Source: Eutreptiella sp. 'Long Island Sound 2002' (Eukaryota > Protista > Euglenida). From it: a stretch of DNA of 64,000 nucleotides. Below, piece after piece: positions 1 through 64,000 of the stretch. A program made the translations under genes and the position numbers. Position 1 is the first letter of the stretch; each line of letters opens with the position of its first letter. Below the pieces are notes generated by a model. It saw nothing but the letters and a program-made list of their open reading frames with translations, ran no database searches and was not told the origin of the DNA. The DNA lies in assembly GCA_964036045.1 (NCBI GenBank), contig OZ038378.1, positions 1,984,001-2,048,000 of the forward strand, given 5' to 3'.

Positions 1-757
1 TGCCGCGAATGGGTGCTCTGAATGTTTGCAAACACATTGCTATCCCTCCTTGTAGTCAATGTGCGTTCTTAAGTGAGGGAATAGCATCAGGCCCCATTGC
101 CCCAAATTTCTTGCGCCATTTTGAGCAATACAAGTATACACGGCTCAGCACAACTTTGTAATCAGGCAAGTTTTCAAATGTCATCTCCCTTGGTTGACGT
201 GACCCAAAGGTGTTTTGTGCACCACGCGCCATGGCCTTTTAGAATGTCACTGTCTTGCTTGAACGTTTCCGGCGTGGCATATTTCTTGCGAAGGGTCCAT
301 TTCATGAACGAGATGATATTGGTCACCTGAGAAGATACATATTTCATTTTTTCAGGGTTTGTTCGGTTCCAAAGGAAGGGTTGATGGTGTACGGGGCACC
401 AAGAATGGAGTGGAGGGTCCCTTGGTGGTGATGTTGTCAGTATGTGGCACATGAGGCTACTTACTAAGCAGGAAGTTCACGTACACTAGGGTGGGGGTGG
501 GGGATTGTGCATGTCTCTCCACGAATCTTTTGGAAGTATTGGCAGGTCGACTTCTTTTGGGGCTCTACACGAACGTTCGTGACCATGTTGCTACCTACAG
601 CCATTTAGACCAGCAGCCATTAGCCCATATTGGGGGGGGCGGTACATGTGCTAAACTACGGCAATTTTGCATGCACTGGAAAAAAAGCTTCCATTGTCGG
701 GGTCGGTTTCTCTACAAGTTGCCTTGTTGCTAAGTTTTGGGGCCGGCAAGTAATTGT

Positions 758-1252
758 CTATATCTTCCTTACTTTGACTCCATTTTGTTGGTTTGGTATA
801 AGTTTGTTTTTGGCTTGTGGGTGTGCACTTCGGTCACAGAGGCATGTGCCGGGGGGGGGGGGGGGTTGTGCAACCCGGCTACGATGACACAAAGATAGCA
901 ACAAGATAGCATGCACCTCATCAGCCACGTATGATGATGTCCGATTTTTCAATCGCTTCAAATACTTCTGAACTTTTTGAGCATGGTGTAGTTCAACATA
1001 GTGCAGCCGCCACCCCACTCGTTTTTGAAACTCTTTTTCTGTGCATATGAGGATTCTGTCCACTGTGCCAATAATTTGTTGGGCTGTGGAGAGTGCCATT
1101 GTTGTCCCAAGCCGATTAAGAGCAAAGGTATTTGTTGCCCATGTCTTGTACCTCTCACGAGCTAGTTGCCACTTATTCTCCAACATAAGGCGAATTTTAT
1201 GCTCTAAGAAAAGGGATGATGAAAGAGTTTGTGTCTTGTTCTTCAGGAGCAC
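758..1252 (-). pseudogene. Degraded coding fragment, no recognisable domain
   Basis: 164-codon open stretch with protein-like composition, flanked by further short minus-strand frames (174-452, 1197-1394). No motif recognised. Confidence 0.25.
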
Positions 1253-2380
1253 ATGGCACCTTTAAAAGGGATTTTGCAAAGTACCCCCGATTGATGCGGC
1301 ACGCATCATCATGCACTGTGACGCAAGTCTCCCAAAGAAAAATGGGGCAACCACTAGTTCGGCAGCCGAAAAAGCTGTTAAGCAGCGGGTCCACTGCAAG
1401 GGGTGGGCAAGGAACGCTCTTTTGTTCATGGTGGGTGGCAAGCGCTCTTGTGGAGGGGATTACGAAACTTTGGTCCCAAACGATAGGTTGATGGGGGATG
1501 CGGCACCGGAAATTGGGTGCAGGGTGGGTTGGTGATAGGCTTTGTGCTTAGTTTGAGGCTGTTCCCTATGAGGCTAGAATGTGGCCGAGCAGCAGGTCCA
1601 ATATACTGGATTGTCAGGGAACACTTGATTCTCCATTGTGGGCATGGTACTGCTCTTGGGGACGGGAGACGGGAAAGGTGTGCTCCCAAAGTATGCATTG
1701 ATCGGGTGTGGTGCATATGAGCTTGATGGAAGGCGGGTTGGCGGGTCTGGTCTCTCTGTGTCTGGTCTCTGTGTCTGGTACCCTTGACATGTACCCAGCA
1801 TTTGGGCTTTTGAAGCCTTTGCCGTGCTCACAAGAGGCCGTCAGCTGTGCACGTGTTTCAACACCGTCCACCCTGAAATGACAACCGGTCACTCGCCACC
1901 CCACCTCTGTGTCTTCCAGTACAATTTCTCTTGTTCGACACTCTTAGTAGGAGTTATTGGAGAGCATCGTTTTCAGAACCTGTTGCATACAGAATGTAAT
2001 GTCCACTGTACATGTAACATGGACGTACATGTTACACATCATACAGGCAAGCAGGACATACGTCAGAGTGTGCTGATATCACTTCACCGATGGCTGTGTA
2101 GCAATCCTTCTTCGAGCCAACGATGAATTTCACCATCGTCGAAGGTGTTAAGGGTTCGAGTTACCATTGGAAAATTGGTTCGAAGGTGTTAAGGGTTCGA
2201 GTTACATTGTGTGCCAGGTGCGGCTCTAATTCTGCAGTAGAATGATGCGTTCATCAATAATAGAATATCCGTCGGCAATGCTAACGATATCTATCATCTA
2301 AATTCATGAAACAACAACACATACAATTCGCGTACCATAAAATGGTATTGAGCTGGCTACATTATGGAGAATTGCCAGCT

Positions 2381-2735
2381 TGAGCAGCAGGAGCAGGAGC
2401 TTGAGCTTGAGGAGCAGGTGCAGGAGCTTGAGCTTGAGGAGCAGGAGCAGGAGCTTGAGCTTGAGGAGCAGGAGCAGGAGCTTGAGCTTGAGGAGCAGGA
2501 GCAGGAGCTTGAGCTTGAGGAGCAGGAGCAACAGCTTGAGCTTGAGGAGCAGGAGCAGGAGCTTGAGCTTGAGGAGCAGGAGCAACAGCTTGAGCTTGAG
2601 GAGCAGGAGCAGGAGCTTGAGCTTGAGGAGGAGGAGCGGGAGCTTGAGCTTGAGGAGCAGGAGCAGGAGCTTGAGCTTGAGGAGCAGGAGCAGGAGCTTG
2701 AGCTTGAGGAGCAGGAGCAACAGCTTGAGCAGCTT
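2381..2735. repeat. 27-bp coding minisatellite (APAPQAQAP on minus strand)
   Basis: About 13 tandem copies of gagcaggagcaggagcttgagcttgag. Confidence 0.95.
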
Positions 2736-3459
2736 GAGCAGCTTGAGCAATAGCTTGAGCAGCCTGAAGATCAGCTTGAGCTTGAGTAGCTTGAGCTTGA
2801 GCAGCCTGAAGATCAGCTTGAGCTTGAGCAACAGCTTGAGCATCAGCCTGAGCAACAGATCGAGCAGCATGAAGATCAGCTTGAGCTTGGTTGAGCTGTA
2901 ACTTAAGTTGATCATACTGAGTATTTATGGCTATGACCTGATCTTTGGCGTTGACAAATTCTGCTTCGACGGCATTTATTTCAACCTTGAGATCGTCGTT
3001 CTCCTGGATAACAGTGTTTATACTCGATTCGAGATCTTTATAAGCCTTTTCAAAGAAAGCCTTTTCCAAATTGAAATTGTCATTGTTCTGACGAAGGGTT
3101 TTTTTAGTGTTGTCAAGCTTCTGAATAAGGGCTTGAGTCTGCTGAGTAAGGGCTTGATTGCAAGCTTCCAGTTGCTGAATGTACACGTTTGTATTTGCTA
3201 CCATAGATGAGTATGGAGAAATAGGCAACATGTCGGTAACGGTAGCTTGGGGGGCAAGAGTTTTGATGATTTTGGCGTGCGCGGTATTAAGAGAGTCGTG
3301 GAGACAAGCACCATCATTAATTAATACCGTTTCATCCACCACCTGGGAGGACGTGCTTGTTGATCGGAGATGAAATCTGTGAGGTACAGAATAAGTATTT
3401 CTCATGGTCCCATCGCTTTCGATCGTATAAGCAAACTCTGCGGTCACATTTGTGACAAT

Positions 3460-3845
3460 GTGTACAGGGGTGTGAACACCTTGGGGAGGGTGTACAGGGG
3501 GGTGAACACCTTGGGGAGGGTGTACAGGGGGGTGAACACCTTGGGGAGGGTGTACAGGGTGTGAACACCTTGGGGAGGGTGTACAGGGGGGTGAACACCT
3601 TGGGGAGGGTGTACAGGGTGTGAACACCTTGGGGAGGGTGTACAGGGGTGTGAACACCTGTGAGAGGGTGTACAGGGGTGTGAACACCTGTGAGAGGGTG
3701 TACAGGGGATTGAACACCTGTGAGAGGGTGTACAGGGGTGTGAACACCTGTGAGAGGGTGTACAGGGGATTGAACACCTGTGAGAGGGTGTACAGGGGTG
3801 TGAACACCTGTGAGAGGGTGTACAGGGGATTGAACAACTGTGGGA
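3460..3845. repeat. 30-bp coding minisatellite, two subtypes
   Basis: Units ttggggagggtgtacaggggggtgaacacc and tgtgagagggtgtacagggg(t/a)(g/t)tgaacacc, about 12 copies, two of them 29 bp. Confidence 0.95.
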
Positions 3846-5850
3846 GGGTCATACTCATTCTTGAAAGCGCCATTACAATAGTAATCGGTGAGCTTTTCAA
3901 TAGTGGTATAATCGCTCTTGAACTTATTGTTCGGTATTTTGAGGGTTTCCATGTTGCGTTTGATTAGAGCGTTGGTCGTTTCAGGATCATCGACTGGCCA
4001 GTCAAACAAAGAGACAACGGATACCAAAACATTTGTACCATTCACGGCTCTAGAAAGAGTACGTAGCTCCGTGGGGTTGTAGGGGGTAGTCTTATTTCTC
4101 AGCTTCAAATCGAAGTCGCGTCACGATACAAACAGGGTGAAAATTTCCTCTTCTTGGATGGTGGCTCCGCGGGTTGCCTTTGTAGCATACTGACGGGGGG
4201 TAAATAAACTGGATACAAAGATGATGCAGTGTGTTGCAGAGCAGAGAGCTGCGGCAACGCCTGTATCCTAAGTATACATGCAGATGAGATGATCATTCAT
4301 TTGCCACGTAGCCAAGAGGCGGGGATGATCATCAGATGGCCAGATGGCCAGTTTCATTCACTTAACGGTTCAACTTCCCAATATGTCCGAACCTTTCTCC
4401 GAACCGTGGGGACCTGCTTCTCTTTGCATCACGGCACCTGCCCCTATTGGATTTTATTTGATTGGATGATTACTTTGGTGATTTAGGTGCAGAAGTTGGT
4501 CGGTGGTTGGCTCGCGGAAGTTAGCAGAAAATTTATCAATAGAAATCTTTCTCAGTACCTTTCGCCACATCAATAGTTACCCCAAGTGGTCGAGGAGACA
4601 AGGTCCAGGAAAGGTTTTCCTACCCCAAGGGGGCGTTTTCGCACAACGCCTGCACAACGCCAATTGTTACGGTGATTATCCAGGTAACAAGGCTGAAAAC
4701 CACCCACCAGCGGAATCATGCACAATCAATTCAAAGCTCAAAAATTCAAACATCTGATGCTTGCCATGGGTACCGGCGACCTAAATTCTGCCCCCTATAG
4801 CCCCGTCCACTGCAGCAGCCATTCAATGACGTCCTTTCAATCTTATGAACCTTTTCGAACTCCCGGTGGTGCAGAACAGCCAACTTTTTGCACAGCGTGC
4901 GCACAGCGCACGGTACGCCCCCCAATGCTCCTACCCCTCCTTACATCGCAGCCCACCAAGTGGTTGACGTAGGCAGAGTGGTCTCTCCTACCCCTCCTCC
5001 TACCCCTCACAGGAAAAAAATTGCCCCCCCCCCCCTGGCCGAATCCCCAGGGACATTGCAACGGGAACATTCCCCCGCGTTACACCCGAGTTAGTCTAGT
5101 TACGCGTGCGTTTTGCCGGTGGACGGTGAATGGGTTCCTGGTGCAGAACCAACCATGTGAACCATGAGCATACTGATAACAAATCTTGGCCATCCGTCCT
5201 CTCAGTGTCTCAGCAACAAGAACTCCAAATGGAGCCGCTCCGCTGCCACACGCAAGAACCCCCCTTTCATCCCCTACAACCCGCATATTGGCCGTTGTGC
5301 GTGGTGCTACCGGCAAGAGCGACGGGGGCGACCGTTCTTTCTACCGAAACGGTGTTTTATTCGCATTGACACTTCAGACACCGATCAGACACCGACGGGC
5401 AAAAGGCGGAAAGGGTAGGCAGTGCATGGAAAACAGAAAATGGTCAACAGTGGCAACAGTGGCACAACAACAGTGCAGGAGACATTGGTCACTACCTGTT
5501 ACACAACTCGCCTCACCTGGACTTGTGGACAAACTGGACAACACCACTGGTCTCCGGCAGTACCGGCTTGTCATGCTAGTCTGCCAGCAGTATATATCAC
5601 TGACAGTAAATAACCTGACATCCCGGTTCATCCCCTTGTAGACAAACACGGAGTACGGCAAAGGCAGTACATCAAGGGCACCCGTGGGCCCGTCACACAC
5701 ACAGGTCACACCTCAAACTCCCCCTGTCAGAGAGCCTTTCACCCAGCCACCCGTCAATCCCTGGTTAGAACAAAGCTTACCCAGAGCCCCCAACATGGCT
5801 GCAGCCGCTGCACACCAGGAGCAACTGAGACACAAATCGAGACGGATGGA

Positions 5851-7062
5851 TCAGTCGATGACGACGACGCCGTCCTTGTCCTCCTCCGGGTCCCTCTTCG
5901 CCTGCATGCGCTCATCAATGTCTGCCCGCGCCTTCAGCAGCAGCGAGCGGACCTGATCCAGGACCTTGTCCGGACACGGGCCGCCGCCGCACTCGGTGTC
6001 CACCGCCATCACGCTGCCCTGCAGGGGCCCCAGGGCGTGGCGGGCAACGGCCACTGCCACAGCCCCGCAGGTGTTGTCCTTCCGCTGCGCCCAGCCCCGC
6101 ACGGCCAGGGGGAGATGATCTTCCTGCAGGTGGTAGAGCTCCTCGTTCTCTTGGTCCTCGTCGGCCAGCTGCTTGAATGCACGCCGCAGCGCCCGCTCCA
6201 TGTGGGACCAGCCGCCGCCTGACCGGCAGCCGACGGAGTCCGCGGTGATCATCTGTCAGTGGGGCATCTCATTGTCCGTGCGGCGGAACCACAGGGTCCG
6301 CCAGTGCGTTCCATGGCCGCGATGTTGCCTGCGGTCCGTGTTCATGGGGACGACCAGAAGTTTGTAATGCCTCAGCATGGCCTTCGCGCTCGACGTGAAC
6401 CGGTTTTTCGCTTGAACCTGCTGCAGCTCGGCGATGGGGAGCACATTCGCCTAGTCTGGTTGGGGCAGTGTGGCCATTACCTTGTCAATCAAGTAGGCTG
6501 ACAGATCTGCAACAGGAGGAAGGGAGCAGAGTGGTGATTGTGCTTGGAGTGGGGATTATGCTTCAGCACAAGACATGTGGTGGAGGGACGGCTGTTGCAC
6601 ACCTACGGCCACGTCGTCCCCCTCTTGTACTCGCTTCCGCTTCTGCCCGATGGTTGTCATGGAAAGAGGTCCCTGCTTAGTGTCAACATGTCGCGTGTGA
6701 TGTTGGCATGTAGCTAAATGGCAGGTCCCATGTGGGGGGCAGACCGAGTGCGTGGGGCTTGTTTGTCCATGGTAGGTGGCATATTGCTCTAGTAGAAGGG
6801 ATACAAGGCATGGAGGGTCCGGAAACTCAGTTTTATCACGGTTAACCCAAATCCCTTGATGAATAACCATGTCTTCAACTAGACCACAATTAACCCATAG
6901 GCAGGCCACCAAGCCACGAAAAGTGTGCGTTGTGTCAATGCACCTATAGCTCCCCAAATCCAAGCACTCAAGTTTCAGAAAGTACATCCTTGAACCAATG
7001 AGAACTCCAGAACATTTTAAACATACTTTGTGTGCAATTCTCTGCCTCATCAAGCGTCGCAA
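5851..7062 (-). pseudogene. Ulp1/SENP-like (C48) cysteine protease domain at the end of a disrupted long frame
   Basis: ORFs 6556-7062, 6256-6444 and 5851-6252 share one frame, broken by TAA, TAG (6453-6451) and TGA. Motifs in Ulp1 order: LVVPMN...GTHW (His), TADS (Asp), AQRKDNTCG (Gln, Cys). Confidence 0.75.
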
Positions 7063-8654
7063 CGGTCAGAACACAATTAGTGAAGTCCACTGTGAAAATC
7101 TGAATACAAGGTAGCATGCTGCATGTTGCATGTTGCATGTTGCATGAAACGCACAACGAGCATGCTTGCTCTCACCATCTTCACTATGGATGCTCTCCTC
7201 AAACCGAAACCCACATTGATTTTAATCACCCCAAACTCACCCCATAAATGGATGGTTTGTTCCCCTACGATACAAAATCATGGTTGTATTGGTTCCCCTT
7301 CCTAGATGATGACCAATACATAGCCCTACAACGCTTGCACTGACACTACAGCCAATCACCATGGGAAGGGGAGTCCCATAGTGTCCACAAGGACTTGTTG
7401 GGGTTGGGGGTTCGGGGAGGAAGTGTAGTTGACAGTGTCTCCTTGAACCCCTTCATACCTGCAGATTATCAGTATCACTGTTGGTGTCATGATCTACTGA
7501 CTCGTCATCGTCGTCATCATCCTTGGCTTCCTCGCTATTTTCTTCCAAGTCAGAAAGAGTCGGAACGTAATCCTCATTTTTTCCATATGGTGCACCGCAG
7601 TCGGTGGGCGTAAACGGAATGGAGCAAGGCAAAAGATTGGGCGTGATTTGGGTGGGCTAGTAGCACGGACAGAGTGTAGCACTTGCGAAATGGTATGATT
7701 GACTTATCTACATCCTGTCGCCATGCGCGGTTGGGTGATAGCCATCATCGTTGCTCACTTTCCAACCTCTGGTTGCGGCTCCCGATGCGCGGTGCTGCTT
7801 ATATGGTGTTGCCGTGGTAGTTTTGGCCACGAGACGCCAGTTTTCCCAGGGCTTCCTTTTCCGGGAGATTTGGTAGGGTGGTTGTAAAACGACATTTGAT
7901 TTCTTGACAATTGTTTTGCAACCTAATATGATGCTCAAAATGATGAATACGACATGAGTGTTCAAAGCCTCCATGGCTGATACTCTGGCACCCCTTACCA
8001 TGACTTTTGTGGAGAAGACAACGGTGATGAACGGCAACAAGTCAACATCCGGAAGTCTGTAGCGCTCCCTCTTGGGGCGCTTGTTGGCTTTGATGCACCC
8101 CTATACACCCCAGAAAGAGGGCCCTCTTGATTGGGTTGGTGTGGATTCTAGTGTTCAATGCAAAACTACTTGGTCGAGGAACTCCCGCATCTCCCGCAGC
8201 TACTTGCTTGCTTTTGTAGTCTGTGGTAGGGGCTGTAGAGGTGGTGCAAAGGGGGGCGGGGTGTTGCGGTCTGCATTTTTCTGCCGCTTCTGCAATTTTT
8301 TTTTGCATTTTCCGGGTTGGTCCCTCAATGAAATGTGCAAGAGGAATCATTGTAGTGGTATTGTGCACTCCCATCAAAAGATCGTCTTGCATTCAGTTAG
8401 TTGTGAGGAACAATGGGTTTTTTGGGCGCAGAGTTCGTTTTTGGCACACAACAAGAGGGAATTGTTTCGTTTGACCTCATGTCTGGATAATCAAAGTAGT
8501 CAGAGTTTTGTTGAGAATTCACAATGATGAAAAAGACAACAAACGATTCCGACCCTGAGCCGACCTCCGGGTCGGACGCTTATGGGGGCGTGCGTTGATG
8601 GGCAAACATTGTTTTAAAAAAATTTCCTTAGTTGTGTATATTCAAATCATCCCC

Positions 8655-10748
8655 GAATGTCCACCCTTGCGGCTTAGTACCACAAAATCGCCCGTGAGGC
8701 TGGACTCTGTCTATTTAGCAGGTGCACGGTAGAGAATGCACCTTCCACCACGTGATGCTCGGGGGCTCTAAAATCCACATGCAGATTTTCCCTCCACCGT
8801 TGTCTACCGCAACCATAGCCGTGCTACCAAGGTGGGTGCGGGGCATGGCCTTTTGAATGACAATGTACGGTGGCTTTTGGTCCAATCGCCAAGGCGAAAA
8901 CCTCCACCCATGTCCATCTCTGCAACTTAGTGCCATAGAGCCACAGAGCCGTGAGACTGGACTCTGTTTAGGTAGCAGGTCCACCGTGGATAATCCACGT
9001 TCCACTGCGGGATGCTCGGGGGCTGTGGATCCACATGCAGATTTTTCCTTCACTGTTGTTCACCGCAGCCATAGCTGTGCTACGAGGGTGGGTCTAGTGC
9101 ATGGCATTTTGCATGACAATGCATGGTGGCTTTTGGCCCATTCACCAAGGTAAAACATCCACCAATGTCCATCTTTGCCGCATAGAGTGAGAGAGTTGCC
9201 CGTGAGGCTGGATTATGTCTAGGTATCAGGTCCACCGTGGATAATGGACGTTCCATTGCGGGATGCTCGGGGACTCTAGAAGCCACGTGCAGATTTTTCC
9301 TTCACTGTTGTCTACCGCAGCCATAGCCGCGGTACCCGGGTGGGTGCAATGCATGGCTTTTGGTCCAATCGCCAAGGCAAAACCTCCAACCATGTCCATC
9401 TTTGCAGCTTAGTACCACAGAGTCGCCCGTGAGGCTGGACTCTGTGTAGGTAGCATGCCCACCGTGGATAATCGACGTTCCATTGGAGGGTGCCAGGGGG
9501 CTGTGGATCCAGATGCAGATTTTTCCTTCACTGTTGTGCACCGCAACCACAGCCGTGGTGGGCGCAGTGCATGGCATTTTGAATGACAATGCATGGTGGC
9601 TTCGGGTCCAATGGTCAAGGCAAAACATCCATCAATGTCCATCTGTGCAGCTTAGTGCCACAGAGTTTCCCGTGAGACTGCACTCTGTCTAGGTAGCAGG
9701 TCCCGCGTGGATAATCCACATTCCACTCGATGGTGCTCGGGGGCTCTAGAATCAACGTGCACATTTTTCCCTCACGGTTGTCTACCATAGCGATAGCCGT
9801 GCTACTGGTGTGGGTGTAGTGCATGGCATTTTGAATGACAATGCATGGTGGCTTCGGGTCCAATGGTCAAGGCAAAACATCCATCAATGTCCATCTGTGC
9901 AGCTTAGTGCCACAGAGTTTCCCGTGAGACTGCACTCTGTCTAGGTAGCAGGTCCCCCGTGGATAATCCACATTCCACTCGATGGTGCTCGGGGGCTCTA
10001 GAATCAACGTGCACATTTTTCCCTCACGGTTGTCTACCATAGCGATAGCCGTGCGACTGGTGTGGGTGTAGTGCATGGCATTTTTAATGACAATGCATGG
10101 TGCCTTCAGGTCCAATCGCCAAAGCGACACATCCGCCAATGACCATCGCTGTGCCTTAGTGCTAGAGAGTTGCCCTCTAGGCTGGATTCTGTCTAAGTAG
10201 CAATTCTAGTTTGGATAAACCACTTTCCACTGCGGGGTACTCGGGGGCTGCATAATCCGCGTGCAGATTTTTCCTTTGCTGTTTACAACCACAACCATAT
10301 ATGTGCTATCAGGTCGGGTGCCATGCATGGCATTTTGAAAGACAATGCATGGTGGCTTCTGGTCCAATCGCCAAGGCCAAACATCCACCAATGTCCATCT
10401 CTGCACCTTAGTGCCACATAATCACCTGTGAGGGTGCACTCTGTCTAGGTAGCAGGTCCACCGTGGAGATTCCACGTTCCACTGCGGGATGCTGGGGGGG
10501 GGTTTAGAATCCACGTGCAATTTTTCCTTCATTTTTGTCCACCGGAGCCATAGCCGTGCTACCAAGGTGGGTGCATTGCATGGCATTTTCAATGACAATG
10601 CATGGTGGCTTTTCGTCCAAACGCCAAGCCAAATTGTCCACCAGTGTCCATCTCTGCAGCACAGTGACAGAGAGGCCCCCGTGAGGCTGGACTATGTCTA
10701 GGTAGCTGCTCCACTGTGGATAATCCACGTTCCACTGCGGGATGCTCG
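8655..10748. repeat. 252-bp satellite, block 1 (about 8.5 units)
   Basis: Anchor ggtagcaggtccacc and its variants recur at about 8714, 8971, 9222, 9449, 9692, 9944, 10196, 10448 and 10701. Confidence 0.95.
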
Positions 10749-11556
10749 ACACGAAAAAATGGTGGTACCCTGGTTGCAACCGTGATGCCGTAAATTTTAT
10801 GACTCAGAGTGAAAGACAGGTTTTTGGAAGTGTCGGGGGGGGGGGGGGTAACTTGGTGCCACCGTTTCAGGTTGCGGCACTTTTATTGGTCTAACGATGG
10901 GCACCCACCTAACTGCTTTGCAGAAGTGGAAGACTTGGCAACCTTGCGCTCCCCAGACACAACTACAGAATCCACTGCAGGTGCGAGTATCCCGGAATCC
11001 ACTAACCGGGGGTCCGATGATGAGCTGCCCGAAGAATGGCGGCCGAAGAACGCACCGGGCCGTGCAGAGCGAAGACAAAATTCGCAAAGTAGACCCTCAC
11101 CGGCATGAGGATACTTGTCCCGACGATACCTTTGATCGGCAGAGGACAACGAATCCCAGGGGATCAACGACACGTCTTTTTGTGGATAGTAAAAACACTT
11201 CATGGTGCTGTTATGGTCATGGTCATGGTCATGTCCCAAAGTAATTGACGCCTCCAACTCAGTTCCTCCACAACCCATAAACCCCCACGTGTCGGCAAAA
11301 CGAGGGGGCAAAGTGCCACAAAACTAGTAATTTGGCAAAATGAATCGGCGAGATTCAGAACCCTAACAATTTGGCACACCCATTCGGCAAAATCGACCAA
11401 ACTCGGCCGCCGACTCGGTTGGGGGGGGGGGGGGGGGGGTTACATAGGTCACTTGGAAGGTCACTTGGCGGGCCGGAGCCGGGTCACTTGGTGGTGGGTT
11501 AGCCCGATTAACCCCCTAGCCCCCCTTCCCCCCTTTCACGAGTCGCGACACGCAGG

Positions 11557-12905
11557 CTACCCCTCCTGCGTGGTGGGGTTCTGCTTGGGCGCATCCTTGT
11601 TGCCGGCACCCCCCTTGTCACCCCCCGTGTCCCCCGTGCACCCCCCCCCCCCCTCCTTGGCTCCCTTGTCACACCCCTCCCCCTTGTTGTCCCCCGCCAA
11701 GGCCTCCCGGAGGTGGTGCTCCGCCTCCTCCCGGGTGCGGAAGATGAGCTCTCCCGGCACCCGGAAGGTGCCCCCCCCTTTCTCTACCCTCCACACTCTT
11801 CACCCTTCCCCTCTCCGGACTCTCTCATGCAAGGTTGAAGTTGGTGCGGTTGCATACGCCCCCCCTCTGGTTGGGGACGGTGATCGTTCATGGTGAAGAG
11901 TGTTTTTGCAGCCTAGTTCGGAGGGTTGGGCCAACGAAGGGAGCATTTACGAGGCTTGCTTCCCCATGTTGTGCAGTCCCCGGCACAACATAGAAATGAT
12001 GCATCAAGGAAAAGATGGAACCTCAACACAATTCCATTCCTCGGAAACAAGCTAATTCCGTCTGCTCTTTTCCTCTTCTTCCCCTTCTTCTCCCCCTCCC
12101 CGCGGTTGGGGGAATGCGGCTGCTGCTAGGGGGCTCCAACTTTGGGCTTGGTCAGCCTCTCCCTCACCTCCTCCTTCACCTTCACCTTCCCCACCTCCCC
12201 CACCTCCTACTCCTCCTCATCCATGTCCTCCTCCTTCACCTTCCTCTCCTTCCTCCCCCTTGCCACCGCTTGCTCCATCCACGCCACAACCCTGTCCCGT
12301 GTCTCCACCTCCTTCTTCTAATGCTCCCGCATCTTCTCCTGCGCCTTTTCAAGGTTCCTCCGTGCCCACTGTGTCCGCTCCTCGTTCCCCTCCACACTCG
12401 CCAGCTTCTCCTGGCATCCCTTAACCTTTCCCTTGCCCTTGTCCTTGCCACGCTTTGGGCTGGCAACGAACCCGAGAGCTTTAGGAGCTCGCCCTCCCCC
12501 TTTTTGATCTCCCTTTCGCTCGGGGACTCCTCCTCCCCCTCGTCCTCCCCCACCTCCTCCACCTCCTCCTCCTGCTTTGCCACCACCGGGGCGGATTTCT
12601 GAGCCGCGCAGGAGCGACGGGGTTGGGGTTGAGGATGCTAGGCTTGGGGTTGCAACCGGGGCTCGTCCTCCGGTACGGGTTGCCGGGGTTGCTCGGGTTG
12701 GGGTTGCAACCGGGGCCCGTCCTCCGGTACGGGTTGCTGGGGTTGCTGGGGTTGGGGTTGCAACCGCGGCTCGTCCTCCGGTACGGGTTGCTGCGTCTGG
12801 GGTTGGTGGACCAGGTGCGCAGCTTTCATTGGAAAGAAGTATGAAATGTCTAAGCGTGAGAGAGGGACAAACATCGGAGAATGTACTATGGGCAATAGCA
12901 AGCAT
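11557..12905 (-). mobile_element. Degenerate low-complexity gag/ORF1-like relic between satellite blocks
   Basis: GC-rich, Gly/Lys/Glu-rich broken frames (KGKGKVKG, charged helix) with poly-C tracts. No RT or integrase motif seen. Confidence 0.3.
12645..12805. repeat. 54-bp tandem repeat (TRTGGRAPVATPTRATPA on minus strand)
   Basis: Three copies of ggggttgcaaccg(g/c)ggc(t/c)cgtcctccggtacgggttgc... Confidence 0.9.
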
Positions 12906-13171
12906 GAACGGCGGAACAATGAAGGAACCGCCACTTCTCTTGGTGGACGTTACATCGTTGTAGTATTCATCGAATCTAGGCTAGGACATCGGGTCTAGAC
13001 CATTGAATATGCATGGGTATTGAGGTTCGACACTCTGTTAACAACACAACACTTGTGCTGGGCCGGCATCCGCTGCATTGGTTATGGTCCACGGTGGGAG
13101 GATTCGGAGTGCGGTGATCACTACGTCCCGTGGAATGTACATGAGGTTTGACACTCTGTTGGCAACACAAC

Positions 13172-14907
13172 TGTTTAGGTTGCAGGTCCACCGTGGATAA
13201 TGCACGCCCAGTGCGGGATGCTCAAGGGCTCTAGAATCCACGTGCAGATTTTTCCTCCACTGTTATCTACCGCAACCACAGCCATGCTACCAGGGTGGGT
13301 CTAGTGCATGGCATTTTGAATGACAATGCATGGTGGCTTTTAGTCCAATTGCCAACGCAAAGCATCCACCAATGTCCATCTCTTTATCTGTGTGCCACAG
13401 AATCGCCCGTGAAGGTGGACTATGTCTAGGTAGAAGGTCCGCCGTGGATAATCCACGTTCCACTGCGGGATGCTCGGGGGCTCTAGCGTCCACTTGCACA
13501 TTTTTCTTTCACTGCTGTCGACGTCAGCCATAGCCCTGCACCAGCGTGGGTACAGTGCATGGCATCTTGAATGACAATGCATGGTGGCTTTTGGTCCAAT
13601 CGCCAAGGCAAAACATCCACCCATGTCCATCCATGCAGCTTAGTGCTAGAGAGTTCCCCATTAGGCTGGATTTTTTCTAGGTAGCGGGTCCACCATCAAT
13701 AATCCATGTTCCACTGCACGACTTTCGGGGGCTGTAGAATCCAGGTGCAGATTTGTCCTTCACTGCTGTCTACCGCAGCCATAGCCGTGCTTCCGGGGTG
13801 GGTGTAGTGAATGGCATTTTGAATGACAATGTATGGTGGCTTTTGGTCCAATCCGCCATGCAAAACCTCCACCAATGTCCATCTCTACACCTTAGTGCCA
13901 CATAATCGCCTGTGAGGGTGGACTCTGTCTTGGTAGGAGGTCCACCGTGGATAATCCACGTTCCACTGCGGGATACTTGGGGGCTCTAGAATCCACGTGC
14001 AGATTTGGCTTTCACTGTTGTCTACCGCAACCATATCCGTGCTACCAGGGTGGGTGCAGTGCATGGCATTTTGAATAACAATGCATGCTGGCTTTTAGTC
14101 CAATCGCCAAGGCAAAACATCCACCAATGTTCATTTCTGCAGATTTGTGCCACAGAATCGCCTGTGAGGGTGCACTCTGTCTAGGTAGCAGGTCCACCAT
14201 GGACACTACATCTTCTGCTGCGGGTTGCTCGGGGACTCTAGAATCCACGTGCAGGTTTTTCCTTCATTGTTGTCCACCACAGCCATAGCCGTGCCACCAG
14301 GGTGGCTGCTGTGCATGGCATTTTGAATGACAATGCATGGTGGGTTTTGGTCCAAATACCAACGCAAAACATCCCCCAATGTCCATGTGTGCAGCATAGT
14401 ATCAGAGTGTCGCTTGTGAGGCTGGACTATGTCTAGGTAGGAGGTCCACGGCGGATAATCCACGTTGTGGGATGCTCCTGGGCGGTAGAATCCACATGCA
14501 GATTTTTCCTTCACCGTTGTCCACCGCAGCCATAGCCGTGCTACCGCGGTGGCTGTAGTGCATGGCATTTTGAGTGACAATGCATGCCGGATTTCGGTCC
14601 AATCGCCAAGGCAAAGCATGCACCAATGTACATCTCTATATCTTAGTGCCAGAGAGTTGCCTATGAGGCTGGATTATGTCTAGGTAACAAGTCCACCATG
14701 GATAATCCATGTTCCACTGCGGGGTTGTCGTGGGCTATAGAATCCATGTTCATATTTTTCCTTCACTGCTGACAACCGCAACCATAGCCGTGCTATCAGG
14801 TCAGGTGCAGTGCATGGCATTTTGAATGACAATGCATGGTGGCTTATGGTCCAATCGCCAAGGCAAACCATCCACCAATGACCCCCTGTGTGGCTTAGTG
14901 CCACAGA
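13172..14907. repeat. 252-bp satellite, block 2 (about 7 units)
   Basis: Anchors at about 13178, 13429, 13680, 13932, 14184, 14436 and 14683. Confidence 0.95.
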
Positions 14908-15826
14908 AGAACTGCAGCAATTATTTTGCAAATTAGAAGAGTAGGGCGCACTTCGCACCTGTGTGGCATACATGTTGACCACCATTTTTTGGCCCCATTT
15001 CCACACCCACATGTAAGTTGTAGCTGAAGATTTCATACTTGCCCTTGCCATAAGTGGTTCTGGGTGACGGGGGTTCATTGTAGCGACATCCATCCACATG
15101 ATTTTGGTCACTCTTGCAATGAACTCAAACATCCTTTGGATTTGTCCCCTGAGGTAGGTCTTCCTGATCTTGGTGCTCATCTATGCCAACACAACCAAAT
15201 GTTGTGTCACTGTGTTTAAAAACAACAGTCTTGCTGCGCAGTGGTCACTACAATTTTTTTAGGGTTTCTCAACTTTTGGTCTCATGCACAAAACGTCGGC
15301 AGAGAACGAAACCCAAGACTGAAATTAAGCATGGCTTTCGACACACATGTTGCAGCAGCAAAAACCCTCTGGATCGGTAGGCAATCACAAGCGTAAAAGA
15401 ATGCAGCCACATTGTATATTCATTCATGCAGTTAACATAGGCGACGGAAAAAAGAAAAGATGCAAATTCGTCACCAGAACGGTCACATAGTCATGTACTA
15501 CACAAACATTCTTGTACGCCAATACACTAGAAAAGAGCAGCAGGTTAGGTTTAGGATTAGCGGTCGGTTACTCAACCTCTACTGGTTCACCCGGCGCGAA
15601 ACACCTAATCCCAAAACCGTAAATTTCCCGGGCAATCCAACGTACACACCCAGCGGGTGGCTGTCTTCCAGAAGTACAGTGACAATGCTGCCATATCCTT
15701 ATTTTAGCAACGTCATATGTGACAACAAGACAAAACCAGCGATATGTAAAGTACGACTCATTTTTTGGATGGTGGTGACCATTAGTTATCTAATGGCCTC
15801 TAGCGTCCCGGATGCCAAATATGAGG

Positions 15827-16340
15827 TTAGCGCCGTTGTTGAAACTTCCCATCCTTTCCTTTCGGCAGTGCTTTCCTCTTCGGAGGGCGTCCACGTCCCC
15901 TTTTGACTTGCTGACGCTTGGGTTTGAATTGCACCTCTGCTTGCAAACCTGTGACGTCAATGTGTTAATCTGTACAACGCTGTTCTCATCAGAAACAAGT
16001 GTGGACCACAATCGTTGTGTTTACCAACACACCTTCAATCTGTCCACCACCAGCATAGTTATAGCTGATGGGTTCACCAGTTCGGATCACTCGTGTTTGC
16101 ACCAAATAGGCGAACAACAAGTCTTCAGATGGTGGTGTTTACTCACCATTCAGTACCGACCTTCAGGACAACCAGGAGAAAAAAAAAGAGAGGATTCAAA
16201 CGCACGAAATTCCCTCCCGTGGCATCATGGGTCGAGCAATAGTAGCGTAGCAGCAAGCATTCGTTCATACACAATGCTGACAACATATCACCCAATTTCC
16301 TCTTGCTTTGGAAAAGCCAATCGACATTTGGGGTCGGCTG
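15827..16340 (-). pseudogene. SET-domain relic with C-terminal AT-hook
   Basis: HDATGGNFVRLN resembles the SET motif DA..GN.ARF.NH. LVQTRVIRTGEPISYNY resembles ATRDI..GEELTYDY. It is followed by KRGRGRPPKRK (AT-hook core GRP). Several stops and a frameshift. Confidence 0.55.
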
Positions 16341-16754
16341 AGTTATGCTCCACAAGCCATGCAAGGCACGTACCAACGATTGGGGGCGTTGTGCATCCTC
16401 ACTGAAATACCACCCTCCCTCAACTTGTGGGTGCACGACTTTGAAACAGCCGTGGCCGCGAGGTCGTATAGCTCCCACCCACCAGGATGCCCCACACAAA
16501 CCACACCATGCAGGAGCTCCTCCTGGTGTCCCCCTGTCCCCTCTCATTTCCCAAAGGGGGGGAGGGTGCTGGGGGGCATCTTGGGGAGGGGGGCCTTAAG
16601 GAGGCGGCGTTTTTTTGCCTCCTCCCAAGGCCCCCGCATCTGCCCCAGCAGCACCTCTACCCTTTTGTGGTCGGCAGTAGCTGCTGCCTGCAGCTTTCCC
16701 TACCTAGTCTTCACCCCCTGCCCACCCTGCCTCCTCCCCCCCACCCCCACCCGC

Positions 16755-17358
16755 ACATCCTGCTCAGCCTTCTTAAACATTGGTCACACGTTGTTATCCG
16801 ATACCGATCGTCCCTGTTAATGGTTTGCAGAAGCTGATTCCAGCAATGGTTGCCACATAGACGGTAGTGTGTGACGCAGAGAAAGCCATACCATGCAACC
16901 CTCGTGCTGCTTCCAATGCGGCGGCTTCTGTGGGGAAAACGCAGCTTGTATGAGCCCCAAGCCCCAGTAGTTGTCGACCAGGGACCCGGTACTTCAACAT
17001 GCCATTCCGAAGTTGCGTACTATTCTGAGATCCATTGAATGGTTTGAGGAACACGCCCACTCCTGTGGAAAATAGACCACACCCAAAAATAGGTGTATGT
17101 GGCATTGACGGTTGACCAATGGCTAAAAGGGACTTGTTGCTGCACAGATAGCGCAAGCCCAAGCACAAACAGACTTCCACGTGTGTCTATCATGGAACAC
17201 AGCCCATTGATGCCGCGTACCAGCCGTCCACCTTTGTTTTCTGCAATCTGTTGCATGAGTAAATTGGTGCTGCGCTCCAGAGGCATGATGCTGTACGGCT
17301 GAAAGACGAGGGAGCAATTTGCAGCAAGGTGGGCAGTCAAGGCGTTGGTGCCCTGCAT
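16755..17358 (-). pseudogene. Disrupted ORF with C-terminal Cys/His finger (RING-like)
   Basis: One frame runs through a single TAG at 17022-17020 to LCVTHYRLCGNHCW...TCDQC. Confidence 0.35.
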
Positions 17359-17428
17359 ATGACATGGCTAAGTGCGATGTGTTGCGTAGTGGCGGGTTGT
17401 GTTATCTCGTGGTGTGATGTGGTGTTGT

Positions 17429-18540
17429 ATCTCTGCAGCTTAGTGCCGCAGAGTTGCCCGTGAGGCTGCACTTTGTCTAGGTCGCAAGTCTCCCGTGGAT
17501 AATCCACATTCCATTCCATGGTGCTCGGGGGCTCCAGAATCCACGTGCAGATCTATCCTTCACTGTTGTCTACCGCAGCCATAGCCGTGCTACAAGGGTG
17601 CGTGTAGTGCATGGCATTTTGAATTACAATGCATGGTGGGTTTGGTCCAATTGCCAAGGCAACACATCCACCAATGGACATCTCTGCAGCTTAGTGCGAG
17701 AGAGTCGCCCGTGAGGCTAGACTCTGACTAGGTAGCTCGTTCAGCGCAGATAATCCACGTTCCAGTGCAGGGTGCTCAGAGGCCGCAGAATCGCCGTGCA
17801 AATTTTTCCTTCACTGTTGACTGCCGTAGCCATTGCCCTGCTACCCAGCTGGGTGCAATGCATGAGCTTTTGATTGACACTGCATGGCGTGGTTTGGTCT
17901 AATCGCCCAGGCAAAACATCCACCAATAACCATTTTTGCAGCTTAGCGCGAGAGACGGGATATGCCAGAGTGATGCAAGGATGAAGTAGATCATTATGCG
18001 TACCGACCTCTGCTACCACGGGCGTGGAATTTGTACACTAATAGCGTTCATTTTGCTCCAAGTCGCAAGGTCCACCATGGATAATCCACATTGCACTCTA
18101 GGGTGCTCGGGGGCAGTAGAATCCCCGTACACATTTTTCCTTCACTTTTGACTACCACAGCCATCGCTGTGCTACCAGGATGGGTGCAGTGCATGGGATT
18201 TTGAATGATAGTGCGTGGTGGTTTTGGGCCAATCGCCAAGGCAAATCGTCCACCAATGTCCATCCCTGCCGCTTAGTGCCAATGAGTTGCCCATGAGACT
18301 CTGTCTAGGTAGCAAGTCCCCGTCGGATAATCCACATCCACACTCTGAGGTGCTCGGGGGCTCTCGAATCCACGTGCAGATATTTTCCTTTACAGTTGAC
18401 TACCCTAACCATAGCCCAGCTACCAGGGTGCGTGCAGGGCATGGCATTTTGAATGACAATGCGTCGTTGTTTTTGGTCCCATCGCAAGGGCAAAACCTCC
18501 ACCAATGTGTTCACGTGTCCACCCATGTCGTGAGAGCCAG
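17429..18540. repeat. 252-bp satellite, block 3 (about 4 more diverged units)
   Basis: Anchors at about 17480, 17731, 18060 and 18308, with an interruption of about 90 bp near 17960. Confidence 0.9.
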
Positions 18541-19511
18541 CGAATGAGTAGAGCGGACTCACTTGTCGCAAAGGTGTGTGAAAAGTGTGGTGTTTATCTC
18601 TACCTTGTGCACACCGCTACCTCCATTTTTTCTTCGCCCACCTTCGACTTTTTTCAATTGTTGCCCGTGTTGTCATGCACAAATGAAGAATCCGCCTTGA
18701 TGTGGAGTACTTCTTCGACACTCTTGAGGTGCATGGCTATGCACAAAATCAATACCTAGCAGGAGGAATTGCAATCATTTGAGTTGGTTAGTGAAGGGAG
18801 CATATGGAGGTTTGTGGCTCTTTTTGGATCTCTGCACCCCAGACTCCCCAAGCCAAGTGCCAAAACACAATGGTACGAAAGAAGAGGAAGGAGCGGAAAG
18901 AGTGAATGTCAATGTGTGAGCGGTAACCCAAGCAATCTGCCAGAGACAACCAATGTTGTTTATGAATTCTTTTCCGTGTTGATTGTGGCGGCAACAGTCC
19001 ACACGGACAGATATCAGCCAACTCATGTTTGGTGAACTCCTTGATTGATTGCAACATGGCATCCCTGTGGCCATACACATGACAGTCCATTGTCTGAGGG
19101 GAACAAGCAGGGGTGAAATGCACCACAGGAATTAATTCAGGCTTACATTCCCACAGTATTTTATGAATGACATGATTTCAATCAAATCAAATCAAATCAA
19201 AGAGAAAACCCGCCAAACGCATCCATTACGGTACAAGGCGGGGAAGGGTGGAAGCCAAACACCAAGGACTGCCGACTTCACGGTCCATGGTTCATGAATG
19301 ATACTATATAGTTGTCAATCGTCAATTGTGCATTTGAGCTTACAGCTACAGCTGAGAATACAATCTACAGCTAAGAATAGATAAAGACGTTCGTAGGAAG
19401 AAGGAGGACTCCCTGGACATCACAGTGTCTGATGACTGACGGGGGGAGGGATAAATTTCAGCAATGACAACATTCGTCCTTTGCATCAACGTACGACGAC
19501 AGCATGCTGAA

Positions 19512-19620
19512 ACACAATGTCAAGGGGGAGCAAAATCCAGACAATGTCAAAGGGGAGCAAAATCCAGACAATGTCAAAGGGGAGCAAAATCCAGACAATG
19601 TCAAAGGGGAGCAAAATCCA
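19512..19620 (+). repeat. 27-bp tandem repeat (DNVKGEQNP)
   Basis: Four copies of gacaatgtcaaaggggagcaaaatcca. Confidence 0.9.
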
Positions 19621-19630
19621 GCAACGTACA

Positions 19631-21245
19631 TCAACAGCTGCTGACAACATTCCCGGTTACCTGCTGAAATGTTACACAACGTTCACATCTAATCTGGTCG
19701 GATTTGGGAAAGAGGATATTGCACCGTGCACAGGCAGTCAGCATGCTTTTGATTGCCCTGATATTTTCCATTCGTGCATAACTACACTCGGTGGCACGAA
19801 GTTGACGCTCAACAAGTGCAATCAGATCCAGCATAAAATTGACTGTATAATCCACCTTGGTTGTACTGAACAGGGAACCACTTGTCAGTTGGGCAATTGC
19901 CCGACCGCTGGGTCGGTTGTAGCGGTACACAAGGCTGACATACAACGTGGCCAGGTGTGCAACTAGTCCATTGGTTACACGCTCCATCAAATTATCATTC
20001 GCGACGGCCTGCATGTGCCGTGTAAGTGTCTTGATGATCATTGCAAGCCGCTTGATGAAGCGCGCCACCTCCCTGTGTAATTGGCAAAAACCCAATGGCC
20101 TCGTATCAAACAGATCTAAAAGATTGCGAACACCAATTGGAAGTGTTTGCCCAATTGTTGTAGTACGTATGGTCCGTGTGCTGATAGCAATGAGCGTCTG
20201 CTTCACCAGACACAGCACTGTCAGCAAACTTGACCAGATTTGCTATTTGCTGAATATATGACAGCTGCAAAAGCAACAATCAACCCCTGGAATATCGTGG
20301 CCACAGAGAAAATCGGAAAGGATACCCAATAGCCTTAGCGGCCCATGTTGCACGCGATTGCGGGAGGATCCACAACAGGCTGTACAGCAGGTATGGGTAC
20401 CAGTAGAACATCGTACGAACCTGACAGACAACACAGTGATGCATAGATGGATGACAAAGGCATGGCGTCGCAACAGATTTAATGATGACAACAACCCTAA
20501 CCAAGTGGCAAGATATCTGGACACCTGTGTGCTGTGATAACTGTGACGTGTCTTGATGTCAATCGACTCCACACCAATTGGTGCATGTCAACCACTTCCG
20601 TGGACATAACACCACCTTGTACAACGTCTTCATTGAGGACATCTTTCATTGCGCATAACAGGGCCAATGCTCTTGTCATCACCGATCTGAATTGTTTGAT
20701 GTTGGGCAGTTGCTCGTTAGATGCAAATTCTGCATACACATCGCGCATGGCGTTGATCAGAGATTGTACTGACGGTTGGCGTGCTGTTGCTGTTGAGGGC
20801 ATTGAGCGTGCACGCTTTGTTGTTGCCTCACACGGAGCACATGACCTCCTTCTCTTTTTGTCCGATCCCGAATCCGAATCCCTCGCATCGAAATCCTCGT
20901 CACCCTCATCATCATCATGTTCAGCTTCATCACCACCACTTTCGTGTCCTTCACTGCTTCTGTCGCTTTTGTCTGAGTTGGAATGGTCGCATTGATCCAC
21001 GTCCACTTGCAGGTCACCGTGCAGGATGTCGGCGAGCAACTGCAACCGATCTGCCGATGTCATGTTAACTTGGGAAAAACCCTGTGCAATAAAAGCAACA
21101 TGACATATATGCAACAGACGAAAAAGCGGAAGAGGGATGATGGCGGTGGATGGTGGCCTGGTAACAATTACCCCCCCCCCCCCTTGTGACAACCCTCCCC
21201 CGTCCGAAGTTCCAGACGTGGCAAGCAGTTGGCCTCTTCTAACAT
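19631..21245 (-). pseudogene. Disrupted hypothetical protein: acidic tract, basic NLS-like motif, C-terminal CxxC...CxxC zinc ribbon
   Basis: Frame 20497-21294 (EHDDDEGDED, KKRRR) shifts into frame 20243-20572, which continues through TAG 20245-20243 into 19631-20227, ending CARC...CERC. Candidate 90-bp GT-AG intron at 21171-21082. Confidence 0.55.
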
Positions 21246-21341
21246 GTCTTGGTCGTGCTCTGGAGGCCGCTGAACTGCGACAGCGTATGTGCAATCGTTG
21301 ATGTGAAGGGTGTTAAAACACGTTTCCACAATAAATCAAAA

Positions 21342-22688
21342 ATGCAGTCATTGTGTAACGACATTTTACGTTGCATTTTGCAATACTGTGCACATAAAGC
21401 GAAGCTACGTCTCACCTGCCGCAAATCATACGACATACCCATCAACCACCTGTCACTTGCAATTGACAGGCTTGGTGTTGATGGATTACGAAACACACTC
21501 ATCAAGCATGACAGAATTTCACGGCTAACAATCAGGGTTGATTTATGGCACACAAATTCCACGACATGTGCCATACTTGTACGATCGGTGGCAGCAAATG
21601 CGAGCCATATGTTGGTTGCTGTCTATCTGCCACCACATATTGATTATGATGTCTCCATACAATGGCACACCTACATGTGTACTGGATTGCAGAGATTGAA
21701 CGTGGGGGCCAACTCACATTGCCATTTTCAACGTGAAAATTTGCGATGCTTGAACTTGCAGTACTTTGAGACCGGGTGTGATGTGCGTTGTCACGGTTTG
21801 ATACCCCTCCTGCCCTTACTGAGAATGAAAACCCTCATATTGGGGCCGTATACCATTCTGACAGAAACAATACCAATGCCAATGCAAAACTTCACAATTG
21901 ATGACCTGCATATAGGCAATTTTTGTTTGCTCAATCCCGTTTTCTGGCAACTTTGCAGTGGTATACGCAAAATGCACATTGGACTGCACGTGAATTTGCG
22001 TCGGTGTCTACACTACAACAGTGTCCGAAAATTGCAAAATCTTTCCTTGGCTGGTGCGAATGGTCTTGGCAGTGACGATTGGCAGTGTGTAATGAATGTG
22101 GCTCCATCACTGATGGAACTGCACATCGGGAGGGCATGCTCTAGGAGTAACCTCACTCACGTTTTGAATGCATGTACCAACTTGCAACTTTTGACCCTTG
22201 CAGATTACAATGAGGATTTGTTATCGGCACTTTCAAAAATGCATCAGACCCTACAAACACTGAGGCTTGGTGTATCCTGTGCACGTTTGGGTGCCATTGC
22301 TTACCACGTATCACTCACCCGTGTGCAATGTCTGCATCTGGACTATACCACATGCAATCTACTTTGGCGTTTGTTGCCACGAACGGGACAGAAACTGCAA
22401 TCCTTGATCATAGGCCCAAATAATCATATTGGAGGTCGTCATGGTGGCCTACGTGCCATTTGCGAACACTGTACATGTTTGCAACGACTGGTAATTAGTG
22501 GTGACAATGCCCTGACGGATTCCGATTGTCAGAAATTGATGAGTGCTCCGTTCACGGTGACACTACGGATTTTATGTATTAGTCGATCGCTACAGCATAT
22601 TACACCGTTTGGGTATGATGTTCTACATGCGGGGTTTCGGAATTTTTGTTGCCAACTTTACGACCCTTCTGCTGCTACAGGCTTGTAA
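21342..22688 (+). CDS. F-box-like / leucine-rich repeat protein, 448 aa, intronless
   Basis: ATG after ataaatcaaaa. N-terminal LCNDILRCILQYC...LRLTCRK resembles an F-box. Repeated LxxLxL units (LQNLSL, LMELHI, LQLLTL, LQTLRL, LQSLII, LQRLVI). Confidence 0.85.
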   Translation: MQSLCNDILRCILQYCAHKAKLRLTCRKSYDIPINHLSLAIDRLGVDGLRNTLIKHDRISRLTIRVDLWHTNSTTCAILVRSVAANASHMLVAVYLPPHIDYDVSIQWHTYMCTGLQRLNVGANSHCHFQRENLRCLNLQYFETGCDVRCHGLIPLLPLLRMKTLILGPYTILTETIPMPMQNFTIDDLHIGNFCLLNPVFWQLCSGIRKMHIGLHVNLRRCLHYNSVRKLQNLSLAGANGLGSDDWQCVMNVAPSLMELHIGRACSRSNLTHVLNACTNLQLLTLADYNEDLLSALSKMHQTLQTLRLGVSCARLGAIAYHVSLTRVQCLHLDYTTCNLLWRLLPRTGQKLQSLIIGPNNHIGGRHGGLRAICEHCTCLQRLVISGDNALTDSDCQKLMSAPFTVTLRILCISRSLQHITPFGYDVLHAGFRNFCCQLYDPSAATGL

Positions 22689-22809
22689 CGTGTTTGCTTT
22701 CTTTTGTCATGCCATGCATGCATTCCAAACAACGTGCAACGTGCAACATGAACGTGCCGCAACAGTAACAATTTCAGGCATTGATGATAGAGACCGGGTC
22801 TGAGACTGG

Positions 22810-23088
22810 GAGACTGGGTGGAGCAGCTGCAGAATGGATTCAGATGCCCAACGGACACGAGCTCACGCTCAAATGGGGTTCTCCCAATTAGTCATGCCAT
22901 GGAGCATGCACATTTGGGTCAGAATGCTTTGGATTCAGATGCCCCTCCAAATTGCCCAAGGGACTGGGTGGAGCAGCCGCAAAAATGGACAAAAATCACT
23001 TTGGATTCAGATGCCCAACGGACACGAGCTCAAGCTTAAATGGGGTTCTAGCAATTAGTCATGCCATGGAGCATGCACATTTGGGTAT
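22810..23088. repeat. Imperfect direct repeat, period about 150 bp
   Basis: actgggtggagcagc...ggattcagatgcccaacggacacgagctc...catgccatggagcatgcacatttgggt at 22813 and 22963. Confidence 0.85.
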
Positions 23089-23359
23089 ATATACTATATG
23101 TATATGCATGCGGGGGAGGCAAAAAAACCGGATGTGGTGGAATTGTTTCAACGTATTTGGACGGATTTGATGACGACCACATTGTTTTTCTGGGATCTGG
23201 GACCGACATAAGCTCCAGATTAAAGAGGGCGCCGTCCCTCAGAATCTGATAGTATTATGTCGCGTCCCGTGCTGAACGGGAACCTTCATCAGATTCACGC
23301 CTACGAGAAACACTGCGGCGTCCAGGTTCCACACTCATTTGTCGCTCCCGTTCCTGTCG

Positions 23360-23505
23360 TGGCCGGGGTTGTTGTCGCTCATCGCGTGGCTCATCGCGTG
23401 GCCGGGGTTCCTGTCGCTCATCGCGTGGCCGGGGTTCCTATCGCTCATTGCGTGGCCGGGGTCCCTGTCGCTCTTTGCGTGGCCGGGGTTCTTGTCGCTG
23501 TGGTC
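23360..23505. repeat. 27-bp tandem repeat inside a small ORF of ambiguous strand
   Basis: About 5 copies of gtggccggggttcctgtcgctcatcgc. Covered by ORFs 23257-23601 (+) and 23335-23637 (-). Confidence 0.85.
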
Positions 23506-23616
23506 GAGGCTCATCCCATTCATCGCGTTGGGGGGCGCGACTACTCGATCGCCACTGACTCCCACAACGGTAACTCTTGGACATGGATGATGCCTGTATA
23601 AAGAAAAAAACAGATA

Positions 23617-24132
23617 ATGCAGGCTCGTGGTAATCATGTCATCAATCTACTGACAATTCTACTTCTCATCATTCTGCAAATTGCATTTTATGTGCTTGTT
23701 GCATCCAAACAGTTGCAGCAGAACGTCACTGAAAAAGCGCACATAGCAACCAATTTGAGAAAACATTTGCAACAAAACAGTGGCAATGCTAAACTTCATC
23801 ATGTGCTGGATGTCAAAATGGCATATTGGCACCAAAAGGTGTCAAAACAGGCACACGCGGACAGAGATGAATTAATGAAACACAATCGAGAACTCTTGAG
23901 AAAATGGATGCTACCTGTGGTTGGTGGACTCCTTTGTGTCAAAGGTGTCTACATCCTGTATGCCATTGTCCACTCACGCTCCAACGGATACCACGTGCTT
24001 GGTGGGCCCAAAAAATTTGGGCTGTGTCTGTTGTTGCTCAGTTATACCACTGAAATACTTTTCTTTGTGTTAGTTGTGAGACGTCACATATATATTGCTG
24101 ACTCTGAGCTGTTGTTGGCCACTATGAAATAA
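23617..24132 (+). CDS. Hypothetical 3-TM membrane protein, giant-virus-like
   Basis: Intact 171-aa ORF with an A-rich leader and three hydrophobic helices, ending YTTEILFFVLVVRRHIYIADSEL. Separated from the next ATG by 2 nt. Confidence 0.75.
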   Translation: MQARGNHVINLLTILLLIILQIAFYVLVASKQLQQNVTEKAHIATNLRKHLQQNSGNAKLHHVLDVKMAYWHQKVSKQAHADRDELMKHNRELLRKWMLPVVGGLLCVKGVYILYAIVHSRSNGYHVLGGPKKFGLCLLLLSYTTEILFFVLVVRRHIYIADSELLLATMK

Positions 24133-24134
24133 AA

Positions 24135-24623
24135 ATGCCTGATCCCAAACTGATCCCGGTTTTGACAGTGCTTGGCGTAGCACTGACAATGGCGATTTTT
24201 GAGGTTATCTTCTTCTACCGTGTTGTTGCACCGGAAATTCAAAAGGGCAGCCATGCTATGCTGCAATCCATGGAGAAGATGGACGACCAATGGCAAACTT
24301 ACCTTGGTCCACTGCGAATCTTTGTGGGTGTGCTCCATGACCGCGAATTGCGGCTGATCCAGACACACAATAAATCCGGGAAGTATTTCAGTGCCTGTAT
24401 TATACTGGCTCTTGTTTCACTGACCTTATGTGTGTGTATTGCTGCACGTGCCCAGCTACGTGGGGAATGGACGGCAATAGTTCGCAATGTGGCATTTGTT
24501 TGTGGATGTTAGATTCTGTTCCAGATACTTTTCTACCAAATGGGCAAACGATGGCGATACAGCACGTCATTGATGACGCTGCACACATTGACACAAAACT
24601 ACATGCATCCAAATTCAGTTTGA
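24135..24623 (+). pseudogene. Second 3-TM membrane protein with an internal TAG
   Basis: The frame reads on through TAG 24510-24512 into ILFQILFYQMGKRWRYST, completing a third TM helix. Same architecture as the upstream gene. Confidence 0.7.
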
Positions 24624-24701
24624 AGTAGCGATTGTAAACGTTGTACATGGCCACATGACACAATGCATAGGACGTGCCCTGGTGCGTAATGGAAAAACAT
24701 A

Positions 24702-25463
24702 ATGACAGATGTCATATACTTGCACAAACAATTTGTCTGCCTTCGTGAGAATGCAAATGGCACCGAACACCTGACCAACACACTGCTGCTGGCACAGAGT
24801 GTAGCGGTTGTTTTCGCTACATCAAAATCCCATCACAAATTGGCGCCCTTCTATGTGGCCGCCTTAACCGTGGCCGTGTGTATCTGCCGGTTCGTGACTC
24901 GAATACTAGGTGAACTGCCCAGACAGACACATAAAAATTTGCAAACCATTATTCGTCGAGAGACTGATGGGTTTTTATGCTTGCCGTATGTTTCACCTGC
25001 GACCAGTCGGAAGCTACAGGCTGATGATGAATGTGAATTTGGTGTGCGTTGCACACCTTCAATTGTCTCATTGTCGGCCTCCTGCCACAGGCCTCTAATA
25101 ATGCTGCATCAAAGAATTGTGGAGGACACCAAACGCGCAAATGGGCAAATGACATTTTATCAGGGCCTTGCATCAGTGGCTGAAATTGTTGGACTATTGT
25201 TGATGGCATGTGCCAGTGCATGTATAATGCTCACAACCACAACCACAACGCCCAATGAAACACCGGTACTGTGTGCACTTGTATGTTCAACTGCAGGAAC
25301 CGCATGTATTGGCTATGCATGTTACTTGTACCACGAGGGTGTTGAATGTTCTCACCGACATCAGAAACTGTCTGATTACCTTATACAATACAATCAATAC
25401 ACTCAGGAGAGGGCACCCCAAACAGGGGAGGCTCAGCCCAACGGTTGCCATAGCACAACATAA
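24702..25463 (+). CDS. Hypothetical 4-TM protein (two 2-TM modules, SLATT-like layout)
   Basis: Intact 253-aa ORF. Each helix pair is followed by an amphipathic H-containing segment (THKNLQTIIRRE; SHRHQKLSDYL). Confidence 0.65.
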   Translation: MTDVIYLHKQFVCLRENANGTEHLTNTLLLAQSVAVVFATSKSHHKLAPFYVAALTVAVCICRFVTRILGELPRQTHKNLQTIIRRETDGFLCLPYVSPATSRKLQADDECEFGVRCTPSIVSLSASCHRPLIMLHQRIVEDTKRANGQMTFYQGLASVAEIVGLLLMACASACIMLTTTTTTPNETPVLCALVCSTAGTACIGYACYLYHEGVECSHRHQKLSDYLIQYNQYTQERAPQTGEAQPNGCHSTT

Positions 25464-25727
25464 TGACACTTTTTTTGTTTTCGGCCCGTATGACTTTCTG
25501 AGCAGTATAAATGCAACCACAATCAACCCGCCCACGAAAATTATCTTCGAAGCCCCTGAAAATATTTTGCCTACGGGATTTGGGGGGCCACCCTCAGCGA
25601 CACTATAGCCCACAACGGCCCCTGCACCGGCAGCACCGGCTGCTACCTTTCCCTTACCGATGCCCGAAAATGCAGCACCAATGCGCGCTGTTGCCGGTGC
25701 AAATGCAGTCCCGATGCGTGCCCACAT
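25287..25727 (-). CDS. Small Gly/Ala-rich protein with TM helix and basic tail
   Basis: ATG after aaaaaaaagaaaaggcaac. MWARIGTAF...KIIFVGGLIVVAFILLRKSYGPKTKK. The part beyond about 25460 overlaps the convergent gene and may be a read-through artefact. Confidence 0.6.
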   Translation of the reverse strand: MWARIGTAFAPATARIGAAFSGIGKGKVAAGAAGAGAVVGYSVAEGGPPNPVGKIFSGASKIIFVGGLIVVAFILLRKSYGPKTKKVSLCCAMATVGLSLPCLGCPLLSVLIVLYKVIRQFLMSVRTFNTLVVQVTCIANTCGSCS

Positions 25728-25869
25728 GTTGCCTTTTCTTTTTTCTTTCTGTCAAACATCTCTTGTGGTTGGGCAAACGTCACCTGACCCTGCTTGTACT
25801 GCCGGATAGTCCTGCACCAAGTCTTTCGAGATCATTCACCACATCATTCTCCAGGTCATCCCCCCGCTG

Positions 25870-26190
25870 TTAACACCCAGGGCTACACACCCTTGGGCAA
25901 GACCACCCCCGGTCGGTGGCGTATGATCTGTATACCGTATGGTACCCAGTGCCCACAAAAAATTCTGACCTTACACCACATATGCTACAGGCTTCGTTGT
26001 GTTGGTTGTCATAATCAAAACAACCGGGCCACACGATACCCCAGACCATTTCCTCCTGTCCAAGGAACGTCAATACGAACAGAAAGACGTCGCGTGGTAA
26101 TCGTCTCAACGGTGTAAGAATCTGCTGCCTCCTTGTGGATGCTCTCTTACGGCGGAGCAGTGGAGCCCAATAGCCATAGGTAGACAACAT
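25870..26190 (-). CDS. Small protein with F-box-like motif and Cys cluster
   Basis: LRRLPRDVFLFVLTFLG matches the F-box LPxDxxxxILxFL pattern. CSIC and CPRVC follow. Confidence 0.5.
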   Translation of the reverse strand: MLSTYGYWAPLLRRKRASTRRQQILTPLRRLPRDVFLFVLTFLGQEEMVWGIVWPGCFDYDNQHNEACSICGVRSEFFVGTGYHTVYRSYATDRGWSCPRVCSPGC

Positions 26191-26293
26191 AGAAACAACA
26201 ACTTGTTGGGGGAACAGGAGGAGCATCTAAGGGTTGACCAAACGTTCCTTGGTCCCCACTGCATGACTGTAGAGTGGTCATTATAAAATAAAA

Positions 26294-26857
26294 ATGACGA
26301 TTGTTCGAATTTATGTTGCCAGCTTCAATGCTGCACATGTTGTGCAGACATTTATGAGGGAGATTTACGGCATTGATCTATCACAAAACCATATCCTAAC
26401 ACCCGATGTGAGCGACTTTTATCGGGACAAGGCAATGAGCATTCACAGTATCAGTGACTGGTATTATAGGAAGACAGGGAGGACACCACGCATTGTCTTC
26501 TTCGACGATGACAAAAATAACATCAGCGCTGTTGAAAATTTGAAAAAAAAGTCTGGACGGTCCCACCTGATTCAGGCAAAACATGTTCTGCACTGTGGCC
26601 TGACACCCGAATTTTTCCACAAACACCTTGCAGAAAGTCTGATATTTTTTCGAAATCAGGGGCACGAGGGTGACGTTATTTTGGTTTTTGACTTTGATTG
26701 CACACTGACTAATTGGCACGTTGCCAACTTGCAACAGATAGGGAGACGACGCACCAACAAACAGAGGAGGCGTGTTGTGGCAGAGCACAGTGCGATGGCA
26801 CAGATTCTCAAAGGGATTTTGGAACACACCCAAAAACAACATGATCTCAGGCGATAG
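26294..26857 (+). CDS. HAD-superfamily phosphatase-like protein with permuted motif order
   Basis: IYVASFN (motif II) comes first, IVFFDDDKNNI (motif IV) is central, and LVFDFDCTLT (motif I, DxDxT) is C-terminal. ATG follows ttataaaataaaa. Confidence 0.8.
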   Translation: MTIVRIYVASFNAAHVVQTFMREIYGIDLSQNHILTPDVSDFYRDKAMSIHSISDWYYRKTGRTPRIVFFDDDKNNISAVENLKKKSGRSHLIQAKHVLHCGLTPEFFHKHLAESLIFFRNQGHEGDVILVFDFDCTLTNWHVANLQQIGRRRTNKQRRRVVAEHSAMAQILKGILEHTQKQHDLRR

Positions 26858-27068
26858 TAATGGGGTGTTTCCTCCCAAACTGACACGCGCACTCACAATC
26901 CAGAATTCTTTTAATTGTGTCTTGCCCGCAGACTACACACTGCGGTTTGTCAACACGGGAATGGGAACATGCAAAATGAACTGTTACCCGCCACGTACAT
27001 GATGTGCACCGGGTGAGTCTTGACCGACCACTTCGATACATTGTTTTATCACAGATTTTACACTGCAT
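26847..27068 (-). CDS. C4HC3 (RING-variant/PHD-type) zinc-finger protein, 73 aa
   Basis: CKIC-x14-CTSC-x6-HFAC-x9-CVVC. Convergent 11-bp overlap with the HAD gene. Confidence 0.7.
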   Translation of the reverse strand: MQCKICDKTMYRSGRSRLTRCTSCTWRVTVHFACSHSRVDKPQCVVCGQDTIKRILDCECACQFGRKHPITIA

Positions 27069-27511
27069 GGTGAAACAGACCTGTTTGCACGTCAGTGGCA
27101 TTTTGGCCTTTTCTTTGTCACACACTTTGTTTTACCGTTGTTTCACAGACCACATCCTACAGCGAAAGCGCGAGAAACAAGACAGAGCCAATACCATTCA
27201 AGTGACCTGCAGTTGTCAGAGTCAATTCAGTGGGACGTGGACATGCGGACATGCGAAACATGCGAACATGACACGCTGAACTCAATAAGTGAAAGTCAAA
27301 AGGCATGTAAACACATAGAAGTCCAAACCATGCCCCGGTCAGTGTCGTTGCTGGCGAGGCTACAGAGGCTACAGAGGGAAAAAGCATGTCAATTACACCG
27401 GCAGCTCCTGCAATCCCATCAGCGGAATGTTGAAATGCTCTAGAGTCCAGCAAGAACCCAAGAACCTGAGTCTGACTTACCAAGAAGGTTGAAAAAGCAC
27501 ATATGCACGTA

Positions 27512-27516
<5 letters not shown>

Positions 27517-27577
<61 letters not shown>
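27517..27577. repeat. (TA)n microsatellite
   Basis: Pure TA run. Confidence 0.98.
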
Positions 27578-29025
<1,448 letters not shown>

Positions 29026-29045
29026 CCCTAACCTGCTCTCTGGAG

Positions 29046-29279
29046 TCACCGTCCTGGGCTTACAGTAGGATGGAAGACGTTGCAGAGTTCTGCAGCGCGG
29101 GGCCTTTTCCGTTGACCAGAAACTGTACATCGTAGGTCCATATCATACCAGAGCTTGTTCTCCAGGTTTTCCAAGCAGTACTCAGCATCTTCAACATTGC
29201 TGAATTCCAGCAGCAGTGTACTTCCATCATCGTATCCTGCAGCACAAACAAAGCACATTGAGGCATCCCCAATCACCAC
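29046..29279 (-). pseudogene. RRM C-terminal half (RNP1-helix-beta4) fragment
   Basis: [33 protein letters not shown] fits the RRM pattern xVEFxxxEDAxxAxxxLxGxxxxGxxLxV. Confidence 0.55.
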
Positions 29280-29340
29280 ATCTCGATCGACGTGCTCTAA
29301 TTGAACGGAGACGGCTCATGGGCTGACTACAGGGTCTCAG

Positions 29341-29824
29341 GTGCACACCTGCTGTCCACGGGAATACGACATGGTCCAGCAGCAGCTCCACACCAACGAA
29401 TGTACAGATGTAGTTCGGGACATGTTGCGGTACTGTGTTGTAGAACGTTGGTCTGTGGAAAACATGAACACAGATGCGGCTTTTGCGCCGTCGTTCCACA
29501 TCAGCACTGAAAGGGAAAAGGTACAGGATGGCTGGAAAAAGTACAGGCTGGAAAGAGGAGCACCCGTTGTTGCACATACTTGTACAGAGTATTCACTGTC
29601 ACCGAAGTGTTCTCCGTATAATCACCATTCGCGTGTTCAATAACTACGGAGAATGTCTGAATCCTCCTGCCAAGGACATCAACATCATCCGGTGCAGCGC
29701 CGTACGCCGGTGTATACGTCTTGCAATAGGTGCACAAGCAAAACACATTCAAGATCTCCAATATCAAACAATATTCTCCGTCATCGCATTGTGGGCTGGG
29801 CTGGTCTATGGGCTTGGAAAGTGA
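29341..29824 (+). pseudogene. Possible frameshifted tail-anchored protein
   Basis: ORF 29341-29643 would join 29474-29824 near 29630, ending in hydrophobic IFSVIALWAGLVYGLGK. An antisense ORF (29501-29905) is an alternative. Confidence 0.3.
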
Positions 29825-32603
29825 TCTTACATGATGGCTTGCAAATACATCTAGCACCGCCAAGGACAATACTAGCGCCATCATTATTCTATCTATAGAG
29901 GACAAGTACGAGGCTATGATTGTTGATTCCGTTTCAACTTCCCGTTGCTCCTTTTTAGGGCGCGATATGGTGGTCTACCCATTTTTTGAGAAGATTTCAA
30001 CAAGGTGCGGGGGTGCTGCTTTGGAGCTCCAATGGCGGAGGCCAAGGATGCATTTAATGTTGGCGCCATTCGGGGGGTCCGGGTCCGGGGTGGGGGGGGG
30101 GGGGGCTCATTTTTTGTTCGTCGTTACTAAAAAACTTAAAGGGCCATGGTGGAAAAGTGCAAACTTGAAAAATGTGGTGGCCAAGTAAGGTGGCTACAGT
30201 GGAATGTCGTGTGTTCCATACGGCAAAGTGACTGTGTCTGCTAGTTTTTTGCGAATGCTAGCACGTGTGCACTGTTTCTGTATGCCGTTGTCTCAGGCCC
30301 TTTCGTTCTTTTTTTGTCACAATGGGCCGCAACAAAATTTCTTACACATGTGATCCAACCTAGAAGAGAGATGCTGCATGCAGGCAGCCGCATAGTGCCA
30401 GCGGTTGTGGCACGGATAGTGACCGTGATAATGAGACGTCAAGTAGTCGTAGCTGCAGCGAGCAAGACCCTTTTTTGACTTGGAGTGATGACAGTGAATG
30501 ACATTGAACGCCCCTGAGTGACATTCGCAATGGTCCATACACAGCGCACTTTGCGTGTCAATTGTGTTGTGTATCCCATGTTGCATCATCACTTCCGCTC
30601 CCATGCACATGTGCGGGCAGAGGGCTGCACAAAACGGCCAGTTGTGGGTCACGTTTTTTGTGACCAAATGTCGTGACCTTTTTTGTGACCAAGGGGTGGG
30701 GTATCCATCCTTGGCGGGGGCAAAGGGGTGGGGGGTAATACAAGGTGGTTGGGGCATGTTCATTCAAAAGCTGCAGTGCACCAGCACATCTCCCCGTTAT
30801 CCTCTTTGTCTTTTTGGGGCACCGATTGCAAAAGGATAGTGTAAACGTCGGGGATACAGGTGGATATTCATTCAAGAGCAATGGAAGGGAGAACCAAAAT
30901 GTGATGTAATCAAAGTGGACAACTTATAGCAACCTGTGTACAGTTGCTGCAAATATCAATTTCGGGCACGGGATGGGGAGTGTTTGCGGACACAAATGGG
31001 CTTTTGTTTGTTTGTGCGGTTGCGTGCCCACTCTTGTTGGCTGCTCGCCATCCGCCATTGGTTAGACTACAAACAATGTTTGTCAAGATATCTAGACCCT
31101 GCGATAATACCCGATAACGGGATAAGGCAGCTAGCCATCATCCATGCATGATCTGATGGACAACACCAATGAGCTTGATGCTTGATCTCCGGACCACGCA
31201 TGGACATCTTCTAGATTGTTTTCTAATCATCTATGGATCGTGTATGGACGAGTGCTGCATCATATTTGTATGCCGTGAACCATGCCTGCATGATCCATGA
31301 CCACCGATGGACATCTCCCGAAATGTGTGTGGGTCATATATGGGCAAGGTGTGCATCATGTATACATGCTATGGATGCCCTTTGGATGGTCTTTGTGTAA
31401 GTTGTGGAATATGTGACTTCGTATCATGTTGTTGCATGGACAATCTATGGATCACCCTTGGACCACCAATTGCATGCAAAATCCATTGCATGGTGTGGGG
31501 CTCAACGATTGGATTGGAAATGGATAAGATTAAATATTTTGGGGCACTTGTGGGCCTCGATGCCATTCCAGGTATTTGGGGGGGGGGGTTTGATGGGGGT
31601 GCGGGTGGATTGCTTTTGTTCTTTGTTTTTGCAACCAAGCAAATCCAAAAAAACAAATGTGAAAACACATTGCCCTGCAACCAAGGTGAGTTAGCACATC
31701 CGGAGGGGCGGCAAGCACCATGGGGAGGCCACCAAACCCCACGCCATGACCCTTTGAGGGGTGTGGCTGGTCCAAGAGGTAGTCACATGAACACCATGCG
31801 GAGGCAAGCAGACTCACAACGATGACCTTTTCTAGTACATGGATGGTCAAGGAGATGGACGCATTGCCTTGCACAACATTTACAGGCACACAAACGCCAC
31901 GCGATAACCTCAGCCCACCAACACAACAACTTAACTACCCGCACTCGCACAACGCTTAAGATCCAATGAGAGAATTGTTCGCGAAACGGCATTGAAAGAA
32001 TCTTTTGTGTTGTATGGAATTATTTTCAAAGTGCAGCTGTTTCTTTTGTGTGACACAAAACGTGCTTGTAGCTCCTTTCGCAGGTGTGGTCATGACACTT
32101 TTGTGTCAGAGAACCAAAATGGAAGGCAACATAAATTTGGTATCCCACCCGCTTCCATGTAGCTGCTTTCCCTAGACCGCCTTGCCGCACCTTTGTAATC
32201 ACAGCGCTCTTGTCACGGTGAGAAATTGAAGTGTAGGTTTGCGTCCAAACCCCCAACAACCTGCGGTCTTGCACGCGGGAGGGGGGGGGGGGGGGGCTTT
32301 CTCGGCCTTTCGCTTGAAGCTCACTAACTCTGGTTGCAGCAGCAAATGCTGGTGCCAAAGCAAACATTTTTAACCACCCTTTTTGCTTTGACCGTGATGT
32401 GTGATTGGACAGCAATTGCCAGTATCACTCTCGCCCGCGACCCTTGATTCTGACCGGGTATGGCTGACAATCCCCGGTGTGATGCGATTACGAGTACAAG
32501 TACGAGGGTTTCGGGGCCCCATATGCTCCACACTCCCACATACTCGTCGTCACTCAACACAGGAACGAACATCGCTGCTTTTTGCGTGTTGTGTCGCCGC
32601 TAG

Positions 32604-33341
32604 TCATAAGCACTGGGCAAATCTCATAGAGCAGCCCTCTAGGTTGTGAAGACTTATCGTCAAAATCGTCAAGTCCCACGAAAATGTCCGCATTTTGCTC
32701 ATGTATTGATGGACACGACGGTCATTACCATCTGTCACACCAAGTACCCAAAAATGAGCTTGGAGGTTTCGGCAATTGGGATAGCAATTGTAGTCATACC
32801 AAAATTTTTGTGCCAACAATCGCCTTTTTGGTGTCTGTTTGTTGTAGTAGGCGACCTCGGCTGCTCCAAACAGAGTATCTAAATTCTGTTCCACATCGCT
32901 CCACCATTGCTGCAGTAGTGAAGCCCGAGAATCATCACTAGCAATAGGGCCCAATGGCAATGCAAGCATCTCTGCAGCGTTGCTGTTTCTGCCACTGCTG
33001 GCAGAGTTGCCTTGAGAGTGAAGCGGGGTCACAATGGCATGTGGCTGGTCATGACGGGCTGAGATGGGCTTGGAGCACAACGCAGTAGTGGTTATAGCAC
33101 TACTCGTTGCGGTAGTGGTGGACTTGGGCGCAGAAGGTGGTACAATAATATCAGAATTTGTGCAGGCATCACTACTAGTGTCAGCAGCACGAGCAACATC
33201 ATTTCTATCAAAAGCCACATCTGCTTCTTGGTGCTCAACATGGATTCTGAAAACCATGCAACGTTCATGGCCATCAGTTTCCTCCATAGCACCCCACTCC
33301 AGCTGTTGTTTCTGCCTTTTAATTCCCAATGGGGGTAACAT
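32604..33341 (-). CDS. Hypothetical protein, Thr/Ser-rich middle
   Basis: 245-codon ORF, non-ATG start in the track, no motif. Confidence 0.35.
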   Translation of the reverse strand: MLPPLGIKRQKQQLEWGAMEETDGHERCMVFRIHVEHQEADVAFDRNDVARAADTSSDACTNSDIIVPPSAPKSTTTATSSAITTTALCSKPISARHDQPHAIVTPLHSQGNSASSGRNSNAAEMLALPLGPIASDDSRASLLQQWWSDVEQNLDTLFGAAEVAYYNKQTPKRRLLAQKFWYDYNCYPNCRNLQAHFWVLGVTDGNDRRVHQYMSKMRTFSWDLTILTISLHNLEGCSMRFAQCL

Positions 33342-33865
33342 CTCCTTTTGAGGATTGTTGTTGCTAAATCACCGGGCTGATAGCATCCTGGCTCCCCTAA
33401 GAGGTGATTATACATCATGTTCTTTTACAATGTCTCACAAATTCGCCATTCACTCCGTCCTTCGATTCAAGTAACGCCTGATTAAGTCCCCATGTATTTG
33501 GTCCCAGTAAGGTGAAAGTCTTTTGATATCACAAGCATTTGTGGAAGTGCATGCCCGTGCATTTGAGCCTCAACACTATCTTGGATAGGCGCGTTGCCTC
33601 GGCATATTCCATAACGTCACCTCGCGACTTCGTGGTGTGTGGCTCGTCGAAGCAGCCGCGGGAAGGAGCCGGTAGTTTAGTGCGCCTTGCTTCGTTCACC
33701 GCCTTCCGGGGTATTCGCAGGCAACGCCGTGCATCGCTCACCATTTCCTTTATGTAGGTGCGGTCGTCCTCCCACCTTCCCACCAGGAGAGAGCGCGTGT
33801 TCCCCAAAATCTAGGAATGGAGGTGCAGCATAGTTGAGGTTTACCAGGGCTGGGGAGAGGAGCTC

Positions 33866-34504
33866 TTAGTGTTGTCGACAAAGCGCTCTCAAGCCATCTT
33901 CGCGGTTTTTGCTAGCGGTAAGGGGTGCCAACTGTGGGGCACCGGTGATCCATGATTGCGTAGAGCCCTTCTTCGCAAAAAAGGTCCTTCCAGTGCTTTG
34001 CCCAGCAAAAATTTGCCCGCTCAATTTGGTGTTTCCAACCAAACGTGGCCCACCACATGGGTAACGAACTGTAATCCTTCTATCTGTTACATGTGCCACA
34101 GTAAACTCTTTGTATGCCCGCTTTTGATCCAAATCTTTTGATTCACCATGCCAAGCCGAATCAACTGCACTGGAAGTAGTGGAGCTGGTCATACGAGTAG
34201 GCTGCACTTCATCGTTCCAAAGGTTTTCGATTAAGAAATTCGAACATGGGGCCTCATTTGCAATGACTGCAACAAAGGAGGCAATGCAGACAATTTGACC
34301 CTTCATGGCGCAGTAGCAAGCATCCGTGCCTCTAGGGGGGACCGCCAGCCCCGCCACCAGTGGCGGAAGCGGGACTCCAAGCAGTGCCGCTTCCATCAAC
34401 ATTGTTTCTTCAGGATCAACGAGACCATATGCGGGGAAAGTTGGAAGTGTGGCGCAATTCCACAACGAGACAAGTTCTGCTAGCATCCGCTCGCGGAACA
34501 CCAT
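33866..34504 (-). pseudogene. Possible degenerate DUF262/GmrSD-N (ParB-like) domain protein
   Basis: MLMEAALLGVPLPPLV...CYCAMKGQIV...FVAVIANE resembles LIESILLGIPIPPI...YxVxDGQQR...FIxNE, but the DGQQR motif is altered. Confidence 0.35.
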
Positions 34505-35974
34505 TCATGACAACGCGCACTTCAGAATTACAAGAAACGCCCCGTGATGCATGGGTGCCAGTTGCCTGGGGCCGCAGACACTCCGCCACAGTACCGTCGT
34601 GCTTCCGGGCCTTGAATGTTCGCCCTGTGCAGTCTTTTCAGAGACACTGTGGCGTGTGTTCCATTTGCCAATACAATGCACAGCTTCTCTTGCTCACGCA
34701 CGTGTGACTTGGCTAACACATAGCCTGTACCCAGTCCGTTATGTGCATTGCACACGAGGAATCCCCGTTAGAAAGTGAACACTACAGCAAAACCCTCCAA
34801 CCTTTCCATTGGGGTCTTCAAGTGGAGGGCAATATATATAGATGCTTGAAAGTGGAGTATTCAGGGGCATGCACTGCCAAGGGGGTATGGGGTTGTGGGT
34901 TTTTTTCTTGAATCTTGAAAAAAATATAGTGCCTTTACGCCGTGAGAGATCTTGACCTCCCATGCGCCTCCCTAGGCTTGTGCGGCATCTCTCCTTGTCC
35001 CCGCATCAAGCGCCCTTTGCCAGGTTGTTTTCCAAAACGACGCCCATTTGTCCCCAATAACTACCCCATACCGATGGTAATGCTAACAGAAGCCAGGGGG
35101 TTTTTTCGAGGGCCTTCCCACGATCCCCACGTGACCAATGGTCTTTGATCTGAAGTGACAACCTGGACGAACACGAACAATGGGGCCCAAACCGTGGTTC
35201 CCTCGAACGCTTTTTTGGTAGTTCTAGTAATATTGTTTGCAAACCGAGCCAATCAAGAAGAATGCCGACAGAGAGAGAAAGAGGGACACTTAAATGTTCG
35301 CATATCTGCATCAATTTGCAAGGCATCATCAATGTGTATGGACACCTCCCTTTCCAGAGCCCCTTGACTTCATTGTTGCTATGAACACTTGGGGGCATCA
35401 TCAATCTTGGCTTTATTGTGTTTGCCACTACGATGGGAGGGGCTTTTGCCTCAATACTGGTTACTATTCCTCAATTAATGTCTCTCTGTTACTCACAAGC
35501 AACATAACATCCTGCGGAGCAGATGGCCGTTCACACGTGCTACGTTGTTTTGCGGACTTCAAATTCCTAGTTTGCAATGATGTGGTTTTGCTATTCGATG
35601 TGTCCCCTCAACCTTTCAACAGGTAAGGAATATAGATTTTCAAATAGAGCACATCGTTTTTTGAGCGGATGTCTGTGAGATGTAGCCACATCGTGGTGCA
35701 ATGGCAACTCCTTGTTGCCAGTTCACGACTGAACCCATTGCATTGTGCAAGGATTTCCCTCCCAATTTGCCCTAACAGCCCCAACCTCACGTATGCTGTT
35801 TTGCCATCGATCACAAGGTTGCACCCATACCAAAGACCAAGGAAATAAGAGGTGGGAGCTCAAGTGCCTTTGGGTATCATTGATGCAAAGGAAAGTGCAA
35901 CAGTGGTGTTGGGATTGAAGAGGCGTGGTTAAAAACCCCGCACCCCGGATCTTTGCCATCGATCTAAGAGATCT

Positions 35975-38813
35975 TTATTGCCGAGTGGCGATCACAACTA
36001 TTGTCCACATACGCGGCGTCTCCAATCGGTCAAGGTACACAACCCCTGAACCGCCTTGCTCGACGTCCTGCGCAATGAGAAGGGCGGCCGGGGTCTGGGT
36101 GTGCTGCTGGCCCTCCCACCTTTCCCTCGGGAGCATCATGGCGTGGGGGGCCAGGCACTGTGCCACATCGGCAACCAGCGCGATCGTGTCGTCGCTCACC
36201 TCCGCCGTGTGGTCCGCGGCCACCAGGAAGTGATGCCATGGCCCGGGCTTGTCACCGCTTGCATACAAACCCTCCAGGGCGCCTCGCATCTCGGCCGGCG
36301 GTGGAGAGGCGTCTCCGCAATCCCGAAGCCAGGGAAGTGCACCCGGGAGATGCTGTCCCGCTCCCCCTGACCAGATGGTGGCTCGCAGGGTCGGCAGGTC
36401 ACGCCAGATAACCCGGGCGATTGGGTCTCGCCAGGGTTGAGGCCTTTGGGCCCCCCAGTGAAGGATGGCCACCACCACGTGTGTGGTCAGGTGCTCGCCG
36501 TGAGCTGCAACGCTACCCTCTCATCTGTTTTGACCACCGTGCCCCGCAGGGCCGTGAAGATGTGCCCCCCGAATCCTCGGACGGTCACCCACCCCCACAG
36601 GACCGCCACAGCTTCCCAGCTAGGATTGGGGCCGGACTTCTTGGGCAAGACCACCACTGGCGGGCACGGGCTATTGGCGGCCCACACGCGCCATTCCACC
36701 CCCACCACACGTTCGTGGACAGGGGGGCGGAAGGTCTTGTGCCACGCGTTGGGGAGCTCGCAGCGACGGAGCTGGACGGCGGTGGACGGCGGTCCACACG
36801 TCAGCTCCATCACCGCGCGTGAACAGGAGCCCCTCAAGGATGTCCCGCGCCACGGGATTGGGGATGCGGACGGAACGAACCTCCGTCCTCTGTCCTAGTT
36901 GGAGCCCCGGCCCATCCTCATCCTGCAGCAGATGGACCTCCGGGTCCATGACTGCAAGCCTGGCCGCCATCGTCGGAAGGTGCAGGGAGACAGTCCACGG
37001 CTGGGCGGCGACAGAGTCGCGCGGCAGGTCCGGGCAAACGGCCAAAGCACTACCATCCCTGGCCGAGCTCAGCGCCTTGTCCCACCATTGCATCCAGGCT
37101 ACGCGCGTCGTCGGCAGCGACCAGGACAGGTAGGTCACGACTGCCCGAGCCTGCCACCCGTGCGGGTCCATACCGGCAGGATGTGTGTGGCATGTGCACA
37201 CCCACCTCAGGGACGCCCCTTCGAGGGTGACCATGTCCCTCCACGGGACCACCGGGAACGGGGTGAGCAAGACCGCCATGCCACACGGCAGCGCCACTGC
37301 CCACACGGTCCTGCTCCCGTGAGCGACCGCGTACCCCACCGCCGGGGGCCCCCACCCTGCTCCTTCTCCACCACTTTACGCATTAGCGTCTCGTGGTGCT
37401 TGGAACGGTGAAGGCTTGGGGCCCCCAGGCGGGCGATGGCCTGGAGGATCAAGAGCAGATTCTGGGGTACTCCCTGCGGCACCGGTGGTTGAGGGTGTCC
37501 TAAGCGGCATGCATCCGCCCGCATGCACCACCCCTTGGCCCAGTGCCTGCAGGTTTCCAGCTCCCCCGTCTTGGGCCTAGCTCTGTCCGCCACCTCCGTC
37601 TCCCGGTGCTCCACCTCGTGCGCCTCCCTCGCCCCCACCATGTCGAATCCTTCACCCTCCTCATCAGCTTCCCCCACTTTGCTACGCTCCCGGCTTTGGT
37701 CGTCTTCTTCCATCGCTTCAGCAGTCGCCGGGCCGGCCGCCGCCATGATCGTCGCAAGGGCCGCCTCCACGTGGGCCTTGACGTCCACCTCATCGCCCTC
37801 GGACCGGCCCGGGTCCGGACCCCGTTCCTCTTGTCGCCCCTCCGTTGTGGGCCCCTCAGCATCATCTCCCGCGGTCCCACCCTCATGGCCCGCCGATGCG
37901 CCCGCCGCTCCGTCTCCTCCACCTCGACCGCGCATTGTTCGGGTCCTCGGTGGCCCGTGTCCGCTTCCTGGCGCGTGCCCACCACCACCAGCACCCTGGG
38001 GTCGCCACCGCGGTTCACGAGGCGGTAGCTGATGGAGGTTGGGACGAGAACCGCACCGTTAACGGCGAGTGACAGGTGGTTCGTACCGTCCTCCCCGAAC
38101 ATGGCCTCCATGCCCTCGGGGTGCATCGCCACCACGACGGCATGGGACCCCGGCGCCTCGGGCGTGAGGGGCCTGATGCCGTGCTCGAGGCGCCAGGAGT
38201 GAGCGCCGCTCCTCCACGGGGCCATGTACAGGCCGCCCCGACGCACATCCTCCAGCCCCGCCTTGTTGAGCTGGCGCCCTACCGATAGGCGCACCGATAG
38301 GAGGACGTGTTCTGGCGGCTCAGACGCCCGGACCTCACCTCGGTGGTGATCGAGGACCGCTGCGTCCCCCAGCTGGACACAGTCGACCCGGTCACCTCCC
38401 GGGGGCACGGCTTCCAGGCTCTTCTCCCGGGCGACCCTTCCTGGAGGCTAGAACTCGTAGCGCCCCATGGCGCCCACCAGCAACGTCGCCTCTCGCCGCC
38501 CATCGCTCATGAGGCGGTGCTGGTGGATATCCTCGGCCGCATGGAACCTGCAGTGCCGCTGCTCACAGCTCCGCAAGGGAGGGGGCGGCACCGCGGTGGT
38601 CATGGGCAGCAGCGGCACATGTGCCTGGTCCACGTCCATGCCGACGTAGACGTCGGGCTCGGCATCGTCCTCGTACATGACGGCCAGCGCCAATTCGCCG
38701 GGCCCGTACTCCACCTTCTCCTGCACGTCCTCCATAGCCACGGCCTGTGCCCCTTCCTCTTCCCCCTTAGCCGCTAGAGCCGGCGGCGACTCCGGCTGCA
38801 GGCAGAAGGGCAT
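35975..38813 (-). mobile_element. GC-rich, frameshifted long ORF with CCCH zinc finger, probable retroelement relic
   Basis: Overlapping ORFs 38448-38813, 37500-38408 (same frame across a TAG), 37207-37935, 36671-37339, 36487-36837 and 35975-36478. CRHWAKGWCMRADACRLGH is C-x7-C-x5-C-x3-H. The last stop lies inside AATAAA. No RT motif in this piece. Confidence 0.6.
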
Positions 38814-41800
38814 ATGTATACATATACATGGGTGTTTTCACGGGGAGGGGGGGTGCGAACCCCGAACCCCCTAATTCCACCCACTAATTTTTGGCGGACG
38901 GATTTTTCGGGAATACAAAGGTGATGAGGGTAACCCCCACTATTTTGAGGGTACCCAAATCATTTCTGAAGTTTTCAGCTCATGGTTTGACGATATGTTT
39001 GAAAAAAATCTGGATTTTGTTGAAATTCTGGCCATTTTCGGCTGCTGCTGCCAGGCTTGTGATAGGGGCCAAAATTGCAATATCCGCGTCACCGGCACCG
39101 CTTCTTCTAGGTTTTTGGTCGGTCAGGCACCCCCCCCCCCCCTATTTTGTTGGTGGGGAATCCATTTTTGAAGGTTTTTGGGGTGTGGTTTGATGGTATG
39201 TTGCGGCCATTTTCGTTGTTTTGTGCTCATGGAATGCTCTCGGTGCCTGGTGATTGACACAACATTTTTGGCGTTCAAGGGTGTGCGGGGCTGTTTTTGG
39301 CGCCGTGGCATTGGGCCCATCTGGTCACTTTAATCAGACGGTGTGTGAAGGTTGTGCTGGATATCGCAGGGTTTGGTGGAGATGATGGCTAGTCCCTTGG
39401 CGGGCTTCGTTATGTTGTGGGATGTAGAGAGGCCAGAGACAACGTGTAGCTTGCAAGCATCAGACAAATGGTGGTTGCAGAGGAAGCACAAGCTTGTTGC
39501 AGTAGAGAATAAGGATGCCAGTGTGCCCAAATGTTGCTCCGGTGCGAGCTAATTCTTATCATTGCAACTACTATGTTCATACATTTGGATTCACTCCTAA
39601 GCGGGCCATTGGTCACATTCTTTAGTGATTGGGATTCATGTAAACCATCTGGTGGTCATGTGGGGATCCTTGGCTGTTGCTTTTAGCCCTTAGGTTTGTC
39701 TGATTACACCCTAGGATCCATTGCTGTGGGGGCTGAATGTTTCTTTGAGGTCTTGGTAACCATAATCATAGTTGAGGGTTGGACTAATTGGTGAGTTTCT
39801 GAGAAGCCGGGGACGGGGCACCGCGAAAGGTGTGGAGAGCAGGTTGCTGGTGAGGTTTCTGCTGCGTTTGAGATTGTTGCCCGTGAGGCTGGAATGGCGT
39901 GAAGGAGCAGGTGCACTTCAGATCTCACCACTCCATGATAGCCAAGATGCGGTGGTAGGTAATGGTTTATGGATCACACATCGCAAGGCGCAGGGAACAT
40001 GGCGGTGATTGCAAGTCCAACAACAGGAAAAACCTCAATATGTATGATATCCAACTTAAAGCACCGCCTCCAAAACCCGCACCTGGAGGAACAACAAAAC
40101 CCCCAACATGGCAGGCTTGTCAAAAGAAAAGCAATCGGCTTGTCCTTGCCATTGGGCATCAACATGCGACCATGTTGGATTCTCAAAGGGGGCAGGAGCA
40201 ATGTGTCAGTGTACAAATTCCGTAAAACGCCAGAAAAAAGACCAAGGCAGGGCACTACGTACGGTGATAGGGATGAATGCAAACGGCGAGTAAATCAATA
40301 AAGGCGGCAACACGCGCCCGCTCCTTGCATGTGAAAAGTCTCTCTACTACACAAACAAAAAACCTTGTGCAACAAGCTGCACAAACTTGTGAACCAATAA
40401 CGGACATCAAGAACCAACAGCAAAACATGACGGAATGCAATCACATGAAAATTTACAAAGGGATGGGGGTACCACAACAGATGGGTAGAACAGGGTCTTG
40501 CATCCGGAATCCGCTATTTGGGAAGGAATGAAATAATGTACAGTTGCTGGAACCCGCAAAAAAACCTGCAACACGCCCTTGTTGCATCCACCAAAAAAAC
40601 CACTATACTTGAGCCAGAAAATTGCCTCTGCCACAACAAGCACAGATGAGGCGCCTAGCACTGGACATGCAAAAGTCGAGGAGAAAAACGTGCCGGGAAG
40701 GAGAAGTCGGTCGCACAAGCTCATGCACCAAGAACGGGGCAGAGAACCGCGTCAATCCTGAAAGGTAAAGATTCCACATTTGCCCCAACCTTGCATCGTG
40801 CTCTCCAAGGAATCGTTTTTTCTTGAACTTGCTAACCACTGTCTCGTCAAGGCTGATTCATTGTCCCAAAAAACGGAGCGTTAGTATCCTCATTGCTTTT
40901 TGGCCCAGTCAATGTGCTGCTGGCTAAGCCACACATCTTGCTCCCTCATAGCGGCCCTTTCAAGTGCCAATTGGAAAGCCCTGGGCGATTGCTTTAGATT
41001 TGTTTCGGGCTGCTTAAGGTGCGCAACCCGCTGGCGAGGCCACACCTTCTTCCTCTCCTTAGCCTTCTCTCGCTTTGGCAGCCCAGCCTGCTCTTTGGCT
41101 TTCTTGGCCGCAGAGGCAAATCAAGAAATCGGCGAAGAAATTATGCCAATAGCGGAAGAGCTGCGCAGATAACGACACATTGCCTTACCACATACCTTCC
41201 TTTTTGCTCACCATGGCAAGCTTCTTGAATTTGGTGCCATCTTTCTTGACCATTCTTGAGAGGGTGTTTTGAAACTAAATGAGGGTGGTTCGATGAAACG
41301 TCATGTTGTGCAGAACAAACTTGCTATGACGGGCCTAGAAAATTGTTGTACACATACCAGAGTCACGCGATTCATGGTTGTCACCAGCTTCTTCACTTGC
41401 ACCATGGGGCCTGGCCGGATTGTTTGTGGAACCTAAAGAGTGATGCATCCTCTAAAAGGACCTAGGACCAAGGCATCACAAATGCTGTGATGCCACTACT
41501 TCAATGACGCAGGCAAATACTTCAAGCAAATGAGTACCATTTGTCGACACCATGTTTCATCATACCCCGCCGATGTGTCTTCAACTTTTTCCTGCTGGGC
41601 AACCATTCTGCATTGTGCTCTGCCTTCTTTCTTTTCCTTCCACTCTTCTTCATCGCCATCCGCGCCGGCTCCGCCCGCGGCTCCCGCGCCGCGGGGGCGG
41701 GGTCGTGCGGGGAGCCGCCGTGTGCGGGGGCTTGGCGGCGGGGGAGCTGGGGGGGCTGGGGGGGGACTAGGGCCCCCAAAGCGAGGTCGATGTTGTAGAT

Positions 41801-42461
41801 GGGCACGGGGTGGTGGTGGTGGGCCACCCATACACCTCCAGCACCACGGGGAGGGTCTCGCCCCCCAGGGGGTCGGGGACCGCGTCCTAGTCCCGCACCC
41901 ATTCGTCCCGGGCCTCGGCGGGGCGCGGGGCCCCCACTGCCCCCCGTGCCGGGTCTGCCCTTGGCTCGTGCGCCACCGGGGCGGCGGCCATCCGCGCCGG
42001 TTGCGCGCTGGGATTCCGTGCTTCCTCCCCACATGATGACGGAACCAGGCACACATTATTCCCACCTAAGTTCAGTCCAGTCCAAGAAAAATTCGCATCA
42101 TGCAGGTACCGACACTATTCTGGATGCCCAACACAAGACCGAACCGAATGGTGATTATGTGGACTGGTGTTTGGCGTCAACACAACAGTAGCGGATACCT
42201 TTCACGGCACTTGTGCTTCTGTTGGATTGCAGCCTAGATGCTAAATTCCATTGCTCATACGCAAGGTCGTCCTCATTATCTGGCAAAGGAGACACGTTGA
42301 GGACATGAATGGTTCAGATTGCAATCATCCACAAGAGTGGCCAACAGCGGACGCTTAGACTCTCTGTTACAAACGGCAAAGTGCATCGGCGACCCCATCA
42401 CAATCTCCAGCACCACCTCGGGGATCTACCCCATCCGCCTCTGTTGGGGCAAGGTGTGCAA

Positions 42462-43420
42462 TGATGAAACTCGAACTGTTGCAAAGTGTAACTTCACTGA
42501 TGTCCTATGGTGTGAACCATATTTTCTGCCTCTCGTGAGTGGGACTCCCAATCAAGAGGACAACGTGGACAACATGCGCACCAGGTTTGTCTTCTCAAAG
42601 GTTGGCTCCGATCATTAGGCTCTCTTATTCAAATATTCTAAACCTAGCTAAACGATAGAGAAAACTTCACTCAATCCATCGGTAGCACCCTAGCCTAACC
42701 CTAACCGTCACCTAAAGAAATTCAACCTGCAACATGCTACCTCCACTAATTTCATCTTCATCCTCCGCAAATGAGATTGCTCCGTCACCGCTTCCTGCAT
42801 GGGGGAGCTTCCATGCGCCCTGCCCTGCTGGGTCACCTATAATACTGGATAGCAAAAAGAAAATGAAACTCGAGCTGTTGCAAAGGGTAACTTTACTGAT
42901 GTCCTACGGTGTCAACCATATTGTGCTCCATTCGTGATTGCGACTCCCAATCAAGAGGACAACGTGGACAACATGCGCACCAGGTTTCTCTTCTCAAAGG
43001 TTGGCTTGGATCATTAGGCTCTCTTATTCAAATATTCAAAACCTAGCTGAAGGACAGAGAAAACTTCACTCAATCCATCCAAGCACCCTAGCCTAACCCT
43101 AACCTTAACCTACAGAAATACAATCTGCAACATGCTACCTTCACCAATTGCATCTTCATCCTTGACAAATGGGATTGCTCTGTCACCCCTGACTGCATGG
43201 GGGAGCTTCAATGCCCGCTGCACTGCTGGGTCACCTATAATACCGGACAGCAAAAAGAGAATGAAACTCGAACTGTTGCAAAGTGTAACTTTACTGATGT
43301 CCTATGTTTTCAACCATACTTTCTTCCTCTCGTGAGTGGGACTCCCAATCAAGAGGACAACGTGGACAACATGCGCACGAGGGTTCTGTTCTCAAAGGTT
43401 GGCTCGGATCATTAGGCTCT
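42462..43420. repeat. About 398-bp tandem repeat, about 2.4 copies, with CCCTAA-like tract
   Basis: atgaaactcga(a/g)ctgttgcaaag at 42464, 42863 and 43261. Each full unit has ccctagcctaaccctaacc. Confidence 0.92.
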
Positions 43421-43552
43421 CTAGTCGCCACTAATCTTAGGCCCCCGATGTCGATTTTTCTCGCATGGTAGCATTTTTCTGTGACCCTATGTCAGCCCCA
43501 TGTCAGCCCTACGTCAGAGTGACCTTCCACCCTTAGTTCTCTTCTACCTCAC

Positions 43553-44040
43553 AATGTACGCCAACGAAACCATTATTTATGGTTCTACGGAGACCTTGTA
43601 TTACGGTGAACCTTCACAAGACATGTACTATGGGCAACATGCGGGTGAGGACACTCAAACACATGGCCATGAGCATGTGGATGACAACTATGGGCAACAT
43701 GCGGGTGAGGATACTCACACACATGGCCATGAGCATGTGGATGACCACTAAGGGCAACATGCCGCTGAGGATACTCAAGCACATGGCCATGAGCATGTGG
43801 ATGACCAACAACATCCCTAGTACATCGATGATCATCATCATGACTATGATGAGTACTATCCCACCACCAACAATGAAAGTCATTATGACTATCAACAAAA
43901 CCAACACAAGGCCGCACCACCCACACACGCGGATGCCCCTCAAGGGACAATCGGGCTAAATGATGATCAACCCCAACCCAATTATTCCTATGTCCGGTCT
44001 CCGAGTTGCCTTCGCATGGCAGGTGGTAAATCGGTGACGT
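43553..44040 (+). pseudogene. His/Asp-rich peptide with 20-aa (60-bp) repeats
   Basis: YGQHAGEDTQTHGHEHVDD x3 (43624-43806). The third copy has TAT changed to TAA, then a TAG, and the frame continues as DDHHHDYDEYY. Confidence 0.5.
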
Positions 44041-46399
44041 CACCGTAGAAGGCGTCAAGCCACTCACGTTCCGTAGGCGGGCATTTGTACACCCAGCACA
44101 TACCACACTCGTCGTTCGACGGATCGTAGTTGTCATCGGTGTGATGTGGTGGCACGCTTGTAATAGCTCGAAAGAGGTGCTACCATGGCCACATTTAATG
44201 TATCTATTTTTTCCCGTGAGGAAAAATATATATATACACTCCGGGGAGCATAACTCTTCGTGAACTAGGGGTTGTAGGCTTGTCCTCCCCCAAGTACCCC
44301 CACCATAAGTTGGGTGAGTGCAATTTTTTTTTCAACATCTCGACCCTACTGTCCGGCTTGATGGTGTGGGGATGGCGACCTCACACTATCTTTCTTAGGA
44401 CACTACCACCCCCATCAAGGTGGAGCACCCCATTGGTTGCCAAGTCTCCGCCGTACACCTCGGAAGCCGGGCAGTCTGCTTCTTTTTTCCTACTCGCACA
44501 CTCGGTGTATTTTTCAAGCAAAATGTTCTCCCAATTCTTGGGATAACATTTTGACCCGAGGAGGGGGGTGTACCGGACATCAGGTGGTCCATAAATTGTC
44601 TTTTTGTACAAGGTATGGTAAGTATAGTGCTGAATTGTATGCGAGATCGAGCTTCCGATGAAGATCGATCTCGATCGCAGGCGACATGAATCGCGATGTC
44701 GTAATTTTGAGGTTTGGTCGCTTATCAATCTCAAAATTACAAATTTTCTAAGAACTTTACATTTTCTATTCAAATCCTCCATTTTTCAATCAAGAGGCTG
44801 CCCGGGGATACCGCATTTTGCGATTCACAAAATTCAGCAGGAGCGACGAGAAAAGCCAAAGGAAAGGTGAGGCGCACCAAAACGCGCCCAGGAGGCCGGC
44901 CCGCCCCACCCGGCCAAGAAGGGCGAGCACACGCACCGACGTAGGGGACCCGGGCATGGGGTCCTCCGACCCGAAAGGGGAGTTGTCGGCGTCCAAACGA
45001 AACAGCCCCGATGCACCGGAGGGTATGGTGTTCCGTTGGCAGGGGTATGTTGTACCTTTTCGGAAAGCCACCGAAAAGGGCTTTTCAGAGATGTATGGGT
45101 TGGGTTGGGGGGGTAGGGAACCATATTTTTGCGAATTTTGGCCGTTACTGTAGACGATTTGGGATTTTTCTAACCTCGTTTGGTCTGGTAGCAGATTGGC
45201 TACACAGTTTCACAGGTGTGTTGACTGCAATGGTTTGGTGGGTCAATTGGTGTCAATTATTTCGGGTTTTCATGGCTTTTTCATGCACACATGGGGCAAA
45301 TGCATCAATGTGAGGGCACCAACACTCTTGTTGAACCATTCTACTTGGCCTTCACGGCCAATTCCTCCCACTTGCCGCTCCACGAGGCATTGGGGCAAAT
45401 TTTCGAATCGAATTCGCCGCGTCCTTTTCCTCCTTGTTATAGAGGAAAGAAAGTTGTGGAACATCCACGCGGCCTCTCTTTTGGGGGGTGCCCGGAGAAC
45501 TGGAGAAAAATGGCGACGGAGTGAATTGGGAAGGCGATGCAGAGCGGGCGCGCTTAGGGGTGGCAGAGGTGCCCTGTGATATGACTGCAACAGAAAAACT
45601 GTGGACAGGGGAGACATGAATTCTGCAAGCTGCACGTCCCCTCCATCACAAGGCACCCTCGAACCGTCAAAAATGAATTCCCCGAACTCAAAAAGGGGGG
45701 GAGGTGAACTATGATGACCCTGCACAAGATCTAACCTTGGGAAGACCCCTTTTTGCTCTCTCTCGATTTATTTTCCTTTTTTGAAAATTAAAAAGACAAC
45801 CTACCTCCCTAGCACAAGACCCATATCCCAAAGCACTAACACTACGAGGGTGGTGGTTGCTTTCCTTCTCACACACACAAGAGTAGAATAACTACAAGTA
45901 AATACAATACAAAAAGCCGGTTCCCTAGTCTAAGACACGGAAACACAAACAGAGAAATGAGAGTGGCGGAATGGAGCGTGAGAGCACATGAATATGCATG
46001 TGTGTAAGGAGCGTGTGGGCGCACCTCCTACACTACATGTTGGTGTGAACTCCATGCATCCGATCTCAATATTTCATTCCTTCATATACCTACAATTATG
46101 CATGAATGAACACGTCCATGACATGAATCGGAATGAGAAGAAGCATTGGAACCCGAGAAGCATTGGAACCCATTATTGAAGATTCATTGTTCATTCGTAC
46201 CTATATGCACTCATGCTTTATCTTGACCTACATGCATGCATTCCTACTTCCTACATATATATCACACCCATGCCATGTCATGCTTTGGCTATGAGTGCTT
46301 ACCTTCCTGCCTTGGTTACAAAAATTCAGTGAAGCTTGAATTACCAAATTTACCAAATGGATGTGTGCAACCATGCAAGACAAGTGTAAACATAACCAT

Positions 46400-47180
46400 T
46401 TTGACATTACAATAGCTTTGTTTGCTCGGCCCCCTCCGGGCTGGGGTTGCCCTATTTTTTTTTACCTTCCCCTTTCTTCCTCTCTGTTTTTTCCCCGCTT
46501 TTCTGTGCCTCCGGTGTCTCCGGCTTTCTGTGGTTTCCGGCCCTGGGTGCCCTAGGCCTTGGCGCCGTGTGGTCGCCACCCCCCCCCCCCCCCATTTCCC
46601 TTTGCTTTTTTTCCCCTTTGTTTTTTCTTCCCTTTTTTTTTTCCGCGCCCCCGGCGTTTGCGGCTTTCCGTGGTTTCCGGCCCGGGTGCCCTCCGCCTTG
46701 GCGCCGTTGGTTTGACCCCCGCCCCCCCCTTTTTTTTTGTTTGTTTGTTTTTGTTTGGTTTTCCCTTGTTTTTCCGCCCCCCCGTCCTCTCCGGCTTTCT
46801 TTGGTTTCCTGCTGCCCCCCCCCCCCCCCCTGGTTTGTGTGTTGTGGGTGTCGTCGCCTTGCCACTTGTTTCCCCTCGTTCTCTCCCCGCTTTTTTGTTT
46901 TTGCGCGCCGGTTGGCCGTTCATTGCTCGTTGTCGCCGCCTGCTGCCCCCCCCCCCCCCGTGGTTTGTGTTTCGTGGGTCTCGTCGCCCTGCCGCTCGTT
47001 CTCCCATGCTCCCTCTCTGCTTTTTTTGTTTCTGCGCGCCCATTGGCCGTTCGTCGGCGGTTGTCGCTGCCTGCTGCTGCCCGCCTCCCCGCGCCCCGCT
47101 CGGTTGGTCTTTCGCGGGTGTCCTCGCGCTGCCGCTCGTTTTCTCTTCCTCTCTCCCAGTATCCGTTGCCTCATGGGCCC
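46400..47180. repeat. Pyrimidine-rich interspersed repeat with internal subrepeats and poly-C
   Basis: Recurring ccggctttc(c/t)gtggtttcc, ccccccccc and ttttttgttt modules. CpG-rich. Confidence 0.75.
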
Positions 47181-47951
47181 CGGCAATGCTTGGGCAAACC
47201 CACCTAAAACAAACGCCGCCTGCCGGTATATATAACTATGTATACACACATTTTCTAATCCAAACACCAAACCAACCATGCAAACGGTGGGAAAACACCA
47301 CTTGTGGTCACAAGGCCCAAGCAACCAATAACAAAACTCTACACTACTTTTTTCTGAGTTTTGCACATTGGTTGAGCTGTTGAGTGACACCGTCCTTTTC
47401 TTAAATTTACACTTTTTGAAGCAAATTTACGCCACTTTTGGGAACATTTACACCAATTTACACAAGGTGGGTGCCGGCTGCCAAAAGCACTGTAAACACC
47501 CGTAAATCCCCGGCTTGAACAACCCACTCTGCGCATGGAGTGCCGCCTGTGATGTCGGGGGGTTACAGACTGAGCGCCGCGGTCTTGCTAGCCACGTCAC
47601 TAATGCATCCGAGGCCAAATGGGTCCTTGCATCCGGGCAGGGTTTCTGTGATGACCTGAAAGCTTTCGCGATGGCTGGCCCAACTGGCACTAAGCACGCG
47701 CATGAGGATAGCCTTCGTGCACACTAAATACGTGCCTGCTCCTCAAACCCTGTTTATCAGCATACCTCCTCATGCCTCCGTTCGGATGTTTTACTGAGAT
47801 CACAGAGACCAGGCCCGGATGCAGGGACACACCGTTGAAACACACCGGATACACCATTCAAACATGCCGTGAACATGGTCCATCATGCGCAAGACGGCCT
47901 TGCTCCTGCCAACCTGCTCCTCAAACCTGCATCCGGGCCTCGTTTCTGTGC

Positions 47952-49064
47952 TCACCAACCACCCAACTGTGTCACAATGTTATATACATACCAAAAGTCA
48001 AGTCTCTTGCCACACACGGTACCACACAGGACCGGTGGCGTATTGAAGGTGCCAACCCACCATGCTACATAAAAAGATTTAAATTCCTCCCTGAAAAAGC
48101 AACAGGCCAACTGAGTATTCCATGTATTATCTTTACACGTGAAGGGTGCAGCAGGCGGCGGGTTTGCAACACCTGATTCCGTTGTCACCCATTGACAACA
48201 GTCGTCACACTTTATCCACCCGACCACCGATCCTGGGGGTGTGCCCACATGTTCAACCTTCCGTAAACCGGGGCGAGAGTTCCTGTGCACTGGGATACCC
48301 CAAAGGGACACCCGATCTCTTCTCGCCATCGAGCGGGTAATGCGTGGCGCTACCTCATCCGAGTCGTCAAAGTCATCAGAGTTGGCCACCACAGCTGATT
48401 TTCTTGCCTCTGTGTGTGGCAGTACTTCCTCTGCATGCAAGTCAGTCGCAGAGTCATCCACCTCGCCATGACGCGCATTGAAAGATTCACCTGAATGCCA
48501 ACAACAGTCATATGAGTCAGCCATCGTGGGCAGCGAATAACTGTTTACACAACACGACCTGCACACCCCTGATGTGTACACATACCTTTGATAATGGGCT
48601 GGTTACATCTCACACAGTGCATCCTTGTGAAAATGTTCTCGTAATTGCACACCCCGCAGGGCAAGAACTTGTTTACCGCAACAGAGTGCGGTAACTTGTC
48701 TACCGGAACAGGGTGTGGTAACTGGAAGGATGGGTGCAGACCCCTCCATCGAACCGTTGTCCCAAGAATCCTGATCATCTCCTGTAACACAACAAAGACA
48801 CAAGGGTGACAGTTAACTACCACACCAACAAAAACAGTACAACACACACGAAGCACACTGTGAGACCTGCATTGTCAAGAAGCTTTCCACTGTCACACCA
48901 GACTCGTAGAGAGCGGCGAAGGGCGTATAAGCCTGAACCGTCTGATGGTCCACACTGATCTCCTCCAACTGACGACGCAGATCCAATACACGCGATTCGG
49001 GGTGCCGCGATACTTGAAGGGTGATATCGTGCATGCTCACGCTATACAAATCGAAGCAAAACAT
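47952..49064 (-). pseudogene. Ubiquitin-like domain + RanBP2/NZF zinc finger + CW zinc finger, with an 85-bp intron
   Basis: Exon 1 (49064-48867) DITLQVSRHPESRVLDLRRQLEEIS...FLTMQ splices via GTCTCA...TTACAG (48866-48782, phase 0) to EMIRILGTTVRWRG and CGVCNYENIFTRMHCVRCNQP. After a frameshift comes WIKCDDCCQWV...FTCKDNTWNTQLAC (zf-CW). Confidence 0.7.
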
Positions 49065-50173
49065 AATTGAAGCGACCAATTTTTGGACAATCCATTACCG
49101 TTCTCTCCCGCCGTAGCTTGCTGCCAATGATCAATGCGATGCAGCAGTTTGGTTGATGTCACTAATTTTGAAGTTGCACATATAACCCTGGCAGACAACT
49201 GCAGTTTTCGGCACTTCTACCGTCTGCCTGTATGTATCTCTCTGTGTAGTATCATGCAAAGCATTGGTGGTGGGTACCGTTGGAGGAAAGGTGAGTGCAC
49301 ACTTAAAGGGGGGAGCACAAAACATCATATAAACAGCTAATCATGGTTCTAATCGCACCAGTGATGCTATTTGTTTGTCGTGGGCTCAGGCAATGGGTGA
49401 CCATGGCGCTTCATTGGCATCGAGAGAAATACGGACTTCAGACTCGCAGAATCTCGCATAAGGGACACCGAAGCACACCAACCCCTGCCCGTAAAGGTGG
49501 CACCAGAAGACACACAAAAGCGAATCATGGGCCTAACCTGGGGCACTGCACATAAAATGGTAAACAATTGCGTGACAATGCTGCTTTTTTTGCCAGACAG
49601 TGGCAGTGGCGTTCGTATTGCATCTGGAGATCGGTGCTACGTTTATCAACCTCACAGTCGCGAAGATCTGCAATCCCTAGTTTGCCCCTACCCGGCTACT
49701 AGTTCGCAGTCATGGGCTACTACCCTGACCTATACCGGGGTTGAAAGGGAATTGGTACCATCATCCATTCGGGCCCGCGAAGACTGATGTTGCAGGCCGC
49801 AGCCTATGGTGCAAGTTACAGTGATGTCAAAAAAGCAATTCGATCACAGCAGATGTTGGGGTTTGGAATGGTGCTTGCTGATGCCTTACACGAGGTGCCT
49901 GGCAAACGAGAGTGCTGGCCAGCAGAATTAGAAAAGCAAATTTGAGGAGCATCGTTCGAGGATCGGCATGATGGCAGGAATGCTAAGAGGCACTATCGCT
50001 TACTGGGGAGGCTTTTAGCTGATTTGGAAACGCATCCTGAAAGCTTGGGCCTAGAATAAGCTCGGTGCAGTCGCAGACATGTGCGAGAGCAGACCCTCTG
50101 CATGGTATAACCCTAACATGGCTGCGCCTCCCCCCGCCTGGTATTCCACTCAGGCCTGCCAATCAGAAAGTAG

Positions 50174-51869
50174 TCAGCGAACAATATCCGTTGAAACCTC
50201 CTCGTCCTCGTCCTGCACCATTGCTCTATGCGCAATTTGCCTGATCGCATTGAGGCTATGCAGCTTCTTTGAACAACCCAGTTCATCCCATTGGCTTGCA
50301 GTCACCCCTTTTACCCCTTTTCCGTGTTCCGCAACAGCCAGCTGTTCCGCAACCGCAACTGATGCCCATATCAACTGATGGGTGCGGCGCAAGCTGTCCG
50401 CAAATTTGCGAGACACATCCCCCATACAGGTAGCTTCCAGAATGTCATTTTGAACATTGGTTGTGCATGATTGCACCGGCGATAATATAATAGCACGACA
50501 ATTTGGCCAGTGCTGATCCAGAATACTTGTAATCTCAGTATCCCCCAGTACACACCCGGGGACAACGCCACCACCAAAAGCGGAGAACATGGGAACCTGA
50601 CCTTTTGAAACCTGTTCTACAAGGGATTCGCACAACAATGTGACCCTGCCTCTGACCTTGGTACGGCTTTTAATCAGTTGTCGTTCATCGCCATCGGTTT
50701 CAGCCCACCTACCATCAACGAAAATGGAGCTGATTTCGTGCAGTGCAAAATACAGCAGCCTACTCTGCTTGCTGCGTAACATACACAGATAGGATACCAG
50801 CAACGGAAAACAAATGCCTGCATCATCAGAACACGGACGTGCCAGCCAGTAAACTCCCTTGTGCATGCTCGTCACATGGGAGAATATGCATCCTTCCCTG
50901 TCCCACAGCTCAAGCTCCACCAGTGCAGCTTGTAGCCGGGTTCTCTCTAACTCTGGTTGGCGTTTGGCTTGCTTCACATACCGTAGTGCTGTGCAACACA
51001 TGCAATTGCAATGGCGATGGCGATGATGGGGTAGCAAAAGCATGGGCGTTTGACAGCGATGCACAGGCAGTGGGTAAGCAGCGGTATCCGGCCCACCGTG
51101 CATAAGATGTGCTTCAGATGGCAGGTAACAACGGACATATGGAAGGTTAATAAGATGCTTTACAAGATCCCTACCCCTTCGTAACAGCACTAGTGTTTCC
51201 GACTCCCGACACCGGGGATCTTCATTTGGATTGAACACAGCTGAGATATTCAGTATATTCACGTTGATGTGATTGCTGTACTCAACCAGGATATTTGCCA
51301 GCTCCAACGCATCCGCTCTGCACAGACAAGAAGAATAATATAACAATATAACAATAACAATGACCAATGATGTATGTAATGAATCACAGAGGGAAACGAC
51401 AGCGAGCATAGCATACACTCTTACGCATGCACAGACACCAGACAAAGGCATAGCGTGACTACTTTTCATACTTTTTCAGAAGCATCTCAGGACGGTGTGT
51501 GTCATCTGGTGCCTGAATGGATACTGTCAGCTTAAAAAGCTCGGAGACATTGGCCACGTCCGATACATTCTTCAACGTCTTCACAGCGGATGTCACCAGT
51601 CTGATGTATCGCACCTTGCCGTGGTTGTCCAAAGTCGAGTCGAGAAAGTTCTTGGTGTTCTTTTCATGAAGGTGCAGTGAGTAATTTTGAAGACTTGACC
51701 AGCAGGATTGACAGACCTGCTTTAATGACCAGTATGAACGTCCGAGGAAGTCGGCAATGGTTCTCATGCAGTCGTCATCAATTTTCAGCAATGATGTAAC
51801 GGTGGATCGTGACAACAGTGGATGGTCGAGGCGACGACGTTTGGTTGAATCCGAAGTACACAGATCCAT
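50174..51869 (-). CDS. F-box protein, 513 aa, join(51869..51472,51317..50174)
   Basis: LLKIDDDCMRTIADFL...LKQVCQSCW is F-box-like. A 154-bp GTATGA...TGTGCAG intron (51471-51318, phase 2 at both ends) fuses ORFs 51459-51869 and 50174-51469 in frame. Confidence 0.8.
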
Positions 51870-53715
51870 GAATCCCTAAAACATAGGCATTCCTTGTGTC
51901 AGACAAGACTGAAATTAGCCACTCTCAGGACTCTCGGGGGTCAAGAGTGCCCCGTCCAAACACAGGCATGGTGCAACAGCATGTGCTCAAACGAGCCCGT
52001 GCTGATGTGTGGACTGCACAAAGTGCACGTCCGGGCAATGCATTCAAAGTGTGCCCCATCACAGGCAGCCCTCACACAGCCCAAAGCCCATATAGACAAG
52101 ATGGCACACAAGACAAGATTCAAAAAGATATCTACCAAAATTGTGCTTCTTTTCATTGTACAAAAAACATGACTCGAAAAAAAGTGGTCCATCTGTGCAT
52201 GGACAAGCCATTGCTTGATACTGCTGCTGCTGTCATTGTCTTGTGTGGCTGTGCTTGTATTGGAACGGACGATACTTGGGCAGGGGTTTGGGATGTGGAT
52301 GTGGATCAACTGAAGTAACGGCACACACAATTTGCTTTATCTCCTTGATGCTATGGCAGTAACTGGACCAAATGCACCAAGAACCACTACACATCAAACG
52401 ACCAATCCAAAACCATCGAAAATACAGTCACTAGACAAAATGACCGTCACCCAGGAGTTGTCTTTAAATACATCGGGGTTGGATGCGGAGACAAAGCAAC
52501 ACAAGAAGGCAATTGATGAAAATGACAAAAGTGGAGACATAGCATCCCCAATAAGAGATAAATTTCACATGGCATGATACGCTCTGGCAGACCGTGAACG
52601 TTCAAAACACTGATCGGGGGTATGCACTTCATTCCCCTGTTCCGCCCCAGGGTTAGGGTGGTATACCTATTATGTGTACTCGTTTACCAGATTCAGAGAA
52701 AAAGATTGCAACACTCAAAGCTAAACAGGTGCCTGTAATAAATGGACTCTCTCTAAGAAACTTTCTTTTTTTTTTTTTTGACGTGTCATAAGTGTTAATT
52801 TCGACCCTCACGATTTTAGCATGCGGACACACACATACGATGAACATAAACTGCAAAACTTGGTCAAATCAGTCTACAAATTGGACGTGCGTGCATTAAA
52901 GGAGGCGATCAGGCATGTTTGGTGATATTTCATATGAAGGATGTTCCTTTTTCAGTCAATTGCTTGCCTTTGATGTGTTTCCTTGACGGGAGGGATCATT
53001 TGGCACCGGTTTCAAAGGTTTTCAATGTCAAACCAAGGTGGCCCCCAATTAGAGCAGCGGCCTTGATTACATCAGTTTACCTGTTTCAGAGACAGGCAAT
53101 CACTCTCAAGCTTTGTGTTGTTCCATGTCACCATCATCTCTCACCTTTTATCGGTTTTGCTTTCACAGACTTTGTGACAGTGTTATCGGAATGACCTACT
53201 TAATGGCTTAATGGCTGACAATGGATTCATTGACAAGGGTGTTGCATTACCAACGCAAGCCCACATGGTCAGACTGCATTGGACAGGCTAGCGCCAAGAC
53301 TTTTGCAAGCACCCGGATTGTATTACCAAGGCAAGCGGTATCTATCCTCTTGGCAAGTGCAAGACATGATGCCCAGATTGTGCCTCCTTGGACAAGGGGC
53401 TACAGAATGGTACCATTTGTGCAGGCTGTACAATAGAGGTTGCTACACGCTTACTCTCTGCAGCAGCTGCAAACGGTACAGGGCCAGCTCGCTTTATTGC
53501 TGTGTTGAGAGCACGAGTGTTCGTCTGCCATGCGTGGTACATCATTACACATGTACATACATATATATACATGTGTAATGATGTATCACTTCAAAAAGAG
53601 GAAAAGGGTTGGGGTACCAAAAAGTAAAGCAATCAGGAGGTTTCAGAGCCATCTACAATGCCATTTATTATCCAGTATCCAGTGTATATAGAATAGAAAT
53701 AAGCAAGTCCGGACG

Positions 53716-54177
53716 ATGCGTATTGATTCATTTATTAGAGTTGTTGACGAGCGCGTACGACCACTTCTCTACAACAAGCTGCACATGCTAGCTGCAGGTC
53801 CACCCTGTTCCAGCTTTTTGATGGCTGCACCAGGTAGTGCAACCAATGTGGCTTCTTGGAATTATCTTTACCGCAACGGAGATGAAACAGGCAAAGAACA
53901 CACAGGGTATAGCAGGCCATACAATGTTGTAGCATTTTGCCTCAGACCCCAACCACCCACTGATATATCCCTTGTAGTAATACAACGTGCCTTAGGGAAC
54001 ACAAAGTATGATAGCGAGGAATATCATGTTGTTTCAGCGGGTGTGAATGAGACTGACTTAGGGATCCTGTACTATGGCAAACCAGACACCACCTTGCATA
54101 CCTGTGATAGGGCGGTTAGCGTGTTTCTGGCACAGGCATATCGTGAAACAGCCATGTCGTATCTACAACATACATAA
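53716..54177 (+). CDS. Hypothetical protein, 153 aa, intronless
   Basis: Intact ATG-TAA ORF with A-rich leader, 49 bp upstream of the next gene. Confidence 0.55.
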   Translation: MRIDSFIRVVDERVRPLLYNKLHMLAAGPPCSSFLMAAPGSATNVASWNYLYRNGDETGKEHTGYSRPYNVVAFCLRPQPPTDISLVVIQRALGNTKYDSEEYHVVSAGVNETDLGILYYGKPDTTLHTCDRAVSVFLAQAYRETAMSYLQHT

Positions 54178-54226
54178 TGTTGACCGAATTTGCACTCTCA
54201 CTAAGTCCAACTAAATCCAACAACAA

Positions 54227-54562
54227 ATGCGGATGTGGCGGCTTGCACTTGTCCTTATGGTGTGTATACCTCTACGTCTACTGTGGGCGGAGATGACAAG
54301 ACGGAATCACAAATTTGCCAGAGTGGCTTGCATCCCTGCTTTTGGTTTGCTTTTTGTGTATTTGACCGGGGTCAGACCTACTGGCATAGAAACTTTCGGG
54401 GACTCAATTTACTAGGATTCTGCCAGGCCAATGCATGCCATGCTGCTTCTCACCTCCGTGGTTTTTTCTTTGAGTGCATCTATGCACCACTATGCGTCTG
54501 TGCCCCTATTTCTAGATATTGTTCTTGCGACATGCGCGGTGCTCGCACACCACACAAAATAG
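54227..54562 (+). pseudogene. Small giant-virus-type membrane protein with an internal TAG
   Basis: CIPLRL...IPAFGLLFVYLTGVRPTGIETFGDSIY*DSARPMHAMLL...LFLDIVLA...HH matches my recollection of a Nucleocytoviricota hypothetical family (PAxGFxxIYxxGxRxTGxExxGxxIWWNxLRPxH). The TAG at 54413-54415 sits at the conserved Trp. Confidence 0.7.
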
Positions 54563-56233
54563 GTCAGGGTTAGATGTTGATGTTACCCAAGTTGATTCAA
54601 TCGCCATTTTGGAAAATATACTCATGAACACTGAAAACATTGGACACAATCTTCCAAATGAACATTGCACATCGTCGGTGCATCATAGCTACCCTTCGTG
54701 CCCAATGGGAAGCCCGCATGAGCGCTTCGCCACTCCGAGGCCAAATTGGTCCTTGCATCCGCGCCTGGTTTCTATGACATTGCTTGTGATAGCAATGCCG
54801 CTCATTAGGCCCCTTCTAGGTGTCGGCATTCCACATTCCATGCACATGTAGGCACCGTGTGCATGGCATTGTGCAATAGTAATAGTCGTATGGGAGGACA
54901 CAACACGGACACTTATGGATACTCACTTGAATTGTCCCCACAAGGATCAAAACAGCAAAAATGTAGTCCTCCGGAATAGACCAGTTCAGTAATCATGGAC
55001 GTAGTCAATTCATGCCGACTAGACTCATTCTGTTGGCGGTTTTGTGTGCTCCTACGTTCCCGCACGTAAAGTTGATACCCATTTTTACCAAATTTACGGA
55101 AGCCCGGGTTGTTTGCAATAATTGGAAAGTGCATTCAAACCATTCAACCCGAAAGGGCATTTTGAAACTCCAGTCAAACCAATAAATTTAAAAGGTTGTA
55201 GACAATTTAAAGAAAATGATGCTTTGGGCAACACCATGTTTCTGAGAATGGTGTTCATCAACATTCATCCCCCGCGCTTGACAAGGGTTCAAGCGAGAAC
55301 GTGAGATGGGGTTTACAATAGTTTGGGCACTTCTGGTGAGAATTGAGAGATAACGTACTTGGCGTGCAGCACATGCGCTTTCAAGCTTCCGTCGACCGAG
55401 TTATCCTTGTGCCTTGCTCGTGGGTGGGCCCAAAGTTGTGGCAAGTAGGTTAAATGTGATATACGGCTGCAACCACTTGTGTGTCTCTTACATACATGGT
55501 GACGGTGATGGTGGTGGTGGTGTTGGCTCAGATGATTTCCATGCACTTTACTTCATAATGTTTTGGCCACTTGTATTCCTTTCAAGATTAGTAGAAGGTA
55601 GTTCTCTCAATCCCAGGCTTCATAGGCGGGAGTTCGTAATGAAACGAACGTTCCTAAATAGGAACCGAGCAACAACAAACATATAGGGAATCTCAGCCTC
55701 AATGCCCTTTTCCGGTCGTCTTGCGAACCCTCCGTCATAAATGTCACCTTTGGTGGTGGTGATGGTTGTGGTGTTGGTGATGATGCGGGTGTGTTGGTGC
55801 TTCATACGGGACATAGGAACTAGGACTAGCTGTCATGGCGGGTGTAATGACCAATGCCGATTGGGCAAAGGGCACATTCAACAATGAGTGCTCAACGAGC
55901 CATGCGTGAAGTGACACGCCACGCCATCCCGTCCCTGCGACCCACCCACCACACCTCCTACTGCACGGGAGGTTCCCAAAAAAAGCATCCCTATTCTAAT
56001 TTCTTGTCTTTGTTGTTCCACGGATCTATGTTTCATATGTGCCCACCACAAACACATTCACCAAGCACATCGGCCGCTTTCTTTCCGTGTGCATGTGCCA
56101 CTCGGGGCAACAGTAGACTACAGCCACTCATAGACAGCCCTATTGACTGTTAAAGTTGACCACCCAATGGCCAGCACCATCCATGGTCGAGACACATACC
56201 AACGCAGCTCGCGCAGGACTACAACTCTCCGTC

Positions 56234-56392
56234 GCGGCATCCCGGAGGTATGTTGCTGCGGCCGCTCAACACGGCTCTAGTGTTGCCTACAATGGTTGCT
56301 AGCAAGTGGGTGCTTTGTTGCGGCATCCCGGAGGTATGTTGCCGCGGACGCTCTACATGGCTCTAACGTTGCCTCTAGTGGTTGCTAGCCAC
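56234..56392. repeat. Two-copy direct repeat, period 86 bp
   Basis: gcggcatcccggaggtatgttgc...ggctcta...gttgcct...tggttgctagc at 56234 and 56320. Confidence 0.85.
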
Positions 56393-59204
56393 GGGGTCCT
56401 TTTTCACGGAGTACCGCCTCCCAGTGGTGAAGCAATGTGGCGCTACTGCTCCATGTACCTGATCCCACAAGCAAAATCAACATCTCATCTCCACATCACT
56501 GGACCCAACACCCAGCTATAGCAAGCGTGACAAAGCTCAAAAGAAACAACATAAGAAAGTTTAATCAGATGGAGAAGCGAAGACGGAGCACCATAGAGAA
56601 AGCCAGGGAGCCCATGAGGGGCAGACCACCCGTGTGGGGCAAAAGGACATATGCTGGACGGCCAGGACAACGCGTGGAGGAACAGGGCACCTCGGCCTGG
56701 CGCACACAGAAACATAGCAAGGCATGCTATGGACGGCCTGTGGACAGAGATGGGTGGGCAGCAAAAACAATCAAACAACTTAGGCAACAACCAGCACATC
56801 CTCAATATGCCAACTATCCGGTGTAGCTGACGCGCAAACGGCACAACATGCCCCATTTAGCACAGCCCCAACACACCAACTACTGGGCCCTGCGAACACG
56901 GAAACAACACCAGCATGAGCACCGACCGCAGCGGCCGACCGAAAGCAACAACCCGATGCAACATGCGAAGGGAAGAACGGATGACTGTCGAGGGCCCCGT
57001 AAAGGAGCAACAACCAGACGGATTGTCACATAGGGGGGGGAGGGGAGCGAGAAAGAGGACCAAAGGAGAGTTTGTGTCCGGACGAGTGCAAAACGGTGCT
57101 ACAATTTGCTCCAAAATGTGTCAAAGGATGAAAAATCTGTTTCATGCATTGTGACGGTGACCCAAGGCAATTTGTAATAAGATATAAACTCCATACCAGC
57201 CGGCGGCGTAAATGTCTCGGACGAAGGTGGAACATGGTACCCCAAATTCACTGGGGGCCGCTTTAACAGAGAGCCAAAAGCAAAAAGGAAGCCAATGCAT
57301 TCACCTAATGTCTCATGTTAGGGACTACTTACCATATACTAATTACTATCGACAAGCATTCGAGGCTAAACCACTTGCATAGCCAGGACACGGGGGGGGG
57401 GTCTCCCTCACGTAACGCCAAGCCTATGGGGACGTCACCGGTCCTTACTGCACACGACACCAATCCATTCGCCCCGAGGTAGGTGCAACCGTTTGTCACT
57501 AGAGCCCTTCTCAACCCACACCTCCCTGAACAGCCATCGAGAACGAAGCGGAGGGCACTGCAAGGGGGGCAACGATGAAGGTATCGTGGCACATTTGGGA
57601 GGGGCAAATCATCTACACCACATAATATGCACCTCGCATCCATGTAGTGGGCCGTTCAATTGACTCCCACACGACCACGGGGATGGTAACATGACTGAGC
57701 ACCTTGAGGCTTTCACATGAAAAGCAAAGACTGGCCGGTCGTACCATGAGATTATTTGGCCATTTTGTTGACGATTGCATCGTGCAGGGTTTCCAACCCA
57801 AACTCGTCGTCCAAATATAACCCCCAGATGATGCACATGGCGAAAGACCAGAGTGCCCATCCTAAATGACCATCTCGAGCCCGTCTTGCATGGGCTCCGC
57901 CTGATCCAATTTATCTCCTTCCATCACCGGATGTACATACCGGTTGAGACTCCAAAAAATGGTTTATGTACCCATGCCGGGCTGGTGATATTTCTCTTGG
58001 TGGCTTGTTTAGCCGGCAATGGGCATTTAGCAAGCCAGAAAACCAGGGGGAACGTTGATGTCACCCCTTCTGAATCAAGTCCTTGACTAGGTCGTTCTTT
58101 TGTTAATCCACAAATGGCTGTCTCCCCACACAAACGCCCAAGTCAAATATTCTCATGGATGTGCAAGCATTGCTGCCGGCGTAGATGTGAACCAATTGGA
58201 TTGAGGGTGAGCCACCACGAAACACTCATTTTATAGAGGTTAACGGATGGCATAGGGCCTTCTCCTCATAGACCGTCTCTATGGAGAGGTAGCGGATCGG
58301 TATATACAACTCTCCCCTCACAAAAGTGCTTTTAGGGGGGTCACTTGGTCACGCCGGTTTGGCTCTAATGCATATCTTGAAAATCAGCAAAAGAAGCCAC
58401 AAAAATGCAAGAGGACGCATGTCTTGTAAAGTGGGGTCTACGTTATGTCGTTTGTTGCATTCTGCCCAAATGTCCGTCACGTGACCATGCGTTCTTGCCC
58501 GTCCAACTGCTACCTACCTTAGCATACAGCCTCTCCATTCCTTGCCTCTTGATTTTGAATACATATCCTTCTCGGAAGACATGTAGAGGATGCTTGCAAA
58601 AAAAAGTTCAGAAAAAGTAGCATGCACCTTAGCAATGTGTTTTTGACAAATGTAGTAATTTTGTTTCATAGAGAGCTAGAGTTCTTAGCATCTTTTGAAC
58701 CATCTTAAGGCATCGTGGATGGGGGGCATCGGCAAAGCCCACTTCTGTTTGTGGATATGGGCTGCCCAAAAGGGTCAACAAGGTTACTGCAGGTTTGACT
58801 CCGGGTATGGGTTTGGGCTACAGCATTGATACATCCCTGTGGATGCCAAGTGTTAGCAATCTAGATTGTGCGGATGCGCTGCCTGTGGTGTACACAACAC
58901 ATGAAGTTTAGATCATGGGTCGCAGATTGCAAGGAGGAGACATCGCACTGAGCAATCCGTCCACCCTCCCACTGTACCATGCTCACCTCAGAGCCCGGGC
59001 AGCATGCTTGATGAGGCAACTGTTTTCCAAGTGAAAAGGGTGGTAGTGAAAGGTGACTTCACCGGTATGCAAGGCAGTGCACACGGCCATAGTAGCATAG
59101 AAGGGAGGTATGAATCATCGGGCAACTTCGGCTTGGCTGCCATGGTATTGAAGCATGATAGCAATAAAGTAGGAACCACATCGCGGAACTAGGGTGTTAC
59201 TCGG

Positions 59205-59930
59205 GCTCTTCCCTTTTGGCTCTTCCTCTTGGCTCTCCCATTTGGCTCTCCCCCTTGGCTCCCTGCCTTGCGTCCCCCCCTTGGCTCTCCCCCCTGGCCC
59301 TCCCCCCTTGCTTTCCGCCTTGGCTCTCCCTCTTTGCTCTCCCTTGGCACTCCCCCTTGGCTCTCCTCCTTAGCTATCGCCCTTGGCTGCCCCCCTTGTC
59401 TATCGCCCTTGGCTCTCCCCCTTGGCTCTCCCCCTTGGCTCTCCCACTTGGCTCTTCCCTTGGCTCCCCCCTCTTCGCTCTCCCCCTTGGCTCTCCCCCG
59501 TGGCTTTTCCCATTAGCTCTCCCCTTTGGCTCTCCTCCTTGGTCCTCCCCATTGACGCTCCCCCTTGGCTCTCCCCCTTGGCCGTCCCCGTTGGCTCTTC
59601 CCCTTGACCCCCCCCCCCTTCGCTCTCCCTTCCCATTTCTCCCCCTTGGCTCTCCACCTTGGTCCTTCCCCTTGGCTCTCCCCCTTGGCTCTCCCCTTTG
59701 GTTGTCCTCCTTGGCTCTTTCCCTCGGCTGTCCCCTTTGGCTATCCGCCTTGGTTCTCCCACTTGGCTCTCCCCCTTGGCTCTCCCCCTTGGCTCTCTCC
59801 CTTGGCTCCACCCTTTGACTCTCTACTGTGGCTCTCCCCCCTGGCTCTTCCCCTTGGCTCTCCCCCCTAGCTCTCCTACTTACCTCTCCCCTTTGGCTCT
59901 CCCCGTTGGCTATCTCACTTGAGTCTCCCT
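59205..59930. repeat. Pyrimidine-rich minisatellite (ccccttggctct)n
   Basis: Dozens of degenerate units of about 12-13 bp. Confidence 0.92.
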
Positions 59931-60124
59931 CATGGATCCGTGCCTTAGGTTCCGTTCTGAGACAATCCTAAACCCAACCACAAGCAGCGGCACATACCCC
60001 TTCTTCTGACTCGGGCGCCGCGGGAGAGTTTCTCTTGACTTGTGGCGGTGTGGCAAAGTCATAGGACAAGCCATCCTCCAAGACGGAACGTTCAGATGCT
60101 TCGTTGTCCTTCCGTTGCGGTTGC

Positions 60125-60552
60125 GTTTGGTGGGGAGACTTTCGGGGGGGACCGGGGGGGGGGGGGCTTAGGGTGGGAGATCTTTTGGGGGGAAGGCTGT
60201 GGGGGGAAGGCTCTGGGCAGGGGAGCTTTGATGGCAGGCTTTGGGGGAGTTGGGTTTGGGGGGGAGTATTCGAGGGGGGACCTTGGAGGGGGGTGCCTCC
60301 GGGGGATCTTGGTGGAGGGGGTTTGCACGGGAGACTATGTGGGGGGGTCTTTAGGGGGAGAATTCCGGGGGAGGAGTTGGAGGGGAGGCCTCGCGGTGGG
60401 GTTTTTTTGGGGGGGGGGCTCTAGGTGTGGACTTGGTGGGGAGGACTTTACGGAGGGGAGGGGCTTGGGGGGGGGGGGGGGGCACTCGGGGCGAGACGTT
60501 CCGGGGAGGTCTTCGGGCAGGTTTTTTGGGGGGCAGGCGGGCCTTTTGGGGG
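60125..60552. repeat. G-rich low-complexity tract
   Basis: Many G4 to G13 runs. It abuts the truncated end of the hAT relic. Confidence 0.8.
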
Positions 60553-60554
60553 GT

Positions 60555-61384
60555 CGAGAACACCTTGTTGCGACGCGCATATGCCTGAGACCACTCGATA
60601 CGGTGACTGGCAGGGATCAAACGCAACACGTTGCGTGTATCGTGTCTGGTGTTCTCTTGGACACACCTCTCGAGGTCCTTCCACTGGCGCGCACCCTTGT
60701 ACCATGCACGTTGGCGACCCACAGCTGCCAGGTAGTCACCATGCACTTGGCCTGCAGCCTCCAAGGTATGAGCTAGCTTACGCCGAACCACATGGCATGG
60801 CTCAACCAGGGGGATTAGCAAGCACAACCACTTCACAAGCATTGCAAACACATTGTGCACCATTGCCGGCACATCAACAGCTTGCATGCAGTGGTACCAC
60901 GCACACCAAGGTGAGAGGCACCGTCCACAGCAAAAGCCACGACCTTTTGAGCCTACCAGGCACGATCAAGTATCCAGGACAACAACACCGCCTCCACTTG
61001 TGCTGTCAGCTCCTGTGCCTCACCTGATGCCACATCAACCACACCAAGGAATACCTCACACATTCCCCCTAGCCGAGTGCTTGGGAAGAGGAGCACGATG
61101 GCATACTCGTTGATGCGATGCCGCTGCCGGTCAGAACCATCCAACAACAAGGCGATGAACGATGCCCTTTGCAGGGTCTCTGACATATCATCTTGCATGG
61201 CACCATGCATTGCAACCATGGCCTTCTCAACTATCCATCGACGCGAGGCATGATGGCCATGTTCGGAAGTCAACGAGCAGTGCAAAAGAATGCGCTCACT
61301 GATGGCACGGATGGATGTGCACATGCGGATCCCAATGTATACCTCCACCAACCGTGACAAAATGGCTTCTACCGCGTCGGTCAT
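60555..61384 (-). mobile_element. hAT-superfamily transposase relic (DUF4371-type RNase H core)
   Basis: FIALLLDGSD...EYAIVL...EVFLGVVDV.SGEA (first Asp), KVVAFAVDGASHLG (second Asp), then CHVVRRKLAHTL and HRIEWS (CxxH and RW regions, degenerate). Stops and frameshift, truncated at the G-rich tract. Confidence 0.8.
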
Positions 61385-62166
61385 AGGTACACCGAGGTCA
61401 TGCCCTCAACCCTAATAACAGTGCAAATTATCCATCGGCTAAGGCATCCATCCACCTTGCACAATTCAGAGGGAAACAATGAGCCATTCACTTTTTGCAA
61501 TGTCTTCCTGTGGCAACTGCCCATACCCCATCCTTCTATTCGCTTCTACATCATGGTTTTCTTCATACACTGCCAATTTTTTGTGCATTGAACCTTCCAC
61601 CATGTTGCCAAACTACAAACAGTGCTGTTCTCTGCCACATTGTGCAATCACCATTGTGTGCACACAAAGATGCACCGGGGCACATCGCCCGAAAAGGTTC
61701 CGCACAATGCACCCGGAAACTCTCCTTGGCAGTCAAGTGGTGGCAGCCCGGATTGTCAATTTTATTGCGGCTGCTGGTCGTACCACGTGACACACCCAGG
61801 TGGCCCCCCAGCACGTCCTTACGCCATGTCTTTCGTCCCGTACCCACATTTGCATGCCCATGCCATACGTTCCTTTCATGAAGGATGCAGCAGCCTTACT
61901 TGGCCGCTTCACCCCAGGAGAATGTGTCAGACAGCCCATGCACAACACATGCACATTACACCCCCTACAATAGTGAGCTGCAATTGCCAGTGCCCATCGA
62001 CAAAGGCTTGCAGCGTCTTTGGCCCAGCTGTAACGATGAACAGGGTGACTTGGGTAAGGGTGACCGCTGTATGAGTTAGGATTTGGGTAGTGGTTACCGC
62101 TATAACCCCACTGTGGGTTAGGATCGGGGTGACTGCTGTGTGGGTTGGCATTGGGGTTTTGCAGTT

Positions 62167-64000
62167 TTAAAAGTAGCTGCCCCTCCCGCTCATGGACCCG
62201 TTGACGGGCAAGCCGGCAAGCCAGTGGCCTTGTAGCTCCAAGGCCGCTGCAATCCACTCCTCTCTCGTCGTCTCTGTCTTGGGTGTAGTCGCCCAGCGGG
62301 CGACGGCGGCGGCCATGCCTGCTGCAACAGCATCTCGCCTCCGCTCGTTGCGCCAAGGACCCGGACAGCCTTTTTTTAAACCTGCAACACGACAAACACG
62401 AACTTCAGGTGAGTGAAGCAGCGTTCCTTCCATATCCTCTGAATCCTTCCAAGACAAATGACAATTACGGCGACCTGCACATAAAGATTTGAGCGTGTGT
62501 CAGAGATGCTGCTGGTCCCCGTGCCGGGTCCGCCAGATGTGAACGCCACCTCTTGCCCGAAGGCTGCCCACCCAATCAGGTGCCTGGATGTGGGGATTCT
62601 CTGTGTTTGCATATCAATGGATTGCATGGCGCTCACAGAAGGGGACCCAGTTGGATTTTGGCAAAATGAAATGCATTACTCCGTACACATCGACCTGATC
62701 TGTTTTGGCCACTACAGAATCTGGGTCCAGGAGGGTAGGGTGGCGAGTCCCACCTCCCATGGTTGTTGGCTGTTCTGCTCCGTGCTTTGCCACCAGCGGT
62801 TGATGGTAAACATCAAACGACATTCACCCGTAAGCTCTGCCTTTGTAGAAGCCTTGCCACATCTTCGACAAACTCGGGGGAGGGATGTGCTTCCCCAACA
62901 TGGGAGATATATTCTTGGTCACCCGTTCGCAACGCCATGGCTGGCAACTGGGTGTTACTCGGCATGCTCGGGACATTCCTATTGACAGTTGTTGCTGTAG
63001 ACTGCGAGGGGGCAGCGCGTCTACCGCGATTGCACCCTCTTTGCGAACAGCCTTGCGACAGACCCACCCTCTTTGTTAGAGTACGCTCATACAATAGGAA
63101 TGTCACCTGTCGCGAAGCGCCAGGGGGCCGTCGCCTTGTCATTGAGGCATCATCACACAACCACCACTCGTCGCCAACCAAACTGTGTACAACAAAGTGC
63201 CCTTGCTCCCTAGTCGCTGCAATGTGCAGCACTATGGCCCGGAGGGACCAATCGTACCCTTTGACATCCACAAACTCATGATCCATAGTCAAGCTGTGAA
63301 GCTATTGATTGTGGATGTGGAGTGGAGCCAACTTGTTGAACACCAGCGACACCTGTACAGGGGCCTCCTGGAGATCCCCCCCACAGTAACACGGGGGAGC
63401 GTTTGAAGGGCGGCCCAGCGAACGGCCCTTTGTTCCCTCCCTTATCCGCTTTTGCACACTTTGCCCCTAATTAGTACCATGCAACACCTGGGTAGCCATT
63501 GCCATCTCCCCTCCACCATGGAGGATTTTCTTGTCACATACGGGGCACCGCTGCCACCATTGCTCATGACACAAGCAGTCAGATAGATAACGAACACTGG
63601 CACCAATCAGCTTCGGTACCATGTGCTTCCAACACTGAGCCATCTCGGACTGTTGCTTCCACTGGAGCTTGGGAACCTTCTGAGCACATTGACACCAACC
63701 ACTGCAATGGCACACAGTAACTGTCAGCTTCCCCTCCCCCGCCAAGTGGCGTGCAACGGCATGCGGATTGTACACAACACCGGATGTACCAACCACCATA
63801 TCCCCCCAAAGTGTAGCCCACACCGCCAGATCATCTGGGCACTCATCATGGAAAGCACCATGTCCGCCAAAGGCCAGGAGGAGGCACTGCAATGTAGTAC
63901 CAACCCAGCAGTAGTTGCGATTTGGTGGGTTCGCCATGCCACACGGCTGCTGCTGTGCTCCACCTTGCGGACCGCCACTAACCTGCACGTAGGCGGAAGG
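62167..64000 (-). pseudogene. Ubiquitin-specific protease (C19/USP) domain within a long disrupted ORF running off the window
   Basis: Cys box GMANPPNRNYCWVGTTLQCL and His box YDWSLRAIVLHI...GHFVV...WWLCDDA...LLYER lie in one frame (64000-62813), broken only by TAG 63469-63467 and TAG 63304-63302. Further broken frames continue to 62167. Confidence 0.8.

Follow-up and report, generated by a model that had tools for sequence, protein, structure and literature searches.

Sequence evidence for a natural circular permutation of an MDP-1-type HAD domain in a protist gene family

Introduction

HAD proteins, phosphohydrolases with an aspartate nucleophile that transfer phosphoryl groups with Mg2+ through an aspartyl-phosphate intermediate, make up one of the largest superfamilies of phosphatases, and they are a textbook case of catalytic motifs that keep a fixed order, I to IV. 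In the collinear arrangement, the hydrophobic strand S1 comes first and ends in motif I, DxDx(T/V), motif II is a Ser or Thr that ends strand S2, motif III is a Lys or Arg before strand S4, and motif IV is an acidic DD or GDxxxD that ends S4. The canonical fold is a three-layer Rossmannoid whose sheet is ordered S3-S2-S1-S4-S5, with a squiggle and flap behind S1 and the motifs gathered in one site. Natural circular permutations exist in other alpha/beta folds, for instance in the classes of DNA methyltransferases. The methyltransferases belong to a different superfamily but present the same phenomenon as the one reported here, namely, rotated catalytic motifs on a conserved fold, presumably reached by duplication and truncation. 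In the full-text literature that we searched, coverage of which is incomplete, we found no natural circularly permuted HAD protein described, which is absence of evidence only. Here, we describe such a protein, predicted from a 64,000-nucleotide stretch of DNA (the whole stretch that was analyzed, referred to below as the window), together with its relatives, the window family.

The closest characterized protein is MDP-1 (PDB 2wm8 and 1u7o/1u7p; PF12689, TIGR01681/TIGR01685, HAD-IIIC). It is also the closest solved structure by sequence, with E values of 1.1e-7 for the canonical-order protist family described below and 1.5e-7 for the combined profile. Like the window protein, MDP-1 is small and essentially cap-less. 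The two align over a region that opens with the Lys of motif III, contains FFDD(E/D)xxNI, and closes with the terminal helix, and their motif I strings, VFD(L/F)D(Y/C)TL, are in register; unlike the window protein, MDP-1 has the canonical motif order. Phosphotyrosine and sugar phosphates have been reported as substrates of MDP-1, although these are not transferable to the window protein.

The closest known relatives are uncharacterized, canonical-order proteins of the Acid_PPase family from marine protists (P0008 to P0014). P0008 (237 aa) was found by a profile search with the permuted-family alignment, and it passes the Pfam gathering score for Acid_PPase (39.5 bits versus 27). Its relatives, P0009 to P0014, lie on transcript-like contigs of ~1 kb; among the cluster members is an MMETSP transcript. 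When aligned with one another (alignment A4), these proteins, which are of the Pfam Acid_PPase/MDP-1 type, have the motif order I-II-III-IV, with LLVFDFDCTIARxHVW as motif I, VAIATFGRKDVV as motif II, GNKNTQL as motif III, and IIFLDDDxNNV as motif IV. In common with the window family, they have VFDFDCT(I/L), whose Thr is followed by a His five residues on; (A/V)(T/S)F(G/N); the Lys of motif III; and DDDxNN(I/V). A conserved HTPxG turn after their motif IV is the counterpart of the window family's CG(L/M)T (H(T/V)PxG/CG(L/M)T across both), and the whole HAD core aligns once it is rotated. P0008 to P0014 begin, unlike the window family, with a low-complexity leader of ~40 to 80 residues, often starting MGC, which resembles a lipidation signal. 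They also run in the order I-II-III-IV, whereas the window family has S2 first and S1 plus helix alpha1 last, and identity between the two groups is only ~25%.

Results

A single open reading frame carries the HAD motifs in rotated order. The open reading frame (ORF) at positions 26294 to 26857 of the forward strand is complete: it opens with an ATG at 26294, runs for 187 codons, and closes with a TAG at 26855 to 26857. A preliminary description of this DNA had read the product as a circularly permuted HAD phosphatase, naming the strings IYVASFN, FFDDDKNN, and VFDFDCTLT and a C-terminal helix. All of them are present as named, at residues 6 to 12, 69 to 76, 131 to 139, and 166 to 177 (SAMAQILKGILE), respectively. 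The motifs follow one another in the product as II (S10), III (K46), IV (D71-D72), and I (D133-x-D135-x-T137).

The start codon was also said to have its own AT-rich leader, and the DNA agrees. The sequence 5' of the ATG is A-rich (TTATAAAATAAAA), and the leader that immediately precedes the start codon maps to 26280 to 26293 of the forward strand (ATTATAAAATAAAA). The ATG is kept in the close paralogues, which have AATAAAA-ATG in common; DNA similarity to the paralogues begins at 26286, within the leader, and the conserved ATG sits directly 5' of the motif II strand. The nearest upstream in-frame stop lies 8 codons 5' of the ATG. At the 3' end, the stop had been described as overlapping a convergent gene. 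A mechanical ORF of 92 aa on the minus strand (26847 to 27125) does overlap the stop by 11 nt, but it has no Pfam match and is not conserved in paralogous loci; it is at most a putative gene, and we do not count it as evidence.

The permuted layout recurs across a gene family. To find relatives of the window protein, we searched ~15 billion proteins by word-indexed and exhaustive methods. Close paralogues (P0002 to P0004) are 61 to 67% identical to the window protein, and distant members (P0006 and P0007) are 28 to 30% identical. P0005 is a truncated copy, a 5' fragment, and a seventh copy (L006:19814-20398, minus strand) is degenerate, with the nucleophile lost (GFD) and DGD as motif IV. The order II-III-IV-I is common to all seven loci, which lie on six long-read contigs, and in none of them does S1 come first. 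Columns that stay invariant down to 28 to 30% identity are S10, N12, K46, D71, D72, N76, C101-G102, T104, and D133-F-D-C-T-L-T139, and they coincide with the candidate HAD motifs II, III, IV, and I. The C-terminal tails of the members, by contrast with these columns, are nonhomologous and of low complexity.

All relatives of the ORF trace to a single long-read metagenome assembly at ENA (ERZ25074135), where their contigs measure 0.3 to 1.4 Mb at 39 to 71x coverage. The window's own contig in that assembly is 492 kb long. The family alignment was also run against IMG/VR and JGI metagenome contigs and returned no relatives. Genes in this eukaryotic DNA had been called with a prokaryotic gene caller; P0002 and P0004 were called with longer N termini that start at GTG and are probably artefacts.

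Curated HAD models match the protein only below threshold. Taken alone, the window protein clears no curated family threshold in Pfam or NCBIfam and has only sub-threshold matches at motif IV, to Acid_PPase (PF12689; 15 bits versus a cutoff of 27) and to HAD-IIIC (15.6 versus 35.75). We attribute the failure of all of these models to the assumption, built into annotation pipelines, of the order I to IV. E. coli gmhB, a canonical HAD protein, served as the Pfam positive control. Four of the six family members match Acid_PPase, the best paralogue with 21.8 bits and an E value of 1.8e-4, still below 27. The match in P0002 and P0004 runs from the motif III Lys to profile position 164-165 of 169, so the canonical domain is nearly spent before the DFDCTLT strand is reached. 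Models of HAD-IIIC, HAD-IA-v3, YihX glucose-1-phosphatase, and MDP-1 also give weak matches to the N-terminal two thirds, and Pfam DUF2608, a family of canonical order, gives a weak and nonsignificant match around motif IV in three of the six members. A Pfam scan of the C-terminal pieces alone found nothing relevant because these pieces are too short. The family profile (alignment A2, six members) retrieved MDP-1 from PDB sequences only at an E value of 0.58. Matches of the window protein to antibody light chains in a phmmer search of the PDB, which fall on 'PRxxIFDD', were set aside as spurious.

Rotation restores a single collinear alignment. Homology to the Acid_PPase/MDP-1 family emerges at the level of profiles. 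In native order, hhalign aligned window residues ~5 to 115 with canonical residues ~129 to 231 of A4 (probability, 94.7%; E about 6e-8) and window residues ~125 to 146 with canonical residues ~73 to 94 (probability, 95.1%; E about 3e-8), and these two alignments are non-collinear. As a control, 30 column-shuffled versions of each half were scored by hhalign; their maximum scores were 15.6 and 19.7, compared to 51 and 55 for the real halves. Rotation was applied to the family alignments before hhalign, with a scan step of 12 residues. When the family alignment was rotated at residue ~121, it gave a single collinear match to canonical residues 74 to 231 (152 columns; score, 94; E 2.8e-14), and at other cut points the score dropped to the native baseline of 55. 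The combined profile reached the MDP-1 structures 2wm8 and 1u7o at E values of about 1e-7, with the segments again out of order.

Circular permutants are defined operationally by two homologous segments that are swapped and that, upon rotation, yield one collinear alignment of higher score. This is the pattern found here: swapping the halves, a test that the preliminary description had proposed, merges the two alignments into one and raises the score from 55 to 94. The native non-collinear pair and the rotated collinear match together form the signature of a circular permutation, and on these alignments we regard it as confirmed that ORF 26294-26857 encodes a real circular permutation of a HAD domain. 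The further claim that such a protein would keep its catalytic Asp residues fared equally well, since all catalytic residues are retained in the window copy.

Domain map of the permuted protein. Motifs, homologues, and hhalign together assign the whole ORF (187 aa and the stop; 26294 to 26857) to a permuted MDP-1-like HAD domain; this and all features below are on the forward strand. The chain begins with a new N-terminal strand, IVRIYVASFN (residues 3 to 12; 26300 to 26329), which hhalign and the AlphaFold2 (AF2) strand at residues 3 to 10 equate with canonical S2 and motif II. The residue at the end of this strand, S10, aligns with the Thr of canonical motif II (P0008 T134, in VAVATFG), and both S10 and N12 are invariant. 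The helix at residues 46 to 61 (26429 to 26476), which is supported by invariance, hhalign, and AF2, has as its first residue the invariant motif III Lys, K46, aligned with K174 in canonical GNKNTQL. Strand S4 and motif IV follow at residues 66 to 77 (RIVFFDDDKNNI; 26489 to 26524), as indicated by invariance, by the sub-threshold Acid_PPase and HAD-IIIC matches, and by MDP-1 (2wm8/1u7o). D71 and D72 are invariant, align with canonical D196-D197 and with FFDDE of MDP-1, and are the presumed Mg2+ ligands; D73 is not conserved, P0007 having DDN.

Downstream of motif IV lie S5 (residues 93 to 97), the CG(L/M)T turn (101 to 104), and the last canonical helix (105 to 120), together spanning 26570 to 26653 and placed by the Acid_PPase profile, hhalign, and AF2. 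In both the canonical proteins and the Pfam Acid_PPase profile, it is the C-terminal end to which the segment from S5 through this helix aligns. The permutation junction comes next: a short loop of ~7 residues, NQGHEGD (residues ~121 to 127; 26654 to 26674), connects the former C-terminal helix to the former first strand, and the optimum of the rotation scan corresponds to a cut before residue ~121. The relocated S1 and motif I occupy residues 128 to 139 (VILVFDFDCTLT; 26675 to 26710), a placement that draws on hhalign, the AF2 strand at 126 to 132, and the invariance of DFDCTLT. This stretch, VILVFD133-F-D135-C-T137, is invariant in six members and in register with KLAVFDLDYTL of MDP-1; the presumed roles are nucleophile for D133, general acid/base for D135, and phosphate binding for T137.

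The remaining residues, 140 to 187 (26711 to 26854), form a new C-terminal segment composed of a flap equivalent and a long helix at 154 to 186, as seen in un-permuted and fragment alignments and in AF2 models (pLDDT 51 to 74). The long helix would be the equivalent of canonical alpha1, which normally leads into S2, although alignment and model confidence are low here. The preliminary description had likewise taken the C-terminal helix for the one that normally precedes the motif II strand, and this is where it falls in the un-permuted and fragment alignments, with low alignment confidence. The alignments accordingly place the new termini of the permuted chain between helix alpha1 and strand S2. 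By its catalytic motifs, the window protein is an MDP-1-type HAD protein, but its alignments set it apart from ordinary members as a topological variant.

Predicted structure. AF2 models were built from A2 (mean pLDDT, 70.5; pTM, 0.69) and from A6, in which the canonical halves are added to A2 as fragment rows (mean pLDDT, 78.5; pTM, 0.75). Both models contain strands at residues 3 to 10, 66 to 71, 93 to 97, and 126 to 132, which alternate with helices at 14 to 25, 46 to 61, 74 to 87, 105 to 121, and 154 to 186. Strands fall exactly on the segments of motifs II, IV, and I, and the predicted beta-alpha order is suggestive of a rotated HAD core. Foldseek searches with the two models against the PDB and with one against BFVD found no match at an E value of ≤1e-3; we treat this result as uninformative rather than negative because Foldseek is a sequential aligner and is handicapped by the permutation. 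The best matches (E about 0.02) were generic alpha/beta domains (SRP GTPase, IDH, and PTA), and HAD entries appeared only at E values of 0.05 to 0.35, as Legionella Lem4 (6cgk/6cdw) and Cedratvirus fragments. The HAD domain of Lem4, which has the canonical order, is the only HAD structure among the PDB matches (probability up to 0.82), and its match is not significant (100 columns; TM, 0.32).

A candidate enzyme and its possible origin. Homology, the swapped segments, the collinearity restored upon rotation, the layout in seven loci, and the retained catalytic residues can all be read from the sequences themselves. From these, we think it likely that the ORF stands alone as a one-exon gene in an intron-poor microbial eukaryote and encodes a naturally permuted domain of the MDP-1/Acid_PPase type (HAD-IIIC-like and essentially cap-less). 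The chain would pass through S2 and motif II, K46, motif IV, S5, the last helix, the loop of ~7 residues, S1 and motif I, the flap, and finally alpha1. It would probably fold as the usual Rossmannoid sheet, with the four motifs meeting in one site.

On an MDP-1-like fold, the predicted activity would be that of a Mg2+-dependent phosphomonoesterase acting through an aspartyl-phosphate on D133. D135 would serve as general acid/base, S10, T137, and K46 would hold the phosphate, and D71 and D72 would hold Mg2+. More speculatively, the flap and alpha1 could act as a free C-terminal tail, so that substrate gating may differ from that of canonical enzymes; this is the least confident part of the model. 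As for origin, tandem duplication or fusion of a canonical protist gene, with both outer parts then lost, is the likely route to the permuted unit, and ORF-sized duplicates of it would since have spread through repeat-rich DNA undergoing rearrangement. The full proposal, a catalytically active natural HAD permutant of recent origin from an MDP-1-like protist gene that expanded as ORF-sized duplicates, is tentative, and we give it somewhat less than an even chance.

If this proposal is correct, the Rossmannoid core of HAD proteins can fold with its nucleophile strand, S1, arriving at the end of the chain, and a mobile flap and alpha1 at a free C terminus could gate or retune access of substrates. 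A natural permutant would also be a template for the engineering of split or permuted HAD enzymes. With canonical and permuted families both at hand for comparison, the family would serve as a dated case of duplication leading to permutation, and it would flag a class of enzymes overlooked by searches that depend on domain order. The impact is limited by the fact that the family comes so far from one uncultured eukaryote and that enzyme activity is only predicted.

Selection on the family, and the possibility of a relic. Some members of the family show clear purifying selection; for the window copy the signal is weak. Values of omega are 0.24 for L006-L007 (95% bootstrap interval, 0.13 to 0.38) and 0.47 for L001-L002 (0.30 to 0.67). 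When the window copy is compared to its close paralogues, the values rise to 0.59 with L002 (0.39 to 0.95) and 0.69 with L001 (0.43 to 1.23), and the second of these intervals includes 1. Omega exceeds 1 in the recent pair L002/L004, from few changes. The family thus is, or was, under selection, and the window copy, with every catalytic residue kept, may be active today.

These values bear on the alternative that survives best, which accepts the permutation but sees in the window copy, and possibly in its whole clade, a decaying or noncatalytic relic in repeat-rich DNA. The weak constraint on the window copy and the L002/L004 value speak for decay, as do the degenerate paralogue with GFD and DGD, the truncated P0005, and the nonhomologous, low-complexity tails. 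The surroundings point in the same direction: recent duplicates differ by rearrangements or inversions of their flanks, Ty3/gypsy elements and microsatellites lie nearby, and neither transcripts nor relatives appear in the other data sets searched (the ~15 billion proteins, IMG/VR, and JGI metagenome contigs). Against decay stand the intact ORF of the window copy, with every catalytic residue kept, and the conservation of its start codon and leader. Similarity among paralogues ends at the ORF borders, as expected if preservation is confined to coding sequence. Constraint is strongest over the N-terminal 45 residues (omega, 0.40 to 0.48), and elsewhere in the family it is significant. Weighing both sides, we consider a relic a serious but less likely alternative, at roughly one chance in several, and retain a gene for a permuted phosphatase-type domain as the preferred reading.

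The ORF borders and the gene model. A permuted order could also arise on paper if the ORF were only a piece, such as one exon, of a longer gene with a canonical or tandem double-HAD layout, and the use of a prokaryotic gene caller on eukaryotic DNA, in which introns are possible, gives this idea some footing. We looked for the missing parts around the loci. Comparisons of the window with paralogous loci by blastn and tblastx showed similarity from 26286 to about 26821, that is, over the ORF only, and no conserved flanking block or exon within ±10 kb. Recent duplicates share the ORF and about 39 nt upstream, beyond which their flanks are inverted and rearranged. In tblastn searches, the canonical proteins placed both of their halves inside each ORF only, always swapped, with no upstream motif I and no downstream motifs II to IV as canonical or tandem double-HAD remnants within ±10 kb. 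The in-frame stop 8 codons before the ATG and the retention of that ATG in close paralogues likewise argue for a gene that begins where it is annotated. Seven loci on six contigs, at the coverage given above, agree with one another, and the same misassembly in all of them is impossible. A normal or tandem layout in the homologues, which would have turned the ORF into a two-ended truncation, is therefore not what the family displays, and we hold an error of the gene model to be very improbable.

The weakest alternative, chance resemblance of an unrelated alpha/beta protein with DxDxT-like and DDD strings, could appeal to the scores under the Pfam and NCBIfam thresholds and to the SRP GTPase, IDH, and PTA domains at the top of the Foldseek matches, but it is effectively refuted by the sequence comparisons and has a negligible probability, since both halves independently match the canonical family (E about 2e-8, with shuffles at ≤19.7), the rotated alignment reaches an E value of 3e-14, the combined profile leads to MDP-1 structures at 1.5e-7, and the motif residues are the invariant columns.

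Genomic context. The permuted gene lies in a eukaryotic genome rich in repeats and retroelements, neither viral nor bacterial. Homologues in giant viruses had been suggested at the outset; given this eukaryotic context and the lack of relatives in IMG/VR, that idea is unsupported. Scans of the window for tRNAs and Rfam families gave no matches, and no dinoflagellate spliced-leader relics were found in the window or the related loci. There was no sign of a human contig either. Protein kinase ORFs 1 to 4 kb downstream in three loci were considered as a conserved neighborhood and rejected, as tblastx detected no homology among them. In the related loci there are Ty3/gypsy elements that include chromodomains, along with protein kinases and with ARID, zf-MYND, and legume-lectin-like domains. 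The window itself has few long ORFs, and beyond the permuted gene it contains (TA)n microsatellites at 27517 to 27577 and 28769 to 29025 and a 162-bp tandem repeat at 28261 to 28652.

Degenerate and truncated copies of the permuted phosphatase family

A seventh member of the permuted family lies about 10 kb from the distant member P0007 (L006:19814-20398, minus strand). This copy has the same permuted layout as the rest of the family, and its catalytic residues are degenerate, with GFDCVMT in place of the motif I signature DFDCTLT and DGD in place of the motif IV signature DDD. It is likely to be an inactive paralogue. The 290-aa gene called here probably has its start placed too far upstream. 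The fragment P0005 is a duplicate cut off after the family's first ~62 residues (L002:5716-5902, minus strand, equivalent to L005:10001-10378), inverted relative to the full copy P0002 and some 4 kb from it. Contig ctg9078 carries a segmental duplication of ~14 kb that is 99.9% identical (L002/L003).

Gene neighborhoods of the paralogous loci

Both distant-clade loci have a convergent ORF downstream of the family member (L006:10535-11302 and L007:10499-10978, both on the minus strand), which is conserved between them at up to 77% identity by tblastx. This ORF had no Pfam match and was missing beside window-clade members. One possibility is that it represents a partner gene linked to the distant subfamily. 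Protein kinase ORFs occur 1 to 4 kb downstream of three family members (L002:13694-14692, L006:12907-14034, and L007:11591-12031). These showed no mutual similarity in tblastx, and their proximity is therefore probably a coincidence in a kinase-rich genome. Ty3/gypsy-type retroelements with RVT_1, RT_RNaseH, integrase, and chromodomain matches (L001:1710-6657 and L005:17194-20378) are located within 4 to 8 kb of family members.

Canonical-order relatives

Several canonical-order relatives (P0008 to P0011, alignment A4) begin with MGC(S/N/K), which looks, as a sequence, like an N-myristoylation/palmitoylation signal, followed by a low-complexity linker of 40 to 80 residues before motif I. The permuted family has neither this start nor the linker; in its close paralogues, the C terminus instead bears Pro/Arg/Gln-rich repeats. 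Another canonical relative, P0014, is arranged head-to-head with an intron-less gene for a 631-aa sugar transporter (Sugar_tr) ∼100 bp away (L009:296-2191/2294-2962), which suggests that its organism has a compact genome.

Repeats and other features of the window

Downstream of the window's family member, (TA)n microsatellites at 27517-27577 (30 copies) and 28769-29025 (128 copies), both pure, flank a 162-bp tandem repeat (28261-28652; 2.4 copies, 85% match), which accounts for spurious long ORFs on the plus (28012-29031) and minus (28065-28709) strands. A 27-bp tandem repeat (23389-23499; 4.1 copies, 91% match) lies within ORF 23257-23601; the adjoining ORF, 23617-24132, gave a weak, below-threshold CLN3-like match (E = 0.0034). 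GC content peaks abruptly at 36001-38000 (67%, versus ∼49% in the surroundings), and overlapping minus-strand ORFs are found at this peak (36671-38408).
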